Source: Bordetella parapertussis (GTDB taxonomy: Bacteria; Pseudomonadota; Gammaproteobacteria; Burkholderiales; Burkholderiaceae_E). Taken from it: a stretch of DNA of 64,000 nt. The stretch lies in assembly GCA_945883285.1 (NCBI GenBank), contig CAMCXH010000002.1, positions 2,898 through 66,897 on the forward strand, in the 5' to 3' direction. The position numbers were made by a program, and so were the translations under genes. Numbering within the stretch: position 1 is the stretch's first letter; every line of letters begins with the position of its first letter. Shown here piece after piece: positions 1 to 64,000 of this stretch. Below the pieces are notes generated by a model. The model worked only from the letters and a program-made list of their open reading frames with translations. It made no database searches and was not told the DNA's origin.

Positions 1-783
1 CAGTGCGCAGCGGTATAGGGCAGCATGGCGATATGACCGTCGCGCGTCGGTGCCGGCTTGCGCCCGCCCGCCAGCAGACGTGCATAGCCTGCGGGCCCGA
101 TTGGCGGCTCGAAGCTCAGGCCGCCAAGATGCTCGGCCATCGTGAAGGCCACCATTGTCTCGAGCATCGGCACTTCCACCAGTTGCCCCTGCCCGGTGCG
201 CTCGCGATGCAGCAGCGCGGCCAGCACCGCATTGGCCAGCGCCAGTCCGCAGGTTTTGTCGGCAAGCAGTGTCGGCGCATAGTCGGGCATTCCGCTCTCG
301 TTGCCGATCAGGCTGGCAATACCGCTGGCGGCCTGGATCACATCGTCGAAGGCCGGCTTGCCGGCATCGGGCCCCGACTCACCGAAGCCGGTCGCCATGC
401 AGTAAACCAGATCCGGCTTGAGCGCCGACAGCGCGTCATAGCCCAGGCCGAGTCTTTCGATGGCATCGACCCGCATGTTGTGAACCACGACATCGACGCC
501 AGGCAGCAGGCGATGAATGATCTCCAGACCTTCCGGTGTCTTGAGATCAATCGAGAGCGATCGCTTGTTGCGGTTGATCGCCAGAAAGATCGAGCTCATG
601 CCGCGATTCTTTGAGACGCCATTAGCCCGCATCAGATCGCCGGCAGGCGGCTCGATCTTGATGACGTCAGCGCCATAGTCGCCCAGGATCTGGGTGGCCA
701 AAGGGCCGAGAACGACCGCGGTGAGGTCGAGGATGCGGTAACCGGCGAGCGGGCCGGTGCGATTCGCGGGCGCTGTGTCCATG
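1..783 (-). CDS. Family III CoA-transferase (CaiB/BaiF type), N-terminal 261 codons; C-terminus lies beyond the window start
   Basis: Absent from the ORF track because it is open at the edge. Hand translation of the minus strand from ATG 783-781 gives MDTAPANRTGPLAGYRILDLTAVVLGPLATQILGDYGADVIKIEPPAGD...NRNKRSLSIDLKTPEG..., the same N-terminal pattern as the paralog at 2468-3670. The 3..614 + ORF is its antisense shadow. Confidence 0.85.
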
Positions 784-856
784 CCGGAATCTGTCTCCCT
801 GATTGATGTGTTTCGCTAGGTTTTCGGTATCTGCAGCAGGGGGCCGAGGATAAATA

Positions 857-876
857 CTTGTTGCCTGCCCAACAAG
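857..876. promoter_or_regulatory. Perfect inverted repeat CTTGTTG-N6-CAACAAG in a divergent intergenic region; candidate operator
   Basis: Read directly: cttgttg (857-863), cctgcc, caacaag (870-876). It lies between the divergent CoA-transferase (start 783) and enoyl-CoA hydratase (start 1023). Confidence 0.3.
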
Positions 877-977
877 CTTCGGTCGAAAATCAGCCCACTA
901 CGACAATGACACATCAAGGACCTGCGCAAGGCAGGACATGACCATCTTCCCGGGGCATCTGCCCCGCGGCCCGCATT

Positions 978-1003
978 CACACCCAGACATCACACCCAGA
1001 CAC
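978..1003. repeat. 13-bp tandem duplication (cacacccagacaT / cacacccagacaC)
   Basis: Read directly in the 5' leader of the enoyl-CoA hydratase gene. Confidence 0.9.
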
Positions 1004-1022
1004 CCTACAAGGATCGACGACC

Positions 1023-1835
1023 ATGACTGCTGCCCTTTCCGCGGTAATTCCTGCCACGCCTCCGGTTGCCATGGCCCTCGATGGCCATGTCGGCATCGTC
1101 GAGGTTCAGAAGCCGCCGCATAACTTCTTCGACCAGGAAATGCTCTCGGGCATCGCCGATGCCTTCGAGATGTTCGAGACCAATCCCGAGTGCCGTGTGA
1201 TCGTGCTTTGCGCGCAGGGCACCTCGTTTTGCGCAGGCGCCGACTTCTCGCGCCGTGACAATGCCGCCAGTGGCAACGTCCATCGCAGCCCGCGTGCGGT
1301 CAATCCCATTTACGGTGAAGCAGCGCGCCTGTTTGCGGCGACCAAGCCGGTGATCTGTGCGGTGCAAGGGCCGGCCATCGGTGGCGGCCTGGGTCTGGCA
1401 ATGGTCGGCGATTTTCGGGTGACCTGTCCGGAGGCGCGTTTTGCCGCGAATTTCACGCGCCTGGGCTTTCATCCCGGCTTTGGTCTGTCGGTCACGCTGC
1501 CCCGCGTGATCGGCATCCAGAAGGCGCAGATGATGTTCTTCACCGGTCGTCGCATCGGCGGTGAAGAGGCGGTGGCGATGGGTCTGGCCGATGTGCTGGT
1601 GCCGCGCGAGCAGGTTCGCGAAGAGGCGATGAAGATGGCTCGCGAAATTGCGATCTCGGCGCCGCTCGCGGTCCAGGCGGTGCGTGCCTCGCTGCGCGCG
1701 GGTCTGGTCGAGCAGATCCGCAGCATGGTCGCTCACGAGAGCATGCATCAGACGCAGCACTATCAGACCGAAGACTTCAAGGAAGGCATCGCCGCCTCGG
1801 CTGCCCGACGCGAGCCGGTCTTCAAGGGCCGCTGA
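1023..1835 (+). CDS. Enoyl-CoA hydratase/isomerase (crotonase family)
   Basis: 270 aa. Crotonase pattern IVLCAQGTSFCAGADF ... ICAVQGPAIGGGLGLAMVGDFRV; ATG start. Confidence 0.9.
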   Translation: MTAALSAVIPATPPVAMALDGHVGIVEVQKPPHNFFDQEMLSGIADAFEMFETNPECRVIVLCAQGTSFCAGADFSRRDNAASGNVHRSPRAVNPIYGEAARLFAATKPVICAVQGPAIGGGLGLAMVGDFRVTCPEARFAANFTRLGFHPGFGLSVTLPRVIGIQKAQMMFFTGRRIGGEEAVAMGLADVLVPREQVREEAMKMAREIAISAPLAVQAVRASLRAGLVEQIRSMVAHESMHQTQHYQTEDFKEGIAASAARREPVFKGR

Positions 1836-1850
1836 TCAACCGGGCCGCTG

Positions 1851-2477
1851 ATGCAACCGCTTTTCGATATTGCCTTTCGCACCGCACTCCACCACCGGTT
1901 GCAAGGCTTCGAGCGCTACCAGCCGGTCCGCGATCCGGCGGTGGTGCTCAAGCGCGCTGCGGTCTGCATCACGATCACCGACGCCGGTGATGATGCGGCC
2001 TTCGTGCTCACGCGCCGCGCACGCGGATTGCGCAATCATGGTGGCCAGTGGGCGCTGCCTGGCGGGCGGCTTGATGCCGGCGAGACCGCGTCGCAGGCGG
2101 CATTGCGCGAGTTGCACGAGGAGGTCGGGCTCGAACTGGGTGGTGAGGCGGTGCTCGGTCTGCTCGACGACTATCCGACCCGCTCCGGCTATCTGATCAC
2201 GCCGGTGGTGGTCTGGGCGGGTGCAAACGCCAGCATGGTGGCCAACCCGGATGAGGTGGCCTCCATCCATCGCATCGGGCTCGACCAGATTCTTGCTCAC
2301 GATGCGGTCGATTTCGTGACCATCCCCGAGAGCGATCGGCCAGTGGTGCGTTTGCGCATCAACGATGATCGTATCCACGCACCGACGGCTGCCGTGCTCT
2401 ATCAGTTTGCTGAGCTGATCGGCGGCCGTCAGACCCGGGTTCACGAACTCGAACAACCGACCTTCGCATGGCGATGA
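1851..2477 (+). CDS. NUDIX hydrolase (CoA-pyrophosphatase-like)
   Basis: Nudix box GGRLDAGETASQAALRELHEEVGL (GX5EX7REUXEEXGU). 10-nt overlap with the next gene. Confidence 0.85.
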   Translation: MQPLFDIAFRTALHHRLQGFERYQPVRDPAVVLKRAAVCITITDAGDDAAFVLTRRARGLRNHGGQWALPGGRLDAGETASQAALRELHEEVGLELGGEAVLGLLDDYPTRSGYLITPVVVWAGANASMVANPDEVASIHRIGLDQILAHDAVDFVTIPESDRPVVRLRINDDRIHAPTAAVLYQFAELIGGRQTRVHELEQPTFAWR

Positions 2478-3670
2478 ACGATTCATTCGATGCGCCGCCC
2501 TTCGAAGGCCTGACGGTCATCGATTGCGCCAGCTTCGTGGCCGGTCCGGCCGCGGCCACCATCCTGTCGGACTTCGGTGCCGAGGTCATCAAGATCGAGC
2601 CGCTCGAGGGCGATCCCTATCGCACGCTGCTGCCTGGTGAAACCTATCCCTGGGATCTCGATTCTCGTAACAAGCGCAGTGTGGCGATCGATCTCAAGCA
2701 TCCCGAGGGACTGGCGGTACTCTACCGGCTGGTGCGCCGGGCCGATGTCTTCATCACCAATTTTCCGCTCGGCGCACGCAAGCGTCTGAAGATCGATGTT
2801 GATACGCTGGCGCCCATCAACCAGCGACTGGTCTATGCCTCGCTCACCGCCTATGGCGAGACCGGCCCGGAAGCTGAAAAGACCGGTTTCGACAGCACGG
2901 CTTACTGGGCGCGCTCGGGTCTGATGGACACCGTCAAGCCCGAGCACAGTTCGCCGCCGAGCCGCTCGGTGATTGCGATGGGCGACCATCCGACCGCGGT
3001 GTCGCTCTATGCCGCGATTGCCACCGCGCTGTTCCGTCGTGAACGCACCGGACGCGGCGGACTGGTGAGCTCATCGCTGATTGCCAACGGTGTGTGGGCC
3101 AACAGCGTGATGACGCAGGCTGCCCTCGCAGGCGTCAGCATCCCAGCTCGTCAGCCGCGCACGCACAACCCCAATCCGCTCTCGAATGTCTATCGCTGCC
3201 GCGATGATCGTTGGCTCAACCTTGCGGTGCTCAATGAGCGGCAGTACCCCGCACTGTGCCGACTGTTCGGGCAGGAAGCGCTCATCGACGATCCGCGCTA
3301 TGCCACCCAGGCTGCGCGCCATGCCAATAACGCGGCGCTGATCGCGGTGTTCGATGAAGCCTTTCTTGCGCGCAACCGCGATGAGTGGTGTCAGCTTTTC
3401 GAGCGTGACGGCATCACCCATGCCTCGATCAGCACGATTCAGGATCTGCCGCAGGATGCTCAGCTGCTGGCCAGCGGCGTGCTGGTGCCCTTTGCCGATG
3501 GTTCGGGCATGACGGTCAGCAACCCGATCGGGCTGGGCGCCACCGCCAGAGTCGCGCCAGTGCCGGCGCCGACTCGCGTCGGCCAGCACACCGAGGCGGT
3601 GTTGCTCGGCTGCGGCTATTCGATCGAGGAGATCGAGTCGCTCAGACGGTTGGGTGTGCTGGCGGGTTGA
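2468..3670 (+). CDS. Family III CoA-transferase (CaiB/BaiF type)
   Basis: 400 aa. FEGLTVIDCASFVAGPAAATILSDFGAEVIKIEPLEGDPYR. Paralog of the gene at 1-783. Confidence 0.9.
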   Translation: MAMNDSFDAPPFEGLTVIDCASFVAGPAAATILSDFGAEVIKIEPLEGDPYRTLLPGETYPWDLDSRNKRSVAIDLKHPEGLAVLYRLVRRADVFITNFPLGARKRLKIDVDTLAPINQRLVYASLTAYGETGPEAEKTGFDSTAYWARSGLMDTVKPEHSSPPSRSVIAMGDHPTAVSLYAAIATALFRRERTGRGGLVSSSLIANGVWANSVMTQAALAGVSIPARQPRTHNPNPLSNVYRCRDDRWLNLAVLNERQYPALCRLFGQEALIDDPRYATQAARHANNAALIAVFDEAFLARNRDEWCQLFERDGITHASISTIQDLPQDAQLLASGVLVPFADGSGMTVSNPIGLGATARVAPVPAPTRVGQHTEAVLLGCGYSIEEIESLRRLGVLAG

Positions 3671-4862
3671 GGTTCAGGAGGTCGGACGCCGAGCTCAGGC
3701 CGCGACAGGTCCTGGTCCACCATTGCGAAAACGAGCTGCAGGGACGTTCGACCTCGGGAAAAAGCAGGGCAGGCTTGCTGCACACCGCCCAGCGCGTCAG
3801 CCATGCAGTGAGGTGAGGCTCGTCGACGCTGCGTACGCTGCGGGCTGAACTCAGTGCACCACCAATGTCACTCGCCTCGCCATGCCAGCATTGTGTGGCG
3901 ACCTCGGCCATCCGTTCGCCGACGAACTGCCAGCGACGCTTGCTCCATGGCCAGGCGCGATGAAAGTCTGCGACGAAAAGACCGATCACGAGAGTGTCCG
4001 ACGGCAGCTCGTGCGGCAAGTCGCCGAGGTTCCAGGGATGGACCAGCCAGACGTCTCGGCCGCGCACGATCGTATCGTCTGGGGCGGTCACACCGATTGG
4101 TGCCCGGGGTGTGGCGCTGACGACTGGCTCAGGCAACCGGATAGCGTCAGGCGCCGACCGCAGACGGTATCGATCCTCCTTCGAGGGGTGCTGTCGGGCC
4201 AATCGATCGAGTGCTTCGTAGGAGGTATCGATGACGGTGTCCGGGCTGTGCCAGGAGGGCGGAGCATAACGAGCCACATTGTCGGCATTGAAAAGATAGG
4301 GTTTGCTGCTGCCGGTGCCAGCGACCCACTGCCAGCTCAGATGATTGCTTGCCAGGTCGCCGTCCAGCAGATGGGCATAAAGCCAGTCTGCACCGGCCCG
4401 CCAGTGCACTTTACGCACATGGACGAGGTAGCTTGCCAGCCACATGCGAGCATGGTTGTGCAGCATCCCGGTGTCATAGAGCGTTCGGACCGACTGGTCG
4501 ATCACCGCGACCCCGGTGCAGGCCTGTCGGATGTCGTCTGGCAGGGTTGGCAGGTAGGCATCGTCGGGCAACAGCCCGTCATGCAGTGAGCCGAAAATCG
4601 CTTCGCCCCGGTGCTGCCAGACATGCCGGAAATACCCTCTCCAGCCGAGCTCGAAGACAAACTTGTGCTGGATGTCGAGAGGATGTCGCGCGTTCACGCC
4701 AGCCAGCACATCGGCGAGCGAGACGATGCCGTGAGTGATGTAGGGCGACAGACCGCTGACCGCCCCGTCGAGTGCGTTGCGGGTGCGTGCATAGGCCGCA
4801 GGCCGCACGGCAGCAATGCGTGCCCGGGCTGCCGCGATCGTCGGTGCGAAGGTCTCATCCAT
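3642..4862 (-). CDS. Photolyase/cryptochrome-related FAD-binding protein with apparently permuted domain order
   Basis: N-terminal half carries photolyase FAD-domain motifs (LSPYITHG, LGWRGYFRH, NHARMWLASY, DGDLASNHLSWQWVAGTG). C-terminal ~130 aa resembles the photolyase N-terminal alpha/beta domain (VWLVHPWNLGD, RRWQFVGERMAEV, FSQWW). I prefer ATG 4862 (MDETF...), which overlaps the upstream stop as ATGGATGA; the track start at 4907 is a TTG. Confidence 0.75.
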   Translation of the reverse strand: MDETFAPTIAAARARIAAVRPAAYARTRNALDGAVSGLSPYITHGIVSLADVLAGVNARHPLDIQHKFVFELGWRGYFRHVWQHRGEAIFGSLHDGLLPDDAYLPTLPDDIRQACTGVAVIDQSVRTLYDTGMLHNHARMWLASYLVHVRKVHWRAGADWLYAHLLDGDLASNHLSWQWVAGTGSSKPYLFNADNVARYAPPSWHSPDTVIDTSYEALDRLARQHPSKEDRYRLRSAPDAIRLPEPVVSATPRAPIGVTAPDDTIVRGRDVWLVHPWNLGDLPHELPSDTLVIGLFVADFHRAWPWSKRRWQFVGERMAEVATQCWHGEASDIGGALSSARSVRSVDEPHLTAWLTRWAVCSKPALLFPEVERPCSSFSQWWTRTCRGLSSASDLLNLNPPAHPTV

Positions 4863-6432
4863 GGGCGGCGCCGATCTCACCGCGACGAATCGAGGCGGCT
4901 CGATCAACGATCGCGCGCTTCTGATCCGGCTGCAGACGCGTCATGTTCTTGACCTGCAAGGACATCCTGGGGTTTTTCGCAAGCGCCGATTCGTGCCGCA
5001 TGAGGAAGTCCCAGTAGAGGGTGGTAAACGGGCAGGCATTGGTCCCGCTCGCCAGGCCCGGATCGTAGCGACAGCCCTTGCAATGCGGGCTCATCCGCTG
5101 GATGTATTTGCCGGTGGCGATGTAAGGCTTGCTGCCCATGACACCCCCATCGGCGTACTGACTCATCCCGAGCGTGTTGGGCAACTCAACCCACTCGACC
5201 GCATCGACATAGACCGCCAGATACCAGGTGTGGACCTGCTGCGGTCGGACACCGAGCATCAGCGCATAAAGGCCGGTCACCATCAGTCGCTGGATATGGT
5301 TGGCATAACCGTGGGTGAGGGTCTGCGCGAGCGCGTCACGCAGGCATGCCATGTCGGTCGAGCCGGTCCAGTACCAGGCGGGCAGATCCTGGTCGGCCTC
5401 GAGCGCATTGCGATCGAGGTATTGCGGCATCTGTGTCCAGTAGATGCCGCGTGCGTATTCGCGCCATCCCAGGATCTGGCGAATGAAGCCCTCGACGCTT
5501 TCCAGGGGCGCATGCCCGTCCTGCCAGGCCTTCTGGGCGGCCGCGACCAGCTCGCGCGGCGCAAGCAGTTTCAGATTGAGTGCCGCCGACAGATGCGAGT
5601 GGTACAGCCAGGGATCACCCGGCCACATCGCATCCTGGAAGCGACCGAACAGCGGCAAGCGTTCTCGAATGAATCGATCAAGTGTCTGCAGCGCCTCGGT
5701 ACGGGTCACCGGCCAAGCGAAGTGGTCGAGGCTGCCGGGATGATCGGCAAACCGTGTCTTCACCAGCGCGATCACCTCCCGAGTGATGGCATCGGGCTCG
5801 AAGCTCAGTCGAGCGGGCACCGCACCAGGGCCATCCTTGCCGAATGACGCCCGGTTGTCGGCATCGTAGTTCCATTGACCGCCGGCAGGTTCGTCATCCT
5901 GCATCAGGACCCGGTGACGCTTGCGCTGTTCGCGGTAGAAGTACTCCATGCGCAGCGACTTGCGGCCCTTCGCATGCATCGCAAACTCGGCCGGCGTCGT
6001 AAAGAAGTGCCGATCGTCGCGCAGATCAAGTGGCAGATCGCAGGCCTCGGTTGCCTGCCGGATCGCCTGCAGGACGCGCCAGTCGCCCGGCAGCGTCATG
6101 ACGACACGCTGTGGCCTCAGGCGCTTCAGATCGGCGTGCAGTTGCGCGCCCAGGCTGCCCGTGTTGCCCGGGTCCTCCAGGCGCGTGTAATGAAGCGCAC
6201 GGCCCGCGTCACGCAGCTCGCAGGCAAAGTGGCGCATTGCTGCCAGAAACAACGCGGTGCGCGCCTTGCCGGACCAGACATGGGTGGACTCTTCGGCCGC
6301 TTCGGCCATCCAGACCGCGTCGGTCGAGCGATCGAAGCCGTCGAATGCCGCGGCATCAAGGTCGAGTTGGTCGCCGAGCACGACGACCAGGGTGCCAAGT
6401 GTCCGCGTGTCTCGGCAGGCCTCGGTCGTCAT
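4855..6432 (-). CDS. phrB: FeS-containing bacterial cryptochrome/(6-4) photolyase family protein (FeS-BCP / PhrB-CryB type, COG3046)
   Basis: 525 aa. N-terminal LVVVLGDQL alpha/beta domain, central WREY / IQRLMVTG motifs, and a C-terminal Cys cluster (SPHCKGCRYDP...NACPFTTLYWDF) typical of the 4Fe-4S class. Confidence 0.85.
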   Translation of the reverse strand: MTTEACRDTRTLGTLVVVLGDQLDLDAAAFDGFDRSTDAVWMAEAAEESTHVWSGKARTALFLAAMRHFACELRDAGRALHYTRLEDPGNTGSLGAQLHADLKRLRPQRVVMTLPGDWRVLQAIRQATEACDLPLDLRDDRHFFTTPAEFAMHAKGRKSLRMEYFYREQRKRHRVLMQDDEPAGGQWNYDADNRASFGKDGPGAVPARLSFEPDAITREVIALVKTRFADHPGSLDHFAWPVTRTEALQTLDRFIRERLPLFGRFQDAMWPGDPWLYHSHLSAALNLKLLAPRELVAAAQKAWQDGHAPLESVEGFIRQILGWREYARGIYWTQMPQYLDRNALEADQDLPAWYWTGSTDMACLRDALAQTLTHGYANHIQRLMVTGLYALMLGVRPQQVHTWYLAVYVDAVEWVELPNTLGMSQYADGGVMGSKPYIATGKYIQRMSPHCKGCRYDPGLASGTNACPFTTLYWDFLMRHESALAKNPRMSLQVKNMTRLQPDQKRAIVDRAASIRRGEIGAAHG

Positions 6433-6486
6433 TGCGCGGGTTGCAGGCCGTCAGGTGAGAGGGGACTGCCCGACCGCCGCAATCAA

Positions 6487-6795
6487 TCAGCCCTTCTTCG
6501 CCCAGGCGCTGCACCAACCGGCGCCCAGAACCTGCTTGCCGGGGAACAGCGGGCAGCCGCCAGCCTTGTCGCTGCTCTTGCCCTGATAGAGCGCGCAGTT
6601 GGTGCAGTTTTGGCCGGCAGCGTATTTCGAGTATTTCTTGACGTCGGTACGGGTGGCGTCGCCGACGTAGCCGAGCGCGGCGGCTTGGGCGTCCTTCTCG
6701 TCAACCATGGCCTGTGCGCGGGCACCGGTGGCAAGGGCTGCGCCCGAGGCTGCCAGGGAAATCATGAAAACGCGGCGTGAGGAAGTCAGATTCAT
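6487..6795 (-). CDS. hip: High-potential iron-sulfur protein (HiPIP) with Tat-type signal peptide
   Basis: 102 aa. SRRVFM twin-arginine-like signal, AQA cleavage context, and the four-Cys pattern CTNCALY...GGCPLF...GWCSAW. Confidence 0.9.
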   Translation of the reverse strand: MNLTSSRRVFMISLAASGAALATGARAQAMVDEKDAQAAALGYVGDATRTDVKKYSKYAAGQNCTNCALYQGKSSDKAGGCPLFPGKQVLGAGWCSAWAKKG

Positions 6796-6952
6796 TTGAA
6801 GTTCCTGTTGGGAGGGTGCATGGAAAGGTAAGTGTCAACTCGTTTCGTCTTGAAAGCTTACCGAGATTCAGCGCAATAAACGAGTCAAATACGAAGTTTT
6901 CAAATGAGATCATGAGATAATTCGAGTCAAAATAGATTCATCAGGTGGTTTC
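6796..6952. promoter_or_regulatory. A/T-rich divergent promoter/operator region between the HiPIP-photolyase operon and the MerR gene
   Basis: Visibly the most A/T-rich stretch in this part of the window. It contains CGAGTCAAA twice (6881-6889, 6923-6931; 42 bp apart) and ATGAGAT twice in tandem (6904-6910, 6912-6918). Confidence 0.5.
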
Positions 6953-8050
6953 ATGAACGAAAATGCATCCGACGGGCTGTCGAGTCCGGTTGAGCCGCTT
7001 GCCGCCGAGCCGGTCTTTCATCGAAGCGCGGCAGTCGCGCGCATGCTTCGAATGCCGGTGGCGACGCTGCGCGTCTGGGAGCGCCGCTACGGCTTGTCAG
7101 GGGCTGCGCGTTCGCCTGGTGGTCAGCGTCTTTACAGCGACGCCGATGTGCGTCGCCTGGCGGTTGTCCGACGGCTGAACGAACTCGGGCATGCGATTTC
7201 AAGCTTGGCCGGCCTCGACCTCGAACAGCTCCAGCGGGTCGCCGCGACCCATGCCGCTCTGTCGGCGGCTGCGCAGCCGGTGGGGAGGACGGAAGTCCGC
7301 CGGCAGGCGCCGCTTCGGCCCTGGCGACTCGCCGTGATCGGCAGGTCGCTCGCGTTGCGCTTTCAGCGTCCTGCGCTGTCGGATCGCCTCGGCCGGGCAT
7401 TCGAGCTGATTGGCCTCTTTGATGACGTCGGGCAGGCGGCTGAGGGCTTGCGCGCCAGCGATCTCGATGCCTTGCTGATTCATGAGCCGCAGTTGCATCC
7501 GAACTGGTTGGCCGCCTTCGATACCGCGGCACCGGCTTTTGCCGATCTGCCGAAGGCTGTGCTTTACGGGTTTGCGTCGGATGCGGTTTGCGAGGGCATG
7601 GCCAACGCCGGCGTGGCGCTGCTGCGGGAGCCGCAGCCGGATGCGGTCCTGGCACAGTGGTTGAACCACCTGTCCGATGCAGCCACCCGATCGGGAGAAT
7701 CAGGAGAATCAGGAGAATCGGTTTTGCCTGGGCTGCGGCGGGCAAGCGAAGTCGCTGCGCCGCGACGCTGGGATGACGCGGCGCTCGCCGGCTTCGCGGC
7801 CCTGCCATCGAAGGTTGCCTGCGAATGTCCGCGTCATATCGCCGAACTGCTGATTCAACTGTCGCAGTTCGAGGCCTACAGCGCCGAGTGCGGACTGCTC
7901 AGTGCGGCCGATGCCGAATTGCATGCTTACCTTAAAACGATTGCCGCAGACTCGCGTGTCCGCTTCGAGGCTGCGCTCGAACATGTGGCGCTGCATGAGG
8001 GATTGCTGTTGCCGGTCTCTGCCAGTCGCAGCGCATCCATGAAACCTTGA
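6953..8050 (+). CDS. MerR-family transcriptional regulator with a large uncharacterised C-terminal domain
   Basis: N-terminal HTH SAAVARMLRMPVATLRVWERRYGL...LYSDADVRRL. C-terminal CECPRHIAELLIQLSQFEAYSAEC. Divergent from the photolyase operon. Confidence 0.85.
   Translation: MNENASDGLSSPVEPLAAEPVFHRSAAVARMLRMPVATLRVWERRYGLSGAARSPGGQRLYSDADVRRLAVVRRLNELGHAISSLAGLDLEQLQRVAATHAALSAAAQPVGRTEVRRQAPLRPWRLAVIGRSLALRFQRPALSDRLGRAFELIGLFDDVGQAAEGLRASDLDALLIHEPQLHPNWLAAFDTAAPAFADLPKAVLYGFASDAVCEGMANAGVALLREPQPDAVLAQWLNHLSDAATRSGESGESGESVLPGLRRASEVAAPRRWDDAALAGFAALPSKVACECPRHIAELLIQLSQFEAYSAECGLLSAADAELHAYLKTIAADSRVRFEAALEHVALHEGLLLPVSASRSASMKP
7694..7720 (+). repeat. 9-bp in-frame tandem repeat x3 (ggagaatca), encoding (GES)3
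   Basis: Read directly inside the MerR-family CDS linker region. Confidence 0.9.
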
Positions 8051-8077
8051 CCCCATGGTCGCTGCGAGCTGCAACCG

Positions 8078-8587
8078 TTATGGCGCCAGCCAGCTGCCGC
8101 TCTTGCCGCCGTGCTTTTCCAGCAGCTTCACGTCGGTGATGGTCATGCCCCGATCGGTCGCCTTGAGCATATCGTAGACCGTGAGCAGGCCCACCTGAAC
8201 CGCGGTGAGCGCCTCCATCTCCACGCCGGTGCGGCCTTCGCATTCGACGGTCGCTGAGCAATACACCGCGCAGCCGGTCTCGTCGATCGACAGCTCGACC
8301 GCCACGCGCGTGAGCGCGATCGGGTGGCACAGCGGGATCAGGTCGGCGGTGCGCTTGGCACCCTGTATCGCGGCGATCCGGGCAATACCCAGGACATCGC
8401 CCTTTTTCGCATTGCCGGCGCGCACCAGCTCGAGCGTGGCAGGCTGCATGACAATGCGTCCGTGCGCGATGGCGCGTCGCGGGGTGACCGCCTTGTTGCC
8501 GACATCGACCATATGCGCCTGCCCTGCGGCGTCGAAATGCGTCAACGGGGAGATCGATGGCAGGGGCGGCGCGGAAGGCTTCGGCAT
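8078..8587 (-). CDS. moaC: Cyclic pyranopterin monophosphate synthase MoaC
   Basis: [18 protein letters not shown]...[28 protein letters not shown]...[11 protein letters not shown]. Start moved to internal ATG (MPKPS...). Confidence 0.92.
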
Positions 8588-8607
8588 GGCGGGCCTATCA
8601 TAGCAAC

Positions 8608-10113
8608 ATGGTCGAACCGATCCGTTCCAAGCCCCGTCAATGGCCTGCGGCCGCACTCAGCCTGATCCTGGCTGCAGCGCTCGCAGTTACCCCGGTGTCG
8701 TCCACCGCCCAGTTCGACAATCTGCCCAAGCTGGGCGCGGCATCTGGCGACGAACTCTCGGTTGGGGCCGAGCGCCGGCTTGGTGAAACCATCATGCGGC
8801 AGATCCGCCGCGATCCGGCCTATCTCGACGATGCCGAACTGGTCGACTATCTGAACCAGCTCGCCCTGCCGCTGCTTGCTGCGCCAGCCGCCGGTGGCCT
8901 GTCGTTCGAACTCTTCGCAATCGATGACCCGGCAATCAATGCCTTCGCCTTGCCAGGCGGGTTTATCGGTGTTCATGTCGGATTGCTGATCGCAGCCGAG
9001 ACCGAGTCCGAAGTGGCATCGGTGCTGGCGCATGAGATCGGCCACGTGACCCAGCGTCATATCGCCCGGATGCTCGCGCAGCAAAAACAGGCGTCGGTGG
9101 TGTCGGTGGCTGCCATGGCGCTGGCCTTGCTCGCGGCCCGTTCCAGTCCGCAGGCGGCCATCGGCGGCATGATGCTCGGCGATCAGGTCGCCCGCCAGAA
9201 CATGCTGTCTTTTTCGCGTGATGCCGAGCGCGAGGCCGATCGTGTGGGATTCGAGATCCTGCGCCAGAGCGACTTCGATCTGCAGGGGATGGTGTCCTTC
9301 TTCAATCGACTGCAGCAGTCTTCGCGGTTTTACGAGTCGAATGCGCCGGCCTATCTGCGCACACACCCGGTTACCGGCGAGCGGATCGCCGATCTGCAGG
9401 GGCGCCTTCAGAGCGCCCGCTACCGGCAGCGCACCGATTCCCTCGACTTCCAGTTGCTGCGGGCACGATTCCGGGTCACCGCCGATGAAAGCACCGACGG
9501 GCAACGGGTGGGGCGGGGCATGGCCGAACAGATGGTGCGCGCCAGCGCCAAGGCCGGTCCTGCCCCCTGGTTTGCGCTGGCCAGCATTGCAGCGGCGCAG
9601 CGTGACTGGGCTCGCTTCGACACCGCGATTGCACAGGCCAGAGCCCAGAACGGCGCCGAGCATCCTTACTTCGACCGGCTCGCCGCCAGTGCGACACTGG
9701 CTCGGGGGGATGCTGCCGGCGCCGCTGACCTGGCCCGAAAGGGGCTCGATCGATTCCCGGATGCGCGAGGGCTCTGGCGGATCTATGGCGAGTCGCTGAT
9801 CGCAGCCGGCAAATCGGCCGAAGCGGTGCGCGTGCTGCGCGACGAGATCACCATCTGGCGCTCGGATGCACGATTGTGGGATCTGCTGTCTCAGGCTCAG
9901 GCCAAGCTCGGTTTTCGCGCTGAGGCCCATCGAACGGCGGCTGAGCGCTATGTGCTGCTGGGCTCGCCACTGATGGCGGTCGAGCAGCTCAGGCTGGCGC
10001 AGCGTGCGGGCGATACCGATTTCTACACCGCCTCGGTCATCGACGCGCGGCTGCGCGAACTCGAGCCCGAAGCGCGCCGCGAAATCGAGGACTCCCGCCA
10101 GGGAATGCGCTGA
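8608..10113 (+). CDS. M48-family periplasmic metalloprotease with C-terminal TPR region (BepA/YfgC-like)
   Basis: Signal peptide after MVEPIRSK..., HEXXH motif [12 protein letters not shown], ...READRVG. Start moved to ATG 8608. Confidence 0.85.
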
Positions 10114-10148
10114 GCGCGTTCTGTCCGAGCGCGTTTTCTCAGCGCTGC

Positions 10149-10718
10149 TCAGCGCGGTCGCGGATCGAAACCGAAGGCAATGGGTGGCGGCGCGCCGAGC
10201 GCTTGCACCCGGTGCTCGCCGAGAAGTCGCAACACAGCTGTCGGCGCGGTCGGGTGATCCGAGTCGCTCAGGCTCAACTCAAGCGCACCCAGATCGCGAT
10301 CATCGATGCATCCTGCGCCCAGATCGGACATCAGCCAGAGGTTGCCGTCTGCATCGGTCGTGGCCTGCGTGATGACCGCGACCGGATAGCCGGTATGCGT
10401 GATCAGGGACTGTTGCGGTGCCTCGCCCATCACCCGGAAGTAGAGCGGTGCAAGGTCGAGATCGACGTAGACCCGTTGCGGGCCGTTCTGCCAGCTCCAG
10501 CGCCCCTGCTCGTCGGGGCGGTAATTGCGGCCGATGAAATCGATGATCGGCGGGCTGGTGATTTCGCTGCCCGACCCGTGCAAGGCCTCGTCAAAACCCG
10601 GTGCGCCGCGATCGACCAGCATCCAGCGGCCACGTCGGTCAAGCCGCAGCCAGCCGAACATCGCCGGGACGTTCGGCCAACGGGTCATCGCCTGCTGAAC
10701 CAGATCATCGAGCGGCAA
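10149..10718 (-). CDS. Conserved hypothetical protein
   Basis: 189-aa ORF with coding-like composition. 14-nt overlap with the upstream hydrolase stop suggests an operon. No motif I can name. Confidence 0.6.
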   Translation of the reverse strand: MPLDDLVQQAMTRWPNVPAMFGWLRLDRRGRWMLVDRGAPGFDEALHGSGSEITSPPIIDFIGRNYRPDEQGRWSWQNGPQRVYVDLDLAPLYFRVMGEAPQQSLITHTGYPVAVITQATTDADGNLWLMSDLGAGCIDDRDLGALELSLSDSDHPTAPTAVLRLLGEHRVQALGAPPPIAFGFDPRPR

Positions 10719-11763
10719 TCAGGCCTCCGGTGGCAAGGTTGAAATGCGTGAAGAGGCGCTCGGCGAGCCAGTCAAGCCTTCCGGGCGGTGCACCCCTCAA
10801 AAACCCGACATGGCCACCTTCGCGCGGATAGTACAGATCGACCGCCCCCGAGACTTCATCTGGCCGCGCGAGCGCTTCCACCGGCAGGAAGGGATCGTTC
10901 AGGGCATTGATGATCAGGGTGGGAACGGCGATGCCGCCCAGAAACTGCCGGCACGACGATCGTTGCCAGTAGTCCCTGGCGCTTTTGAAGCCATGCAGTG
11001 GTGCGGTCACCAGTTCGTCGAACTCGAAGAAGTCGCGACTCGAAGCGACCCGGTTCGCATCAAACAGACCGGGGTGGCGCTCAAGCATGGCCACGCTCTT
11101 GCGGCGCAGCGTGACCAGAAAGTTCAGTGCATAAAGGCGGTTGAAGCCTCGCGACAGGCGGATCGCGCCGGCGTGCAGATCCTGGGGCGGCGAGACCGCT
11201 GCCGCCGCGGCAACGAAGCCTGCGGCATTGCCCCGCTCGCCCAGCCACTTCAGCAGGACGTTGCCGCCCAGCGAGATGCCGGCAGCCAGCAGCAGGCCGG
11301 GTGAACCATCCTGGCTGCGGCGCGCCGCAATGCGTCGAAGCACCCAGTCGGCTTCATCCGAATCGCCCGAGTGATAGGCACGCGGCATCCGGTTGAGTTC
11401 GCCGCTGCAGCCTCTGAAGTGAATCACCACACCATCGCAGCCGCGTGCATTGGCGGCGGCCATCAGGGTGCGTGAATAGTGACTGGCTGAATTACCTTCG
11501 AGGCCGTGAAAGAGGGCGAGCAGGGGGCGTGGCGCTGTCCGCGTCGTGTCGTGCGCCGGGTCGACAGGCGCAGCGAGCGCCCAGTCGAGGTCGATGAAGT
11601 CGCCATCAGGCGTATCCCAGCGCTCGCGGCGATAGATGGGCGAAGGCCTGGGGGCCAGCACTGACGGCCAGATGGTCTGAAGGTGGCGGCCGCGCAGCCA
11701 GGCTGGCGCGTGATACTCGGTCCTTGATCGATCGTTGGAGTCGACCAGGCGCGCGCCGGACAC
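10705..11763 (-). CDS. Alpha/beta-fold hydrolase (YheT-like)
   Basis: HLQTIWPS N-terminus, LFHGLEGNSASHY, nucleophile elbow GISLGGN. Confidence 0.8.
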   Translation of the reverse strand: MSGARLVDSNDRSRTEYHAPAWLRGRHLQTIWPSVLAPRPSPIYRRERWDTPDGDFIDLDWALAAPVDPAHDTTRTAPRPLLALFHGLEGNSASHYSRTLMAAANARGCDGVVIHFRGCSGELNRMPRAYHSGDSDEADWVLRRIAARRSQDGSPGLLLAAGISLGGNVLLKWLGERGNAAGFVAAAAAVSPPQDLHAGAIRLSRGFNRLYALNFLVTLRRKSVAMLERHPGLFDANRVASSRDFFEFDELVTAPLHGFKSARDYWQRSSCRQFLGGIAVPTLIINALNDPFLPVEALARPDEVSGAVDLYYPREGGHVGFLRGAPPGRLDWLAERLFTHFNLATGGLIAAR

Positions 11764-11774
11764 GGGCCTTGCGC

Positions 11775-12368
11775 TCAGTGAAGCCGCCCCGGGGGCGGGC
11801 GCATCGGATCGCTTGCCGGAGTGGCACTGTCGTCGCTTTCGCTTGCCTCATCGCCGCCTTCGGCCTCATCGGCGTGTCTGGGGCTGCCCGGCAGTCCCGG
11901 CGCCCAGCCCCTGCGCAGCAACGGATGAATCTCGTCATCATCCTCATCGTCGTCATCGTCGAAATCGGCATCGCCATCGTCGGCGCTTTCGCAAACGCCG
12001 GCGTGATGCACCAGAATCCGCCAGCCTTTGGGCGAGCGCACGAAGATATTGGTCGCCACCACTTCGATGACTTCGGTGCCGGCGCGTCCCTCGACCGCAA
12101 TATGTTCGATCAGGCTGTGCACCGCGATATCAGGCGTCGACCAGGCCTGGCGCTGGGCGGTAGCGATTCGTACTCCGCCGCCGGAGAAGATCGAGCTGAA
12201 GGATTCGCGGATGGCCTGCAAGCCGAGCAGTCGCGGGCCGCCCGGGTGGTTGCAGACCGCGCCGGCATCGTCTGCCCATAGGGACATCATCCGGTCGAGG
12301 TCGCCGTCGGACATGGCCGCGTAAAAGGCAGTCTCGACCGCTTCGGCAGAGGAGGGGGCTCTTTGCAT
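11775..12368 (-). CDS. SnoaL/NTF2-like domain protein with long polyacidic C-terminal tail
   Basis: N-terminal ~125 aa is NTF2-like (FYAAMSDGDLDRMMSLWADD...). The tail reads DDGDADFDDDDDEDDDE...EAEGGDEASESDD. Confidence 0.6.
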   Translation of the reverse strand: MQRAPSSAEAVETAFYAAMSDGDLDRMMSLWADDAGAVCNHPGGPRLLGLQAIRESFSSIFSGGGVRIATAQRQAWSTPDIAVHSLIEHIAVEGRAGTEVIEVVATNIFVRSPKGWRILVHHAGVCESADDGDADFDDDDDEDDDEIHPLLRRGWAPGLPGSPRHADEAEGGDEASESDDSATPASDPMRPPPGRLH

Positions 12369-12380
12369 CAGCCCGCCAGT

Positions 12381-13427
12381 TTATCTGATGTCGCGAGAGA
12401 TCGATTGCAATTGCCGGCGCAGTGAGTCGAACACACGTTCCGAACTGAGTTCGCTCATGCAATCGCCATGGCCGAAGCGGCACTGCGCCTGATCACAGGG
12501 GCTGCAGGCACGGTGAAGCCATTCGACTTTGGCCAGTGGCGAGCGCGGCGGGTTCAAGCGCGGATCGGTTGGTCCGAAGACCGCCACCATCGGCCGGCCA
12601 TAGGCCGCTGCCAGGTGCATCGGTTCGCTATCGTGAGTGACGACCGCTTCGGCCTGCGAAAGCACCGCCATCAATTCGGTCAGTGAATGGCGCCCGCACA
12701 CATTGACGCAGCGTCGACCGCTCAGGGCGGCAACTTCGGTGGCGAACGGACGGTCCGCGGCGCTTCCCAAAAGGACCGGCTCGAGGTCCGGCCAGGCATC
12801 AGTGATCAGGGTGACCAGTGCCGCCCAGCGTCTGGCCGGCCAGCGCCTGCTCGGCTTGCCTTCGATGCCGACACACAGCGCCAGAATCGGTTTGGCATCA
12901 GCCAGGCCGAGTCGAGCCATCACGCTTCGATCGAGGTCATTGCGGCGCACCAGCGAGGGGTTGGGCAGACGTACCGGCAGCGGTTTCGAGGGTTCAAAAG
13001 CCAGATGCGCAAAACGCTCGGCGACCGGGCGCCTCGGGCCGACCTTGAGCAACTGATCTCTGTTGTGCGGACGGTTGATCAGCCCGAACCGGCTTCGAGA
13101 CCCCAATCCGCGGCGAATCGGAATGCGGGCGCTCCAGGCCACGATCGCCGCTTGCAGCGAATCGTGCAGGACCAGCGCCTGGTCGAATCGATGCCTGCGC
13201 AGGACACGTACGACGCGAGTCATCTCCAGGAGTAGCAGTCGGCCGGATTGGCGCGGTAGTGCGATGACCTGGTCGACATCGTTCATCGCCAGGAAAATCG
13301 GTGCATGGTCCGAGAAGGCGAGCACCGTGATCTGCGCACCTGCAGCGACGCGGCGCAGCATCGCGGTCAGCGGCTGCGTCATCACCGCGTCGCTCGCGGT
13401 GTCGGGGGCAATGATCAGGGTTCGCAT
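12381..13427 (-). CDS. waaF: Glycosyltransferase family 9 (LPS heptosyltransferase, probably II)
   Basis: MRTLIIAPDTASDAVMTQPL..., C-terminal VTHDSEPMHLAAAYGRPMVAVFGPTDP. Sits in the ilvE-zf-waaF context. Start moved to ATG 13427. Confidence 0.75.
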   Translation of the reverse strand: MRTLIIAPDTASDAVMTQPLTAMLRRVAAGAQITVLAFSDHAPIFLAMNDVDQVIALPRQSGRLLLLEMTRVVRVLRRHRFDQALVLHDSLQAAIVAWSARIPIRRGLGSRSRFGLINRPHNRDQLLKVGPRRPVAERFAHLAFEPSKPLPVRLPNPSLVRRNDLDRSVMARLGLADAKPILALCVGIEGKPSRRWPARRWAALVTLITDAWPDLEPVLLGSAADRPFATEVAALSGRRCVNVCGRHSLTELMAVLSQAEAVVTHDSEPMHLAAAYGRPMVAVFGPTDPRLNPPRSPLAKVEWLHRACSPCDQAQCRFGHGDCMSELSSERVFDSLRRQLQSISRDIR

Positions 13428-13619
13428 GAAGACAGATTGAAAGGCGTGATGCACGGAGCCGGGTCGAGCCGGAGTATTGCTGTCGAGTGACAGATCGTGC
13501 GTGACGCAATGCCGCTGTCAGAGCAATGGGCACAGACGAATCGAAAAACCGAGTTTTCCGAAGCGTCGGTCCTGGCCGCCGACACCTTGTCGGCAGGCGT
13601 GGCCCGTGAGGGCCCTGGT

Positions 13620-13850
13620 TCAGTGCCCTCTGATCACCGTGCCGGGTTTAAGACGGTAGACAGTGCTGCAATAGGGGCAGCGGGCGGTGCCGGTATGGGA
13701 CAGATCGAGAAAGACCCGGGGATGGCCGCTCCACGCAGTCATGCGCGGGTTGGGGCAGTGGGCCGGCAGATCGGCTGCGTCGAGTTCGATGACCGGATCG
13801 CCACCGGGGGCAGCCGGCAGATCGCCGGCATGGCCAGTTTGATTACTCAT
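13620..13850 (-). CDS. Small zinc-finger (zf-CHCC-like) protein
   Basis: 76 aa from internal ATG: ...HCPNPRMTAWSGHPRVFLDL...ARCPYCSTVYRL. The longer 154-aa track ORF runs into ilvE. Confidence 0.7.
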   Translation of the reverse strand: MSNQTGHAGDLPAAPGGDPVIELDAADLPAHCPNPRMTAWSGHPRVFLDLSHTGTARCPYCSTVYRLKPGTVIRGH

Positions 13851-13890
13851 ATCGGATAGCGGTGAAAGGCCTGCGTTCGTGCCATGGGTG

Positions 13891-14811
13891 TCAGACCGGT
13901 GTGAGCCATTTCTGATATTTCTCGGACTTGCCGGCCACCACTTCAAAAAACAGCGACTGCAGCTTTTCGGTGATCGGACCGCGCGAGCCTGAGCCGATGA
14001 CACGATCGTCGATTTCGCGGATCGGGGTGATCTCGGCCGCAGTGCCTGTAAAGAAGGCTTCGTCCGCGCAGTACATCTCGTCACGGGTGATGCGTTTTTC
14101 GACCACCTTGTAGCCGAGGTCGGCAGCCATGACCAGCACGCTGTCGCGGGTCACGCCGTCGAGGCATGAGGCCAGGTCGGGTGTGTAGATCACGCCGTCC
14201 TCGACCAGGAAGAGGTTTTCGCCGGCGCCTTCCGAGACATAGCCTTCGGTATCGAGCAGTATGGCTTCGTCATAGCCATTGGCAGTGACTTCCTGGTTGG
14301 CCAGGATCGAATTGATGTAGTAGCCGCTCGCCTTGGCCCGCACCAGTGCGGCATTGACGTGATGGCGGGTGTAGGACGAGACCTTGACGCGGATGCCCTT
14401 GGTCAGACCTTCTTCGCCCAGATAAGCGCCCCACGGCCAGGCCGCAATCGACATGTGGACGGTGTTGCCGCGTGGCGAGATGCCGAGTTTCTCAGAACCG
14501 ATCCAGGCCAGCGGACGCAGGTAGCAGGACTCGAGCGCATTGGCACGAACCACCGCCTTTTGGGCTTCGATGACTTCCTCATACGAGAAAGGCAACTTCA
14601 TCTGGAAGATCTTGGCCGAGTTGAACAGGCGGCGGGTATGTTCGTGCAGGCGGAAGATCGCGGTGCCGTTGACGGTGTTGTAGGCCCTAACGCCCTCGAA
14701 GACCGCCATGCCGTAATGCAGCGAGTGGGTCAGGACGTGGATCTTGGCGTCGCGCCAGTCCACCAGTTTGCCATCGAACCAGATATGCCCGTCGCGGTCA
14801 GCCATCGACAT
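13891..14811 (-). CDS. ilvE: Branched-chain amino acid aminotransferase
   Basis: 306 aa. IWFDGKLVDWRDAKIHVLTHSLHYGMAVFEGVRAY..., class IV aminotransferase pattern. Confidence 0.93.
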   Translation of the reverse strand: MSMADRDGHIWFDGKLVDWRDAKIHVLTHSLHYGMAVFEGVRAYNTVNGTAIFRLHEHTRRLFNSAKIFQMKLPFSYEEVIEAQKAVVRANALESCYLRPLAWIGSEKLGISPRGNTVHMSIAAWPWGAYLGEEGLTKGIRVKVSSYTRHHVNAALVRAKASGYYINSILANQEVTANGYDEAILLDTEGYVSEGAGENLFLVEDGVIYTPDLASCLDGVTRDSVLVMAADLGYKVVEKRITRDEMYCADEAFFTGTAAEITPIREIDDRVIGSGSRGPITEKLQSLFFEVVAGKSEKYQKWLTPV

Positions 14812-14967
14812 GTTTGATCTCTCCTGTAAGTGCCCGATCTTTGAATTCGAGCAGTCCGACCGATCATTCTATCCGCAACCTTCCCTGAAGATCGGGTCGG
14901 TGGTATCCGGCCTCGGTGCGCCCACCGGATAGAATCGACTGTTACGAGACCGCTAGGAGTCGGGTCG

Positions 14968-16167
14968 GTGCGAAAAACTCTCCCCTTCCAGGTCGGTCTG
15001 CTTGCCATGCTGCAAGCCCTCCTGCTCACCAACAACGTCACGCTGATCGCGGTCAACGGTCTGGCGGGTGCCACGCTTGCGGCCGATCCGGTCTATGCGA
15101 CCCTCCCGGTCACCGGCTATGTCACCGGTGCGGCTGCCACCAGCATGCTGGCTGCGCGGGTGATGCGACTGCGGGGACGCCGCTATGGCTACACCATCGG
15201 CGCGCTGGCGGCCATTGCCGGCTCGCTGCTCGCCTGGTGGGCGGTCTCGATCGGCAGCTTGCCGATGCTGGTGGTCGCCACCTTCGTGACCGGCCTGTAT
15301 AACGCCTTCGGTGTCAGCTATCGGTTTGCGGCGGCCGATGCGGCCGATGCCTGGCAACCTTCCTTCAAAGCCCGCGCAATTTCGCTGGTGCTGGCTGCCG
15401 GCATCGTGGGTGGCGTGGTCGGGCCCGAACTCTCGAAGGTGACGCGGGAATGGCTGCCAACACTGTATTCCGGCTCCTACCTGGCCCTGACCGTCTTTGC
15501 GGTGCTGTCGCTGATCGCGGCACAGTGGTTGCATCTGCCCGAGTCGAAGCAGACGCTGGCGCAGGGCCCGGCGCGCCCGCTGCGCGAGATCCTGGCCCAA
15601 CCCAACGCCTGGATTGCGGTACTTGTTGCGGCATTGGCCTATGGTGTCATGAACCTGCTGATGGTCGCGACGCCGCTGGCGATGAAGGTCTGCGGCCAGC
15701 CCTATTCGGCTGCAGCGCGCGTGCTCGAGTGGCATGTGATCGGCATGTTCGTGCCGGGGCTTTTCACCGGATCGCTGATCGGTGCGGTCGGTGTTGTGCC
15801 GGTGATGGTCGCGGGTTGTTTGCTGATGCTGTTGTCGGCGGCGGTGGCGCTCTCGGGGCTCGAGTTGTGGCACTTCACCGTGGCGCTGTTCGCCTTGGGC
15901 GTGGGTTGGAACTTCATGTACACCGGTGCCACCACCCTGCTCACCACTTCCTATCAGCCAAGCGAGAAAAATCGCGTCCAGGGTTTCAATGACGCCTGCG
16001 TCTTCGCGGTCATGGTCACCTCCTCGTTTTCGTCGGGGGCGCTGCTGCATGTTCAGGGCTGGTACACGCTGAATCAGCTGTCGGTGCCGATCGTGCTGGT
16101 CGCGCTGATTGTCACGCTGGTGGCAAGCCGTTCGGTCGGCTGGCGCTTCGGTCGCACCGGCGGCTGA
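14968..16167 (+). CDS. MFS transporter
   Basis: 399 aa with about 12 hydrophobic segments; GTG start. Confidence 0.85.
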   Translation: MRKTLPFQVGLLAMLQALLLTNNVTLIAVNGLAGATLAADPVYATLPVTGYVTGAAATSMLAARVMRLRGRRYGYTIGALAAIAGSLLAWWAVSIGSLPMLVVATFVTGLYNAFGVSYRFAAADAADAWQPSFKARAISLVLAAGIVGGVVGPELSKVTREWLPTLYSGSYLALTVFAVLSLIAAQWLHLPESKQTLAQGPARPLREILAQPNAWIAVLVAALAYGVMNLLMVATPLAMKVCGQPYSAAARVLEWHVIGMFVPGLFTGSLIGAVGVVPVMVAGCLLMLLSAAVALSGLELWHFTVALFALGVGWNFMYTGATTLLTTSYQPSEKNRVQGFNDACVFAVMVTSSFSSGALLHVQGWYTLNQLSVPIVLVALIVTLVASRSVGWRFGRTGG

Positions 16168-16219
16168 GCCAATCGAGACACCGGCTGAGCCCGTCGTGAA
16201 TCCCCCCGATGTGCCATCG

Positions 16220-16945
16220 ATGTCGCAGGCCTCGTCTGAACGCGCCGCATTCATCGATGGCGCCCGCCTGATTGGCGGCACGGTGTTTGGCACCTTCTGC
16301 TGGGGTGCGGCCATCGGCATGGCGCTGGTCAAAGGTGGACTGTCGTCGATGCAGGCGCTCGGCATGGTGATGCTGGTGTTCTCGGGCACCGCGCAGGTTG
16401 CAGCCCTGCCACTGATCGCACAGGGCGCGGCATTGCCGGCGATCTGGCTGACTGCGCTGCTGGCCAATCTGCGCTTTGTGGTCTACAGCGCGGTGGTGGC
16501 CAACGAGTTTCGCAGCCGACCGATGGCGCAGCGGCTGCTGATCGGATGGATGACAACCGACACCGGCCTGGCCGCTTATTTGGCTGGGCAGCAAAAGGCT
16601 GCTGCATCGATGTCTGAACGCGACCGCGCGGCACGCTTCATGGGTGCCAATGGGCTGGTCTATTTCGGCTGGACGCTCGGCACCGCGGTGGGGGTCGGCA
16701 TGGCCGGTCTGATCCCTGATTCGCCGCGGCTGGCCTTCGTCGGCCTGCTCGCGGTGGTGGCGATCATCGGCCCGATGATGTCGACCCGCCTGGCCTGGAG
16801 CATTGCGGTGCCGGCATCGTTGGTGGCGGTCATTGGCCGTGACTGGCCCTGGCGCGGCGGGATGTTCGCCGCGATTGCGGTCGGCGTGATGGTGGCCATG
16901 CTGATGACGCGCCCGCCACCGCGCTTGTCGGAGCCTTCAGCATGA
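16220..16945 (+). CDS. azlC: AzlC-family branched-chain amino acid exporter subunit
   Basis: Hydrophobic protein: FIDGARLIGGTVFGTF..., SGTAQVAAL. Followed by azlD with a 4-nt overlap. Start moved to ATG 16220. Confidence 0.8.
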   Translation: MSQASSERAAFIDGARLIGGTVFGTFCWGAAIGMALVKGGLSSMQALGMVMLVFSGTAQVAALPLIAQGAALPAIWLTALLANLRFVVYSAVVANEFRSRPMAQRLLIGWMTTDTGLAAYLAGQQKAAASMSERDRAARFMGANGLVYFGWTLGTAVGVGMAGLIPDSPRLAFVGLLAVVAIIGPMMSTRLAWSIAVPASLVAVIGRDWPWRGGMFAAIAVGVMVAMLMTRPPPRLSEPSA

Positions 16946-17283
16946 GGCTGTCGGATGCACAGGTCTGGGGTGCGATTGCCGGGCTGGTGGTGATGGTGTT
17001 TCTCACCCGCAATGCGTTTTTGGTCGTGCCGATGCGCTGGCAGCCGCGGGGTGCGGTCGAACGCGCACTGCGACATGCGCCGCTCGCAGCCTTGGTCGCA
17101 TTGGTTACGCCATCGATGGCCGAGGCGCTGATTGCGCCGGGCGCAAGCCTCTCGTCGGTCTGGTTTGATGCCCGTTTGCCGGCAGCGCTGGCCGCGCTTC
17201 TGGTGTCGCGTCTGGCGCGCAGCGCTTTTCCGGGCATGGCGGCTGGGGTGGCGGTGCTGTGGCTGATTGATGCGATGTCGTAA
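16942..17283 (+). CDS. azlD: AzlD-family protein
   Basis: 113-aa hydrophobic protein with an ATGA overlap with azlC. Confidence 0.8.
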   Translation: MRLSDAQVWGAIAGLVVMVFLTRNAFLVVPMRWQPRGAVERALRHAPLAALVALVTPSMAEALIAPGASLSSVWFDARLPAALAALLVSRLARSAFPGMAAGVAVLWLIDAMS

Positions 17284-17293
17284 GGCCGACCCC

Positions 17294-17315
17294 AGGCCGA
17301 ACTGAGGCCGAACTG
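17294..17315. repeat. 11-bp tandem duplication (aggccgaactg x2)
   Basis: Read directly in the convergent azlD/gmhB spacer. Confidence 0.9.
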
Positions 17316-17352
17316 AGCTTGCCGTGGGCTGATGCGATCGCGGTGAGCCCTT

Positions 17353-17904
17353 TCAGGCGCTTGCCAGAATGTAATCGACGCAGGCGGGCAGGCTCGCAAA
17401 GACACCGTCGCAGGTTACACCGGTGCTGACCGAGTCGATGTTGTCCGACTCGACCATATAGGCACGACCAACGCCTGCAGCCTGTGCAGCCCCGATATCC
17501 GAGGGCTTGTCGCCGATCAGGATCGATTGCGCGAGCGACAGGCCGTGCTCGCGCGCTGCCGCAAGCAGCATGCCGGGGGCAGGTTTGCGGCATTCGCATT
17601 CGATGGACAGCGCCGGCACGCTGCCGGCGGGATGATGCGGGCAGTGATAGACCGCGGTGATCCTGACGCCCTCGCGCTCAAGGTGCCCGAGCATCTGCAC
17701 GGTCAGGGTCTCGAACTGCTCAGTCGAGTAGTAGCCGCGCGCAATGCCGGCCTGGTTGGTCACCACGATCAGCATGAAGCCTGCGGTCTGCAGGTCGCGC
17801 ATGGCTGCGATGGCGCCCGGGGCGAAAATGAATTCGTCCCAGCGATACACATAACCGCTGTCGAGGTTGATCACGCCATCGCGATCGAGAAAGGCTGCTT
17901 TCAC
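17353..17904 (-). CDS. gmhB: D-glycero-D-manno-heptose 1,7-bisphosphate phosphatase
   Basis: HAD motifs FLDRDGVIN, VVTNQAGIARG, CECRKPAPGM, GDKPSD. I prefer GTG 17904, which is preceded by GAGGAG 8 nt upstream; the track start 18006 adds 34 non-family residues. Confidence 0.88.
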   Translation of the reverse strand: MKAAFLDRDGVINLDSGYVYRWDEFIFAPGAIAAMRDLQTAGFMLIVVTNQAGIARGYYSTEQFETLTVQMLGHLEREGVRITAVYHCPHHPAGSVPALSIECECRKPAPGMLLAAAREHGLSLAQSILIGDKPSDIGAAQAAGVGRAYMVESDNIDSVSTGVTCDGVFASLPACVDYILASA

Positions 17905-18192
17905 CTGATCGACTCCTCTGCCCTGTCGCAACGCTGCGAACCGCCTGGTCAAGTCGATATTGACAGAAACATGGCTCTGACGAGGTTGGCCGACCGTCGC
18001 CAGCAATCGCTCGCAACCTGAGATGGCCGAAATAGGCGCGCTATTCCGAAGACTCTCTATCCGGCATCCGACGCAAACTCCGCGTGTCTCTCAAACTCCG
18101 TGGTCATCGGTTCGCTGACGACCCGGCATCTGTCCGAGTCGGGGCGCGGTGTCCCTGACCTAATTCGCGCAAGACGGAATGGAATCGATCTA

Positions 18193-18882
18193 ATGAACAG
18201 CAGACTGCCCGCGATCGCGACAAATCAGGCTTGGCCCTTCAGGGCGGGACTGATGAAGCAGGCGATTCAGATTTTCAAGAAGCCGGTGGACGTGCTCGAA
18301 ATCGGCACCTGGTATGGCGAAGGCTCGACCCAGATCTGGCTCGAGCATCTGATGGCAGGGTCGACTTTGACCCTGGTGGATCCGTGGAAGCCGTACTCGA
18401 GTGCCAGTGATCTGTCAGATGCCCAATATGACTATGCGGGCATGGATGCGCAGGTTTTGCAGGCCTATCTTTCGACGATTCTGTCGGTCTGCAAATTCGA
18501 AAACAACCAGCCCGGGAAGGTCGCCATCGACATCATCCGGGGTGAATCAGAGCGGGTGCTGTCGAGAATGCAGGACGGCCTGTTCGACTTCATTTATGTT
18601 GACGGCGATCACAAGTACGAGTCGGTCAAGCGGAACCTGATCGACGCGAAGCGTCTGGCCAAAAAAGAGTTCTCGCTGATTTGCGGCGACGACCTGGAGC
18701 GATTGCCGAGCCGGGAGTTGCTCGACATCGCGCACACCAATCGAACCCGCGACTATTTGCGTGATCCTCACAACTTTCACCCCGGCGTGATGTTGGCGGT
18801 TCACGAAGAGTTCGGTGAGGTTGGAATGGAGGAAGGCTTCTGGTGGGTTTTCTGCAAAGACGGAAAATTCTTCTGCGCCTGA
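18193..18882 (+). CDS. Class I SAM-dependent methyltransferase (Methyltransf_24-like)
   Basis: VLEIGTWYGEGS (motif I) and FDFIYVDGDHKYESV. Start moved to ATG 18193. Visibly lower GC than its surroundings. Confidence 0.8.
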   Translation: MNSRLPAIATNQAWPFRAGLMKQAIQIFKKPVDVLEIGTWYGEGSTQIWLEHLMAGSTLTLVDPWKPYSSASDLSDAQYDYAGMDAQVLQAYLSTILSVCKFENNQPGKVAIDIIRGESERVLSRMQDGLFDFIYVDGDHKYESVKRNLIDAKRLAKKEFSLICGDDLERLPSRELLDIAHTNRTRDYLRDPHNFHPGVMLAVHEEFGEVGMEEGFWWVFCKDGKFFCA

Positions 18883-18930
18883 TCGCAAGGCCATCCATTT
18901 GGTTCGCCCTGACCCATTTCGGAGTTGGTA

Positions 18931-19851
18931 ATGAAGTTCTCAGTGCTTACTGGCAATCACAACACTCACAACGGCATTGCCGACACCGTCATCTTCTTGC
19001 GCAACGCATTGCGGGACTGCGGTCAGGACTCACAAATCAATGTGTCTATCAGCGCTGACCGAGTCAACGTCATGATGGAACACTTTCCTGAGCCAGCCCA
19101 TCTCGAAGCGATCGAGAAGGGCTACAGGATGGGCGCCCGTTATGTCGTGATCGGCACCGAACCGATCGTCGGAGGCGTGTTCAATGGTGGCGTCGTCAGT
19201 AACCACTGGCATTACAGCAACGTTGAATACTGGCGCAAGCGTACCGAGGGATTCCTGCAGGCAGCGCGGTATTGTGAGGCGGTCTGGGTGCTCGCCGAGA
19301 GCATGATCGAGGGCTACCAAGCGCTGCTGCCCGACAAGCCGGTGCTCTTTTTGCCGCATGGCCATGTCGAGGGCTTTCGTCGATTCGAGCACCTGCCCGA
19401 TCATGCCAAGGACATCGATTTTTATGGGTCCGGCAGCCTGACCGATTATCGGCAGAGCATCGTGGCGGCTTTGGAAAAACGGGGTCACCGGGTTCGCTTC
19501 GACCAGCCGGGCTATGCCGACTATCTTCGTTTCGAGAATCTGTCCCGAAGCAAGGTTTGTCTCAACCTCCGACTCTCTCCCAATAATGTGATCCCATCGG
19601 TCTCACGCATGCATTTCAACATCGAGCATGCCAACTATGTCGCGCATGAGAAGTACGAACTGAAGTGCCCGCTCGACCCTTATGTCCTGCATCTGCCAGC
19701 CGACGAGTTTGTCGACTGGGCTGAAGCGGCGCTCGAGCAGCCGGACAAGCGCAAGCTTGCTGAAGGCATCCTTGATCGGTTTCGCAGCGAGATGCCGATG
19801 AGCCGCCTTTTGCCTCCGATCCTGGACGCGAGTCTGTCGCACCTGTCCTGA
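18931..19851 (+). CDS. Hypothetical protein, possibly glycosyltransferase-like
   Basis: 306 aa. GGAG sits 6 nt before ATG 18931. Only weak GT-B C-terminal-like features (DIDFYGSGSL...ALEKRGHRV). Function not assignable from sequence. Confidence 0.55.
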   Translation: MKFSVLTGNHNTHNGIADTVIFLRNALRDCGQDSQINVSISADRVNVMMEHFPEPAHLEAIEKGYRMGARYVVIGTEPIVGGVFNGGVVSNHWHYSNVEYWRKRTEGFLQAARYCEAVWVLAESMIEGYQALLPDKPVLFLPHGHVEGFRRFEHLPDHAKDIDFYGSGSLTDYRQSIVAALEKRGHRVRFDQPGYADYLRFENLSRSKVCLNLRLSPNNVIPSVSRMHFNIEHANYVAHEKYELKCPLDPYVLHLPADEFVDWAEAALEQPDKRKLAEGILDRFRSEMPMSRLLPPILDASLSHLS

Positions 19852-19853
19852 GC

Positions 19854-19872
19854 GGCGCTCAGACTGAGCGCC
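19854..19872. terminator. Palindromic hairpin between convergent genes (GGCGCTCAG-A-CTGAGCGCC)
   Basis: Perfect 9-bp arms starting 3 nt after the stop at 19851. There is no clear T-tract, so function as a terminator is uncertain. Confidence 0.35.
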
Positions 19873-19941
19873 ATCTCGCGCAGCACGATCGGTGATCGGT
19901 GATCTGGCCGGCCTTGCCGCCCCTCACTGCCGGGTCGTCGC

Positions 19942-21507
19942 TCAGTCCCCCAGCAACCTGCGCTTGAGCCGGATGCTCGCCATGTCCTCGACATTCCTGC
20001 GCTCCTGCACGCCGAACTTGCGCTCGACCAGCGCCAGGTAGTCGGCATTGCTGAAGTAGGTCTGCCAAGCCTCGTCGCGAAAACGCAGCACCTCGGCGGC
20101 GCTCACATGCTTTGTGGCCAGCGGCTGGCAGTCATACGACAGGAAGGCATAGCCGGCATAACTGTCGGGCAGCTGCCAGCCTTCCTTGATCGCACGGCGA
20201 TGGATCGGGCTGCCGGGCAGCGCCTGACAGGGATACATATTGGCCATCTCGGTGTTGAGCTCGAGCGCAAGCTCAAGCGTCTGCTGCATGGTCTGCAGGG
20301 TGTCTTCCGGAAAGCCGAAGATGTAGTTGCTGATCACGTTGATGTCGGTCGACCTCACCGTGTTGCAGATCTCGCGGATATTGACTTCCTGAAAGCTGCC
20401 CTTGGAGACTTCCTTGCGCACCAGCTGGCTGCCGGCTTCAATGCCCAGCGCCAGCCAGCCGATGCCGGCGCGCCGAAACAGATCGAGCGCGGCAGGCCGC
20501 ACGGTATCGACCCGCGCATACGCCCACATCCGCAGATTGAGCTCGCGACTGACAATCTGCTCGAGCAGCGGCTCGTAATAGCGCCGGTTCAGAAAAAACA
20601 TTTCATCGCTGATGCGCACCGTCTCCACGCCCATGCGCGCGAGCTTTTCGAGCTCGCCGGCGATGAAGGTCGGGCTCCAGAAGCGCATGCCGCGCGAGTT
20701 GGCCGCATGCACATCCTCGCCGTCGTCGACCCGGTTGACGATATTGATCATGCAGAAGTCGCAGCCGAAGTTGCAGCCGAGCGAGGTATAGATCGCGGCA
20801 AACGGCGTGCGCTTCGAATGATCAAAGCCGGCATGCCAGAAATGCGCGCGATACATATCCAGCGGTCGCTCGCGATAAGGCAGCAGGTCCCAGGCATAGC
20901 CCGGCAGATCGATGTCCATGCGCTCTTGCGGCACCACCGACTGCGGCGGGTTCATGAACATCACTGAGCTGCCCTGACCATCACGCTTCTTGTAGCCGAT
21001 GCCGGCGACCCGATGAACGTCGCTCTTGAGGTTGCCGCGCAGCAGATTGTGCAGGGCATAGACGCCCTCGTTCTGGAACACGATATCCACATAGGGCAGC
21101 GCCAGCACTTCGCGGGGCAGGGCGCTGGTGTGCGAGCCCACGAAGGCGATCGGAAAATCGGGAGCCTGCGCGCGGATCTCCTGCGCGAGCCGCGTGGCAC
21201 CGATCATGCTGGTGGTGCCCGAGTTCGGGTTCTGACCATAGATCACGAAGACCACCAGGCGGGGCTTGAGCGCCTCAACGCGTGCGACCGAATCGGCCAG
21301 CGACAGCTTTTCGGCATCGCAATCGAGGATGGCGCAGCCAAAGCCCTGGGCGCGGCAACTTTGTGCGAGCAGCAGTGCCCAGGTGGGCGGCTCGATCGCG
21401 GCGAAGGTCACTGCCAGATCCTGATAGGCCTGTGCCGATGAGCTCGGATTGATGAAGAGGACGTCGAGCGGGCGTTCGCCGGGTGCGGTGTGAGTGGTGC
21501 TGGTCAT
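19942..21507 (-). CDS. B12-binding domain radical SAM protein (class B radical SAM, methyltransferase-like)
   Basis: 521 aa. N-terminal cobalamin-binding-like Rossmann region (VLFINPSS...AILDCD...) and the radical SAM motif YTSLGCNFGCDFCM (CxxxCxxC). Confidence 0.88.
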   Translation of the reverse strand: MTSTTHTAPGERPLDVLFINPSSSAQAYQDLAVTFAAIEPPTWALLLAQSCRAQGFGCAILDCDAEKLSLADSVARVEALKPRLVVFVIYGQNPNSGTTSMIGATRLAQEIRAQAPDFPIAFVGSHTSALPREVLALPYVDIVFQNEGVYALHNLLRGNLKSDVHRVAGIGYKKRDGQGSSVMFMNPPQSVVPQERMDIDLPGYAWDLLPYRERPLDMYRAHFWHAGFDHSKRTPFAAIYTSLGCNFGCDFCMINIVNRVDDGEDVHAANSRGMRFWSPTFIAGELEKLARMGVETVRISDEMFFLNRRYYEPLLEQIVSRELNLRMWAYARVDTVRPAALDLFRRAGIGWLALGIEAGSQLVRKEVSKGSFQEVNIREICNTVRSTDINVISNYIFGFPEDTLQTMQQTLELALELNTEMANMYPCQALPGSPIHRRAIKEGWQLPDSYAGYAFLSYDCQPLATKHVSAAEVLRFRDEAWQTYFSNADYLALVERKFGVQERRNVEDMASIRLKRRLLGD

Positions 21508-21585
21508 GGTCGTTGCTGCCTTGGCGTAGGTGCTCGGGTGCTGGGGTCGGTCACGTGTCAGGCGTGAGGCGTCAGACGTCGCAGG

Positions 21586-22752
21586 TCAATGCACCGCCGG
21601 TGTCGCGATGCGACGCAGCAGACCGCCCACCAGCCCCTCCCAGGTATTGCCTTGCGGCGTGGGCACCGCTTCGGTGTGCGACAGCAGCTTGCTGGCGGCA
21701 AACCGGATCGACTCATCGCTGAAGTGATAGGGGTGCACACCCGCGAGATGGTCGGTGGTGATGTTGAAGTTGTTGGCAATTGGAATGCCCATGGCCAGGG
21801 CGCTGACCGCGCGCTCGTTGGTGCCGTTGCCGAAATTCGGGTCGAAATTCACCAGCCCTGCATAGTGCTGCACCAGATAACTGAAGGCATGGTTGTGATT
21901 CGGGTTGGGGGTGAGCAGGCGGAACGATTTTTCGTTGCCGACATACTGGCCCCAGTTTTCGCCGTAGATATCGACCGGCATGCCGCGCAGGGCCATCACC
22001 ACCTTCACGCGGCGATAGCGTTTCAGGCAGGAGTCCATCGCGCACAGGGCAGTCATGAAATCGGGCACGACCAGTTCAGCGACCGGCATGCTCATTGCAT
22101 CGGCGATCGCGCTCATGCCGTGAACGATGGTGGTGTGGCGCAGTGCCTCGCCGATCGTGCGAATCCGATCGCCATCGAAGCCCCAGACATTGTTGTCGCG
22201 CAGCGTGGCTTCAAACTCGTTGTGCAGGGCGCTGACCGCAAGCTCCTTGTTGGCCGAGGCCCAGATCATCAGTCGCTCGCCGTTTTCCTTCGGGCCAACC
22301 CGCCACGGGGCCGGATACGCCCCGGTCGGCATGAAGTGCACGCCCTTACCGATCAGACGACTGTCATTGCCCTCGAGGCTGGCGATATGCAGATTCGGGT
22401 TGGCGCGCCGGGCCTGAAGGTAGTCGCGACACGGCTTGACCCGAACGAAGTCGTAAGGCCAGGCATCGATGATGTAGGTAATGAAATGCGCCTGCGGGCC
22501 GATCATCTCCCAGATCGGCTTATTGTCGATCGTGATGCCCAGCGGCAGCGTGCCGGTGGTCATGATCAGCCTGAAATCCGGATCCTGCAGACTGCGCGGC
22601 AGCGCCTGCAGGCTGGCATCGTTGATGTTGATGATCTGCACATCGTAGCCGTTGGCATTGAGCGCATAGCTCAGGCTCTGCGCCATCATCTCGGTGCCGC
22701 CAAAGGGATGGTGGGCGGTCAATACCGCGGCCTTCGGATACATGCGGATCAT
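21586..22752 (-). CDS. Hypothetical protein, GT-B glycosyltransferase-like C-terminal half
   Basis: 388 aa. ...GLVNFDPNFGNGTNERAVSALAMGIPIANN resembles the GT1 donor-binding helix region. The N-terminal half is unassignable. Confidence 0.55.
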   Translation of the reverse strand: MIRMYPKAAVLTAHHPFGGTEMMAQSLSYALNANGYDVQIININDASLQALPRSLQDPDFRLIMTTGTLPLGITIDNKPIWEMIGPQAHFITYIIDAWPYDFVRVKPCRDYLQARRANPNLHIASLEGNDSRLIGKGVHFMPTGAYPAPWRVGPKENGERLMIWASANKELAVSALHNEFEATLRDNNVWGFDGDRIRTIGEALRHTTIVHGMSAIADAMSMPVAELVVPDFMTALCAMDSCLKRYRRVKVVMALRGMPVDIYGENWGQYVGNEKSFRLLTPNPNHNHAFSYLVQHYAGLVNFDPNFGNGTNERAVSALAMGIPIANNFNITTDHLAGVHPYHFSDESIRFAASKLLSHTEAVPTPQGNTWEGLVGGLLRRIATPAVH

Positions 22753-22762
22753 GTCAGCTCGC

Positions 22763-23701
22763 TCAGACGTTGCCGTGGACGGTGTTGCGGATCATGGTGA
22801 AACCCTTGACCAGTTCACTGATACCGGCAGACAGCGACATTTCGGGCATGAAGCCGGTCTGCTCGAGCTTGGCGTTCGAGACGACATAGTTGCGCTGATC
22901 CGGGTCCTTGCCGACCGGTGCGTCCAGGAACACGAAGTCGGGTACTTGCTTCTGGATGTGCTCGCACAGTTCGCGTTTGGAGACATTCGCTTCTGTCAGG
23001 CCGACGTTGTAGATCTGGCCGCGCATCGCATCGAAGTTGGCGATGCCGTGCATGAAGACCCGCGCGACATCGCGTACATGAATGTAGTTGCGCTTGAAGT
23101 CGCCCTCGAAGAGCACCACGAATCGGTCGTGCACCGCGCGATAGGTGAAGTCGTTGACCAGCAGGTCGATGCGCATGCGCGGCGACATGCCGAAGACCGT
23201 GGCGAGCCTGAAGCTGATCGCGTTGCCGCGCTGCATCAGGTGCTGCTCAACCGCGACTTTTTCGCGCGCGTAAATCGAGATCGGTCGCAGCGGTGACTCT
23301 TCGGTGCAGAAATTATTGGCGTCGCCGGTGCCGTAGGCGCTGTTGGTGGTCGGCATCAGGATGCGCTGATCCGCCGACATCTTCGAGAGCATCATCTCGA
23401 TTGCATCGTGATTGATGGTTTTTGCGCCCACCGGATCGGCATTGCACATCGGTGCGCCGACCAGTGCAGCCAGCGGGATCACGATGTCGGCTTCCTTGAG
23501 CAGCGGCGCGATCGTGCTTTCGATGCGGATGTCGCCCTTGACCACCTTGAAGTTCGGATGAAAGCAGACATGGTTCAGGCTGTTCTGCTTGAACATGAAA
23601 CTGTCGAGCACGGTCACCCGGTGGCCGGCTGCCAGCAGCTGCGGAACCAGGGTGGATCCGAGATAGCCGGCGCCGCCGGTTACGAGAATGCTAAAGGACA
23701 T
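22763..23701 (-). CDS. NAD(P)-dependent sugar epimerase/reductase (extended SDR)
   Basis: VTGGAGYLGS Rossmann motif, TTNSAYG, YAREK (YxxxK). It lacks the S/T-D/S-E triad of 4,6-dehydratases. Start moved to ATG 23701. Confidence 0.85.
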   Translation of the reverse strand: MSFSILVTGGAGYLGSTLVPQLLAAGHRVTVLDSFMFKQNSLNHVCFHPNFKVVKGDIRIESTIAPLLKEADIVIPLAALVGAPMCNADPVGAKTINHDAIEMMLSKMSADQRILMPTTNSAYGTGDANNFCTEESPLRPISIYAREKVAVEQHLMQRGNAISFRLATVFGMSPRMRIDLLVNDFTYRAVHDRFVVLFEGDFKRNYIHVRDVARVFMHGIANFDAMRGQIYNVGLTEANVSKRELCEHIQKQVPDFVFLDAPVGKDPDQRNYVVSNAKLEQTGFMPEMSLSAGISELVKGFTMIRNTVHGNV

Positions 23702-24312
23702 GTCGTGCTCCGAGGAGAAAGGGGTTCGTCGTCGAACATCGCTGCTTCGACGCATTCGCAAAGGGTGTGGGCCAGGACGATGTGAAGTTCCTGGATGGTG
23801 CTGGTGGCTTCGCCCGGCACGGCGATGCAGTAGTTGGCACGCAGCCTGGCGCTGCCGCCTCCCCGGCCCGCGAGCACCACGCTGGGCAGGCCCCGGCTGA
23901 TGCAATGGTCCAGCGCCTTCAGGATGTTGGCCGACTCACCCGAGGTGGTGATGCCTAGAAAAATATCTTTTTCGGTTGCCTTGCCGGCGAGCTGTCGCTC
24001 GAACACCCGATCAAAGCCATAGTCGTTGCCAATTGCCGTCAGGATCGACGAGTCAGTGGTCAGGGCCTCTGCCGGCAGCGGTGCGCGGTCGCGGGCAAGC
24101 TTGCTGACGAATTCGGCGGCCAGGTGCTGGGCATCGGCGGCAGAGCCGCCATTGCCGGCGATATAGAGGCGCCCACCGGCCTTGTAGCAGTTCACGATCA
24201 GTCGGGCTGCAGCATCGAAGGCCGCCATGATCTGCGGGTCGGCGAGCATCTGCCGCTTGGCCGCAAGTGAGGCTTCGACATTTCGCGAGAGACGTTCGAC
24301 TGGCGTACTCAT
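23680..24312 (-). CDS. gmhA: Sedoheptulose-7-phosphate isomerase (SIS domain)
   Basis: YIAGNGGSAADAQHLAAEFV...GITTSGES.N. 22-nt overlap with the SDR start. Confidence 0.88.
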   Translation of the reverse strand: MSTPVERLSRNVEASLAAKRQMLADPQIMAAFDAAARLIVNCYKAGGRLYIAGNGGSAADAQHLAAEFVSKLARDRAPLPAEALTTDSSILTAIGNDYGFDRVFERQLAGKATEKDIFLGITTSGESANILKALDHCISRGLPSVVLAGRGGGSARLRANYCIAVPGEATSTIQELHIVLAHTLCECVEAAMFDDEPLSPRSTTCPLAFS

Positions 24313-24315
24313 GGC

Positions 24316-25047
24316 TTATTCCTCGCAGGTTTGCGGCAGTACATCGGCGGCGCGGTGATAGTCGTGCGGCACGCCGATGTCGATGAATCGAGCGTCGACG
24401 GCAAGGCCATGGAAACGCTGTCCGGCTTCAAGCCAGACCGGAAAGAGATCGTTTTCGAGCGACAGCGCACCTTGCATCGGATCGGGTGCGCCTCGCAGAG
24501 CGCGCGGATGAACCAGATAGACGCCGCCATTGGCCAGGCGCCCAGGCGTCTGATCGTCGGCCTTCAGCGCACTGATGCGACCGTCGGCGTTCACCGTCAT
24601 GCCCATATAGCGGCCGGGCTCGGCGGCGACAAAGAGTGAGAAGCACCAGTCGGCATCGTGCGCGACGGCGAAGTCGGCCAGCGCAGGCAGCGCGACATCG
24701 AAATAGGTGTCGCCGTTGAGCAGCAGGAATCGCGCATCTGCAGCGAGCAGGCTGGCTGCCTGCAGCAGCGCGCCGCCGGTGCCAAGCGGCGTGGCTTCGA
24801 CGCTGTAGCGGATCGAGGCGCCGCGGTAGTGCGCACCAAAGTAATCGGAGATGGCTTCATGGCGATAGCCGACCGCCAGCACGAAGTCCCGGATGCCCTG
24901 GGCGATCCACTGGTCGAGCTGGTGCGAAAGAAATGGCCGGCCTGCAACCGGTGCCATCGGCTTGGGCAGATCGGGCACCGCGCTGCGCAGCCGGGTGCCC
25001 AGTCCACCGGCCAGCACGATCGCCGAAGTGATCGGGTGCTGGCTCAT
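24316..25047 (-). CDS. hddC: Sugar-1-phosphate nucleotidyltransferase (HddC-type heptose-1-P guanylyltransferase-like)
   Basis: AIVLAGGLGTRLRS...PKPMAPVAGRPFL. Co-located with the gmhA/hddA/gmhB set. Nucleotide specificity is inferred, not seen. Confidence 0.75.
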   Translation of the reverse strand: MSQHPITSAIVLAGGLGTRLRSAVPDLPKPMAPVAGRPFLSHQLDQWIAQGIRDFVLAVGYRHEAISDYFGAHYRGASIRYSVEATPLGTGGALLQAASLLAADARFLLLNGDTYFDVALPALADFAVAHDADWCFSLFVAAEPGRYMGMTVNADGRISALKADDQTPGRLANGGVYLVHPRALRGAPDPMQGALSLENDLFPVWLEAGQRFHGLAVDARFIDIGVPHDYHRAADVLPQTCEE

Positions 25048-26216
25048 GCAGCGTTCACGATGTCGCAGATCTCGTCGACTTCGCTGTCGCGCAGATCCGG
25101 AAAGTTGCCGATATAGAACCCGTAGAAGTGAACATGGTCGGTCTTCGGGAACTGCAGATGATGGTCTTTCGGCACGATGCCGCGCAGATAGGGCTGGCGC
25201 ACCTGATTGCCGCCGCCGGCACTGCCGCGACGAAACTCGACGCCGGCGGCGCGCAGGGTGGTCATCAGCCGCTGAACCAGTGCGTCGTCGGGGTGTTTCA
25301 GGATCAGGTTGAAGGCGTAGTTGCTGCTGCCCTCGAGCAGAAAGTCGGTCTGGAAGCGCGTGCTGTCGATGCGAGCCAGAAAGCGGTGAAGGTTCGCTGT
25401 GCGCCGGCTCACGTTTGCGTCCAGCCGCTTGAGCTGGCTGCGACCCATGATCGCGCCGATCTCGGTGTTGCGAACGTTATGCGCCGGATAGGCAAAGATG
25501 AAGTCCGGGTTCAGATCGGGATGCTCGGCGATAAAGCCGGCCTTCAGATCAGGGTCGGTCGATTCGCGCACCATGCCGTGCGAGCGCAGCATGCGAAGCT
25601 GCTGATAGACCTTGCTGTCGTTGGTGCACACCATGCCGCCCTCGATGGTCGACATGTGATGCGCGTAATAGAAGGAGAAGTTCGACATCCAGCCGATGCT
25701 GCCGAGCTTGACGCCATTGTGGGTCGCGCCATGCGACTCGCAGACATCCTCGATCAGCGGGATATTGCGGCGCTCGAGTTCGGCGATCAGCTCGTCGGTC
25801 AGGCCGTCAAAGCCCTGGACATGGGTCAGAAAGACCGCGCGCGTGCGGTCAGTAATCTTCGACAGGATCTCGCCGGGTGCCATCGCGAGCGTGCGCGGAT
25901 CGATATCGGCAAACACCGGTGTGAAGCCGTTTTGCAGGACGGTGGCCACATCCGACACCCAGGTCAGCGGCGGCACGATGACTTCGCCGCCGTCGGGGTG
26001 GGCAATGCGCAGCACCGCCATCGACAGCAGGTTGGCCGAGGCGCCCGAGTTGACGAAGACGCTGTGCTTGACGCCCAGCCACTGCGACCACTCGGCCTCG
26101 AAGGCAGCGCAGTTCGGCCCGTTGGTCAGGATCGGGTCATCTTGCTGCAGGTGGCGGATGATCGCATCGAGGTCTTCGCGCAGGATGTTGTTGCGCATCA
26201 ATGGAAATTTCATCAT
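25044..26216 (-). CDS. DegT/ColD-family PLP/PMP enzyme with the catalytic Lys position occupied by His (sugar 3-dehydratase type)
   Basis: 390 aa. NSGASANLL; the motif SFYYAHHMSTIEGG aligns to SFxxxKxxxxxEGG of aminotransferases with H in place of K, as in ColD/E1 dehydratases. Confidence 0.8.
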   Translation of the reverse strand: MMKFPLMRNNILREDLDAIIRHLQQDDPILTNGPNCAAFEAEWSQWLGVKHSVFVNSGASANLLSMAVLRIAHPDGGEVIVPPLTWVSDVATVLQNGFTPVFADIDPRTLAMAPGEILSKITDRTRAVFLTHVQGFDGLTDELIAELERRNIPLIEDVCESHGATHNGVKLGSIGWMSNFSFYYAHHMSTIEGGMVCTNDSKVYQQLRMLRSHGMVRESTDPDLKAGFIAEHPDLNPDFIFAYPAHNVRNTEIGAIMGRSQLKRLDANVSRRTANLHRFLARIDSTRFQTDFLLEGSSNYAFNLILKHPDDALVQRLMTTLRAAGVEFRRGSAGGGNQVRQPYLRGIVPKDHHLQFPKTDHVHFYGFYIGNFPDLRDSEVDEICDIVNAA

Positions 26217-26228
26217 GGCGGGCTGCGC

Positions 26229-26843
26229 TTACTTCTCGTTGTAGAAGTCGCCCCACTCCACGAGCAGGGTGCTGCGGCCGTCATCGCGAAGCAGTGCGCG
26301 CTGATAAGCCGGGAAAATGTCCTGCGGCTCGTCCAGGCGGATCACCTCGATCGAGCTGCACATTGCGCGCACCGCATCGGTGAAATCGCCGACATGCTGG
26401 TGTTGCGGATGCAGCGGGCGCTCGGCGCCGATGCTGGTGCGCACGATCGCCTTGGTTTTGAAGCCGTCGTTCGACATCACGCCGACCTTGTCGAGGTGAT
26501 TGATCAATTGGCTCATGGCGCACAGCAAAAAGTTCCAGCGCGGAAACAGGCTGACCGGGACCATGCCGGCCAGCGCCAGCCCGGTGGTCATGCCCATCTG
26601 CATTTCTTCGGCCACCGGCAGTTCGAGCAGGCGCGTCGGATCGATGTCCTTGAGCGTATTGCTCATTGCCGTGCCCGGAACGGCCACGGCCTGTCCGATG
26701 AAGAGCGTGCGCGGATCGGTGGCAAGGTATTCCATCGAGCGTTTGAGCTCGTCGAAATACTTCACCACACGCGGCTCAGAACTGGACGCGTTGTCCGGCG
26801 CCGGCGTGCGGGTATCGGGTCTGGTAGCGGTAGTAGTGGACAT
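26229..26843 (-). CDS. TPP-enzyme E1 beta-like (transketolase pyrimidine-binding domain) small subunit
   Basis: LFIGQAVAVPGTAMSNT...LPVAEEMQMGMTTGLALAG. The start is uncertain: TTG 26864, ATG 26843 or GTG 26768. The first two overlap the upstream gene by 68-89 nt. Confidence 0.7.
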   Translation of the reverse strand: MSTTTATRPDTRTPAPDNASSSEPRVVKYFDELKRSMEYLATDPRTLFIGQAVAVPGTAMSNTLKDIDPTRLLELPVAEEMQMGMTTGLALAGMVPVSLFPRWNFLLCAMSQLINHLDKVGVMSNDGFKTKAIVRTSIGAERPLHPQHQHVGDFTDAVRAMCSSIEVIRLDEPQDIFPAYQRALLRDDGRSTLLVEWGDFYNEK

Positions 26844-27402
26844 GACTGTCTCGTCGGTCGTCAAAGCTGAGGGTGGGCTGATTCCAGGCGTCGCGGGTGT
26901 CGGTGCAGACCGACTTGCCGTTGTCTTCGACGATGAAACGGATCGGCAGAAGATGGTTGCGGGCGTACTTCATCGATTCGTGGGCGATGCCGGTTTCGGC
27001 GGTCATCTCGCCCATGAAGCAATGGACCATCGCGTCTTCGCTGCGTCGCTTGATCGCCATGGCGGTACCGATCGCGATCGGCAGCACGCCACCGACAATC
27101 GCCGACGAATAGATGCGGTGCTCGGGAAAGCACAGCGAGATCGATCGTCCGGCCATGATCTCGTCAAGCACCTCCTGCGGCGGCACGCCCTTTAGCAGGC
27201 ACTGGTAGTGCGAGCGCCACGAGCAGAACAGCCAGTCGTTGGGCCGCACGTCCTTGAAGACGTCGATCATCTCGGCTTCATTGCCCGAGTAGAGGTGCAC
27301 CGGCGCGCGAATTTTTGCGTCGTTGAACAGTGCGGCCACCTTGTCTTCGAAGGCGATGAGGTCTTCCTGGGTCATCATGGTCATTCCTGTGAGGCTCATC
27401 AC
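26776..27402 (-). CDS. TPP-dependent E1 alpha-like small subunit
   Basis: VHLYSGNEA..., IVGGVLPIAIGTAMA, and a TPP motif variant GEMTAETG...(x)...IVEDNGKS. Only ~208 aa, versus my recollection of well over 300 aa for canonical E1 alpha. Confidence 0.75.
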   Translation of the reverse strand: MMSLTGMTMMTQEDLIAFEDKVAALFNDAKIRAPVHLYSGNEAEMIDVFKDVRPNDWLFCSWRSHYQCLLKGVPPQEVLDEIMAGRSISLCFPEHRIYSSAIVGGVLPIAIGTAMAIKRRSEDAMVHCFMGEMTAETGIAHESMKYARNHLLPIRFIVEDNGKSVCTDTRDAWNQPTLSFDDRRDSHVHYYRYQTRYPHAGAGQRVQF

Positions 27403-28394
27403 AGGCCGTTGGGTTGGTAGAGCATCACGCGGCTGCCGGACTCATCGAATCCGAAGGGCACATGAATCAGCTTGCTCAGTCGCTCGCGCACCCGGGTCTG
27501 ATGCTCCGGGCGCACGAAAAACAGCATGAATCCGCCGCCGCCCGCGCCCAGCACCTTGCCGCCGATAGCGCCTGCGTCGCGCGCGGCTTCATAGATCTGA
27601 TCGACTTCGGGGGTGGCGACCTTGTCGGACAGGGCCCGCTTGTGTTGCCACGACTCGTGCAGCAGATCGCCGAATTCTTCGATCGGACGGGTCGGGCTCT
27701 GCAGGATCTGGGTGGCCTCGTCGACCATGCCTTGCATGGCCTTGAGTTCGGTCTCGCGCTTGTTCAGGTTCGCAATCTTGGATTTGGCCACTTCGGCTGC
27801 GATGCGCGAGATGCCGGTAAAGCACAGCATCAGATGCTTCTGGAAGTCTTTCTGGCGCTGCTTTTTGAGGATCACCGGCGAGACGCTGAAATTGCCGCTG
27901 CGTTTGAATTCGATCCGGTTGAAGCCGCCATAGGCTGCGGCGATCTGGTCCTGCGAGCCGACGGCTTCGCCGATCACGTTCTGTTCGATATGCAGCGCAT
28001 CCTTGGAGAGCTGCTCTTTCGAGACATAGCTGCCCTTGAGCGCCGCGAGGGCGTGCAGCAAGCCGACGGTGAAGGACGAGCTCGAGCCCAGGCCGGAGCG
28101 GGCAGGCAGGTCGCCGTCGTGGTGGATCTCCATGCCCTTGTCGCACTTGGACCAGCCGAGAACCGCGCGCACGGAAGGGTGCTTGATCTCATCCCAGTGC
28201 TTGACGTTTTCGATCGCCGAGTAGACCACCCGGTGCTTGTGCTCGAAAAAGGGCGGGAGATGCCGGCAGGTGATGTAGCAGTATTTGTCGATCGTGGTCG
28301 AGAGCACTTCGCCGCCGTGCTGGGTATACCAGCCGGGATAGTCGGTCCCGCCGCCGAAAAAGGAGATCCGAAAGGGAGTGCGGGTGATGATCAT
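27399..28394 (-). CDS. hddA: GHMP-family sugar kinase (HddA-type D-glycero-D-manno-heptose 7-phosphate kinase-like)
   Basis: MIITRTPFRISFFGGGTDYP..., GHMP motif LPARSGLGSSSSF. Start moved to ATG 28394. Confidence 0.85.
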   Translation of the reverse strand: MIITRTPFRISFFGGGTDYPGWYTQHGGEVLSTTIDKYCYITCRHLPPFFEHKHRVVYSAIENVKHWDEIKHPSVRAVLGWSKCDKGMEIHHDGDLPARSGLGSSSSFTVGLLHALAALKGSYVSKEQLSKDALHIEQNVIGEAVGSQDQIAAAYGGFNRIEFKRSGNFSVSPVILKKQRQKDFQKHLMLCFTGISRIAAEVAKSKIANLNKRETELKAMQGMVDEATQILQSPTRPIEEFGDLLHESWQHKRALSDKVATPEVDQIYEAARDAGAIGGKVLGAGGGGFMLFFVRPEHQTRVRERLSKLIHVPFGFDESGSRVMLYQPNGL

Positions 28395-28522
28395 TGGCTG
28401 AGCGCTGGATCGCGGGTTCTGTTCGGTACTGTTTTTTTTGCGGTTGGCGCCGGGGTTCGAGCGCACCATGAAAAGCATGGTATTCAGGGGGGCGAAAATC
28501 TTGAGCCCGATAAGCGACCGTT

Positions 28523-29149
28523 TTGCTGCCTATTTCTGACCCTTCGATCGCCGCTGGCGCTGCGCCCGATCCCGCGTCAGCGCCTCGCCCCGAATCGCTG
28601 CGCGAGCTCTTCATCGTCTTCACGCTGCTGGCGCTGCGCGGATTCGGTGGCGTGCTGCCCTGGGCCCAGCGGGTGCTGGTCGAGGAGCGCGGCTGGCTGA
28701 GCCGTGAGCAGTTCACCGAATACCTGGCCTTCGGCCAGCTTTTGCCCGGCCCGAATATCTGCAATCTGGCGATCATGGTCGGCGACCGCTGGTTTGGCTG
28801 GCGCGGGTCGCTGGCCGCACTCGGCGGCATGCTCGGCATGCCGATGGTGGTTGTGCTCGGGCTCGCTCTCTTGTATGGACAGGTTGCGGATGACCCGGTG
28901 GTGCGCCGCGCACTCGGCGGAATGGGCGCGGTGGCCGGTGGCATGATCATGGCCACCGCACTCAAGCTCGCCATGGCGCAACGCAAGCGCTGGCGCTGGC
29001 TGATCTTCGGTGTGCTGGCCTTCGCAGGTGTCGGGCTGCTGCACCTGAAACTGCTCTGGGTGGTCGCGGGGCTGGCGCCGATCGCCACCCTGATGGCCTG
29101 GCTGGCGCTGCGCGACAAGCGTGACAACGCGCGAGGCCCGCGGTCATGA
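28523..29149 (+). CDS. Chromate transporter (CHR) family protein, short-chain N-type half
   Basis: LALRGFGGVLPWAQRVLVEERGWL...FGQLLPGPN. Confidence 0.8.
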   Translation: MLPISDPSIAAGAAPDPASAPRPESLRELFIVFTLLALRGFGGVLPWAQRVLVEERGWLSREQFTEYLAFGQLLPGPNICNLAIMVGDRWFGWRGSLAALGGMLGMPMVVVLGLALLYGQVADDPVVRRALGGMGAVAGGMIMATALKLAMAQRKRWRWLIFGVLAFAGVGLLHLKLLWVVAGLAPIATLMAWLALRDKRDNARGPRS

Positions 29150-29679
29150 CGCATGCCGACGCCCTCGACCTGTTCTTGCGATTCGCCGCGCTGTCGCTGC
29201 TGGCAGTCGGCGGCGCCCTCGGGACGGCGCCCGAAATGAGGCGTTTTCTGGTGGACGAGCGGCACTGGATCTCGGGTGTGCAATTCACCGATTCGATCGC
29301 GATTGCGCAGGCCGCGCCGGGGCCGAACATCCTCTTTGTGACCCTGCTCGGCTGGCAGGCTGGCGGAGCACTCGGTGCCTTTGCGGCCACTGCCGGTCTG
29401 ATGCTGCCATCGAGCGTGGTGACCTGGTCGGCCTGGCGCTGGAAGCGTGCCAGCGAGGATGCGCCTCTGGTGGCGGCGATTCGCCTGGGGCTGTCACCGC
29501 TGGCCATCGGCCTGACCGCGTCGGCCGGCTGGGTGGTGGCAGACGGCAGCAATCATGGCGATCTGCGGATGTGGGCACTGACTCTGGTGACGGTGGTCAT
29601 TGTTGCGACGACCCGCCTGAACATGCTCTGGCTGATCGGGGCCGGTGCGCTGCTCGGTGCGCTCGGTTGGGTGGGCTAG
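29146..29679 (+). CDS. Chromate transporter (CHR) family protein, short-chain C-type half
   Basis: LSLLAVGGALGTAPEM...AIAQAAPGPN. ATGA overlap with the preceding half. Confidence 0.8.
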   Translation: MTHADALDLFLRFAALSLLAVGGALGTAPEMRRFLVDERHWISGVQFTDSIAIAQAAPGPNILFVTLLGWQAGGALGAFAATAGLMLPSSVVTWSAWRWKRASEDAPLVAAIRLGLSPLAIGLTASAGWVVADGSNHGDLRMWALTLVTVVIVATTRLNMLWLIGAGALLGALGWVG

Positions 29680-29806
29680 TCGGCTCCCAGGCTTCGACCG
29701 GTAGTCGATACCGTCGGTCATGGGCATTGTCCATGAGCCCGGTGGCATCATTGAGGGCTGAGCGGTCGGGCACTGTCGCATCGACCGACGCAAGGGAGCA
29801 TCGCCC

Positions 29807-30763
29807 ATGAAGCGCAAAGTGTTCGTCGACGGCCAGGAAGGCACCACCGGCCTGCAGATTCGTGACCGGCTGATCGCCCATGACGGTGTGCAGCTGCTCG
29901 AGATCGAATCCGAGCGGCGCAAGGATATTGCCCGTCGTGCCGAGCTGATCAACCAGGCCGATGCGGTCTTTCTGTGTCTGCCCGACGACGCCGCCCGCGA
30001 GTCGGTGGCACTGATCGAGGCCGGCAACACTCGCACCGGCGTCATCGATGCCAGCACTGCGCATCGGGTCGCACCCGGCTGGACCTACGGCCTGCCCGAA
30101 CTGCGTGCGGGCCAGCGCGAGGCGATCAGAGCCTCAAGACGGGTCGCCGTCACCGGCTGCCATGCTGCCGGTTTCATTCTGGCGATCGCGCCGCTGGTGG
30201 CTGCCGGGCTGCTTCCCCCCGACTATCCGGTCGCGTGTCATTCGCTGACCGGGTATTCCGGTGGCGGCAAGAAGATGATCGCCGACTATGAATCGGCGCG
30301 TGACAGCCGAGCGCTCGATGCTGCCCGGTTCTACAGCCTGGGCTTGTCGCACAAGCACCTGCCCGAGATGCAGGCCTATACCGGTCTGGCCTTTGCGCCG
30401 GTGTTCGTGCCGATCGTCGACAACTTCTACAAAGGCATGGCGGTGGCCCTGCCGCTGCAACTGCGCCTGCTCGCGCCCGGCACAACCCGCGCGAGCATTC
30501 ATCGGGCGCTGTCGGCGCACTACGAGGGCGAGCGCTTCGTGCGGGTCATGCCACTCGATGCCGACTCGAATACCGAGGGCGGCTTTTTCGATCCCATGGC
30601 CACCAACGACACCAATCGCAACGATCTCTTTGTCTTTGGCAACGACGATCGCGTGCTGGTGGTCTCGCGTCTGGACAATCTCGGCAAGGGTGCCTCGGGT
30701 GCGGCCGTGCAGTGCATGAACCTGATGCTGGGCTTCGAGGAGTCGACCGCACTCCTTGCCTGA
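29807..30763 (+). CDS. argC: N-acetyl-gamma-glutamyl-phosphate reductase (short type)
   Basis: MKRKVFVDGQEGTTGLQI...; active-site region VAVTGCHAAG; NLGKGASGAAVQ. Confidence 0.9.
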   Translation: MKRKVFVDGQEGTTGLQIRDRLIAHDGVQLLEIESERRKDIARRAELINQADAVFLCLPDDAARESVALIEAGNTRTGVIDASTAHRVAPGWTYGLPELRAGQREAIRASRRVAVTGCHAAGFILAIAPLVAAGLLPPDYPVACHSLTGYSGGGKKMIADYESARDSRALDAARFYSLGLSHKHLPEMQAYTGLAFAPVFVPIVDNFYKGMAVALPLQLRLLAPGTTRASIHRALSAHYEGERFVRVMPLDADSNTEGGFFDPMATNDTNRNDLFVFGNDDRVLVVSRLDNLGKGASGAAVQCMNLMLGFEESTALLA

Positions 30764-30795
30764 CATTGCGACGGAGCCAGGCCCGGTGGGTCGCT

Positions 30796-33522
30796 TCAGT
30801 CGCCCAGCACCGCGCGCCACAGCCGCAGCACCGTGTCGCGCTGGTCGCTGATGGTGCCGGCCTCGACCCGGGCAAAACGCGCATCGTTGAGTCGCAACAG
30901 ATGCTGCATGCGACGGAAATCGCGATAGGCCTGGGCGCACAGTTCGGCATCGTGCGCGTCGATCAGGCCGGCCTTCGCTGCGCGCTCAAGCAGCGCGATG
31001 TTGCCGACATTGTCGAGCAGTTTGGGATGCTGCGAGGCATGACCCAGCACCAGGGTCTGCACCAGAAACTCAATGTCGACCATGCCGCCGCGGTCGTGCT
31101 TGATATCGAACAGACCGCTGGCATTCGGATGGGCGTCCAGCATCTTGTGCCGCATCGCCCCAACCGCTTCGCGCAGGGTATTGAGGTCGCGGGGCAGGGC
31201 CAGGATTTCGCGACGCAGCGACTCGAAACGCTCGCCGATCGCTGAATCGCCGGTCGCGAACCGGGCTCGGGTGAGCGCCTGATGCTCCCAGGTCCAGGCC
31301 GATTCGAGCTGATAGATCCGGAAGGCATTCAGGTTCGAGACCAGCAGGCCGGCGTTGCCGTTGGGCCGCAGGCGCAGGTCGATCTCGAAAAGCTGGCCGG
31401 CAGCGGTGCGGGTTGACAGCCACGCCGACAGGCGCTGAGCGAGCTGGGCATAAGTCGGCTGCGCGTTCTCGTGCTCGTCGTCATACAGAAAGACCAGGTC
31501 GAGGTCGGAGGCATAGCCCAGCTCCTTGCCGCCGAGCTTGCCGTAGGCGATGACCGCAAAGCGGGGCGTGTCGCGGTGCCGGTGGCGAACCTGCTGCCAT
31601 GCGCAGGCCATCGAAAGCGTCAGCACCCGATCGGCCAGCTCGCTCAGATGGTCGGACAGTCGCTCGACGCTCAGGCGACCGGCCAGATCCTGGGCCAGAA
31701 GCCTGAACACCTGGGCATGATGGGCTTCGCGCATCACATCCATCTGGCGCTCGATATCCGGCTGTCCACCCAAGGGCGCGAGCGCGGCCAGAGCGGACTG
31801 CGTATCGCGTTCCCAGCTCGGATAGTCCGGTGGCTCGAGCACCTGTCCGTCGAGCAGTTCATCGAGCACGATCGGATGGCGCATGAGGTAATCGGCTGCC
31901 CAGCGAGTCTGGCCGATCATGCGAAGCAGCTGGCGAAAAGTGCTCGGAAACTGCACCAGCAGGGCCAGATACGCCGGACGCCCGGCGATCGTCTCGAGCA
32001 GGTCGGCGAGGCGCCCAAGCCAGGCGTCATGGGGCGCGCCGATCTCGGCGGCTTCGCGCAGGGCCATCTCGAGCAACTGGTCGATGCGCCGCTGCGTGTC
32101 GGGCCTGGCCAGGCGATAGCGCCGACCTTCGCGCAGCGCATCGATACGTGCCTGACTTGCCTCATCAAGGACCTGCGGCGGCGATGCTGCATCGCCTTCG
32201 GCCACCTCCGGCGTACCGAGCAGGCTGTCGAAGACCGTGACGACATGTTCCCGGGCGTTGGCGAGCGCGAAGGTGAAGGCATCGACCGGCATGTCGAGCA
32301 TCGCAGCGATGCGCGCCTGGATCTGCCGGTCATCGGGCAACCGGTGGGTCTGGGCATCGTCCTGGTATTGCAGTGCGTGTTCGATGCGCCGCAGCAGCTG
32401 GTAAGCCTGCGCGAGGCCTTCGACCGCCTGGGAGTCGAGCAGGCGCCGCTGCGCAAGCGTCTGCAGGGTGACCAGCGTGCGGCGGTCGCGAAGCAGGGCG
32501 TCCCGGCCACCGCGCACCACCTGGAAGAGCTGCGCGCAGAACTCGATTTCCCGGATCCCGCCGCGGCCGATCTTGACGTCGATGCCGCCGCCGTCGCGCG
32601 CGTCGCGGCGCATGCTGCGGCGGGTCGATTCGGTGCGGATCAGTTCGTGAAGGTCGCGCATCGCGTCGATCGCGGCGAAGTCAAGATAGCGGCGGTAGAC
32701 GAAGGGCTCGACGATGGCGCCCAGTTGCGCCTCGTCGACTCGCCGTGCAGCGTCGCCGGCCAATCCGGAGTCGGCGATGACGCAGGCCTTGACCCAGGCG
32801 AAGCGTTCCCATTCACGGCCCTGGTCGTAGAAATAGTGCTCGAGCATCGGCAGGTTGACCACCAGCGGGCCGGCGTCGCCGTTGGGGCGCAATCGGGTAT
32901 CGACCCGAAAGACAAAGCCGTCTTCGGTCACATCCGACAGCGTCCCGCAGAGCTTGCGGGCCGCCCGATGAAAAAATTCACCGCTGCTCAGGCGCCCGCC
33001 CTCGGTCTGTCCGCCATCGCGGTGCGCAAAGACCAGGTCGATGTCAGAGGACACATTGAGTTCGTTGCCGCCGATCTTGCCCATGCCGATCACCAGCAGG
33101 TCCTGCGGTGCCCCCTCGCTGTCGAGCGGACGACCATGGACAGCCGCCAGCTCGGCGGCGGCATGGCGCAATGCCACCTCGACCGCGCGAATCGCCCAGG
33201 CACTGATCGCACCGCACACCTCGGACAGCGGCGCATGCTGGGTGACATCGCGTTCGATGATCGCCATGACCAGGAGCTGGCGCATCCGTCGCAGTGCCGG
33301 CCCCGGATCGATTGCCGCTCGCCCCTCGGGGGTGTCCGGTGAGCCTTTCGGTCTGGACAGCGATTCGACCGTCGCCCAGCATTGATCGATCACCGGTGCA
33401 TCGAGTGCCTGAGCGACGAGTGCGGGCAGCAGATCGGCGATGGCCGGCTGTCGGCGCTGCAGCGCATCAAGCGTCCGAACGAACCAGGCCGAATGCGATC
33501 GTGCTGCGTAAGTCTCTGTCAT
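30796..33522 (-). CDS. glnE: Bifunctional glutamine synthetase adenylyltransferase/adenylyl-removing enzyme
   Basis: 908 aa from ATG 33522. Duplicated nucleotidyltransferase modules (GKIGGNELNVSSDIDLVF and GKLGGKELGYASDLDLVF). Confidence 0.92.
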   Translation of the reverse strand: MTETYAARSHSAWFVRTLDALQRRQPAIADLLPALVAQALDAPVIDQCWATVESLSRPKGSPDTPEGRAAIDPGPALRRMRQLLVMAIIERDVTQHAPLSEVCGAISAWAIRAVEVALRHAAAELAAVHGRPLDSEGAPQDLLVIGMGKIGGNELNVSSDIDLVFAHRDGGQTEGGRLSSGEFFHRAARKLCGTLSDVTEDGFVFRVDTRLRPNGDAGPLVVNLPMLEHYFYDQGREWERFAWVKACVIADSGLAGDAARRVDEAQLGAIVEPFVYRRYLDFAAIDAMRDLHELIRTESTRRSMRRDARDGGGIDVKIGRGGIREIEFCAQLFQVVRGGRDALLRDRRTLVTLQTLAQRRLLDSQAVEGLAQAYQLLRRIEHALQYQDDAQTHRLPDDRQIQARIAAMLDMPVDAFTFALANAREHVVTVFDSLLGTPEVAEGDAASPPQVLDEASQARIDALREGRRYRLARPDTQRRIDQLLEMALREAAEIGAPHDAWLGRLADLLETIAGRPAYLALLVQFPSTFRQLLRMIGQTRWAADYLMRHPIVLDELLDGQVLEPPDYPSWERDTQSALAALAPLGGQPDIERQMDVMREAHHAQVFRLLAQDLAGRLSVERLSDHLSELADRVLTLSMACAWQQVRHRHRDTPRFAVIAYGKLGGKELGYASDLDLVFLYDDEHENAQPTYAQLAQRLSAWLSTRTAAGQLFEIDLRLRPNGNAGLLVSNLNAFRIYQLESAWTWEHQALTRARFATGDSAIGERFESLRREILALPRDLNTLREAVGAMRHKMLDAHPNASGLFDIKHDRGGMVDIEFLVQTLVLGHASQHPKLLDNVGNIALLERAAKAGLIDAHDAELCAQAYRDFRRMQHLLRLNDARFARVEAGTISDQRDTVLRLWRAVLGD

Positions 33523-33645
33523 GGCAGGATTTTTTGCGGGATCCGCAGGCTGTGAAGGCACTGCCACTATGCTACCTTTCAACGGCTGCCGATATCGGCT
33601 CAGCCATTGTTCGCCGGTCGGACGCCGCCCCCAGACCCTCCTTTG

Positions 33646-36600
33646 ATGACCACCCCCCAGAGTTCGCCGTTTGCCCGATGGGGAGGCCTGCTGGCGACCC
33701 TGGCAATCGTTCTGACCTGCCTGAGCGCGGCGTCCTATGCGTCGGTACGATATCTGGTGTGGCCTCGACTCGATGCCTGGCGTCCCCAGATTGCGACCCT
33801 GCTCGAAAGCCGGATCGGTCATCCGGTGTCGATCGGCGCCCTGCATCCCGGCTGGCAGGGCTTTTCACCGACGCTGAGCATCGATGATCTGAGTCTGGCC
33901 AGTGCCGCAGGCGAGTTGCATCTGTCGCTCGCGCAGGCGCATGGCAGTCTCGATATCCGCTCGCTACTGCGCGGCGCGCCGAGGTTTTCGCAGTTGCGCC
34001 TTGAGCGCCCGGTGGTCGTGATCGAGCGGCTGCCAGGCAAACGGATCATGGTGGCCGGGCGGATTCTCGACGACTCCAATGCCGCCGTGCAGGCGGCGAT
34101 TGCCTGGCTGCTCGTGCAGGAAGGTCTGACGGTTCACGACCTGTCGGTTCGTTTTGTCGACCGGACTGGCGAGCTGGCGTCGCGACAGCTCGAGGGTGTC
34201 GATCTCGAGCTGCGCAATCAGGGTCTGCATCATCAGATGCTCGCGTTGCTGGAACGTCCGTCCGACGGGCTCGAGGGCTTGCGGGCGGTGCTCGATTTCA
34301 GGCGACCGGATCATGCGGCAGCCGGTAACTGGAACCGCTGGCAGGGCGATGCCTATCTGGCGCTCACCGGCCTGGCGCTCGGGTCGGTCGATTCGATGGC
34401 TGTGGCCTTGAATCCCGACCTGCCAAAGGCCCTGGCCAGCGCGAGCGGACTGTTCGATCAGCTCGCCTGGGCGCGTTTCGACAAGGGTGCCCTGACCGAG
34501 GCGACTGCCAAACTGCAGGCGAGTCGGATTGCGGTCGACCTTGATGCGGCGCGTCTGGCCCTGCAATCCCTGAGTGCCCAGGCGCATCTCTTGCCGCGGG
34601 CCGACGGCGGCTATCAGCTGCGGCTCGCGCAACTGTCAGCCACCGACGGACAGGGGTTCTCGATCGCCACATCGGACGATGCCGAGATCGCGCTCGATGC
34701 GCGAGGTCGGGTGCAGGCCGCGCGTGCCCTGCTTGCCCCGATCGACCTTGGTGCCGCGCTCGAGGCGCTTCGGCGCCAGGCGCTGGCCCCGCCGCTGGCA
34801 CAGCGTCTGCGTCCCTGGCAAGGTGCGGGCAGCCTGCGCGACCTTGACCTGCGATGGGGTGCCCGACCCGATGGCTCGTCGGGCCTCGAGGCCGCAGCGA
34901 GCTTCGAGGCGCTGGCGCTTCGGCATCGTGGCGCTGGGTCAGGTGCCGATCAGCGGGGCGCCAATGCACCGGGCGTCTCGAGGCTGTCCGGCTCGCTGCG
35001 GTTTTCCCCCGAGGGCGGCAAGGTGATGCTTCAAAGCCGCGATGCCACGCTTCACGCTCCGGCAGCGATGGCAATGGCGCCGATCGAATTCGATCGGCTC
35101 GAGGGCGAGATCGGCTGGACCCGGGCGATCGAGGCCGGCAGGCCGACGATGATCGTTTCGATGCCCAGTCTGCGGTTTTCGAATGTTGATGCCGCCGGCG
35201 AGGTTCGCGCCGACTGGCGCGAGCAGCCGCGCGGGCCGGGGCGGCTGGCCTTGTCCGGAATGCTCGATCGCCTCGATGCCCGCAAAGTGGCGCGCTACCT
35301 GCCCAGGCCGTTGCCCGAGAGCCTGCGCAGCTGGCTGGGCGACGCCCTGCTCGGTGGTCGCGCCGAGCAGGTCGGCTTCTCGCTTGAAGGCGATCTGCGT
35401 GACTTCCCGTTTCGCCAGCCCGAACAAGGGCATTTCCGTGTCGCCGCACGACTCAGCGATGTGACGCTGGCTTTCCTGCCCGACTGGCCATCCATCGACC
35501 AGATCAATGCGACTCTGACGATCGATCGGGTGGCGGTCCTGATCGATGCGCAATCCGGCCGGATGGGCAAGCTGCATTTGTCGGAGGTCAGTACCCGCAT
35601 CGGCGACTACAGCGCGGCGGTGGTGAAGATCGACGGGCGGGTGCTGGGCGCGGCGCGCGACATGCTCGGCGTGATCGAGGCCAGTCCGATCGCCTCCGCC
35701 ATTCCCGCTTCCGCACACAATCTCGAGGTCAGTGGCAACGCCGTGCTCGCCCTGAGCCTGAGCGTGCCGCTTGCCGATGCTGATCGGACCTCGCTTGCCG
35801 GGCATCTCGAACTGCCCGGCAATGACATCCTGTTCGATGACACCCTGGCCGAGTTCAAAGGCCTGCATGGCAGCCTGATCTTCAATGAACGATCGCTCGA
35901 GCAGGCCGATCTGCGCGCGAGCTTTCTGGGCGGACCGATCCGGATTCAGGCGCACAGTCCCGAGTCCGGGCACGTCCTGGTCGAAGCGAGCGGAAACATC
36001 GATGCAACCGGCCTGCGGCAGGTGGTCGACAATGCGCTGACCCGGCGGATCGAGGGTGGCACCGCCTATCTCGCCAAGCTCGATATCGGGTCGCAGGGAT
36101 CGACCCTTCAGCTCGATTCTGATCTGGTGGGGGTGATCAGCAGCCTGCCTGCGCCTTTTGCCAAGCGTGCAGAGGAGACCTGGCCGCTGCGCCTCGAGTC
36201 GCGGCCGATCGCGGTGCCGACTCAGGTGCCGACTCAGGTGGGCCGCTCATCGAAGCCCGAATCACCGGGAGACCATATCGACCTCACTCTGGGTAAGGCG
36301 GTCACCATCAGTGTCGAGCGTGAACGCGACGCGGCGGGTGAGCGGTTGATGATCCGCCGCGGGGGCGTCGGGATCGGTGCCGAGCCGGTCCTTCGCGATA
36401 CCGGCCTGTCGGTGCTGGTACGCGGCCGCGAACTCGATCTCGATGTCTGGCGAAACCTGCTGTCCGACAGTGAACTCGATCGGATGCGAAAGAGCAGCGC
36501 AGGCAGCTTCCCGTCGGGCATGTCGATCGTGCCGGAGTACGTCTCGCTGGTGGTCGACAATCTGCGCATCGGTGGCCAGCGCCTTCATGACGTGGTCTTT

Positions 36601-37671
36601 GGTGCCTCGCGACAGGCCGAGCGCTGGCAGGCCAATATTGCTGCGCGTGAAGTCGAGGGTCACCTTGCCTGGATCGACGCGGTCGCCGGCCAGCGAACCG
36701 GCACCATCGAGGGTCAACTCGACAGACTGATCCTGCCGCGCTCGCGCGAATCCGAGGTCGAGTCGGCGCTGTCGGTCACCTCGGCGATGCTGCCCGGGCT
36801 GAAACTGGTGGTGAACGACCTGATGCTGGGCAGCGTGCCGCTTGGCCGGGTCGAGCTCGATGCGACCAACCGCGGCACGGCGGCCAAGCCGGTCTGGGAC
36901 ATCGATCGGCTCACGCTCGACAACAGCGACGCACGGCTTGCAGGTCGTGGCACCTGGGCGATGACCCCCCCGGGGACCACGGCTGCCGCCCCGGACGATG
37001 CAATGCGCGGCACGACGCTCGACTTTTCACTCGAGATCCTCGATGCCGGAAGACTGCTGACTCGGGTCGGTCTCAAGGACGCGCTCAAGGGCGGCAGCGG
37101 CACCTTCGGCGGCACGGTGCAGTGGCGGGGTGCGCCCTTCGACATCGATGTTCGGTCACTGTCGGGCGACCTGCAGCTCAGCCTGGGAGAAGGCGCGTTT
37201 CTGCGGGTTGACCCCGGGATGGCCAAGCTGATCGGCGTCCTCAGTCTGAGCGCCTTGCCCAAGCGCCTGTCGGGCGATTTTCGCGATGTCTTCGGCGATG
37301 GGTTTGCCTTCGACACGATCAGGGGCGGCGTCGCGATCGACCAGGGCATCGCCCGGACTGATGACCTGACCATGCGCGGCAGTCAGGCGATCGTGACCCT
37401 GCGGGGTGAGGCCGACCTGGGCCAGGAAACCCAGCGGCTTCGCGTCGAAGTGGTTCCTGAGGTCAATGCCGGACTGGCGGCGGTCGCGCTGGGTGCCATG
37501 ATCAACCCGGTCGTGGGTCTGGGCACGTTTGCCGCGCAGTACGTGCTGCGCGGGCCGCTTCAGCAGGCGCTTGCGGTCGATGTCGACATCGACGGCAGCT
37601 GGGCCGATCCCGAAGTTCGAGAAAGAAGTCGTCGCGTTCCTGACAACCCTGCCCGGGAACCGTTGCAATAA
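33646..37671 (+). CDS. yhdP: YhdP-family (AsmA-like, TIGR02099-type) large envelope protein
   Basis: About 1340 aa. N-terminal TM anchor (LLATLAIVLTCLSAASY), long beta-rich body, and conserved C-terminal region. glnE-adjacent synteny. Confidence 0.85.
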   Translation: MTTPQSSPFARWGGLLATLAIVLTCLSAASYASVRYLVWPRLDAWRPQIATLLESRIGHPVSIGALHPGWQGFSPTLSIDDLSLASAAGELHLSLAQAHGSLDIRSLLRGAPRFSQLRLERPVVVIERLPGKRIMVAGRILDDSNAAVQAAIAWLLVQEGLTVHDLSVRFVDRTGELASRQLEGVDLELRNQGLHHQMLALLERPSDGLEGLRAVLDFRRPDHAAAGNWNRWQGDAYLALTGLALGSVDSMAVALNPDLPKALASASGLFDQLAWARFDKGALTEATAKLQASRIAVDLDAARLALQSLSAQAHLLPRADGGYQLRLAQLSATDGQGFSIATSDDAEIALDARGRVQAARALLAPIDLGAALEALRRQALAPPLAQRLRPWQGAGSLRDLDLRWGARPDGSSGLEAAASFEALALRHRGAGSGADQRGANAPGVSRLSGSLRFSPEGGKVMLQSRDATLHAPAAMAMAPIEFDRLEGEIGWTRAIEAGRPTMIVSMPSLRFSNVDAAGEVRADWREQPRGPGRLALSGMLDRLDARKVARYLPRPLPESLRSWLGDALLGGRAEQVGFSLEGDLRDFPFRQPEQGHFRVAARLSDVTLAFLPDWPSIDQINATLTIDRVAVLIDAQSGRMGKLHLSEVSTRIGDYSAAVVKIDGRVLGAARDMLGVIEASPIASAIPASAHNLEVSGNAVLALSLSVPLADADRTSLAGHLELPGNDILFDDTLAEFKGLHGSLIFNERSLEQADLRASFLGGPIRIQAHSPESGHVLVEASGNIDATGLRQVVDNALTRRIEGGTAYLAKLDIGSQGSTLQLDSDLVGVISSLPAPFAKRAEETWPLRLESRPIAVPTQVPTQVGRSSKPESPGDHIDLTLGKAVTISVERERDAAGERLMIRRGGVGIGAEPVLRDTGLSVLVRGRELDLDVWRNLLSDSELDRMRKSSAGSFPSGMSIVPEYVSLVVDNLRIGGQRLHDVVFGASRQAERWQANIAAREVEGHLAWIDAVAGQRTGTIEGQLDRLILPRSRESEVESALSVTSAMLPGLKLVVNDLMLGSVPLGRVELDATNRGTAAKPVWDIDRLTLDNSDARLAGRGTWAMTPPGTTAAAPDDAMRGTTLDFSLEILDAGRLLTRVGLKDALKGGSGTFGGTVQWRGAPFDIDVRSLSGDLQLSLGEGAFLRVDPGMAKLIGVLSLSALPKRLSGDFRDVFGDGFAFDTIRGGVAIDQGIARTDDLTMRGSQAIVTLRGEADLGQETQRLRVEVVPEVNAGLAAVALGAMINPVVGLGTFAAQYVLRGPLQQALAVDVDIDGSWADPEVRERSRRVPDNPAREPLQ
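36214..36237 (+). repeat. 12-bp in-frame tandem duplication (gtgccgactcag x2), encoding VPTQVPTQ
   Basis: Read directly inside yhdP. Confidence 0.9.
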
Positions 37672-37695
37672 TCTGCCATTCAGCCGGAGATCCGC

Positions 37696-38529
37696 ATGAC
37701 TGCCGCCGCCACATCCCCCAGCCTCCCGATCGCAGCGATTCAGATGGTCTCGACCGCCACGGTCGAGACCAACCTCGAGACCGCCGCCAGGCTGATTCGC
37801 CAGGCTGCCGAGGGCGGCGCCAGGCTGGTCGTGCTGCCCGAGTTTTTTTGCCTTCTCGGGCGCAAGGACACTGACAAGGTCGACATCCGCGAGCCGGCCA
37901 ACGATGGCCCGATCCAGCGCTTTCTGGCCGATGTAGCCCGCGAAGCGGGCGTCTGGCTGATCGGCGGCACGGTTCCGATCGCCTCGCGCGAGCCGCGCCG
38001 AATCTTGAACACCTGTCTGATGCATCGTCCCGACGGCTCGCTCGCCGCCCGCTACGACAAGATTCATCTCTTCGGTTTCCGTCGGGGTGAAGACCGTTTT
38101 GACGAGTCGGCCACGATCATGCCGGGCCGCACGCCGGTGGTCTGCGATCTGGTTGAGGCACAGGCCTCATGGCGCATCGGCCTGTCGGTCTGCTATGACC
38201 TGCGCTTTCCCGAGTATTACCGGGCGCTCGGCACGGTCGATCTGATCGTCGTGCCCTCGGCCTTCACCTATGTCACCGGTCAAGCTCACTGGGAAATCCT
38301 GCTGCGAGCGCGAGCGATCGAAAACCAGTGCTATGTGCTGGCGCCGGCGCAGGGCGGCCGACACGAAAATGGCCGGCGCACCTGGGGTGACACCATGCTG
38401 ATCGACCCCTGGGGCGAGGTGCTTGCCCGGCTGCCCGAAGGCGAAGGCGTGGTGGCCGGCACCCTGTCGGCGGCCCGCATCGCCGAGGTTCGCGCACAGT
38501 TGCCGGCGCTTGCCCACCGTACGCTGTAA
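37696..38529 (+). CDS. Carbon-nitrogen hydrolase (nitrilase superfamily, omega-amidase-like)
   Basis: LVVLPEFF (Glu), YDKIHLF (Lys), GLSVCYDLRFPE (Cys) catalytic triad contexts. Confidence 0.88.
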   Translation: MTAAATSPSLPIAAIQMVSTATVETNLETAARLIRQAAEGGARLVVLPEFFCLLGRKDTDKVDIREPANDGPIQRFLADVAREAGVWLIGGTVPIASREPRRILNTCLMHRPDGSLAARYDKIHLFGFRRGEDRFDESATIMPGRTPVVCDLVEAQASWRIGLSVCYDLRFPEYYRALGTVDLIVVPSAFTYVTGQAHWEILLRARAIENQCYVLAPAQGGRHENGRRTWGDTMLIDPWGEVLARLPEGEGVVAGTLSAARIAEVRAQLPALAHRTL

Positions 38530-38606
38530 TCCAGACCCTGTTCGCTCGCCAGGCTCAGCCTGCGCAAACCCCTTGCAGACCACCCGCCTGCGTTAGACTG
38601 GATGCC

Positions 38607-40070
38607 ATGAATACCGTCGCCGACCCCGCCTTCAGCCGCCTCGCACAGGCCCGCAGCCTGCTGCTCGAGCCCTATGATCTCGATGAGTCCTGTCTGTCGC
38701 AGGCGCTCGGCGAAGTGTTCCGCCATCGGGTCGACTATGCCGACCTCTACTTCCAGTACACCCGCAGCGAGGGCTGGAGCCTCGATGAGGGCATCGTGAA
38801 GTCCGGCAGCTTCTCGATCGACCAGGGCGTCGGCGTGCGGGCGGTGTCGGGCGACAAGACCGCCTTTGCCTATTCCGATGCGATCGGCATCGATGCGCTG
38901 CTGTCGGCGGCGCGCGCAACGCGCACCATTGCCCGCAGCGGTGCCGGTCGGGTCAAGGTGGCTTCGCAGATGGCTCCGGTGTCCGGGCGCAAGCTCTACG
39001 GCGCGGCCGATCCGATTACCTCGCTCGATGCCGCGGCCAAGGTCGATCTCCTGCATCGCGTCGAAAAGCTCGCTCGCGCCAAAGACCCTCGCGTCGTGCA
39101 GGTGATGGCGGGTCTGGCGGCTGAATGGGATGTGGTGCTGGTAGCCCGGTCCGATGGCGTCATCGCGGCCGATGTCCGCCCGCTGGTACGCGTCTCGGTC
39201 ACCGTGATCGCCGAGAGCGGCGGTCGTCGCGAGCAGGGCAGCAGTGGCGGTGGCGGCCGATTCGACTTCGCCTATTTCACCGATGCCATGCTTGAGCGCT
39301 ATGTCGATCAGGCGGTGCATGCCGCCCTGACCAACCTCGAATCGCGGCCGGCGCCAGGCGGTGTCATGACCGTCGTCCTTGGCCCCGGCTGGCCCGGTGT
39401 CCTGTTGCATGAAGCCATCGGCCATGGCCTTGAGGGCGACTTCAATCGCAAGGGCTCATCGGCCTTTGCCGGCCGGCTCGGCGAGCGCGTGGCCGCGCCC
39501 GGTGTCACTGTGGTCGACGACGGCACCATCGCCGATCGGCGCGGCTCGCTCAACATCGATGACGAAGGCAATGCCTCGCAGCGCAATGTGCTGATCGAAG
39601 ACGGCATTCTCAAAGCCTATCTTCAGGACAGCCTGAACGCGCGTCTGATGAAGGTGCCGGTCACCGGCAACGGTCGTCGCGAGTCCTATGCCCATCTGCC
39701 GATGCCGCGCATGACCAACACCTACATGCTCGGTGGCGATCGCGACCCCCAGGAGATCATCGGCTCGATCGAGCGCGGTCTTTATGCAGTCAATTTCGGT
39801 GGCGGTCAGGTCGACATCACCAATGGCAAGTTCGTGTTCTCGGCGAGCGAGGCCTACTGGGTCGAAAACGGCAAGATCCAGTATCCGGTCAAGGGCGCGA
39901 CCATCATTGGCAACGGCCCCGATGCCCTCACGCGGGTCACCATGATCGGCAACGACATGAGCCTCGACAGCGGCGTGGGTGTGTGTGGCAAGGACGGCCA
40001 GAGCGTGCCGGTCGGCGTCGGTCAGCCCACCCTGCGTATCGAGGGGCTCACGGTTGGCGGCACCGCCTGA
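38607..40070 (+). CDS. tldD: Metalloprotease TldD
   Basis: 487 aa. LLHEAIGHGLEGD motif, conserved C-terminal GGQVD...G.F. Confidence 0.93.
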   Translation: MNTVADPAFSRLAQARSLLLEPYDLDESCLSQALGEVFRHRVDYADLYFQYTRSEGWSLDEGIVKSGSFSIDQGVGVRAVSGDKTAFAYSDAIGIDALLSAARATRTIARSGAGRVKVASQMAPVSGRKLYGAADPITSLDAAAKVDLLHRVEKLARAKDPRVVQVMAGLAAEWDVVLVARSDGVIAADVRPLVRVSVTVIAESGGRREQGSSGGGGRFDFAYFTDAMLERYVDQAVHAALTNLESRPAPGGVMTVVLGPGWPGVLLHEAIGHGLEGDFNRKGSSAFAGRLGERVAAPGVTVVDDGTIADRRGSLNIDDEGNASQRNVLIEDGILKAYLQDSLNARLMKVPVTGNGRRESYAHLPMPRMTNTYMLGGDRDPQEIIGSIERGLYAVNFGGGQVDITNGKFVFSASEAYWVENGKIQYPVKGATIIGNGPDALTRVTMIGNDMSLDSGVGVCGKDGQSVPVGVGQPTLRIEGLTVGGTA

Positions 40071-40124
40071 GCGCGTCGCTCTACGGTTGTCCGCCGCGTT
40101 CGCTGCCCGCGCCAGTTGCTCGCT

Positions 40125-41339
40125 GTGAAAGTCGATTTTCTGGTCATCGGTGCCGGTATCGCCGGCGCCTCTACCGCTTTTTTTCTGGCTCCGCACGGCC
40201 GCACACTCGTCATCGAGCGTGAATCGCAGCCGGGGTTTCACAGCACCGGCCGCTCGGCGGCGCTGTTTTCCGAGACCTACGGCACGCCGCAGGTCCGAGC
40301 ACTGTCCCGCGCCAGTCGTCCCTTTTTCGAAGCCTGGCAGCAGGGTTTTTCGCAGGTCCCGATCCTGACGCCCCGCGGCGCCCTGATGGTCGGCACACCC
40401 GGCAGCGATGCCCTGATCGAGACCGAACTCGCTGCCATGAGACGCATCACGCCCGAGGTCAGTCGCCTCCAGGCGGCCGATGTGCTGTCGCGGGTGCCGG
40501 TGCTGCGCGAATCGACCACCGGCGCCGCCATCCTCGAGCCGGATGCCTGCGACATCGACGTGCATGCTCTGCATCAGGGGTTTTTGCGCGGACTGCGTGC
40601 ACGCGGCGGCGAGGTCGTGTGCGATGTGCCGGTCGATGCGATCGAGCGAAGCGCCGGCGGATGGACTGTTCGCAGCGGCGATCGCAGTTGGCAGGCCGCG
40701 GTGCTGGTCAATGCTGCCGGTGCCTGGGCCGACCGGGTGGCGATCATGGCCGGGGTGCGCCCGATCGGGCTGCAGCCCAAGCGGCGCACCGCCTTTACCT
40801 TCACGCCACCACCGGGGCTCGACACACGACACTGGCCGGCGGTGATTGCGCTCGACGAGAGCTGGTATTTCAAGCCCGACGCCGGTGTGCTGCTCGGCTC
40901 GCCCGCCAATGCCGATCCGGTCGATCCGCATGATGTGCAGGCCGAAGAACTCGACGTCGCCACCGCGATCCACCGTATCGAGTCGGCCAGCAGCCTCACC
41001 ATCCGCCGGCCGATCCGCATCTGGGCCGGCCTGCGATCCTTCGTTGCCGATGGCGATCTGGTGGGTGGCCCCGCGCCCGATGATCCGGCCTTTTGCTGGG
41101 TGGCAGCGCAAGGCGGCTATGGCATCCAGACCAGTGCGGCGATGGGCGAGACCTGCGCGGCGCTGGCGCGCGGCGCGCCGGTTCCCGATCATCTGGCCAG
41201 CCACGGCATTCATGCGGCGATGCTCTCGGCGGCCCGGCTGAGTCGGGGCAACTCGCTGCCGCTCAATACACGTCACACCGCACGTCACACCGACAAGCAC
41301 ATCGATCATCAACTCAATGAAACGCGAGGATCCGAATGA
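40125..41339 (+). CDS. FAD-dependent oxidoreductase (DAO / glycine-D-amino-acid oxidase family)
   Basis: VKVDFLVIGAGIAGASTAFFLA dinucleotide fold. GTG 40125 preferred over TTG 40116. Confidence 0.8.
   Translation: MKVDFLVIGAGIAGASTAFFLAPHGRTLVIERESQPGFHSTGRSAALFSETYGTPQVRALSRASRPFFEAWQQGFSQVPILTPRGALMVGTPGSDALIETELAAMRRITPEVSRLQAADVLSRVPVLRESTTGAAILEPDACDIDVHALHQGFLRGLRARGGEVVCDVPVDAIERSAGGWTVRSGDRSWQAAVLVNAAGAWADRVAIMAGVRPIGLQPKRRTAFTFTPPPGLDTRHWPAVIALDESWYFKPDAGVLLGSPANADPVDPHDVQAEELDVATAIHRIESASSLTIRRPIRIWAGLRSFVADGDLVGGPAPDDPAFCWVAAQGGYGIQTSAAMGETCAALARGAPVPDHLASHGIHAAMLSAARLSRGNSLPLNTRHTARHTDKHIDHQLNETRGSE
41269..41292 (+). repeat. 12-bp in-frame tandem duplication (cacgtcacaccg x2)
   Basis: Read directly in the C-terminal tail of the FAD oxidoreductase (…TRHTARHTD…). 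Confidence 0.9.
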
Positions 41340-42778
41340 GAGTCTTCAGCGCGACGCTTGCCACCGAAACCAATACTTTCGCGCCCTTGCCTACCGGTCT
41401 GGCCGCTTTTCGCGACCGCGGTTATTTTCCCGCCGGCAAGCATCCCGACGAGCCTCAGCTCTTTACCGGCCCGCTGTGGGCCGCCCGCCTGCGCGCAAAG
41501 GCGCTTGGCCTGACCCTCATCGAAGGCATGGTGGCCAGCGCGATGCCGGCCGGCATCACCACCCGGGCCGCGCACGAAGCCTTGCGCGCCGAACTCCTCA
41601 ACGACCTGCGTGCCGCCATGCCGGTCGATATCGTCCTGCTCGGCCTGCATGGTGCGATGGTGGCCGACGGCTGTGATGACTGCGAAGGCGACCTGCTCGC
41701 CCGGGTGCGCGAGATCGTCGGCCCCAATGTCGTGATCGGTGCCGAACTCGATCCGCATACCCATCTCACCGATGCCATGGTGCGCCACGCCGATCTGTTG
41801 CTGGCGTTTCGCGAATACCCGCATACCGATGCGATCGAGCGTGGACTCGAGCTGGTCGATCTGTGCGTGGCGACCGCTCGCCGCCAGGTCCGCCCGGTTG
41901 CGGCCGTCTTCGACTGCGAAACCCTCCGTGTCATTCGCACGCCGGTCGAGCCGGCCCGCGGCTTCGTCGATCGCTGCCGTGCGCTCGAAGGCCGGGGCGG
42001 CATCGTCTCGATTTCGGCCATCCATGGCTTTCCGTGGGGTGATGTCGCCGATCTGGGCACCAAGCTCGTCGTCTATGCCGATGGCAACGCCGCGCTGGCC
42101 CGCAGCACCGCCGATCGGCTCGGCAGCGAACTGCGCGCGCTGTGCGATGCCACGCGAACCCGCGGCCTGAGCCTCGATCAGGCGATTGACCAGGCGATCG
42201 CGTCGCCGGCATTTCCGGTGGTGATTGCCGATGGCGCCGACAACGCCGGAGGCGGTGCCCCCAGCGACGCCACCTTCATGCTTCGACGGCTGGTCGAGCG
42301 CGCGATCGACCGTGCCATCATCGGCCCGCTCTGGGACCCGATCGCGGTCGCCCTGGCCTTCGATGCCGGCGAAGGCGCGATGCTGCCCTTGCGCATCGGC
42401 GGCAAGATCGGCCCGGTCTCGGGCGATCCGCTTGATGCAGTCGTGAAGGTCGTGGCGTTGCGCCGCGATGCGGCCATGACCGGCTTGTCGGGCACCCGCG
42501 AGCCGATGGGCGATGCTGCGCTGGTGGCGATCGGTGGTGTCGAGGTGGTGCTCAACAGTCGCCGTACCCAAGGGTTTTCCACCGACATGTTCACGCAGTT
42601 CGGCGTCGATCTGGCGCAGCGTCGCATCGTCGTGACCAAGTCATCGCAGCACTTTTTCGAGTCGTTCTCGAAAGTGGCCGCCCGGGTGATCTATGCCGAT
42701 GGTCCCGGTACGCTGACCAGCGATCTCAGCACCTTGCCTTATGTCAAGGCGCGTCGCGCGGTGGTCGAGTCGTTCTGA
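41336..42778 (+). CDS. M81-family metallopeptidase (MlrC-like)
   Basis: MRVFSATLATETNTF...LHGAMV...; ATGA overlap with the upstream gene. Confidence 0.85.
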   Translation: MRVFSATLATETNTFAPLPTGLAAFRDRGYFPAGKHPDEPQLFTGPLWAARLRAKALGLTLIEGMVASAMPAGITTRAAHEALRAELLNDLRAAMPVDIVLLGLHGAMVADGCDDCEGDLLARVREIVGPNVVIGAELDPHTHLTDAMVRHADLLLAFREYPHTDAIERGLELVDLCVATARRQVRPVAAVFDCETLRVIRTPVEPARGFVDRCRALEGRGGIVSISAIHGFPWGDVADLGTKLVVYADGNAALARSTADRLGSELRALCDATRTRGLSLDQAIDQAIASPAFPVVIADGADNAGGGAPSDATFMLRRLVERAIDRAIIGPLWDPIAVALAFDAGEGAMLPLRIGGKIGPVSGDPLDAVVKVVALRRDAAMTGLSGTREPMGDAALVAIGGVEVVLNSRRTQGFSTDMFTQFGVDLAQRRIVVTKSSQHFFESFSKVAARVIYADGPGTLTSDLSTLPYVKARRAVVESF

Positions 42779-42831
42779 GCGTCTTGGCGGACAGCTTGCA
42801 GCCGATCTCCGAAGCGGCTAGAGTCGCAGCG

Positions 42832-42921
42832 ATGAAGCGCTCCTGCCGATTTTATGCGTTCTGGCTGCACGATGGCTTTCCGGCTTTTGGCGGGATGAGT
42901 CGGGAACGCATTCAAGCTTAG
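42832..42921 (+). promoter_or_regulatory. Candidate 29-codon leader ORF with clustered aromatic codons (MKRSCRFYAFWLHDGFPAFGGMSRERIQA)
   Basis: Hand-translated; too short for the ORF track. Phe-Tyr-Ala-Phe-Trp codons lie at 42850-42864, upstream of a terminator and of the DAHP synthase gene. The SD is weak (agag). Speculative. Confidence 0.25.
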
Positions 42922-42941
42922 AAAGCGCCTCGTCAAACCAA

Positions 42942-42975
42942 CCGCCAGCCTGCAAAGCCTGGCGGTTTTTATTTT
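42942..42975 (+). terminator. Rho-independent terminator-like hairpin plus T-tract
   Basis: CCGCCAG(cc) tgcaaa (gc)CTGGCGG followed by TTTTTATTTT. It lies 164 nt after the M81 peptidase stop and 71 nt before the DAHP synthase start. Confidence 0.6.
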
Positions 42976-43045
42976 CCGGTCTGGTTTTGCCGACGCTTCA
43001 CCGAGGCATTGTCCTCATCAACTTTCTTGCCGCACAGAGGTTTTC

Positions 43046-44116
43046 ATGACTGCCAAGCACGCTACCGACGATGTCAGGATCCGCGAAATGAAGGAGCTGT
43101 CCCCGCCTGCGCATCTGCTGCGCGAATTCCCGCTTCGCGCCCAACCTGCCCAAGTGATCTATGAGTCGCGTCAGGCCATCCACCGCATCCTGCATGGCAT
43201 GGACGACCGAATGCTGGTGATCGTCGGGCCGTGCTCGATCCATGACCCGGTAGCGGCGCTCGAATATGCACGCCTGCTGGTGACCGAGCGCGAGCGCCTG
43301 AAAGATCGTCTCGAGATCGTGATGCGGGTCTATTTCGAAAAGCCCCGCACCACCGTCGGATGGAAAGGCCTGATCAATGATCCCGGGCTTGATGGCAGCT
43401 TCGACATCAACCGCGGTCTGCGCATCGCCCGCGAGATGCTGATCCAGATCAACGAACTCGGCCTGCCTGCCGGCAGCGAGTTCCTCGACATGATCACGCC
43501 CCAGTACATCGCCGATCTGATCGCCTGGGGCGCGATCGGCGCGCGCACCACCGAGTCGCAGGTGCATCGCGAACTGGCCTCGGGCATGTCATGTCCGATC
43601 GGCTTCAAGAACGGCACCGACGGCAACGTCCGGATTGCGCTCGACGCAATCAAGGCAGCCTCGCAGCCGCACCATTTCCTGTCGGTGACCAAGGCCGGGC
43701 ATTCGGCGATCGTTTCGACCAACGGCAACGAGGATTGCCACATCATCCTGCGCGGCGGCGCTGCACCCAACTACGACAACGCCAGCGTCGAGGCTGCCTG
43801 CCGCGAAGCCGGCAAGACCGCGCAGGCATGCCGTCTGATGATCGATGCGAGCCATGGCAACAGCCAGAAAAAGCCGGAAAATCAGCTCGCGGTGACGCGT
43901 GATGTCGTCGCCCAGATGAATGCGGGCGAAATGCGGATCTTCGGCATGATGATCGAAAGCCATCTGGTCGCGGGTCGCCAGGATCTGGTGGCTGGGCAAT
44001 CGCTCACCTACGGGCAGAGCATTACTGACGGCTGCATCGCCTGGGGTGATACCGTGGGTCTGCTGCAGAGCCTGGCCGATGCAGTGACCGCCCGGCGGGT
44101 GGCACTGGCCGACTGA
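43046..44116 (+). CDS. aroG: 3-deoxy-7-phosphoheptulonate (DAHP) synthase, class I
   Basis: 356 aa. DDVRI.E...L..P..L, IVGPCSIHD, KPRTTVGWKGL, GARTTESQVHRE. The isozyme (Phe/Tyr/Trp-sensitive) cannot be determined from sequence. Confidence 0.93.
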   Translation: MTAKHATDDVRIREMKELSPPAHLLREFPLRAQPAQVIYESRQAIHRILHGMDDRMLVIVGPCSIHDPVAALEYARLLVTERERLKDRLEIVMRVYFEKPRTTVGWKGLINDPGLDGSFDINRGLRIAREMLIQINELGLPAGSEFLDMITPQYIADLIAWGAIGARTTESQVHRELASGMSCPIGFKNGTDGNVRIALDAIKAASQPHHFLSVTKAGHSAIVSTNGNEDCHIILRGGAAPNYDNASVEAACREAGKTAQACRLMIDASHGNSQKKPENQLAVTRDVVAQMNAGEMRIFGMMIESHLVAGRQDLVAGQSLTYGQSITDGCIAWGDTVGLLQSLADAVTARRVALAD

Positions 44117-44170
44117 TCCCGTCGGCACGAAGCTCGTGCTATACAGAAACACTCATTTCAAGGTGACGCC

Positions 44171-44773
44171 ATGGATGCTTCATCGGTCGACCCCTCTGCC
44201 AATGGCGCTGCAGCCTCGGGCGCGCCGCGCGTGCCGGGGCGTGAGACACCCCACGAGCGACTGAGCGCCCTGGGGCTTCGCCCGATCGGGCGCGCGAGCG
44301 AATATGCCGACGAAGTCCATGCGCTGATGTCCAAGACGCCGCTGTTTTCCGGGCTTCTGATCGAAGAGACCCGGCGGCTTTGCGGCTTCATGTTCGTCTA
44401 CGAAGCGCCGGTGGGCGTGACGCTCATCAACGAAGGCGACCCCGGCGATTTCATGGTCCTGCTGATGGATGGCATGGTTGATGTCCTGCGGCGCAATCGC
44501 TACAACTTTCCGTCGCGCATCGCGGTGGCTCACGCCGGGCATGCGCTTGGCGAGATGTCGATGTTCGATGGTGAACCGCGCTTCGCTTCTTGTGTCACGC
44601 TCGAGACCAGCCGGGTTGCAGTGCTGACCCGTGAGGCCCTGATGCTGGTCCTTCACGATCAACCCAGACTGGGCAACAAGATCCTGCTCAAGCTGGTGCA
44701 ACTGCTGTCCGATCGCCTGCGCCAGACCAGTGCCAAGCTGGTCTCCTACCTCGAGACCGCCCGCGAAGGCTGA
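44171..44773 (+). CDS. Cyclic-nucleotide-binding domain protein with no recognisable output domain
   Basis: cNMP fold motifs LFSGL..., GDPGDFMVLLMDG, LGEMSMFDGEPRFASC. The true start may be an internal Met. Confidence 0.8.
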   Translation: MDASSVDPSANGAAASGAPRVPGRETPHERLSALGLRPIGRASEYADEVHALMSKTPLFSGLLIEETRRLCGFMFVYEAPVGVTLINEGDPGDFMVLLMDGMVDVLRRNRYNFPSRIAVAHAGHALGEMSMFDGEPRFASCVTLETSRVAVLTREALMLVLHDQPRLGNKILLKLVQLLSDRLRQTSAKLVSYLETAREG

Positions 44774-44793
44774 GATCCTGCGAGCCCGCCCCC

Positions 44794-45597
44794 ATGGCCA
44801 CCGTGCTCCTGATCAATCCCAACACCTCCGCCGGCGTGACCGACCTCATGTCGTCGCTGGTCGCGCCGCAACTCGATTCGACCCTCGACCTTGTGGCGGT
44901 TACCGCCCGATTCGGGGCGTCCTATATTTCGAGCGAAGCCTCCTATGCCATTGCAGCGCATGCACTGCTCGATGCCTGGGCAGCCCATCGGGCGGCGGGC
45001 GGGCATTGCGATGCGGTGCTGGTCGGATGCTTCGGCGATCCCGGGGTGGCTGCGCTGCGCGAGATCGCCGGTGTGCCGGTGATCGGACTGGCCGAGGCAT
45101 CGCTGCGCGAAGCTGCCCGCTACGGGCGCCATGCGATCGTCACCGGTGGTCTGGCCTGGCGCCCGATGCTTCAGCGTTTTGCCGCGGCGCAGGGTCTCGA
45201 TCGCGACCTGGCGGGAGTGCATGTGCTTGAGCGCAGCGGCGCCGAATTGATGGCCGACCCGCAAGCCGCCGAGCGTGATCTTCTGGCCGCGCTGCGCGAG
45301 GCGGCCACCGACGGCGTCGGCGCGCTGGTGCTGGGTGGCGCGGCGCTCGGTGGCATTGCCGCACGCCTGGGCTCGCGCCTGCCGGTGCCGGTCATCGACA
45401 GCGTGCAGGCGGGTGCGCGCGCGGTGAATCAGGCGCTTCGCGCCTCGGGTCTACCAAACCATCAGGAGGCCGCTGCGTCTTCAAGGGCCGAGGCCACAGT
45501 CGCCTGGGGCGGGCTGTCGGACGAACTGCTCGCCGCCCTCACTCGTGGCGTCGACCTTTCTGCCACTGCACATCCGTCCCGCCTTCGTGGCGGTTGA
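44794..45597 (+). CDS. Asp/Glu/hydantoin racemase family protein
   Basis: LLINPNTS..., VLVGCFGDPGVAALRE..PVIGLAEAS. Confidence 0.8.
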   Translation: MATVLLINPNTSAGVTDLMSSLVAPQLDSTLDLVAVTARFGASYISSEASYAIAAHALLDAWAAHRAAGGHCDAVLVGCFGDPGVAALREIAGVPVIGLAEASLREAARYGRHAIVTGGLAWRPMLQRFAAAQGLDRDLAGVHVLERSGAELMADPQAAERDLLAALREAATDGVGALVLGGAALGGIAARLGSRLPVPVIDSVQAGARAVNQALRASGLPNHQEAAASSRAEATVAWGGLSDELLAALTRGVDLSATAHPSRLRGG

Positions 45598-46093
45598 GGA
45601 CGCGTGCCAGTACAAAGAGCAGGTCCGAGAGTCGATTCACATACTGGCGGCAGGCGGGTCTGATCGCCTCTTCGCCACCGAGTGACACGATCGCGCGTTC
45701 GGCGCGTCGGCAGACGGTTCGCGCAATATGCGCGATAGCGGCCGACCGTGAGCCACCGGGCAGGATGAATTCCTGAAGCCGGGGCAGGGTTGCGTTATAG
45801 CGCAGCAGCAGGGCATCGAGCCGTGCCACTTGCGACTCGGCCAGATTCTCGAAGCCCGGGATGCACAGCTCGCCGCCGAGATCGAAGAGATCGTGCTGGA
45901 TGTCGAGCAGCGCTTCCCGGATGTCATCGGGCAGCGGCTCGGTCAGCAGCAGGCCGATCGTCGAATTGAGCTCGTCGACATCACCCATGGCCGCCACCCG
46001 CAGGCTGTCCTTGCGCGTGCGACTGCCGTCGCCCAGTCCTGTCGTGCCGTCGTCGCCGGTGCGGGTGGCGATCTGAGTCAGGCGATGGCCCAT
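45539..46093 (-). CDS. pduO: ATP:cob(I)alamin adenosyltransferase, PduO type
   Basis: IATRTGDDGTTGLGDGSRTRKD..., FILPGGS..AA..HIARTVCRRAER. Confidence 0.9.
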   Translation of the reverse strand: MGHRLTQIATRTGDDGTTGLGDGSRTRKDSLRVAAMGDVDELNSTIGLLLTEPLPDDIREALLDIQHDLFDLGGELCIPGFENLAESQVARLDALLLRYNATLPRLQEFILPGGSRSAAIAHIARTVCRRAERAIVSLGGEEAIRPACRQYVNRLSDLLFVLARVLNRHEGGTDVQWQKGRRHE

Positions 46094-46154
46094 GGTGGTT
46101 GCTCGATGGAGTGCGCGAAGGCGAAGCGTTTATTTTAGGCGTTTGGCGAAGGCC

Positions 46155-47261
46155 TTACTTTGGAAACACCTTTCGCTCGCTGGCCGGCGGCAGCAGGCCG
46201 GCGCCGAAGACACGCTCGGCCGGGATCCTGACGGTCAGTCCGAAGGCATCCTTGACCTGCAGTGCCATCAGCGACAGTCGTGCCGGATCAACCTCTCCGA
46301 AGCCTTCGGCGCGCGCATCGGCCGACAGCACCGAACCGTTCAGGGTCAGCTTCAGGCGTTTGGTCTCGCGCGCCAGATCAATGCCCGCATCGTGGTCGCG
46401 CAGCGTCGCCACGGCGGCTTGCGGGTCGGCGATGACCGCCTTGACGCCGCGGGTGAAGGCTCGCAGGAAGGCCTTGACTTCGTCCGGGTGCTGCATAAGG
46501 AAGGCTTCGGACACGATGATGGCGCTGCCGTAGAGCTTTACGCCAAATTTCGAATAGGGCATCACGACGATGTCCTCGTCTTTCACGCCACTGGCATTGA
46601 GATCGAAGAGCGAGGTGAAGTAATAGCCGGTGATTGCATCAACTTCGCCGCGGGCGAGCATGGATTCTCGCTGCCCGGGTGCCATCGAGACCCACCTGAT
46701 CCGGGCCGGATCGAGGCCATTCGATTTCGCAAAGATCGGGAAGGTCTTGCGGCCGGCATCGAATGCCGGGGCCCCCAGGGTCTTGCCCGCCAGATCCGCC
46801 GGGCGCTTGATGCCCGACTTCTTCAGCGCCATCACCGCAGAGGGTGTGTTGTTGTAGACCATCATCACCGCGACCGGCTTGCCCGGCAGGTCGGGATTCG
46901 TGCCCCAGAAGGCCATCAGCGACGCCAGATCGGCAAAGCCCATGTCGCAGTCGCCCTTGGCCACGCGCGCTATCGTGCCGCCCGAGCCGTCACCGGCACT
47001 GATGGACACCTCGAGTCCCTCCTCACGAAACCAGCCTTTGGCTTTGGGCAGGGTAAAGAGCGCGGCCGGCCCCTCGAAGCGCCAGTCGAGCTGAAAGCGG
47101 ATCGGCGTGTCGCGGGCAGATGCTGTGGGAATGCTCGCGAGCAGAGCAATGAGCGCGGCAACTTTCAATCGGTCGCGCAATCCGTGGCGCAATCCGTGGC
47201 GCAATCCGTGGCGCAATCCGTGGCGCAATCTGCGACAAATCAACCCCATCGTTCGAACCAT
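46155..47261 (-). CDS. ABC transporter periplasmic substrate-binding protein (NMT1/THI5-like, NitT/TauT family)
   Basis: Signal peptide ...KVAALIALLASIPTASA. DWRFEGPAALF; body typical of the NitT/TauT SBP fold. Start at ATG 47261 or 47249. Confidence 0.8.
   Translation of the reverse strand: MVRTMGLICRRLRHGLRHGLRHGLRHGLRDRLKVAALIALLASIPTASARDTPIRFQLDWRFEGPAALFTLPKAKGWFREEGLEVSISAGDGSGGTIARVAKGDCDMGFADLASLMAFWGTNPDLPGKPVAVMMVYNNTPSAVMALKKSGIKRPADLAGKTLGAPAFDAGRKTFPIFAKSNGLDPARIRWVSMAPGQRESMLARGEVDAITGYYFTSLFDLNASGVKDEDIVVMPYSKFGVKLYGSAIIVSEAFLMQHPDEVKAFLRAFTRGVKAVIADPQAAVATLRDHDAGIDLARETKRLKLTLNGSVLSADARAEGFGEVDPARLSLMALQVKDAFGLTVRIPAERVFGAGLLPPASERKVFPK
47175..47234. repeat. 12-bp tandem repeat: 4 perfect copies of gcgcaatccgtg plus 1 degenerate copy
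   Basis: Read directly. On the minus strand it encodes (RHGL)4 in the n-region of the SBP signal peptide. Confidence 0.95.
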
Positions 47262-47438
47262 GATCAGTCTGTCAGTTTGGGGGGGCTTGTGTTCACCGAG
47301 CCGCGGTGCAGCGCTGCGGATGGCAGGTCTCATCGGATGTCTCGCTTCGTTGGGATCCCGGATTATCCGCAGTCCTTTCCTGCTTGTCCTTGCCAATCGA
47401 GCCGAGCGCCTGCTGCGCTACACTTTGCCGATTGGTTA

Positions 47439-48380
47439 ATGGCCTCGCCGCATCTGATGACAGCTTATCCGCGCGATCTGATCGGCTACGGCCGTAATCC
47501 CCCGAATGCCCGCTGGCCGGGCAATGCCCGTGTGGCGGTGCAGTTCGTCCTCAACTATGAAGAGGGCGGCGAAAACAGCGTGCTCCACGGCGATCCGGGC
47601 TCCGAGCAGTTTCTGTCCGAGATCATCGGTGCCCCCGCCTATCCCGACCGCCATCTCTCGATGGAGTCGATCTACGAGTATGGCTCGCGTGCCGGCGTCT
47701 GGCGCATCCTGCGCGAGTTCGAGCGCCGCGGTCTGCCGCTGACGGTCTTCGGCATTTCGATGGCGCTCGAGCGTCATCCCGATCTCACGCGCGCTTTCGT
47801 CGAACTCGGCCATGAGATCGCCTGCCACGGCTGGCGCTGGATTCACTACCAGTCGATGGACGAAGCCACCGAGCGCGAGCACATGCGCATCGGTATGGGC
47901 ATCGTCGAGCGGCTCACCGGCGAGCGGCCGCTGGGCTGGTACACCGGGCGCGACAGCCCGAATACCCGGCGTCTGGTGGCCGACGACGGCGGCTTTCTCT
48001 ACGACTCCGATTACTACGGCGACGATCTGCCCTTCTGGACCCGGGTCACCCGCACCGACGGCGTCGAGGTCGATCACCTGATCGTCCCCTATACCCTCGA
48101 TGCCAACGACATGCGCTTTGCCACGCCGCAGGGTTTCAACACCGGTGAGCAATTCCTGCAGTACCTGACCGATACCTTCGATGTGCTTTATGCCGAAGGC
48201 GAAGACACACCACGCATGATGTCGATCGGCATGCATTGCCGCCTGCTCGGGCGGCCCGGTCGGTTTCGGGCGCTGCAGCGTTTCCTGGACCATCTGCAGC
48301 GCCACGATCGGGTCTGGGTCTGCCGGCGGGTCGATATCGCCCGCCACTGGATCGCCCACCATCCGGCGCCCGCCCGGTGA
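47439..48380 (+). CDS. puuE: Allantoinase PuuE (polysaccharide deacetylase family)
   Basis: 313 aa from ATG 47439: YPRDLIGYG..PP.A.WPG.ARVAVQFVLNYEEGGE..., HGWRWI.Y. The 762-aa track ORF is an upstream over-extension. Confidence 0.88.
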   Translation: MASPHLMTAYPRDLIGYGRNPPNARWPGNARVAVQFVLNYEEGGENSVLHGDPGSEQFLSEIIGAPAYPDRHLSMESIYEYGSRAGVWRILREFERRGLPLTVFGISMALERHPDLTRAFVELGHEIACHGWRWIHYQSMDEATEREHMRIGMGIVERLTGERPLGWYTGRDSPNTRRLVADDGGFLYDSDYYGDDLPFWTRVTRTDGVEVDHLIVPYTLDANDMRFATPQGFNTGEQFLQYLTDTFDVLYAEGEDTPRMMSIGMHCRLLGRPGRFRALQRFLDHLQRHDRVWVCRRVDIARHWIAHHPAPAR

Positions 48381-48407
48381 GCGCCCGATGAGCGCCCGAT
48401 GAGCGCT
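48378..48407. repeat. 11-bp tandem duplication (tgagcgcccga x2, plus a partial copy) spanning the puuE stop and the next start
   Basis: Read directly. It contains the puuE TGA (48378) and the ATG at 48399. Confidence 0.9.
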
Positions 48408-49637
48408 ACAGCCTGTCGCTTCGGCGAATCGATCCTGGCGCGCGCCGAGCTGCTCGCCGCGATTACCCAGGACGCGCCGCGCCTGACCCGCGCCTACCTC
48501 ACGCCCGAACATCGGCATGCAGGTGAACTGATCGCGGGCTGGATGCGCGAGGCCGGCATGTCGGTCCACTGGGATGCGCTTGGCAATGTGGTGGGCCGCT
48601 ATGAGGGCAGTGTCGCCGATGCACCGGTGCTGATGACCGGCTCGCACCTCGACAGCGTGCGCAATGCCGGTCGCTATGACGGCCTCTTCGGCATCCTCTC
48701 GCCGATCGCCTGCGTGGCCGATCTGCACCGGCGTGGGCTTCGGCTGCCGGTGGCCATCGAGGTGGTGGCTTTCGGCGACGAGGAAGGGGTGCGCTTCGGT
48801 GTCACGCTGATCGGCAGCAAGGCGATGGCGGGTGCTTTCAATCCGGCATGGCTTGAGGCCACCGATGCCGGCGGCCTCTCGATGCGTGATGCCCTGCGCG
48901 AGTTCGGCGGGGATCCTGATGCGGTGGCCAGCGTCGATCGACGCGGCAAGGGCGTGGTCGCGTTCATCGAGTCGCATATCGAACAGGGGCCGGTGCTGCT
49001 CAATGCCGGCCTGTCGCTTGGTGTGGTCACCGCGATCGCGGGTGCAAGTCGCATTCGCTGCGTCGTCACCGGTCTGGCCGGACATGCCGGCACGGTGCCG
49101 ATGCCGGCCCGACAGGACGCGCTCGCCGCCGCCAGCGAAATGGTGCTGGCGCTCGAGCGACACTGCACCGTGCAGCCCGGCCTGGTCGGCACGGTCGGGC
49201 GGATGACGGTGCTGCCTGGTGCGGTCAACGTGATCCCGCAGGATGTCGAGTTCACGGTCGATCTGCGCTCAGGCGTCGATGCCACCCGTCATGCCGCACT
49301 CGAGGCCTTGCGCGTCGAGTTCGCGGCCATTGCCACGCGGCGTCGGGTCGAGATGGCCTTCGAGCCCTTTTTCGAGCTGACCGCCTCGCCCTGTGATGAG
49401 CGCCTGCAGCAGCAGTTTGCCGACGCGATCGCCGCCCAGGGGCTGCCGGTGCGGCATCTGCCTTCCGGCGCCGGCCATGACGCCATGTCGTTTCCGGCGG
49501 TCTGCCCGATTGCCATGCTCTTCGTGCGCTGTGGCAACGGCGGCATCAGCCATCATCCCGACGAGACCATGACCCTCGAAGATGCCGATGCCGCGACCGA
49601 GGTGCTGCTGCGTTTTATCGAGAACTTCGCGGCCTGA
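48399..49637 (+). CDS. M20-family Zn-dependent amidohydrolase (allantoate amidohydrolase / N-carbamoyl-L-amino-acid hydrolase type)
   Basis: 412 aa. TGSHLDSV.NAG.YDG..G, FGDEEG. Adjacent to puuE. Confidence 0.85.
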   Translation: MSATACRFGESILARAELLAAITQDAPRLTRAYLTPEHRHAGELIAGWMREAGMSVHWDALGNVVGRYEGSVADAPVLMTGSHLDSVRNAGRYDGLFGILSPIACVADLHRRGLRLPVAIEVVAFGDEEGVRFGVTLIGSKAMAGAFNPAWLEATDAGGLSMRDALREFGGDPDAVASVDRRGKGVVAFIESHIEQGPVLLNAGLSLGVVTAIAGASRIRCVVTGLAGHAGTVPMPARQDALAAASEMVLALERHCTVQPGLVGTVGRMTVLPGAVNVIPQDVEFTVDLRSGVDATRHAALEALRVEFAAIATRRRVEMAFEPFFELTASPCDERLQQQFADAIAAQGLPVRHLPSGAGHDAMSFPAVCPIAMLFVRCGNGGISHHPDETMTLEDADAATEVLLRFIENFAA

Positions 49638-49658
49638 GTGCCGGCAGTCCTGGACGGC

Positions 49659-51146
49659 TCATTCCTTCGTGTCGAGGGCAACGCCGGCCGCCGTCGGGAC
49701 CCTGCTGCGGACCCAGCCGGTGGCCAGGTCATAGGCATGGCCGAGCTGCATGACCGCCTGGTCGGCCTGCGGCCGGCCGATCAGCTGCAGTCCCATCGGC
49801 AGGCCGCGCGCATCGAAGCCTGCCGGCACACTCAGCGCCGGCAGTCCGGCCAGCGTCACGCCGGCCACGACTTCCATCCAGCGATGGTAGGAGTCCATCG
49901 CTCGTCCGTCGAGCTCGCCCGGCCAGCGCTGTGTGAGGTCGAAGGGAAAGCACTGGGCGGTCGGAAGGGCCAGAAAGTCGTAGCGTTCAAAGAGCGCGAG
50001 CACCCGCTGATACCAGGCAGTGCGCACCACGGTTGCCCGCTGGACTTCGCTCGTGCTCATCGCCTGACCCTGCTCAAATTCCCATTGCGTCTCGGGCTTG
50101 ACCTGCGCCCACCGCGCAGGATCGGCATGGATCGGCTCGAAGCGTCCGACGTTCGACAGTGAACGCAGCGCGCAGAAGCTTCGCCAGAGCGACTCGGCAT
50201 CAAAGCCCAGCGGGGTCGCTTCAACATGGCAGCCCAGACCAGCGAAGTCCTGCAAGGCGCGTTCGCACAGCGCGAGGACACCCGGCTCCATGGCCAGATG
50301 CCCGTCGTAGTCGCCGAGCCAGCCGATCTTCACCGTGCGCCAGTGATCGGCGTCGCGGGTGAGGTTCTCGGGACCGATGCCGGCATCCCTGGGCAGCGAC
50401 AAGGGCTGACGCGGATCAGCGCCGGCCTGCGTGGCCAGCAGTGCGGCGAGATCGGGAAGGTTTCGCGCCATCGGACCTTCGGTCGAGAGCTGCGAAAAAA
50501 ACACATCGTCGGCCGGCCATTTCGGCACGCGCCCGCGCGACGGACGCATTCCGAAGACATTGCTCCAGCCGGCCGGATTGCGCAGCGAGCCACCGAAGTC
50601 GCTGCCATCGGCCACCGGCAGCATGCGCAGGGCCAGGCCGACCGCCGCACCACCGCTCGAGCCGCCGCAGGTGCGGCGCGCGTCGTAGGCATTCGGCGTG
50701 ACACCGAATACCGGATTGAAGGTGTGCGAGCCCATGCCCCACTCGGGGACGTTGGTCTTGCCGATGATGATGGCGCCGGCCGCCTTGATGCGCGAGACCA
50801 TCAGCGAATCGGCAGCCGGGACGTGGTTGCGAAAGAGCGGCGAGCCCCAGGTGGTGACGATGCCCGCGGTCTGCTCGAGGTCTTTGACTGCATGCGGAAA
50901 ACCATGCATCCAGCCGAGTGACTCACCTCGGCTGAGCTGGGCGTCGCGGACATCGGCCTGCGCCAGCAGGTCGGCTTCGTCGCGCATTGAAACGATGGCA
51001 TTGGCCTGGCCGTTGAGTTTGCCGATGCGACCGAGAAATGCCTGCATCACCTCACGGCAGGAGGCGTCGCGTCGATGGATCGTCGCCGACAACTCAAGGG
51101 CATCGAGCTGGCACAGGTCGTTGGAAGGTTTCGGTGCGGCCGTCAT
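49659..51146 (-). CDS. Amidase (amidase-signature family)
   Basis: GGSSGGAAVGLA signature plus the upstream GKTNVPEWG region. Start moved to ATG 51146. Confidence 0.88.
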   Translation of the reverse strand: MTAAPKPSNDLCQLDALELSATIHRRDASCREVMQAFLGRIGKLNGQANAIVSMRDEADLLAQADVRDAQLSRGESLGWMHGFPHAVKDLEQTAGIVTTWGSPLFRNHVPAADSLMVSRIKAAGAIIIGKTNVPEWGMGSHTFNPVFGVTPNAYDARRTCGGSSGGAAVGLALRMLPVADGSDFGGSLRNPAGWSNVFGMRPSRGRVPKWPADDVFFSQLSTEGPMARNLPDLAALLATQAGADPRQPLSLPRDAGIGPENLTRDADHWRTVKIGWLGDYDGHLAMEPGVLALCERALQDFAGLGCHVEATPLGFDAESLWRSFCALRSLSNVGRFEPIHADPARWAQVKPETQWEFEQGQAMSTSEVQRATVVRTAWYQRVLALFERYDFLALPTAQCFPFDLTQRWPGELDGRAMDSYHRWMEVVAGVTLAGLPALSVPAGFDARGLPMGLQLIGRPQADQAVMQLGHAYDLATGWVRSRVPTAAGVALDTKE

Positions 51147-51148
51147 GG

Positions 51149-51559
51149 TCAGGCTCGCTCGAAGACCACGTCCTGGGCGCCTTCCCAGAGCACCTTGACA
51201 CCCAGGGCCCGCAGGTTCTCGCGACCTTCGGTGATCGTCAGGAAGTGGTTGCCGGCCAGCTGGCCCATCTTCGAGGCAAAGCAGCACGAGCCATAGGCCA
51301 GGATGATCTCGGTCTCGCTGAAGCCGCCCGGATAAAACAGGATGTCGCCGACCGACGGGTGGCTGGTGTGGTTCTCGAAACCCACGCTGAGTTCGAAGTC
51401 GCCAAGCGGCACCCAGACGCCTTCGCCGCTCCAGCGCACATGAATCATCTTTTGCCGGTAGGGCAAAAGCGCCAGGAAGGCAGCGACGGTTTTCGGGGCG
51501 TCGGGGTTGGTTTCGGCGATGAAGGTGTGGCCTGCAGCAGTGATCTTGATCCGGGGCAT
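51149..51559 (-). CDS. DUF3830-like (cyclophilin-like fold) protein
   Basis: MPRIKITAAGHTFIAE...; its stop lies 2 nt before the amidase start. The family name is from memory. Confidence 0.65.
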   Translation of the reverse strand: MPRIKITAAGHTFIAETNPDAPKTVAAFLALLPYRQKMIHVRWSGEGVWVPLGDFELSVGFENHTSHPSVGDILFYPGGFSETEIILAYGSCCFASKMGQLAGNHFLTITEGRENLRALGVKVLWEGAQDVVFERA

Positions 51560-51675
51560 GATGGGCTCAGACAGGGTCGGCAAACGCCGATTGTCCTCGA
51601 AGATCGCCGGAAGTTGGTGGTGAAGCGATGCTGAGGCACGATAATCATCGGTCCGATCCGATCGGCTCTCCTGTC

Positions 51676-52461
51676 ATGACCCGCAATCCGAATCGCGCAG
51701 CGGCCACCCTTGTCTTTGTGCACGGCGCCTGTTTTGGTCCCTGGATCTGGGCCGAGCATCTGGTGCCGCACTTCGAGGCACTCGGTCTGCGCTGCTTCGC
51801 CCCCGACCTTCACGAGGCCTGGCCGCACGTACAGTGGTCGGCATCGATCGCCCGATTTCCGATCGCCCGCTACACCGATCGCCTGCACGGCATGCTCGAT
51901 CAACTCAGCGGCCCGAAAATTCTGATCGGCCATGCAATGGGCGCGCGCATCGTCGAAGGGCTGATTGAGCGGGGTGCCCGCGATGGCGCGGTGCTGATTG
52001 CGCCGACGCCGCCCGAGGGCCTCGAGGCCGCGATGCGCGATCTGCTCATGCGTTTCCCGGCGTCGCTGTCGCGCACGGTCGTCGCGCGCCGCCCGCGGCT
52101 GATCTTCGGTGATCCCGTTCGAGCCGATCCCGAACGCCTGTTGCAGCGCTTGCTGTCGCAAGGCGATGACCGGGATTCGCGGGAGCTCGCCGACCTGCTG
52201 GCGGCCCGCCTGCGCGATGAGTCCTTGGCAGCCTGTCGCGACTGGCTGCGCCCGTCGTCGATGTCGGCTGTCCTGCGCACCATGCCGGTGCTGGCCATCG
52301 GTGGCCGGGAGGATCCGCTGGTTACCCCTGCGGTCCTGCGTCATGCCGCGGCGCAGTGGGGTGCCGCGGCCCATGTCGTGCCCCATGCCGGGCATCTGCC
52401 GATGCTCGGTGCGGGCGCGATGACGGTGGCCCGGCATATCGAGCGCTGGCTCTTCGACTAG
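51676..52461 (+). CDS. Alpha/beta-fold hydrolase
   Basis: LVFVHGACFGPW, nucleophile elbow GHAMGA, C-terminal GH..PM. Confidence 0.75.
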   Translation: MTRNPNRAAATLVFVHGACFGPWIWAEHLVPHFEALGLRCFAPDLHEAWPHVQWSASIARFPIARYTDRLHGMLDQLSGPKILIGHAMGARIVEGLIERGARDGAVLIAPTPPEGLEAAMRDLLMRFPASLSRTVVARRPRLIFGDPVRADPERLLQRLLSQGDDRDSRELADLLAARLRDESLAACRDWLRPSSMSAVLRTMPVLAIGGREDPLVTPAVLRHAAAQWGAAAHVVPHAGHLPMLGAGAMTVARHIERWLFD

Positions 52462-52582
52462 CCGCACCGTGCCGGTCGCAGTGACCGCGGGTATCATCAA
52501 AGCAGACCGGCCGAGTCATCGGCCATCGCCATCAATCGTCGCCAGCGAGCCGCTCCGTCAGGCTTGTGTCCCAGAGGCCATC

Positions 52583-53995
52583 ATGAATCATCCCTATGCC
52601 CTGTCCGCGTCCCTGAAACGTCCGCTGCCCGAGGCGCTGGCCGCGCGGCTGCGAAGCCATTTCGGCGACCGCTTCAGCACGGCTGCGGCTGTTCGTGAGC
52701 ATCATGGCCGCGATGAGTCGCCCTTTCCGGTCACACCACCCGATGCGGTCGTCTTCGCCGAGTCGATCGACGATATCGTCGAAGCGGTCAAGGCCTGTGC
52801 CGAGCATCGCTTCCCGATCATCGCCTTCGGCGCCGGCTCATCACTCGAAGGGCATCTGCTGGCGGTGCAGGGTGGTCTGACCATCGACGTCAGCCAGATG
52901 AACCGCGTGCTGTCGGTCGATGCCGAAGACCTCACCTGTACGGTTCAGGCCGGCGTGACCCGCAAGCAGCTCAACGAGCACATCAAGGACACTGGTCTGT
53001 TTTTCCCGATCGATCCTGGCGCCGACGCTTCGCTCGGCGGCATGTCGGCCACCCGCGCCTCCGGGACCAACGCGGTGCGCTACGGCACCATGCGCGAGAA
53101 CGTGCTTGGCCTGACCGTTGTGACCGCGCAGGGCAAGGTGATCCGGACCGGTGGTCGTGCGAAGAAGTCTTCGGCCGGCTATGACCTCACGCGGCTGATG
53201 GTGGGCTCCGAAGGCACGCTCGGCATCATTGCCGAGGTGACCGTGCGGCTCTACCCGATGCCCGAGGCGATGTCGGCGGCGGTCTGCAATTTTTCATCCC
53301 TGTCGGATGCGGTGCGCACCGTGATCGAGACCATTCAGCTCGGCGTGCCGGTCGCCCGCAGCGAGTTCCTCGACGCCATGACCATCCGCGCCATCAACCG
53401 CCATAGCCACACCACCCTGCGTGAGGCGCCGACGCTCTTTTTCGAGTTCCACGGGACCGAGTCGTCGGTGCGTGAGCAGGCGGCCGCGGTGCAGGAGCTG
53501 GTGCATGCCAATGGCGGCCAGGACTTCGAATGGGCGACCCACCCCGAAGACCGCACGCGGCTCTGGAATGCCCGCCACAACGCCTATTTCGCCTGCCTGC
53601 AGTTGCGACCGGGTTGCCGCGCGATCTCCACCGACACCTGTGTGCCGATCTCCCGGCTGGCCGACTCGATCACTGGCGCCCGCGCCATTCTCGATACCGC
53701 CGACTTCCCGACCGCACTGCTTGGCCATGTGGGCGACGGCAACTTTCACGCGGTGCTGCTCATCGACCCGGCCAATCAGGCCGAAGTCGAGCAGGCCGAG
53801 CGCCTGAACGATCAGATCGTGCGTCTGGCCCTCTCGATGGACGGCACCTGCACCGGCGAACATGGCATCGGCCTGCACAAGATCGGCTTTCTGATCGAAG
53901 AGGCGGGCGAGGATGCAATCGAGCTGATGCGCGGCATCAAGCGGGCCTTCGACCCCGACGGCATCCTCAATCCCGGCAAGATCTTTCGCGCCTGA
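52583..53995 (+). CDS. FAD-linked oxidase (D-lactate dehydrogenase / GlcD-like)
   Basis: FAD_binding_4 pattern PIIAFGAGSSLEGH...; C-terminal GTCTGEHGIG..K. Confidence 0.88.
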   Translation: MNHPYALSASLKRPLPEALAARLRSHFGDRFSTAAAVREHHGRDESPFPVTPPDAVVFAESIDDIVEAVKACAEHRFPIIAFGAGSSLEGHLLAVQGGLTIDVSQMNRVLSVDAEDLTCTVQAGVTRKQLNEHIKDTGLFFPIDPGADASLGGMSATRASGTNAVRYGTMRENVLGLTVVTAQGKVIRTGGRAKKSSAGYDLTRLMVGSEGTLGIIAEVTVRLYPMPEAMSAAVCNFSSLSDAVRTVIETIQLGVPVARSEFLDAMTIRAINRHSHTTLREAPTLFFEFHGTESSVREQAAAVQELVHANGGQDFEWATHPEDRTRLWNARHNAYFACLQLRPGCRAISTDTCVPISRLADSITGARAILDTADFPTALLGHVGDGNFHAVLLIDPANQAEVEQAERLNDQIVRLALSMDGTCTGEHGIGLHKIGFLIEEAGEDAIELMRGIKRAFDPDGILNPGKIFRA

Positions 53996-54053
53996 TCCGC
54001 CTGGGCCTTCGATTCTCCGACCTGCCGACCTGATCGTCAGAGTCTTGCGACCG

Positions 54054-54968
54054 ATGGATCTCTCGCAGCAGCCCCGGGAGCCCCTTGAGCCTCAGGGCTC
54101 CCAGTGGCAGCCAGCCACTGGCTGGCGTGCGCGGCTCGATCTGCGTTTCGAAGATCGAGCCGGTCGCACGCGCCTTGTCCACAACCGGCATGAAGGTCCG
54201 CTGCGCCTGATCAAGGCCCTGCCGCTCGCCGATGGCCGCTGTCAGGCGGTAATCGTGCATCCTCCGGGTGGGCTGGTCGGTGGCGATCGCCTCGATCTCG
54301 ACATTCATCTGGCGCCCGGGGCGCGTGTGCTGTGCACCACTCCGGGCGCCCAGAAGTGGTATCGCAGCACGGCGCATGCGGCGTGCGCCTGCACGCGGGT
54401 CAGGCTGGATGCGGCGGCCTCACTTGAATGGCTGCCACAGCCGGCGATCGTCTATGCCGCCGCGCAGGTCGATCAGTCGATTGCCTTCGACCTTGCGTCG
54501 GATGCCCGTTTCATCGGCTGGGAATGCCTGGTCCTGGGGCGGGCGGCGATGGGTGAGCGTTTTGATCGCGGCGCGCTGCGACAGCGTCTGAGTCTTGATG
54601 TCGGCGGCGTGCCGGTCTGGGCCGAGCACCTCAACGCGCAGGCCACCGACCGGCTTTTCAGCTCGCCGCTGGGGTTCGGCGGTCGGACCGTGGCCTGCAC
54701 CGTCTGGGCAGTGGCACCCGATGACGCGCTCGATGACGACCTGCTGCAGGCCTGGCGCGGCGCCCTTGATGCGGCTTGCGCAGCCCTGCCCGGCAGGGCG
54801 ATCCGGCTTGCGGCAGGCGCGTCTCGACCAACTGCCGGCTTGATCGCAGCCCGCCTGCTCGCCGATGATTCCGAGTCGGTGATGCAGGTTGCCCAGACGC
54901 TCTGGTCACTGGCCAGACCGGTGGTGCTCGGTGCCGCCAGCCCGCCGCCCCGTATTTGGGCCACCTGA
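54054..54968 (+). CDS. ureD: Urease accessory protein UreD
   Basis: GWRARLDLRF..., VIVHPPGGLVGGD. First gene of the ure cluster. ATG 54054 preferred over TTG 54045. Confidence 0.88.
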   Translation: MDLSQQPREPLEPQGSQWQPATGWRARLDLRFEDRAGRTRLVHNRHEGPLRLIKALPLADGRCQAVIVHPPGGLVGGDRLDLDIHLAPGARVLCTTPGAQKWYRSTAHAACACTRVRLDAAASLEWLPQPAIVYAAAQVDQSIAFDLASDARFIGWECLVLGRAAMGERFDRGALRQRLSLDVGGVPVWAEHLNAQATDRLFSSPLGFGGRTVACTVWAVAPDDALDDDLLQAWRGALDAACAALPGRAIRLAAGASRPTAGLIAARLLADDSESVMQVAQTLWSLARPVVLGAASPPPRIWAT

Positions 54969-55001
54969 GTCGAACCCTTCACCCTCTCACCGGACCCCAC
55001 G

Positions 55002-55304
55002 ATGGATCTCACGCCGCGCGAAAAGGACAAACTGCTTATCTTCACCGCCGGGTTGCTCGCCGAGCGCAGGCGCGCCCGGGGCCTGAAGCTCAACTACCCG
55101 GAGGCGGTGGCCTACATCACGGCAGCGGTCCTTGAGGGTGCCCGCGATGGCCGCTCGGTGGCCGACCTGATGCACTACGGTACGACGCTGCTTGGCCGCG
55201 ACGATGTGATGGATGGCGTGCCCGAGATGATCCCGGATATTCAGGTCGAAGCCACCTTTCCGGACGGCACCAAGCTGGTGACGGTTCATCATCCGATCGC
55301 CTGA
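55002..55304 (+). CDS. ureA: Urease subunit gamma
   Basis: [35 protein letters not shown]... Confidence 0.95.
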
Positions 55305-55380
55305 ACGCAGCGACATTTCAAGGCGTTCTCCGACAGACCGATGCGGTCATAACCCGTCTATCATGCGGCTAAGCTGCGCT

Positions 55381-55408
55381 GCGTGCGGACCTGAGCGTGC
55401 GGACCTGA
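55381..55408. repeat. 14-bp perfect tandem duplication (gcgtgcggacctga x2)
   Basis: Read directly in the 132-bp ureA-ureB spacer. Confidence 0.95.
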
Positions 55409-55436
55409 TGAAACTCCCCGACCTGAAAGCCTCCTC

Positions 55437-55790
55437 ATGATCCCTGGCGAAATGCTGATCGAAGACGGCGACATCGAGCTCAATGCCGGTCGCCCGCGCA
55501 TCGAGATCGTCGTGCGCAATACCGGTGACCGACCGATCCAGGTCGGCTCGCACTATCACTTCTTCGAAACCAATGCGGCCCTCGACTTCGATCGCGAGTC
55601 GGCCCGCGGCCATCGTCTCGATATCGCCTCGGGTACCGCGGTGCGATTCGAGCCGGGCCAGTCCCGCACGGTCGGATTGATCGCGCTGGCCGGCGATCGC
55701 ATCATCTATGGATTTCGCCAGCTGGTGATGGGGCCGCTCGATGCTGCGCCCCCCGCCAAAGCGCGCACCGCAAAAAAGAAGAAGGCCTGA
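55437..55790 (+). CDS. ureB: Urease subunit beta
   Basis: MIPGE....G.IELNAGR....[18 protein letters not shown]. Confidence 0.95.
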
Positions 55791-55792
55791 CC

Positions 55793-57514
<1,722 letters not shown>

Positions 57515-57530
57515 GCAGGCAGCCAAAGCC

Positions 57531-58040
57531 ATGACGCTGATTGTTGCGACATCGATGGCGCCGGCCGCCCGCCCGGTCGACGAGGTGCTTGAGCTCGCCT
57601 TCGAGCAACGCGAGCGATCGCGTTTTCGGGCCGCGCTGCTGTCGGGCGAGGAGATCGGCGTCGATCTGCCACCCGGCACGCTGCTGCGCCACGGCGACCG
57701 CCTGCTGCTGGCAGACGGGCGCATCGTGGCCATCGAAGCCGCCTCCGAGCGCCTGCTCGAGGTCCATGCCCATGATGCGATCGCGCTGGCCCGCATCGCT
57801 TATCACATCGGCAACCGGCATGTTCCGGTCCAGATCGGCGACGGCTTCGTAAGGCTGCTGCCCGACCATGTGCTGCAGGCGATGATCGAGCGGCTTGGCG
57901 GCCATGTGCATGAAGTCAGCGTCGGCTTTCAGCCCGAGTCGGGCGCCTACGGCCACAGCCATGTGCATCATCAGCACGATGATCAGGGCCACGGCGGGCG
58001 TATCCATGTCTTTGATCCTCGCCACGGCGAATCGGCCTGA
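57531..58040 (+). CDS. ureE: Urease accessory protein UreE
   Basis: AYHIGNRH motif and a His-rich tail GHSHVHHQHDDQGHGG. Confidence 0.88.
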   Translation: MTLIVATSMAPAARPVDEVLELAFEQRERSRFRAALLSGEEIGVDLPPGTLLRHGDRLLLADGRIVAIEAASERLLEVHAHDAIALARIAYHIGNRHVPVQIGDGFVRLLPDHVLQAMIERLGGHVHEVSVGFQPESGAYGHSHVHHQHDDQGHGGRIHVFDPRHGESA

Positions 58041-58053
58041 AGCGAGCGCCCTC

Positions 58054-58779
58054 ATGACCCGCCGCAGCGCAGCCTTGCTTCAACTGGCGAGCCCGGCCCT
58101 GCCGATCGGCGGCTACAGCTATTCCACCGGCCTCGAATGGGGCATCGAGAGCGGGCAGGTCAAGGATGAGGCCGGCGCCCGCGAATGGGTGGCCGATGCG
58201 CTGGCCCTCACGATGGCCCGCTTCGATGGCCCGCTGATGCTGGCCGCGCTGCGTCATGCGCGGGCGCTGCATCCGGTTGATGCGCACGATGCGGTCAATA
58301 CAAGCCACAAAGACGATCGCCTCGAGCAGCTAGCCGCGCTCAATGCCAAGGCGATTGCCGCGCGCGAAACCGCCGAGCTGAGGCTCGAGTCGCAGCAGAT
58401 GGGCTATTCGATGGCGCGCTGGTTCGAGGCGGTCTGCCCCGATCCGCGCACCGATTCGCAGCTGATCGCCAGGCTTGCGCCGCTGTCCTTGCCGGTGGCC
58501 TGGGCGGTGGCGGCAGCGCGACTGTCCTTGTCCGACGATGATGCGCTGCTTGGTTTTGTGTGGGCTTTCGCCGAGAATCAGGTGATGGTGCTGATGAAAG
58601 CCATGCCGATGGGTCAGATCGCTGCGCAGCGCCTGTTACGCTCGCTCGGTCCCGAGATTGATCAGGCCATCGATGCTGCCCTGTCTCTGAACGAAGCCGA
58701 CTGGTCGAGCGCTGCGCCCCTGCTGGCGATCGCATCGGCTCGCCACGAAACCCAGTATTCGAGACTTTTCAGATCCTGA
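58054..58779 (+). CDS. ureF: Urease accessory protein UreF
   Basis: [24 protein letters not shown] 58054 chosen; ATG 58006 would overlap ureE. Confidence 0.85.
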
Positions 58780-58783
58780 CACC

Positions 58784-59395
58784 ATGAGCGCACACGGACC
58801 TCTTCGGGTTGGCATCGGCGGGCCGGTCGGCTCGGGCAAGACCGCGCTCACGCTGGCGCTGTGCCGAAGGCTTCGCAGCCGCTACGACATCGCAGCGGTC
58901 ACCAATGACATCTATACCCGCGAGGACGCCGAGTTCCTGGTCAAGAACGATGCGCTGCCCAAGGAGCGCATTCTGGGCGTCGAGACCGGCGGCTGCCCGC
59001 ACACCGCGATCCGCGAAGATGCCTCGATCAACCTCGAAGCGGTCGATCGCCTGTCGCGGGCATTTCCGGGGCTGCAGATCGTCTTCGTCGAATCGGGCGG
59101 CGACAACCTCGCCGCCACGTTTTCGCCCGAACTGTCCGATCTCACCATCTATGTGATCGATGTCGCTGCCGGCGAAAAAATCCCGCGCAAGGGCGGCCCC
59201 GGCATCATGAAGTCGGATCTGCTGGTGATCAACAAGATCGATCTCGCGCCTTATGTCGGCGCCTCGCTCGAGGTCATGGACCGCGATGCACGCGCGATGC
59301 GCGGCGATCGTCCCTTCATTTTTTCCAACATGAAAGAGGGCCTGGGCCTGGACGATATCGTGTCGTTCATCGAGCGCCGCGGCCTGTTTGCCTGA
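58784..59395 (+). CDS. ureG: Urease accessory GTPase UreG
   Basis: [10 protein letters not shown]-loop, ESGGDNL, NKIDL. Confidence 0.95.
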
Positions 59396-59461
59396 CCCTG
59401 CGGCTGATATCCATCGCCTTCTCCCATTCTCTCAACCCCTTCCTCGATCACTGATACCGCC

Positions 59462-60115
59462 ATGAGCCACTCTCGCCTTCTTGCTACCGCTGCCGCCGCC
59501 CTGCTCGCAAACCCCCTGTCGGCGCTGGCCCACGACGGACACGGCGCGGGCGGTGCTGCCGCCGGTTTCGCGCATCCCTTCACCGGCCTCGATCATCTGG
59601 TGGCGATCGTTGCCATCGGCGGACTGGCCGGTCTGGTGTCGCGTCGTCACGGGCTTGCCTCGGGCCTCGATCGCACCGCCACGATCTCGTCGTCGGCCCG
59701 TATCGCCATGGCTGCTTTTCTGGGGCTGGCAGCCGGCATCCTGGCCGCAGTGCTGGGTGCGCGCGCGCTGCTTGATCCGCTCGTCGCAGTTGGCCTGGCT
59801 GAGCAGGCGGTGGTGGCTGGCCTGCTGGCGATGGCCGTGATGCTGCTGCGCATCGAACGCCTCAATGTCGCCGCCGTGGGCATCGGCGCCCTGCTCGTGC
59901 TGTTGCCGCATGGTTATCTGCACGGCAATGAAGGCAGCGGCGCGGCGTTTTTCGTCGGCCTGGCCCTGGCAAGCCTTGCGCTGTTTGCGATTGGCTTGTC
60001 AGTCGGGCGCGGTGTCGCCCGACTGCCGCTGGCGCGGGCTCGCAGCGCTCGTCTGCTGATGGCCGGCTCGCTGGCCGCCTGCTCGGGCTGGCTCATGGCA
60101 TTCGGTGCGAGCTGA
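59462..60115 (+). CDS. hupE: HupE/UreJ-family membrane protein (putative Ni transporter)
   Basis: Signal peptide then AHDGHG, FAHPFTGLDHL, and multiple TM segments. Confidence 0.85.
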   Translation: MSHSRLLATAAAALLANPLSALAHDGHGAGGAAAGFAHPFTGLDHLVAIVAIGGLAGLVSRRHGLASGLDRTATISSSARIAMAAFLGLAAGILAAVLGARALLDPLVAVGLAEQAVVAGLLAMAVMLLRIERLNVAAVGIGALLVLLPHGYLHGNEGSGAAFFVGLALASLALFAIGLSVGRGVARLPLARARSARLLMAGSLAACSGWLMAFGAS

Positions 60116-60139
60116 TTTGTCGCCGTCATGCGCTGATTC

Positions 60140-62431
60140 ATGACCGATCCGACCCCGCCCCAGCCCGCAGCCGGATCCCACACCCCGACCGGGCATGCCT
60201 GGCCGGGGTCGATGATTGATGAGATCGAACTGGCGGTTTGGCGCCTCGATCTGAACCACCAGGTCATTGAACTGAACCGCGCGGGGCGGCAATTTTTCGG
60301 GTTGACTAACGCCTGCCCGGTTGAGGCCGACTCGATTGCCAATCTCGATTGGCGCTCGGTGTTTCATCCGGAGGATCTCGAGCAGGCGCAGGCTGCGCTG
60401 CTCGCCAGCACCGAGTCGCTTGAAGAGGTGGCCTGTGACCTCAGGGCTCGGACCACTGCACAGGGTGCCTATCGCTGGTACCGGTTCGGTGTGCGGGCCC
60501 GTCGGCTCGATCTGAACCACCTTGGTTGGACCTGCTTTGCGCGCAATATTCACGACATCTTTCTGGAGCGAGTCTCGCTGCAGCAATCCGACCGCTTGCT
60601 GAAGGTGGCCTTGGGCGTCAGCAATATGGGCAGCTGGCGGCTCGACAAGGGCGCCGCTCGGGTCGAAGTCGATGATTTCTTTCGTGACTTCTGGCAGTTG
60701 CCGGCGAAAGACACTTCGCCGCTGCTGACCGCGGTCATCGAGCGCGTCCATCCGTCCGACCGCAAGCGCTTCAGGCAGGCGAGTGAACAGTCCTGGAAGT
60801 CGGGCATTTTCGACGAGCTGTTTCGCTTGATGTACCCGGACGGAAGTGTCCGGTGGCAGCGGACCGTCGGCGTTCTGACCAACGATTCCGCCAACAGACA
60901 CCCGGTCATGATCGGTGTTACCGCCGATGTCACCGATCGTCAGAAGGTGCGCCAGGAACTGCGTCTGTCGTCGCAGCGTCTGAAGATCGCACTCGATATC
61001 AGCAAGGTGGTGCTCTACACCATGGATCGCGAGCTGCGCTATACCTGGCTGCATTCGGCTGAGGTCAATCTCGACTACATGATCGGCAAGCGCGATGAAG
61101 ACATCCGCGAGAACCCCGCGCAAGTTCAAGAACTGACGGCCTTCAAGCGTTCGGTGCTCGAGAGCGGCGTCGGTGGGCAGCGCTCCTTTGTGCTCGACGT
61201 CGACGGGGAAACGCTGCATTTCGAATCCTCGCTCGAGCCGCTTCGCGATGATGAGGGGCAGATTCGAGGCATCGCCGGGGCGGTCTTCAATACCACCCAA
61301 CGGCGTCGTGCCGAGATCGCGCTGCACGAGTCGAATCAGCGCAAGGACGATTTTCTGGCGGTGCTGTCGCATGAGCTGCGCAATCCGCTGGCACCGATCC
61401 GCAATGCGCTTGCGTTGCTTCGCGAGTCCGACTCGCAGGAGGTCCGCGAGCGCGCCTTGCCGATCATCGAGCGGCAGGTCAGACAGATCGGCCGACTGGT
61501 CGATGACTTGCTCGACGTTTCGCGTCTGACGAACGGCCGCCTCACCTTGCGCCGTGAGCCGGTCGACCTGACCGAATTTCTGAGTTATTTCGGGAAAGCT
61601 CAAGGCCTCGCGCTAGAGACTCGGGGGCAGCGCATCGAGGTCACGCTACCCGACCGTCCGCTGGTCACTGAAGGCGATCGGGGCCGAATCGGGCAGGTGC
61701 TTGTCAATCTGGTCAGCAACGCCTCGAAGTTCTCGCCGCGCGGTGCTGTCATCCTGCTCGATGCCCAGGCCGAGGGACCCGATCTCGTCATTCGTGTTCG
61801 CGACAGCGGCATCGGCTTAGCCCCCGATCAGCTGGAGCGGATCTTCGAGAAATTCGCGCAACTGCCGCGTCATGAAGGCATGACTGATGACGGGCTGGGC
61901 ATCGGTCTGCATCTGGCGCGCGAACTGGTCACGATGCACGGCGGATCAATCGTGGCGCGCAGCGCGGGACTCGGGCGGGGCAGCGAGTTCATCGTGCGAT
62001 TGCCGCTGAGCGAGCGTGATGCCGAGCAGCCGGCGGCCGTGTCGGCGCCGGCGTTGCCTCCTGCCGCATCGAGTGTTCTGGTGGTCGACGACAATCCCGA
62101 CATCACCGAAACCATGACGCTGCTGCTGCAGGCCTGGGGCTATCGCACGCTCAGTGCGACCGACGGTGATGCCGGCCTGGCGCTGGTCGAGGCGCATCGG
62201 CCCGATGTGGTGTTGATGGATATCGGCATGCCCCGCATGGACGGCTACGAGCTGGCACGGCGCATCAGGGCGCTGCCCGGTGGCAACACCATGACACTGG
62301 TTGCGGTGTCGGGCTGGGGGCAGGCGGCCGATCTCGCCCGCAGTCGCGAGGCTGGCATCGACCAGCATCTGCTCAAACCGGTCGATCCGGCCCGCTTGCG
62401 TGAAGTGCTCGAACGCAGTGTCGTAGCGTAA
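60140..62431 (+). CDS. Hybrid sensor histidine kinase / response regulator with multiple PAS domains
   Basis: H-box LSHELRNPLAPI; HATPase N/G boxes (NLVSNASKF, DSGIGL, GLGIGL); C-terminal receiver VLVVDDNPD...VLMDIGMPRMDG...K. Confidence 0.88.
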   Translation: MTDPTPPQPAAGSHTPTGHAWPGSMIDEIELAVWRLDLNHQVIELNRAGRQFFGLTNACPVEADSIANLDWRSVFHPEDLEQAQAALLASTESLEEVACDLRARTTAQGAYRWYRFGVRARRLDLNHLGWTCFARNIHDIFLERVSLQQSDRLLKVALGVSNMGSWRLDKGAARVEVDDFFRDFWQLPAKDTSPLLTAVIERVHPSDRKRFRQASEQSWKSGIFDELFRLMYPDGSVRWQRTVGVLTNDSANRHPVMIGVTADVTDRQKVRQELRLSSQRLKIALDISKVVLYTMDRELRYTWLHSAEVNLDYMIGKRDEDIRENPAQVQELTAFKRSVLESGVGGQRSFVLDVDGETLHFESSLEPLRDDEGQIRGIAGAVFNTTQRRRAEIALHESNQRKDDFLAVLSHELRNPLAPIRNALALLRESDSQEVRERALPIIERQVRQIGRLVDDLLDVSRLTNGRLTLRREPVDLTEFLSYFGKAQGLALETRGQRIEVTLPDRPLVTEGDRGRIGQVLVNLVSNASKFSPRGAVILLDAQAEGPDLVIRVRDSGIGLAPDQLERIFEKFAQLPRHEGMTDDGLGIGLHLARELVTMHGGSIVARSAGLGRGSEFIVRLPLSERDAEQPAAVSAPALPPAASSVLVVDDNPDITETMTLLLQAWGYRTLSATDGDAGLALVEAHRPDVVLMDIGMPRMDGYELARRIRALPGGNTMTLVAVSGWGQAADLARSREAGIDQHLLKPVDPARLREVLERSVVA

Positions 62432-62444
62432 ACCACGAGTATCG

Positions 62445-64000
62445 ATGCCCAATCCTTCTTCCGACGCGTCGAACCCCACAGGCCTGCTCTGGGGCGGTTC
62501 GCTGATCGATGCGATCGAAGTGCCGGTCTGGCGAATCGATGTGAGCTGTCGCATCGTCGAGTTGAACCGTGCGGCGCGACAGTTGTTCCAGCTGCCGGCT
62601 GACCAGCCTGCGACCGATTTCGACTGGCGGGCGATCATTCACCCGGCCCAGCGGGCCGGTGCGCAGGAGGCGCTGGAGGCGGCACGCTCGTCACCCGATG
62701 AAGTGGCCTGCAGGCTTCGGTTCGACATTGCGGGCCGGTATCAGCAGAAGTGGTTTCGCGGCGGATTCCGGGCGCTGCGCGCCGCGGGCGCAGGGCACAT
62801 CGGCTGGTCCTGTTTTGCGAGGGAAAATCACGAGCTGGTTCGCCGATTCGATTTCTTCGAGCAGCGTGAACAGCAACTGAGGTTGGCGCTGGGCACTGGC
62901 GAGATCGGTTTCTGGCGGGTTACGCAGGCGCAGCCCTATCAGATCGATTTCGATGATCAGGTGCGTGCAATGTGGGCCTTTCCTGGCGCACAGACCGGCT
63001 TGCGGATGGCCGACCTTCATTCGCGGATTCATCCTGACGATCGGGATGTCGCCGTGCAGCTCATGACGATGGCATTTCAGTCTGGCTCGGCCGATGGTGT
63101 CTATCGTCTGATGCTGCCCGATGGCAGCATCCGTTCGCATCGCTCACTGTTCCTGCGTACCGTCGATTCATCGACCGGCAATCAGCAGGTCATTGGTGTG
63201 AGCTCCGATATCAGCCCGCGGGAGCAGGCTCGAGACGATCTGCGCGTCTCGGCGCAGCGCCTGCAGATGGCCCTTGCCGCAAGCGGGATGACGCTCTTCA
63301 CCATGGACCGGACGCTGCGTTTCACCTGGGTTCATTCCGCCGATCTCTTGTCCCAGGCGCTGGTTGGCAGCCGTGACGACGAGCGTTCGCTTCGCCCCGA
63401 GATTGCGCAGTCGCTGATGGCGTTCAAGCAGTCGGTGCTCGACAGTGGTATCGGCGGGCGGCGGCTCTACGAGGTGACCGAGGGTGGGCGCACGAGATTT
63501 GTCGAGACCACGATGGCGCCTCAGCGCGATGCCCAGGGGCGGATAGAGGGCCTGGTTGGCGCGTCTTTCGATGTCACCCGGCAGCGCCTGGCCGAAATCG
63601 CAGTTGATGAGTCCGATCGCCGCAAGGAGGATTTCCTGTCGGTGCTGGCCCACGAACTGCGCAACCCGCTGGCACCGATCCGCAATGCGCTCGAGCTTTT
63701 GCGAACGGTCGATATGCCGGCTGTGGCAACTGCGGTCATGCCGGTCTTCGAGCGTCAGGTGGCGCATATGGACCGACTCATTGACGATCTGCTTGATGTC
63801 TCGCGAATCACGACCGGACGCCTGCAGGTGAGGCTCGAGCGGACTGACCTGGTCGAGATCGCACGCCGATCCGCCGATTCGTATCGGCTGGTCGCGCAGG
63901 CCGCGGGCCGGCGCCTGGAGGTTTCTCTGCCCGATGGTGAGCTGATGGTCGATGTCGACCCGGTCCGGATCGCGCAGGTCATCGAAAACCTGCTCAACAA
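62445..64000 (+). CDS. PAS-domain sensor histidine kinase, paralog of the preceding gene; 3' end beyond the window
   Basis: Absent from the ORF track because it is open at the edge. Hand translation from ATG 62445 gives MPNPSSDASNPTGLLWGGSLIDAIEVPVWRIDVSCRIVELNRAARQLF...LAHELRNPLAPIRNALELL..., collinear with 60140-62431. Confidence 0.85.
   Translation, partial: MPNPSSDASNPTGLLWGGSLIDAIEVPVWRIDVSCRIVELNRAARQLFQLPADQPATDFDWRAIIHPAQRAGAQEALEAARSSPDEVACRLRFDIAGRYQQKWFRGGFRALRAAGAGHIGWSCFARENHELVRRFDFFEQREQQLRLALGTGEIGFWRVTQAQPYQIDFDDQVRAMWAFPGAQTGLRMADLHSRIHPDDRDVAVQLMTMAFQSGSADGVYRLMLPDGSIRSHRSLFLRTVDSSTGNQQVIGVSSDISPREQARDDLRVSAQRLQMALAASGMTLFTMDRTLRFTWVHSADLLSQALVGSRDDERSLRPEIAQSLMAFKQSVLDSGIGGRRLYEVTEGGRTRFVETTMAPQRDAQGRIEGLVGASFDVTRQRLAEIAVDESDRRKEDFLSVLAHELRNPLAPIRNALELLRTVDMPAVATAVMPVFERQVAHMDRLIDDLLDVSRITTGRLQVRLERTDLVEIARRSADSYRLVAQAAGRRLEVSLPDGELMVDVDPVRIAQVIENLLN

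Follow-up and report, generated by a model that had tools for sequence, protein, structure and literature searches.

Known pathways to branched and heptose-derived nucleotide sugars

Yersiniose, erwiniose and caryophyllose are made according to a common logic, in which a 3-deoxy-4-keto nucleotide sugar is attacked by a TPP-bound acyl anion, so that a branched tertiary alcohol results at C4. In this group, the acceptor is CDP-3,6-dideoxy-4-keto-glucose from the Ddh route, the ThDP enzyme is of the single-chain YerE type, and a YerF reductase is also involved. Erwiniose and caryophyllose are formed from CDP-4-keto-3,6-dideoxyglucose and long, aldolase-made alpha-keto acids, which are joined by the YerE-type enzymes ErwE and MMAR_2332 (Steitz et al. 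2022, PMC9306805). The first-pass annotation of the locus described here had placed its product with erwiniose and caryophyllose and considered both to lack an assigned gene cluster, but the two sugars have in fact been assigned to a CDP-hexose and YerE-type enzymes. The present locus differs from the yersiniose group in using GDP-heptose and a split pair of mini-E1 (in related loci also split transketolase-type) subunits, and in lacking both the aldolase and YerF.

The capsular GDP-heptose pathways of Campylobacter jejuni (Cj1423-Cj1430; HS:5) are related in a different way. They share with the locus the Cj1427-type C4 dehydrogenase and, in HS:5, a PLP/PMP-dependent C3 dehydratase of the same type. 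The C. jejuni pathways end with epimerases and C4 reductases and yield seven-carbon heptoses, whereas the present locus has no C4 reductase and continues with TPP and radical SAM enzymes instead. PDH-E1-like two-subunit TPP enzymes, AviB1/AviB2 and AlmDI/DII, occur among antibiotic deoxysugar-tailoring genes, and are thought to use pyruvate as the donor of a C2 branch. The subunits here are reduced to 200 and 179 residues, lack the E1-beta C-terminal domain, and have GEM instead of GDG as the metal-binding motif. Finally, the radical SAM enzymes HpnJ (bacteriohopanetetrol, BHT, cyclitol ether) and the calditol synthase Cds are proposed to form cyclopentanes (PMC9092360).

The locus and its conservation

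The window, that is the whole stretch of 64,000 nucleotides of Bordetella parapertussis DNA that was analysed, contains an 11 kb cluster of twelve intact open reading frames (17353-28394) on a chromosomal island flanked by azlCD and chrA. The cluster encodes GmhA, an HddA-like kinase, GmhB, an HddC-like nucleotidyltransferase, a ColD-type dehydratase with His in place of Lys, an SDR, a methyltransferase, a minimal two-subunit TPP enzyme, a B12-domain radical SAM enzyme and two unknown proteins. The gene combination reported in the first-pass annotation is thus borne out, with family matches in Pfam, NCBIfam and the PDB. The radical SAM enzyme, kinase, TPP pair, dehydratase, nucleotidyltransferase and SDR form the core.

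Relatives of the radical SAM enzyme are present in 303 species genomes. A survey of recurrence, which the annotation had suggested, found the full core in 58 of the 68 loci with adequate flanks, in several phyla. With the same core recurring in these loci of other genomes, the gene combination is far from accidental. One of the other loci (L086) has the radical SAM gene and a transketolase-type pair, with an adjoining transaldolase gene and no heptose genes within 10 kb.

Trinickia caryophylli has an orthologous core within its O-antigen locus (L088/L089). The order of genes there is Acyl_transf_3, radical SAM, kinase, Fcl-like SDR, TK_N, TK_C, DegT, NTP-transferase, Cj1427-like SDR, Wzm and Wzt, which is similar to the window except that the radical SAM gene is at the opposite end. 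Identities to the window proteins are 70% for the radical SAM enzyme, 74% for the ColD-type enzyme, 76% for the Cj1427-type SDR, 69% for the kinase and 50% for the nucleotidyltransferase. Of the two loci, only that of T. caryophylli has the transketolase-type TPP pair, a GDP-fucose-synthase-like (Fcl-like) epimerase/reductase, Wzm/Wzt, the acyltransferase, and a conserved protein without Pfam match downstream of Wzt. Conversely, of these two only the window has the mini-E1 pair, its own GmhA and GmhB, the methyltransferase, and the two unknown proteins unk388 and unk308. The Fcl-like 3,5-epimerase gene, which is present in most other cassettes as well, is missing from the window locus, as are Wzm/Wzt, other export or polymerase genes, and any clue to the acceptor.

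T. caryophylli is the only producer of caryose that we know of. The sugar is found there as a (1->7)-beta-linked homopolymer (PMC9026286). This polymer is reported to bear acetyl substituents. Its biosynthesis was called unknown in 2022 (PMC9092360).

Predicted formation of GDP-heptose

The predicted self-contained route to GDP-heptose agrees with family matches of all four proteins and with PDB matches of the kinase and the nucleotidyltransferase. GmhB, the HAD-IIIA heptose 1,7-bisphosphate 7-phosphatase (17353..17904, minus strand), has the FLDRDGVIN motif and exceeds the NCBIfam cutoffs (NF006506, 181 bits, cutoff 178; TIGR00213, 172 bits, cutoff 149.6); the reading frame extends to 18006, and the GTG at 17904 is the probable start. 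The sedoheptulose-7-phosphate isomerase GmhA (23680..24312, minus), a SIS_2 domain protein, matches PRK13936 (181 bits) and TIGR00441 (162 bits), and its gene belongs to 32 of the 68 related loci. For the nucleotidyltransferase (24316..25047, minus), a putative heptose-1-phosphate guanylyltransferase, the top NCBIfam family is HddC (160 bits, cutoff 300), and the top PDB entries are 5xhw/6jq8 ('6-deoxy-D-mannoheptose pathway protein', E 2e-29), followed by GDP-mannose pyrophosphorylases. The GHMP kinase (27399..28394, minus) is most similar to the D-glycero-D-manno-heptose-7-phosphate kinase family HddA (161 bits, which falls far short of the 600-bit cutoff) and to the heptose-7-phosphate kinases 4n3o, 3k85 and 4usk (E ~1e-40). 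Its frame extends to 28478, but the most likely start is at 28394 (MIITRTPF), the end coordinate of the first-pass annotation, judging from the same start in homologues, including the one from T. caryophylli. The HddA, HddC and GmhA matches all stay below the NCBIfam equivalog cutoffs, which counts against a caryose-type product.

Predicted oxidation at C4 and deoxygenation at C3

The extended SDR (22763..23701, minus) aligns over its full length with PDB 6VO6/6VO8 (E 3.5e-110, 55% identity), and its PTTNSAYG motif is kept in 73 of 75 homologues. The 6VO6 entry is deposited only as 'putative sugar-nucleotide epimerase/dehydratase'; we take it to be the Cj1427 reported by Huddleston et al. 2020, which acts on GDP-D-glycero-α-D-manno-heptose as a C4 dehydrogenase. 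On this homology, the SDR is not a 4,6-dehydratase and is predicted to be a C4 dehydrogenase of GDP-heptose, with the function of Cj1427-type SDRs taken from PMC10680097. The absence of a 4,6-dehydratase signature had been noted, and the source of the 4-keto group, which had been left open, is accounted for by the close homology of the SDR to 6VO6.

The DegT-family protein (25044..26216, minus) has ColD/WbdK (2gms, 1e-46) as its top PDB match, and its HH aligns with the HH of ColD, so that the assignment as a PMP-dependent C3 dehydratase with His for the Schiff-base Lys holds. In the 3b8x variant, N takes the place of the first H. FSFYYAHHM is kept in 58 of 79 homologues. The pairing of such an enzyme with a heptose, which had been thought novel, has a precedent in the ColD-type dehydratase of C. 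jejuni HS:5, which acts on GDP-heptose; together with Cj1427, the C. jejuni C3 dehydratase generates GDP-D-glycero-3-deoxy-4-keto-heptose in vitro (PMC10680097).

The TPP and radical SAM enzymes

The split E1alpha/beta pair was also recognized by Pfam. The alpha-like subunit (26776..27378, minus, 200 residues; E1_dh, 3.7e-18) consists of the diphosphate-binding domain and matches NCBIfam PDH E1-alpha with 101 bits. The beta-like subunit (26229..26768, minus, 179 residues; Transket_pyr, 1.4e-10; gene call from L002) has the pyrimidine-binding domain only. A PVAEE motif, the position of which we take to be that of the E1-beta catalytic Glu, is present in 41 of 44 homologues. The related loci divide evenly between mini-E1 pairs and transketolase-type pairs (NCBIfam transketolase, 206 and 154 bits), which occupy the same position. 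The T. caryophylli pair is transketolase/DXS-like and not E1-like, and its transketolase-type subunit aligns with the mini E1-alpha over the TPP motif (GDG...DDN versus GEM...EDNG). The GEM in place of the canonical GDG counts against a caryose-type product, and so do the T. caryophylli pair not being E1-like, the lack of heptose genes in L086, and the absence from the window of the Fcl-like gene, Wzm/Wzt and any clue to the acceptor.

The radical SAM enzyme (19942..21507, minus, 521 residues) has the expected N-terminal B12-binding-type domain (Pfam, 3.7e-15) and a Radical_SAM domain (8.5e-17) with an invariant CxxxCxxC motif (CNFGCDFC). Its top NCBIfam match is HpnJ (99 bits, cutoff 578), with AprD4 at 57 bits (cutoff 500). 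The closest solved structure is AprD4 (1.9e-12), a non-methylating diol dehydratase, while the methylases TsrM (2e-3) and TokK (0.04) are near noise; the GenK-type methylase proposed originally is not supported.

A possible route to caryose or a close variant

The reading that we favour, at about even odds, is that the cassette is a route to caryose, a carbocyclic sugar of nine carbons, or to something closely similar. In such a route, the SDR would oxidize C4 of GDP-heptose with retention of the C6 hydroxyl, and the ColD-type enzyme would remove the C3 hydroxyl to give GDP-3-deoxy-4-keto-heptose, both by homology to characterized enzymes. With donor and acceptor assigned by analogy, the TPP enzyme would decarboxylate pyruvate and add the C2 unit to the C4 ketone, yielding a 4-C-acetyl tertiary alcohol. 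By our own arithmetic, C7H14O7 is converted via the 4-keto to the 3-deoxy compound C7H12O6, and addition of C2H4O gives C9H16O7, the formula of caryose. Since heptose and a pyruvate-derived C2 unit already account for this formula, a single redox-neutral C7-C8 closure is left for the radical SAM enzyme. We infer that it may abstract hydrogen from C7 and join C7 to the branch carbonyl C8, so that the isomerization closes the cyclopentane of a 4,8-cyclo-3,9-dideoxy-nonose. HpnJ, Cds and AprD4 are likewise radical SAM enzymes acting on sugars, but the reaction envisaged here is a ring closure onto the exocyclic ketone of a nucleotide sugar and not a ring contraction or dehydration. We know of no characterized precedent for radical addition to a ketone by an enzyme of this kind.

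According to its name (L-erythro-D-ido), caryose has the C2 and C6 configuration of D-glycero-D-manno-heptose and an inverted C5, which the Fcl-like enzyme explains. As the window lacks this 3,5-epimerase, its product should keep the D configuration at C5, and is predicted to be the 5-epimer of caryose. The earlier expectation of a 3-deoxy, C4-branched higher sugar is supported in general terms, but the sugar may not be an undescribed one, since caryose is what the connection with T. caryophylli suggests. The O-chain of that species also contains caryophyllose, which would be covered by the CDP-hexose/YerE-type route; this favours caryose for the cassette.

Alternatively, the same path to the C4 branch could be followed by GenK/Fom3-type cobalamin-dependent C-methylation, as in the first-pass annotation, leading to an acyclic product that has not been described before, a 3-deoxy heptose with a 4-C-acetyl (or hydroxyethyl) branch and with both C- and O-methylation. 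Characterized enzymes with B12-binding and radical SAM domains are mostly methyltransferases, families of the PhpK, HpnR and TsrM types are among the weak NCBIfam matches, and a class I methyltransferase is also encoded in the locus. We nevertheless consider this unlikely, in view of methylase matches that are all far below cutoff and the better PDB match to AprD4. Moreover, the cassette is part of the T. caryophylli O-antigen locus, yet the LPS has no reported methyl-branched heptose, and the caryose that is reported fits without methylation (PMC9026286).

The TPP pair could also be a transketolase-like supplier of sedoheptulose-7-phosphate, in which case the product would be a C7 3-deoxy heptose modified by the radical SAM enzyme only, as would be the case if the C6-C7 diol were dehydrated in the manner of AprD4. 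The transketolase-type pairs in half of the loci, the transaldolase in L086 and the closeness to AprD4 would fit, but an E1-type pair is present in the remaining half, to which the window belongs, and this family to our knowledge decarboxylates 2-oxo acids and makes no ketose phosphates. In 64 of the 68 loci, tailoring genes stand on both sides of the pair, sedoheptulose-7-phosphate is already available from housekeeping transketolase, and a C7 product explains neither O-chain sugar of T. caryophylli, all of which makes this model quite improbable. Least probable is a coincidental fit to caryose, with the cassette serving another, undetected glycan component or a small molecule: the window is devoid of export and polymerase genes, and many carriers are bacteria with glycans that were never analysed, but the features of caryose (nine carbons, 3-deoxy, 9-deoxy, tertiary C4-OH, C8-OH, retained C2/C6, inverted C5, O-acetylation, Wzm/Wzt-exported homopolymer) each map to one T. 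caryophylli gene, with none left over.

Accessory genes

Of the two proteins with a vague likeness to glycosyltransferases in the initial reading, one is corroborated at the level of fold and the other through domain fusions only. The 388-residue unk388 (21586..22752, minus) has no match in Pfam, NCBIfam or other sequence families. It is confined to 91 clusters worldwide; few of these have a named source, and the named ones are Burkholderiales. Its AlphaFold2 model (pLDDT 90.3, pTM 0.88) matches the GT-B enzymes SenB, TreT, GtfB and GT4 in Foldseek with probability 1.0 at about 10% identity, and the predicted fold marks it as a divergent GT-B glycosyltransferase. For unk308 (18931..19851, plus, about 306-308 residues; 284 representative clusters worldwide), there is no Pfam, NCBIfam or PDB match, and the single-sequence model, with a pLDDT of 39, is too poor for use. 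Fusions of this domain to Glyco_trans_1_2 or GT2 domains (P0329, P0335, P0337, P0341, P0375) suggest a glycosyltransferase-associated domain. The sugar would then be transferred to its acceptor by unk388, and possibly unk308.

The class I SAM methyltransferase (18100..18882, plus) belongs to Methyltransf_24 (PF13578, 4e-11), has no NCBIfam match, and is probably an O-methyltransferase, so that the product of the window locus is probably O-methylated. The gene is found in only 5 of the 68 related loci, and lies in a stretch of 57% GC, compared to about 64% elsewhere.

Organization of the locus

The interval 17353-28394 of the window contains 12 intact genes. Nine of them run head to tail on the minus strand, in the order HddA-like kinase (28394-27399), mini E1-alpha (27378-26776) and mini E1-beta (26768-26229), ColD-like dehydratase (26216-25044), nucleotidyltransferase (25047-24316), GmhA (24312-23680), SDR (23701-22763), unk388 (22752-21586) and radical SAM enzyme (21507-19942). 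They are accompanied by a methyltransferase (Methyltransf_24, 18100-18882) and unk308 (18931-19851) on the plus strand, and by GmhB (17904-17353) on the minus strand. The unk388 and unk308 proteins have no Pfam or NCBIfam match. All domain calls of the first-pass annotation were reproduced by Pfam, NCBIfam and PDB searches. The island is flanked by azlCD on one side and by a chromate transporter gene on the other. The genes around it have housekeeping roles (argC, glnE, an ilvE-type aminotransferase, tldD, DAHP synthase, urease), and housekeeping genes were all that was found when the larger ORFs of the 64-kb window were scanned for export, polymerase and flagellar genes. An ENA metagenome contig (L002) is essentially identical to the window, with proteins that are 99-100% identical, and a Lake Pavin Burkholderiales MAG (L008) encodes a radical SAM protein with 98% identity to the one in the window.

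Predicted route to GDP-3-deoxy-4-keto-heptose

GmhA, GmhB, the kinase and the nucleotidyltransferase are encoded together, and the best family and PDB matches of each are heptose enzymes. The NCBIfam equivalog cutoff is passed by GmhB only; for the kinase, the nucleotidyltransferase and GmhA, heptose enzymes are the top NCBIfam matches, with scores below cutoff. From the HddA/HddC likeness and the GDP-specific partner families (Cj1427, ColD, Fcl), we infer that the kinase product is the alpha-1,7-bisphosphate and that the nucleotidyltransferase uses GTP.

The SDR, with a PTTNSAYG motif, matches PDB entries 6VO6/6VO8 over its full length (residues 1-305, E 3.5e-110, 55% identity), and the next-best structures follow only at 1e-20. 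We take 6VO6/6VO8 to be Cj1427 of C. jejuni (Huddleston et al. 2020). In view of this match, assignments as a 4,6-dehydratase or GalE were dropped, and the SDR is a predicted Cj1427-type GDP-heptose C4 dehydrogenase. This fills a gap in the first-pass annotation, which had noted that no canonical 4,6-dehydratase signature was present. Cj1427-type enzymes contain tightly bound NADH that is recycled by alpha-ketoglutarate, and their product is a 4-keto heptose (PMC10680097). For the dehydratase, the best structure is ColD (1e-46). The protein has the DegT fold with His in place of the internal-aldimine Lys, the position that separates dehydratases from aminotransferases. Its sequence FSFYYAHHMSTIEGG aligns with FSSFYSHHIATMEGG of ColD (in the 3b8x variant, N replaces the first His), and the His motif is kept in 63 of 79 homologues. 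With the SDR/6VO6 and ColD matches, the opening six steps of the pathway, which lead from sedoheptulose-7-P to GDP-3-deoxy-4-keto-heptose, can be predicted on close homology to characterised enzymes. An [M-H]- of 616.08 has been reported for GDP-3-deoxy-4-keto-heptose (PMC10680097).

A minimal TPP enzyme

The TPP subunits (26229-27378) comprise only 200 amino acids (diphosphate-binding) and 179 amino acids (pyrimidine-binding), and the E1-beta C-terminal domain is absent. They match E1_dh (positions 6-178 of 300) and Transket_pyr only, with family scores far below cutoffs. The metal-binding motif reads GEM...EDNG, compared with the canonical GDG...NN. A PVAEE motif, whose position we take to be that of the catalytic Glu of E1-beta, is kept in 41 of 44 homologues of the mini E1-beta. 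Pyruvate dehydrogenase E1 has an alpha subunit of about 320 amino acids, a beta subunit with a Transketolase_C domain, and a GDG...NN motif. The short subunits, partial domains and GEM...DN motif of the window pair rule out an ordinary enzyme of this kind. The pair may be among the smallest E1-type TPP enzymes, and confirmation of its role would define a minimal 200 + 179 amino acid TPP carboligase.

Distribution of the cassette

As a variant of nucleotide-sugar tailoring, the locus is both uncharacterised and widespread. Conservation of its radical SAM protein is unusually high: more than 120 database clusters reach 71% identity or more, and when each GTDB species was represented by a single genome, relatives were detected in 303 genomes, which places the enzyme in at least that many species. 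The 80 best loci were from Burkholderiales (Piscinibacter, Sphaerotilus, Rubrivivax), many Nitrospira, Accumulibacter, Chlorobiaceae, Methylomonas, Methylobacter, Methylotuvimicrobium, a Spirulina, Verrucomicrobiota, a Pseudomonas and a Trinickia MAG.

The twelve window proteins, and proteins of T. caryophylli, were compared with all loci by tblastn, and genes were counted in the 68 loci that are flanked by 8 kb or more. The first-pass annotation had left it to a survey whether the gene combination occurs elsewhere, and its core does: the full core (radical SAM enzyme, kinase, TPP pair, ColD-type dehydratase, nucleotidyltransferase and Cj1427-type SDR) recurs in 58 of the 68 loci, with core proteins that typically share 50-88% identity with the window proteins. 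The TPP pair is of the mini-E1 type, as in the window, in 32/68 loci, and of a split transketolase type in another 32/68. The two types occupy the same locus position but are only distant relatives, with 23-27% identity around the TPP motif (GEM...EDNG versus GDG...DDN). A GDP-fucose-synthase-like (Fcl-like) SDR is found in 47 of the loci, GmhA inside the locus in 32, and Wzm/Wzt in about 17. The genes for unk388 (6/68), unk308 (10/68) and Methyltransf_24 (5/68) are accessory and belong to loci closely related to that of the window. Nitrospirota, Chlorobiota and Proteobacteria, methanotrophs among them, have loci with the complete cassette, and partial or divergent cassettes were seen in a cyanobacterium and a Verrucomicrobiota MAG. 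Piscinibacter defluvii SH-1, Methylobacter tundripaludum, Methylomonas rivi and Pseudomonas sp. RHF3.3-3 are carriers that have been cultured.

In Nitrospira and Sulfuricaulis (L003/L004, L006/L007), NusG-family and HTH regulator genes lie upstream of the cassette in larger polysaccharide loci, which hints at dedicated antitermination control. In an uncultured proteobacterium (L086:9923-16574), a radical SAM protein that is 67% identical is followed by TK_N, TK_C and a transaldolase/F6P aldolase, together with a GFO/IDH/MocA oxidoreductase and an ordinary DegT aminotransferase; heptose genes are absent within 10 kb. It seems that the radical SAM enzyme and the TPP pair form the tightest functional unit, one that may serve a different pathway. 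The sole match in a megablast search of the locus against plasmids was an Azospirillum SDR gene (L001; Azospirillum lipoferum 4B plasmid AZO_p6, 43097-49595). There, the Cj1427-like SDR (65%) is accompanied by full-length E1 alpha/beta, a DegT protein (32%) and a 424-amino acid protein that matches both HddC and GmhB, and GT41/TPR genes adjoin. This locus was dropped as an instance of the same cluster, as it has no radical SAM enzyme and its partners are only 28-39% identical. The Azospirillum cluster may encode heptose C2-branching that ends before the radical SAM step.

The Trinickia caryophylli counterpart and a proposed link to caryose

With the radical SAM protein of the Trinickia MAG as the query, an 89% identical protein assigned to Trinickia caryophylli (P0123) was retrieved. 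In two assemblies, the T. caryophylli locus starts with Acyl_transf_3 on the opposite strand, the radical SAM enzyme, kinase, Fcl-like SDR, TK_N and TK_C, and continues with DegT, NTP-transferase, Cj1427-like SDR, Wzm, Wzt and a conserved protein without Pfam match. The T. caryophylli radical SAM enzyme is 70% identical to its window counterpart, the kinase 69%, the ColD-type protein 74%, the transferase 50% and the Cj1427-like SDR 76%. In the window, the six core functions are adjacent and at least 50% identical to T. caryophylli proteins, and the TPP pair is of the alternative mini-E1 type. The extra T. caryophylli SDR is GDP-L-fucose-synthase-like (7ll6, 1.6e-98; NCBIfam Fcl, 386 bits), of the 3,5-epimerase/4-reductase type. 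The protein directly after Wzt (L088:20424-21527; also in L042, L062, L067-L069 and L082) is conserved and has no Pfam or NCBIfam match. It may act on the homopolymer as a polymerising transferase or a chain terminator. A homologue is absent from the window.

Caryose, a carbocyclic nine-carbon sugar, was first described in 1996. The T. caryophylli LPS contains homopolymers of (1->7)-alpha-caryophyllose (caryophyllan) and (1->7)-beta-caryose (caryan) (PMC9026286), and the title of Molinaro et al. 2000 describes caryan as O-acetylated. According to a 2022 review, it is not known where caryose comes from or how it is formed (PMC9092360). Caryophyllose is attributed to YerE-type enzymes acting on CDP-3,6-dideoxy-4-keto-glucose and a long alpha-keto acid, with genetic support in M. 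marinum (Steitz et al. 2022, PMC9306805). The YerE-type pathways (yersiniose, erwiniose, caryophyllose) combine a CDP-hexose Ddh route, a single-chain ThDP carboligase and the YerF reductase (PMC9306805), whereas the window combines a GDP-heptose with a split E1-type pair, without YerF or an aldolase. The first-pass annotation had predicted a 3-deoxy, C4-branched, methylated heptose of the erwiniose/caryophyllose class, for which it knew of no gene cluster. Its pathway logic holds, but the analogy to this class does not, and neither does the claim about clusters, as both sugars are already tied to CDP-hexose/YerE-type enzymes (PMC9306805). When caryophyllose was mapped manually onto the skeleton of a heptose, it did not fit, because a ring carbon must bear the long chain and not a methyl group. 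Since caryophyllose is accounted for by the YerE-type route, for which T. caryophylli would be expected to carry a separate cluster, the heptose cassette remains for caryose.

The mass balance can be drawn up by simple arithmetic. A heptose (C7H14O7) gives the 4-keto (C7H12O7) and then the 3-deoxy-4-keto sugar (C7H12O6), and addition of a hydroxyethyl-TPP equivalent (C2H4O) leads to C9H16O7. Caryose, a nonose (C9H18O9) less two O (dideoxy) and two H (cyclo), is also C9H16O7. A 4-C-acetyl-3-deoxy-heptose and caryose are therefore isomers, and the interconversion amounts to the redox-neutral addition of C7-H across the C8 ketone, which could be started by radical SAM hydrogen abstraction. According to the prefixes in the name of caryose, C2 and C6 are configured as in D-glycero-D-manno-heptose, and C5 is inverted. 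Taking together the formula, the configuration, the Fcl-like SDR, the acetylation and Wzm/Wzt, the structural features of caryan thus correspond to one gene of the T. caryophylli locus each, with none left over.

We propose that the product of the cassette is caryose. The TPP pair would put an acetyl branch on C4 of GDP-3-deoxy-4-keto-heptose, and the B12-domain radical SAM enzyme would join C7 to the acetyl-branch carbonyl on the nucleotide sugar, closing the cyclopentane. The TPP donor, the TPP acceptor and the radical SAM reaction are all putative assignments. The combined reading, of a caryose pathway with radical SAM C-C closure, of carbocyclic nonoses as common sugars, and of a 5-epi, O-methylated variant with novel glycosyltransferases in the window, is tentative, and we rate it slightly below an even chance. 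If it is true, carbocyclic nine-carbon sugars are a common, overlooked part of environmental bacterial surface glycans. The locus and its T. caryophylli counterpart reduce the caryose question, open for about thirty years, to a few genes and one reaction sequence. Confirmation would also give a function to a cassette that hundreds of environmental species carry, among them methanotrophs and nitrifiers (Nitrospira), the surface glycans of which are essentially unstudied. Even with the ring closure wrong, the cassette would represent an uncharacterised, widespread pathway to a branched higher sugar.

Alternative roles for the radical SAM enzyme and the TPP pair

The radical SAM enzyme has B12-binding (PF02310, 3.7e-15) and radical SAM (PF04055, 8.5e-17) domains, and the three Cys residues of CxxxCxxC are invariant. 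It thus has the architecture of cobalamin-dependent (class B) radical SAM methyltransferases such as GenK, Fom3, TsrM and TokK, and could be a C-methylase. Membership of a characterised methyltransferase family was not found, with all NCBIfam methylase models far below their cutoffs and HpnJ as the top match (99 bits versus a cutoff of 578). The nearest PDB entry is AprD4 (1.9e-12), a non-methylating radical SAM enzyme that acts on a sugar; the B12 methylases TsrM (2e-3) and TokK (0.04) are near noise. We consider C-methylation rather unlikely. Radical SAM enzymes have been proposed as cyclopentane formers for calditol and the BHT cyclitol ether (PMC9092360), and carbocycle closure on a GDP-sugar, if confirmed, would be a new radical SAM reaction type.

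It appears quite improbable that the TPP pair merely supplies a precursor. Such a role would suit the transketolase-type pair in half of the loci, and the L086 locus, where the radical SAM enzyme and this pair are joined with a transaldolase in the absence of heptose genes, but the other half of the loci use an E1-type pair, and a C7 product is unable to explain the T. caryophylli sugars. A phosphonate-type logic, with a split decarboxylase and a Fom3-like radical SAM enzyme, can be dismissed, because PEP mutase is absent and the TPP subunits belong to E1/transketolase families.

The variant encoded in the window

Compared to T. caryophylli, the window has its own GmhA and GmhB, Methyltransf_24, unk388 and unk308, and lacks the Fcl-like 3,5-epimerase/reductase and Wzm/Wzt, homologues of which were found nowhere in the 64 kb. 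With the Fcl-like gene missing and Methyltransf_24, unk388 and unk308 present, the predicted product of the window is a caryose-type sugar in which C5 stays in the D configuration. It is probably O-methylated, and would be moved to some acceptor by unk388/unk308.

Sequence and profile searches with unk388 and unk308, against the PDB and against each other, found nothing. The unk388 model (pLDDT 90.3) has a GT-B fold with two Rossmann domains, and Foldseek matches SenB, TreT, GtfB and GT4 with probability 1.0 (TM up to 0.5-0.6, about 10% identity). Judging from this model, unk388 is a predicted GT-B-fold glycosyltransferase. Its family has 91 clusters only, and the few named sources are all Burkholderiales. 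The single-sequence AlphaFold model of unk308 is unusable (pLDDT 39). The unk308 domain has no Pfam model. It is present in 284 representative clusters worldwide, and larger proteins (P0329, P0335, P0337, P0341, P0375; 676-1660 amino acids) carry it as a fusion with Glyco_trans_1_2, GT2 and TPR domains. It looks like an undescribed glycan-assembly domain.

The GC content over the methyltransferase and unk308 genes (window 18000-20000) is 57%, compared to about 64% in the flanks. In the sister loci L010, L011, L013, L016 and L018, an Fcl-like SDR is located beside or near the unk308 homologue, where the window has the methyltransferase instead. The drop in GC and the methyltransferase in place of the Fcl-like SDR suggest a recent swapping of accessory modules.
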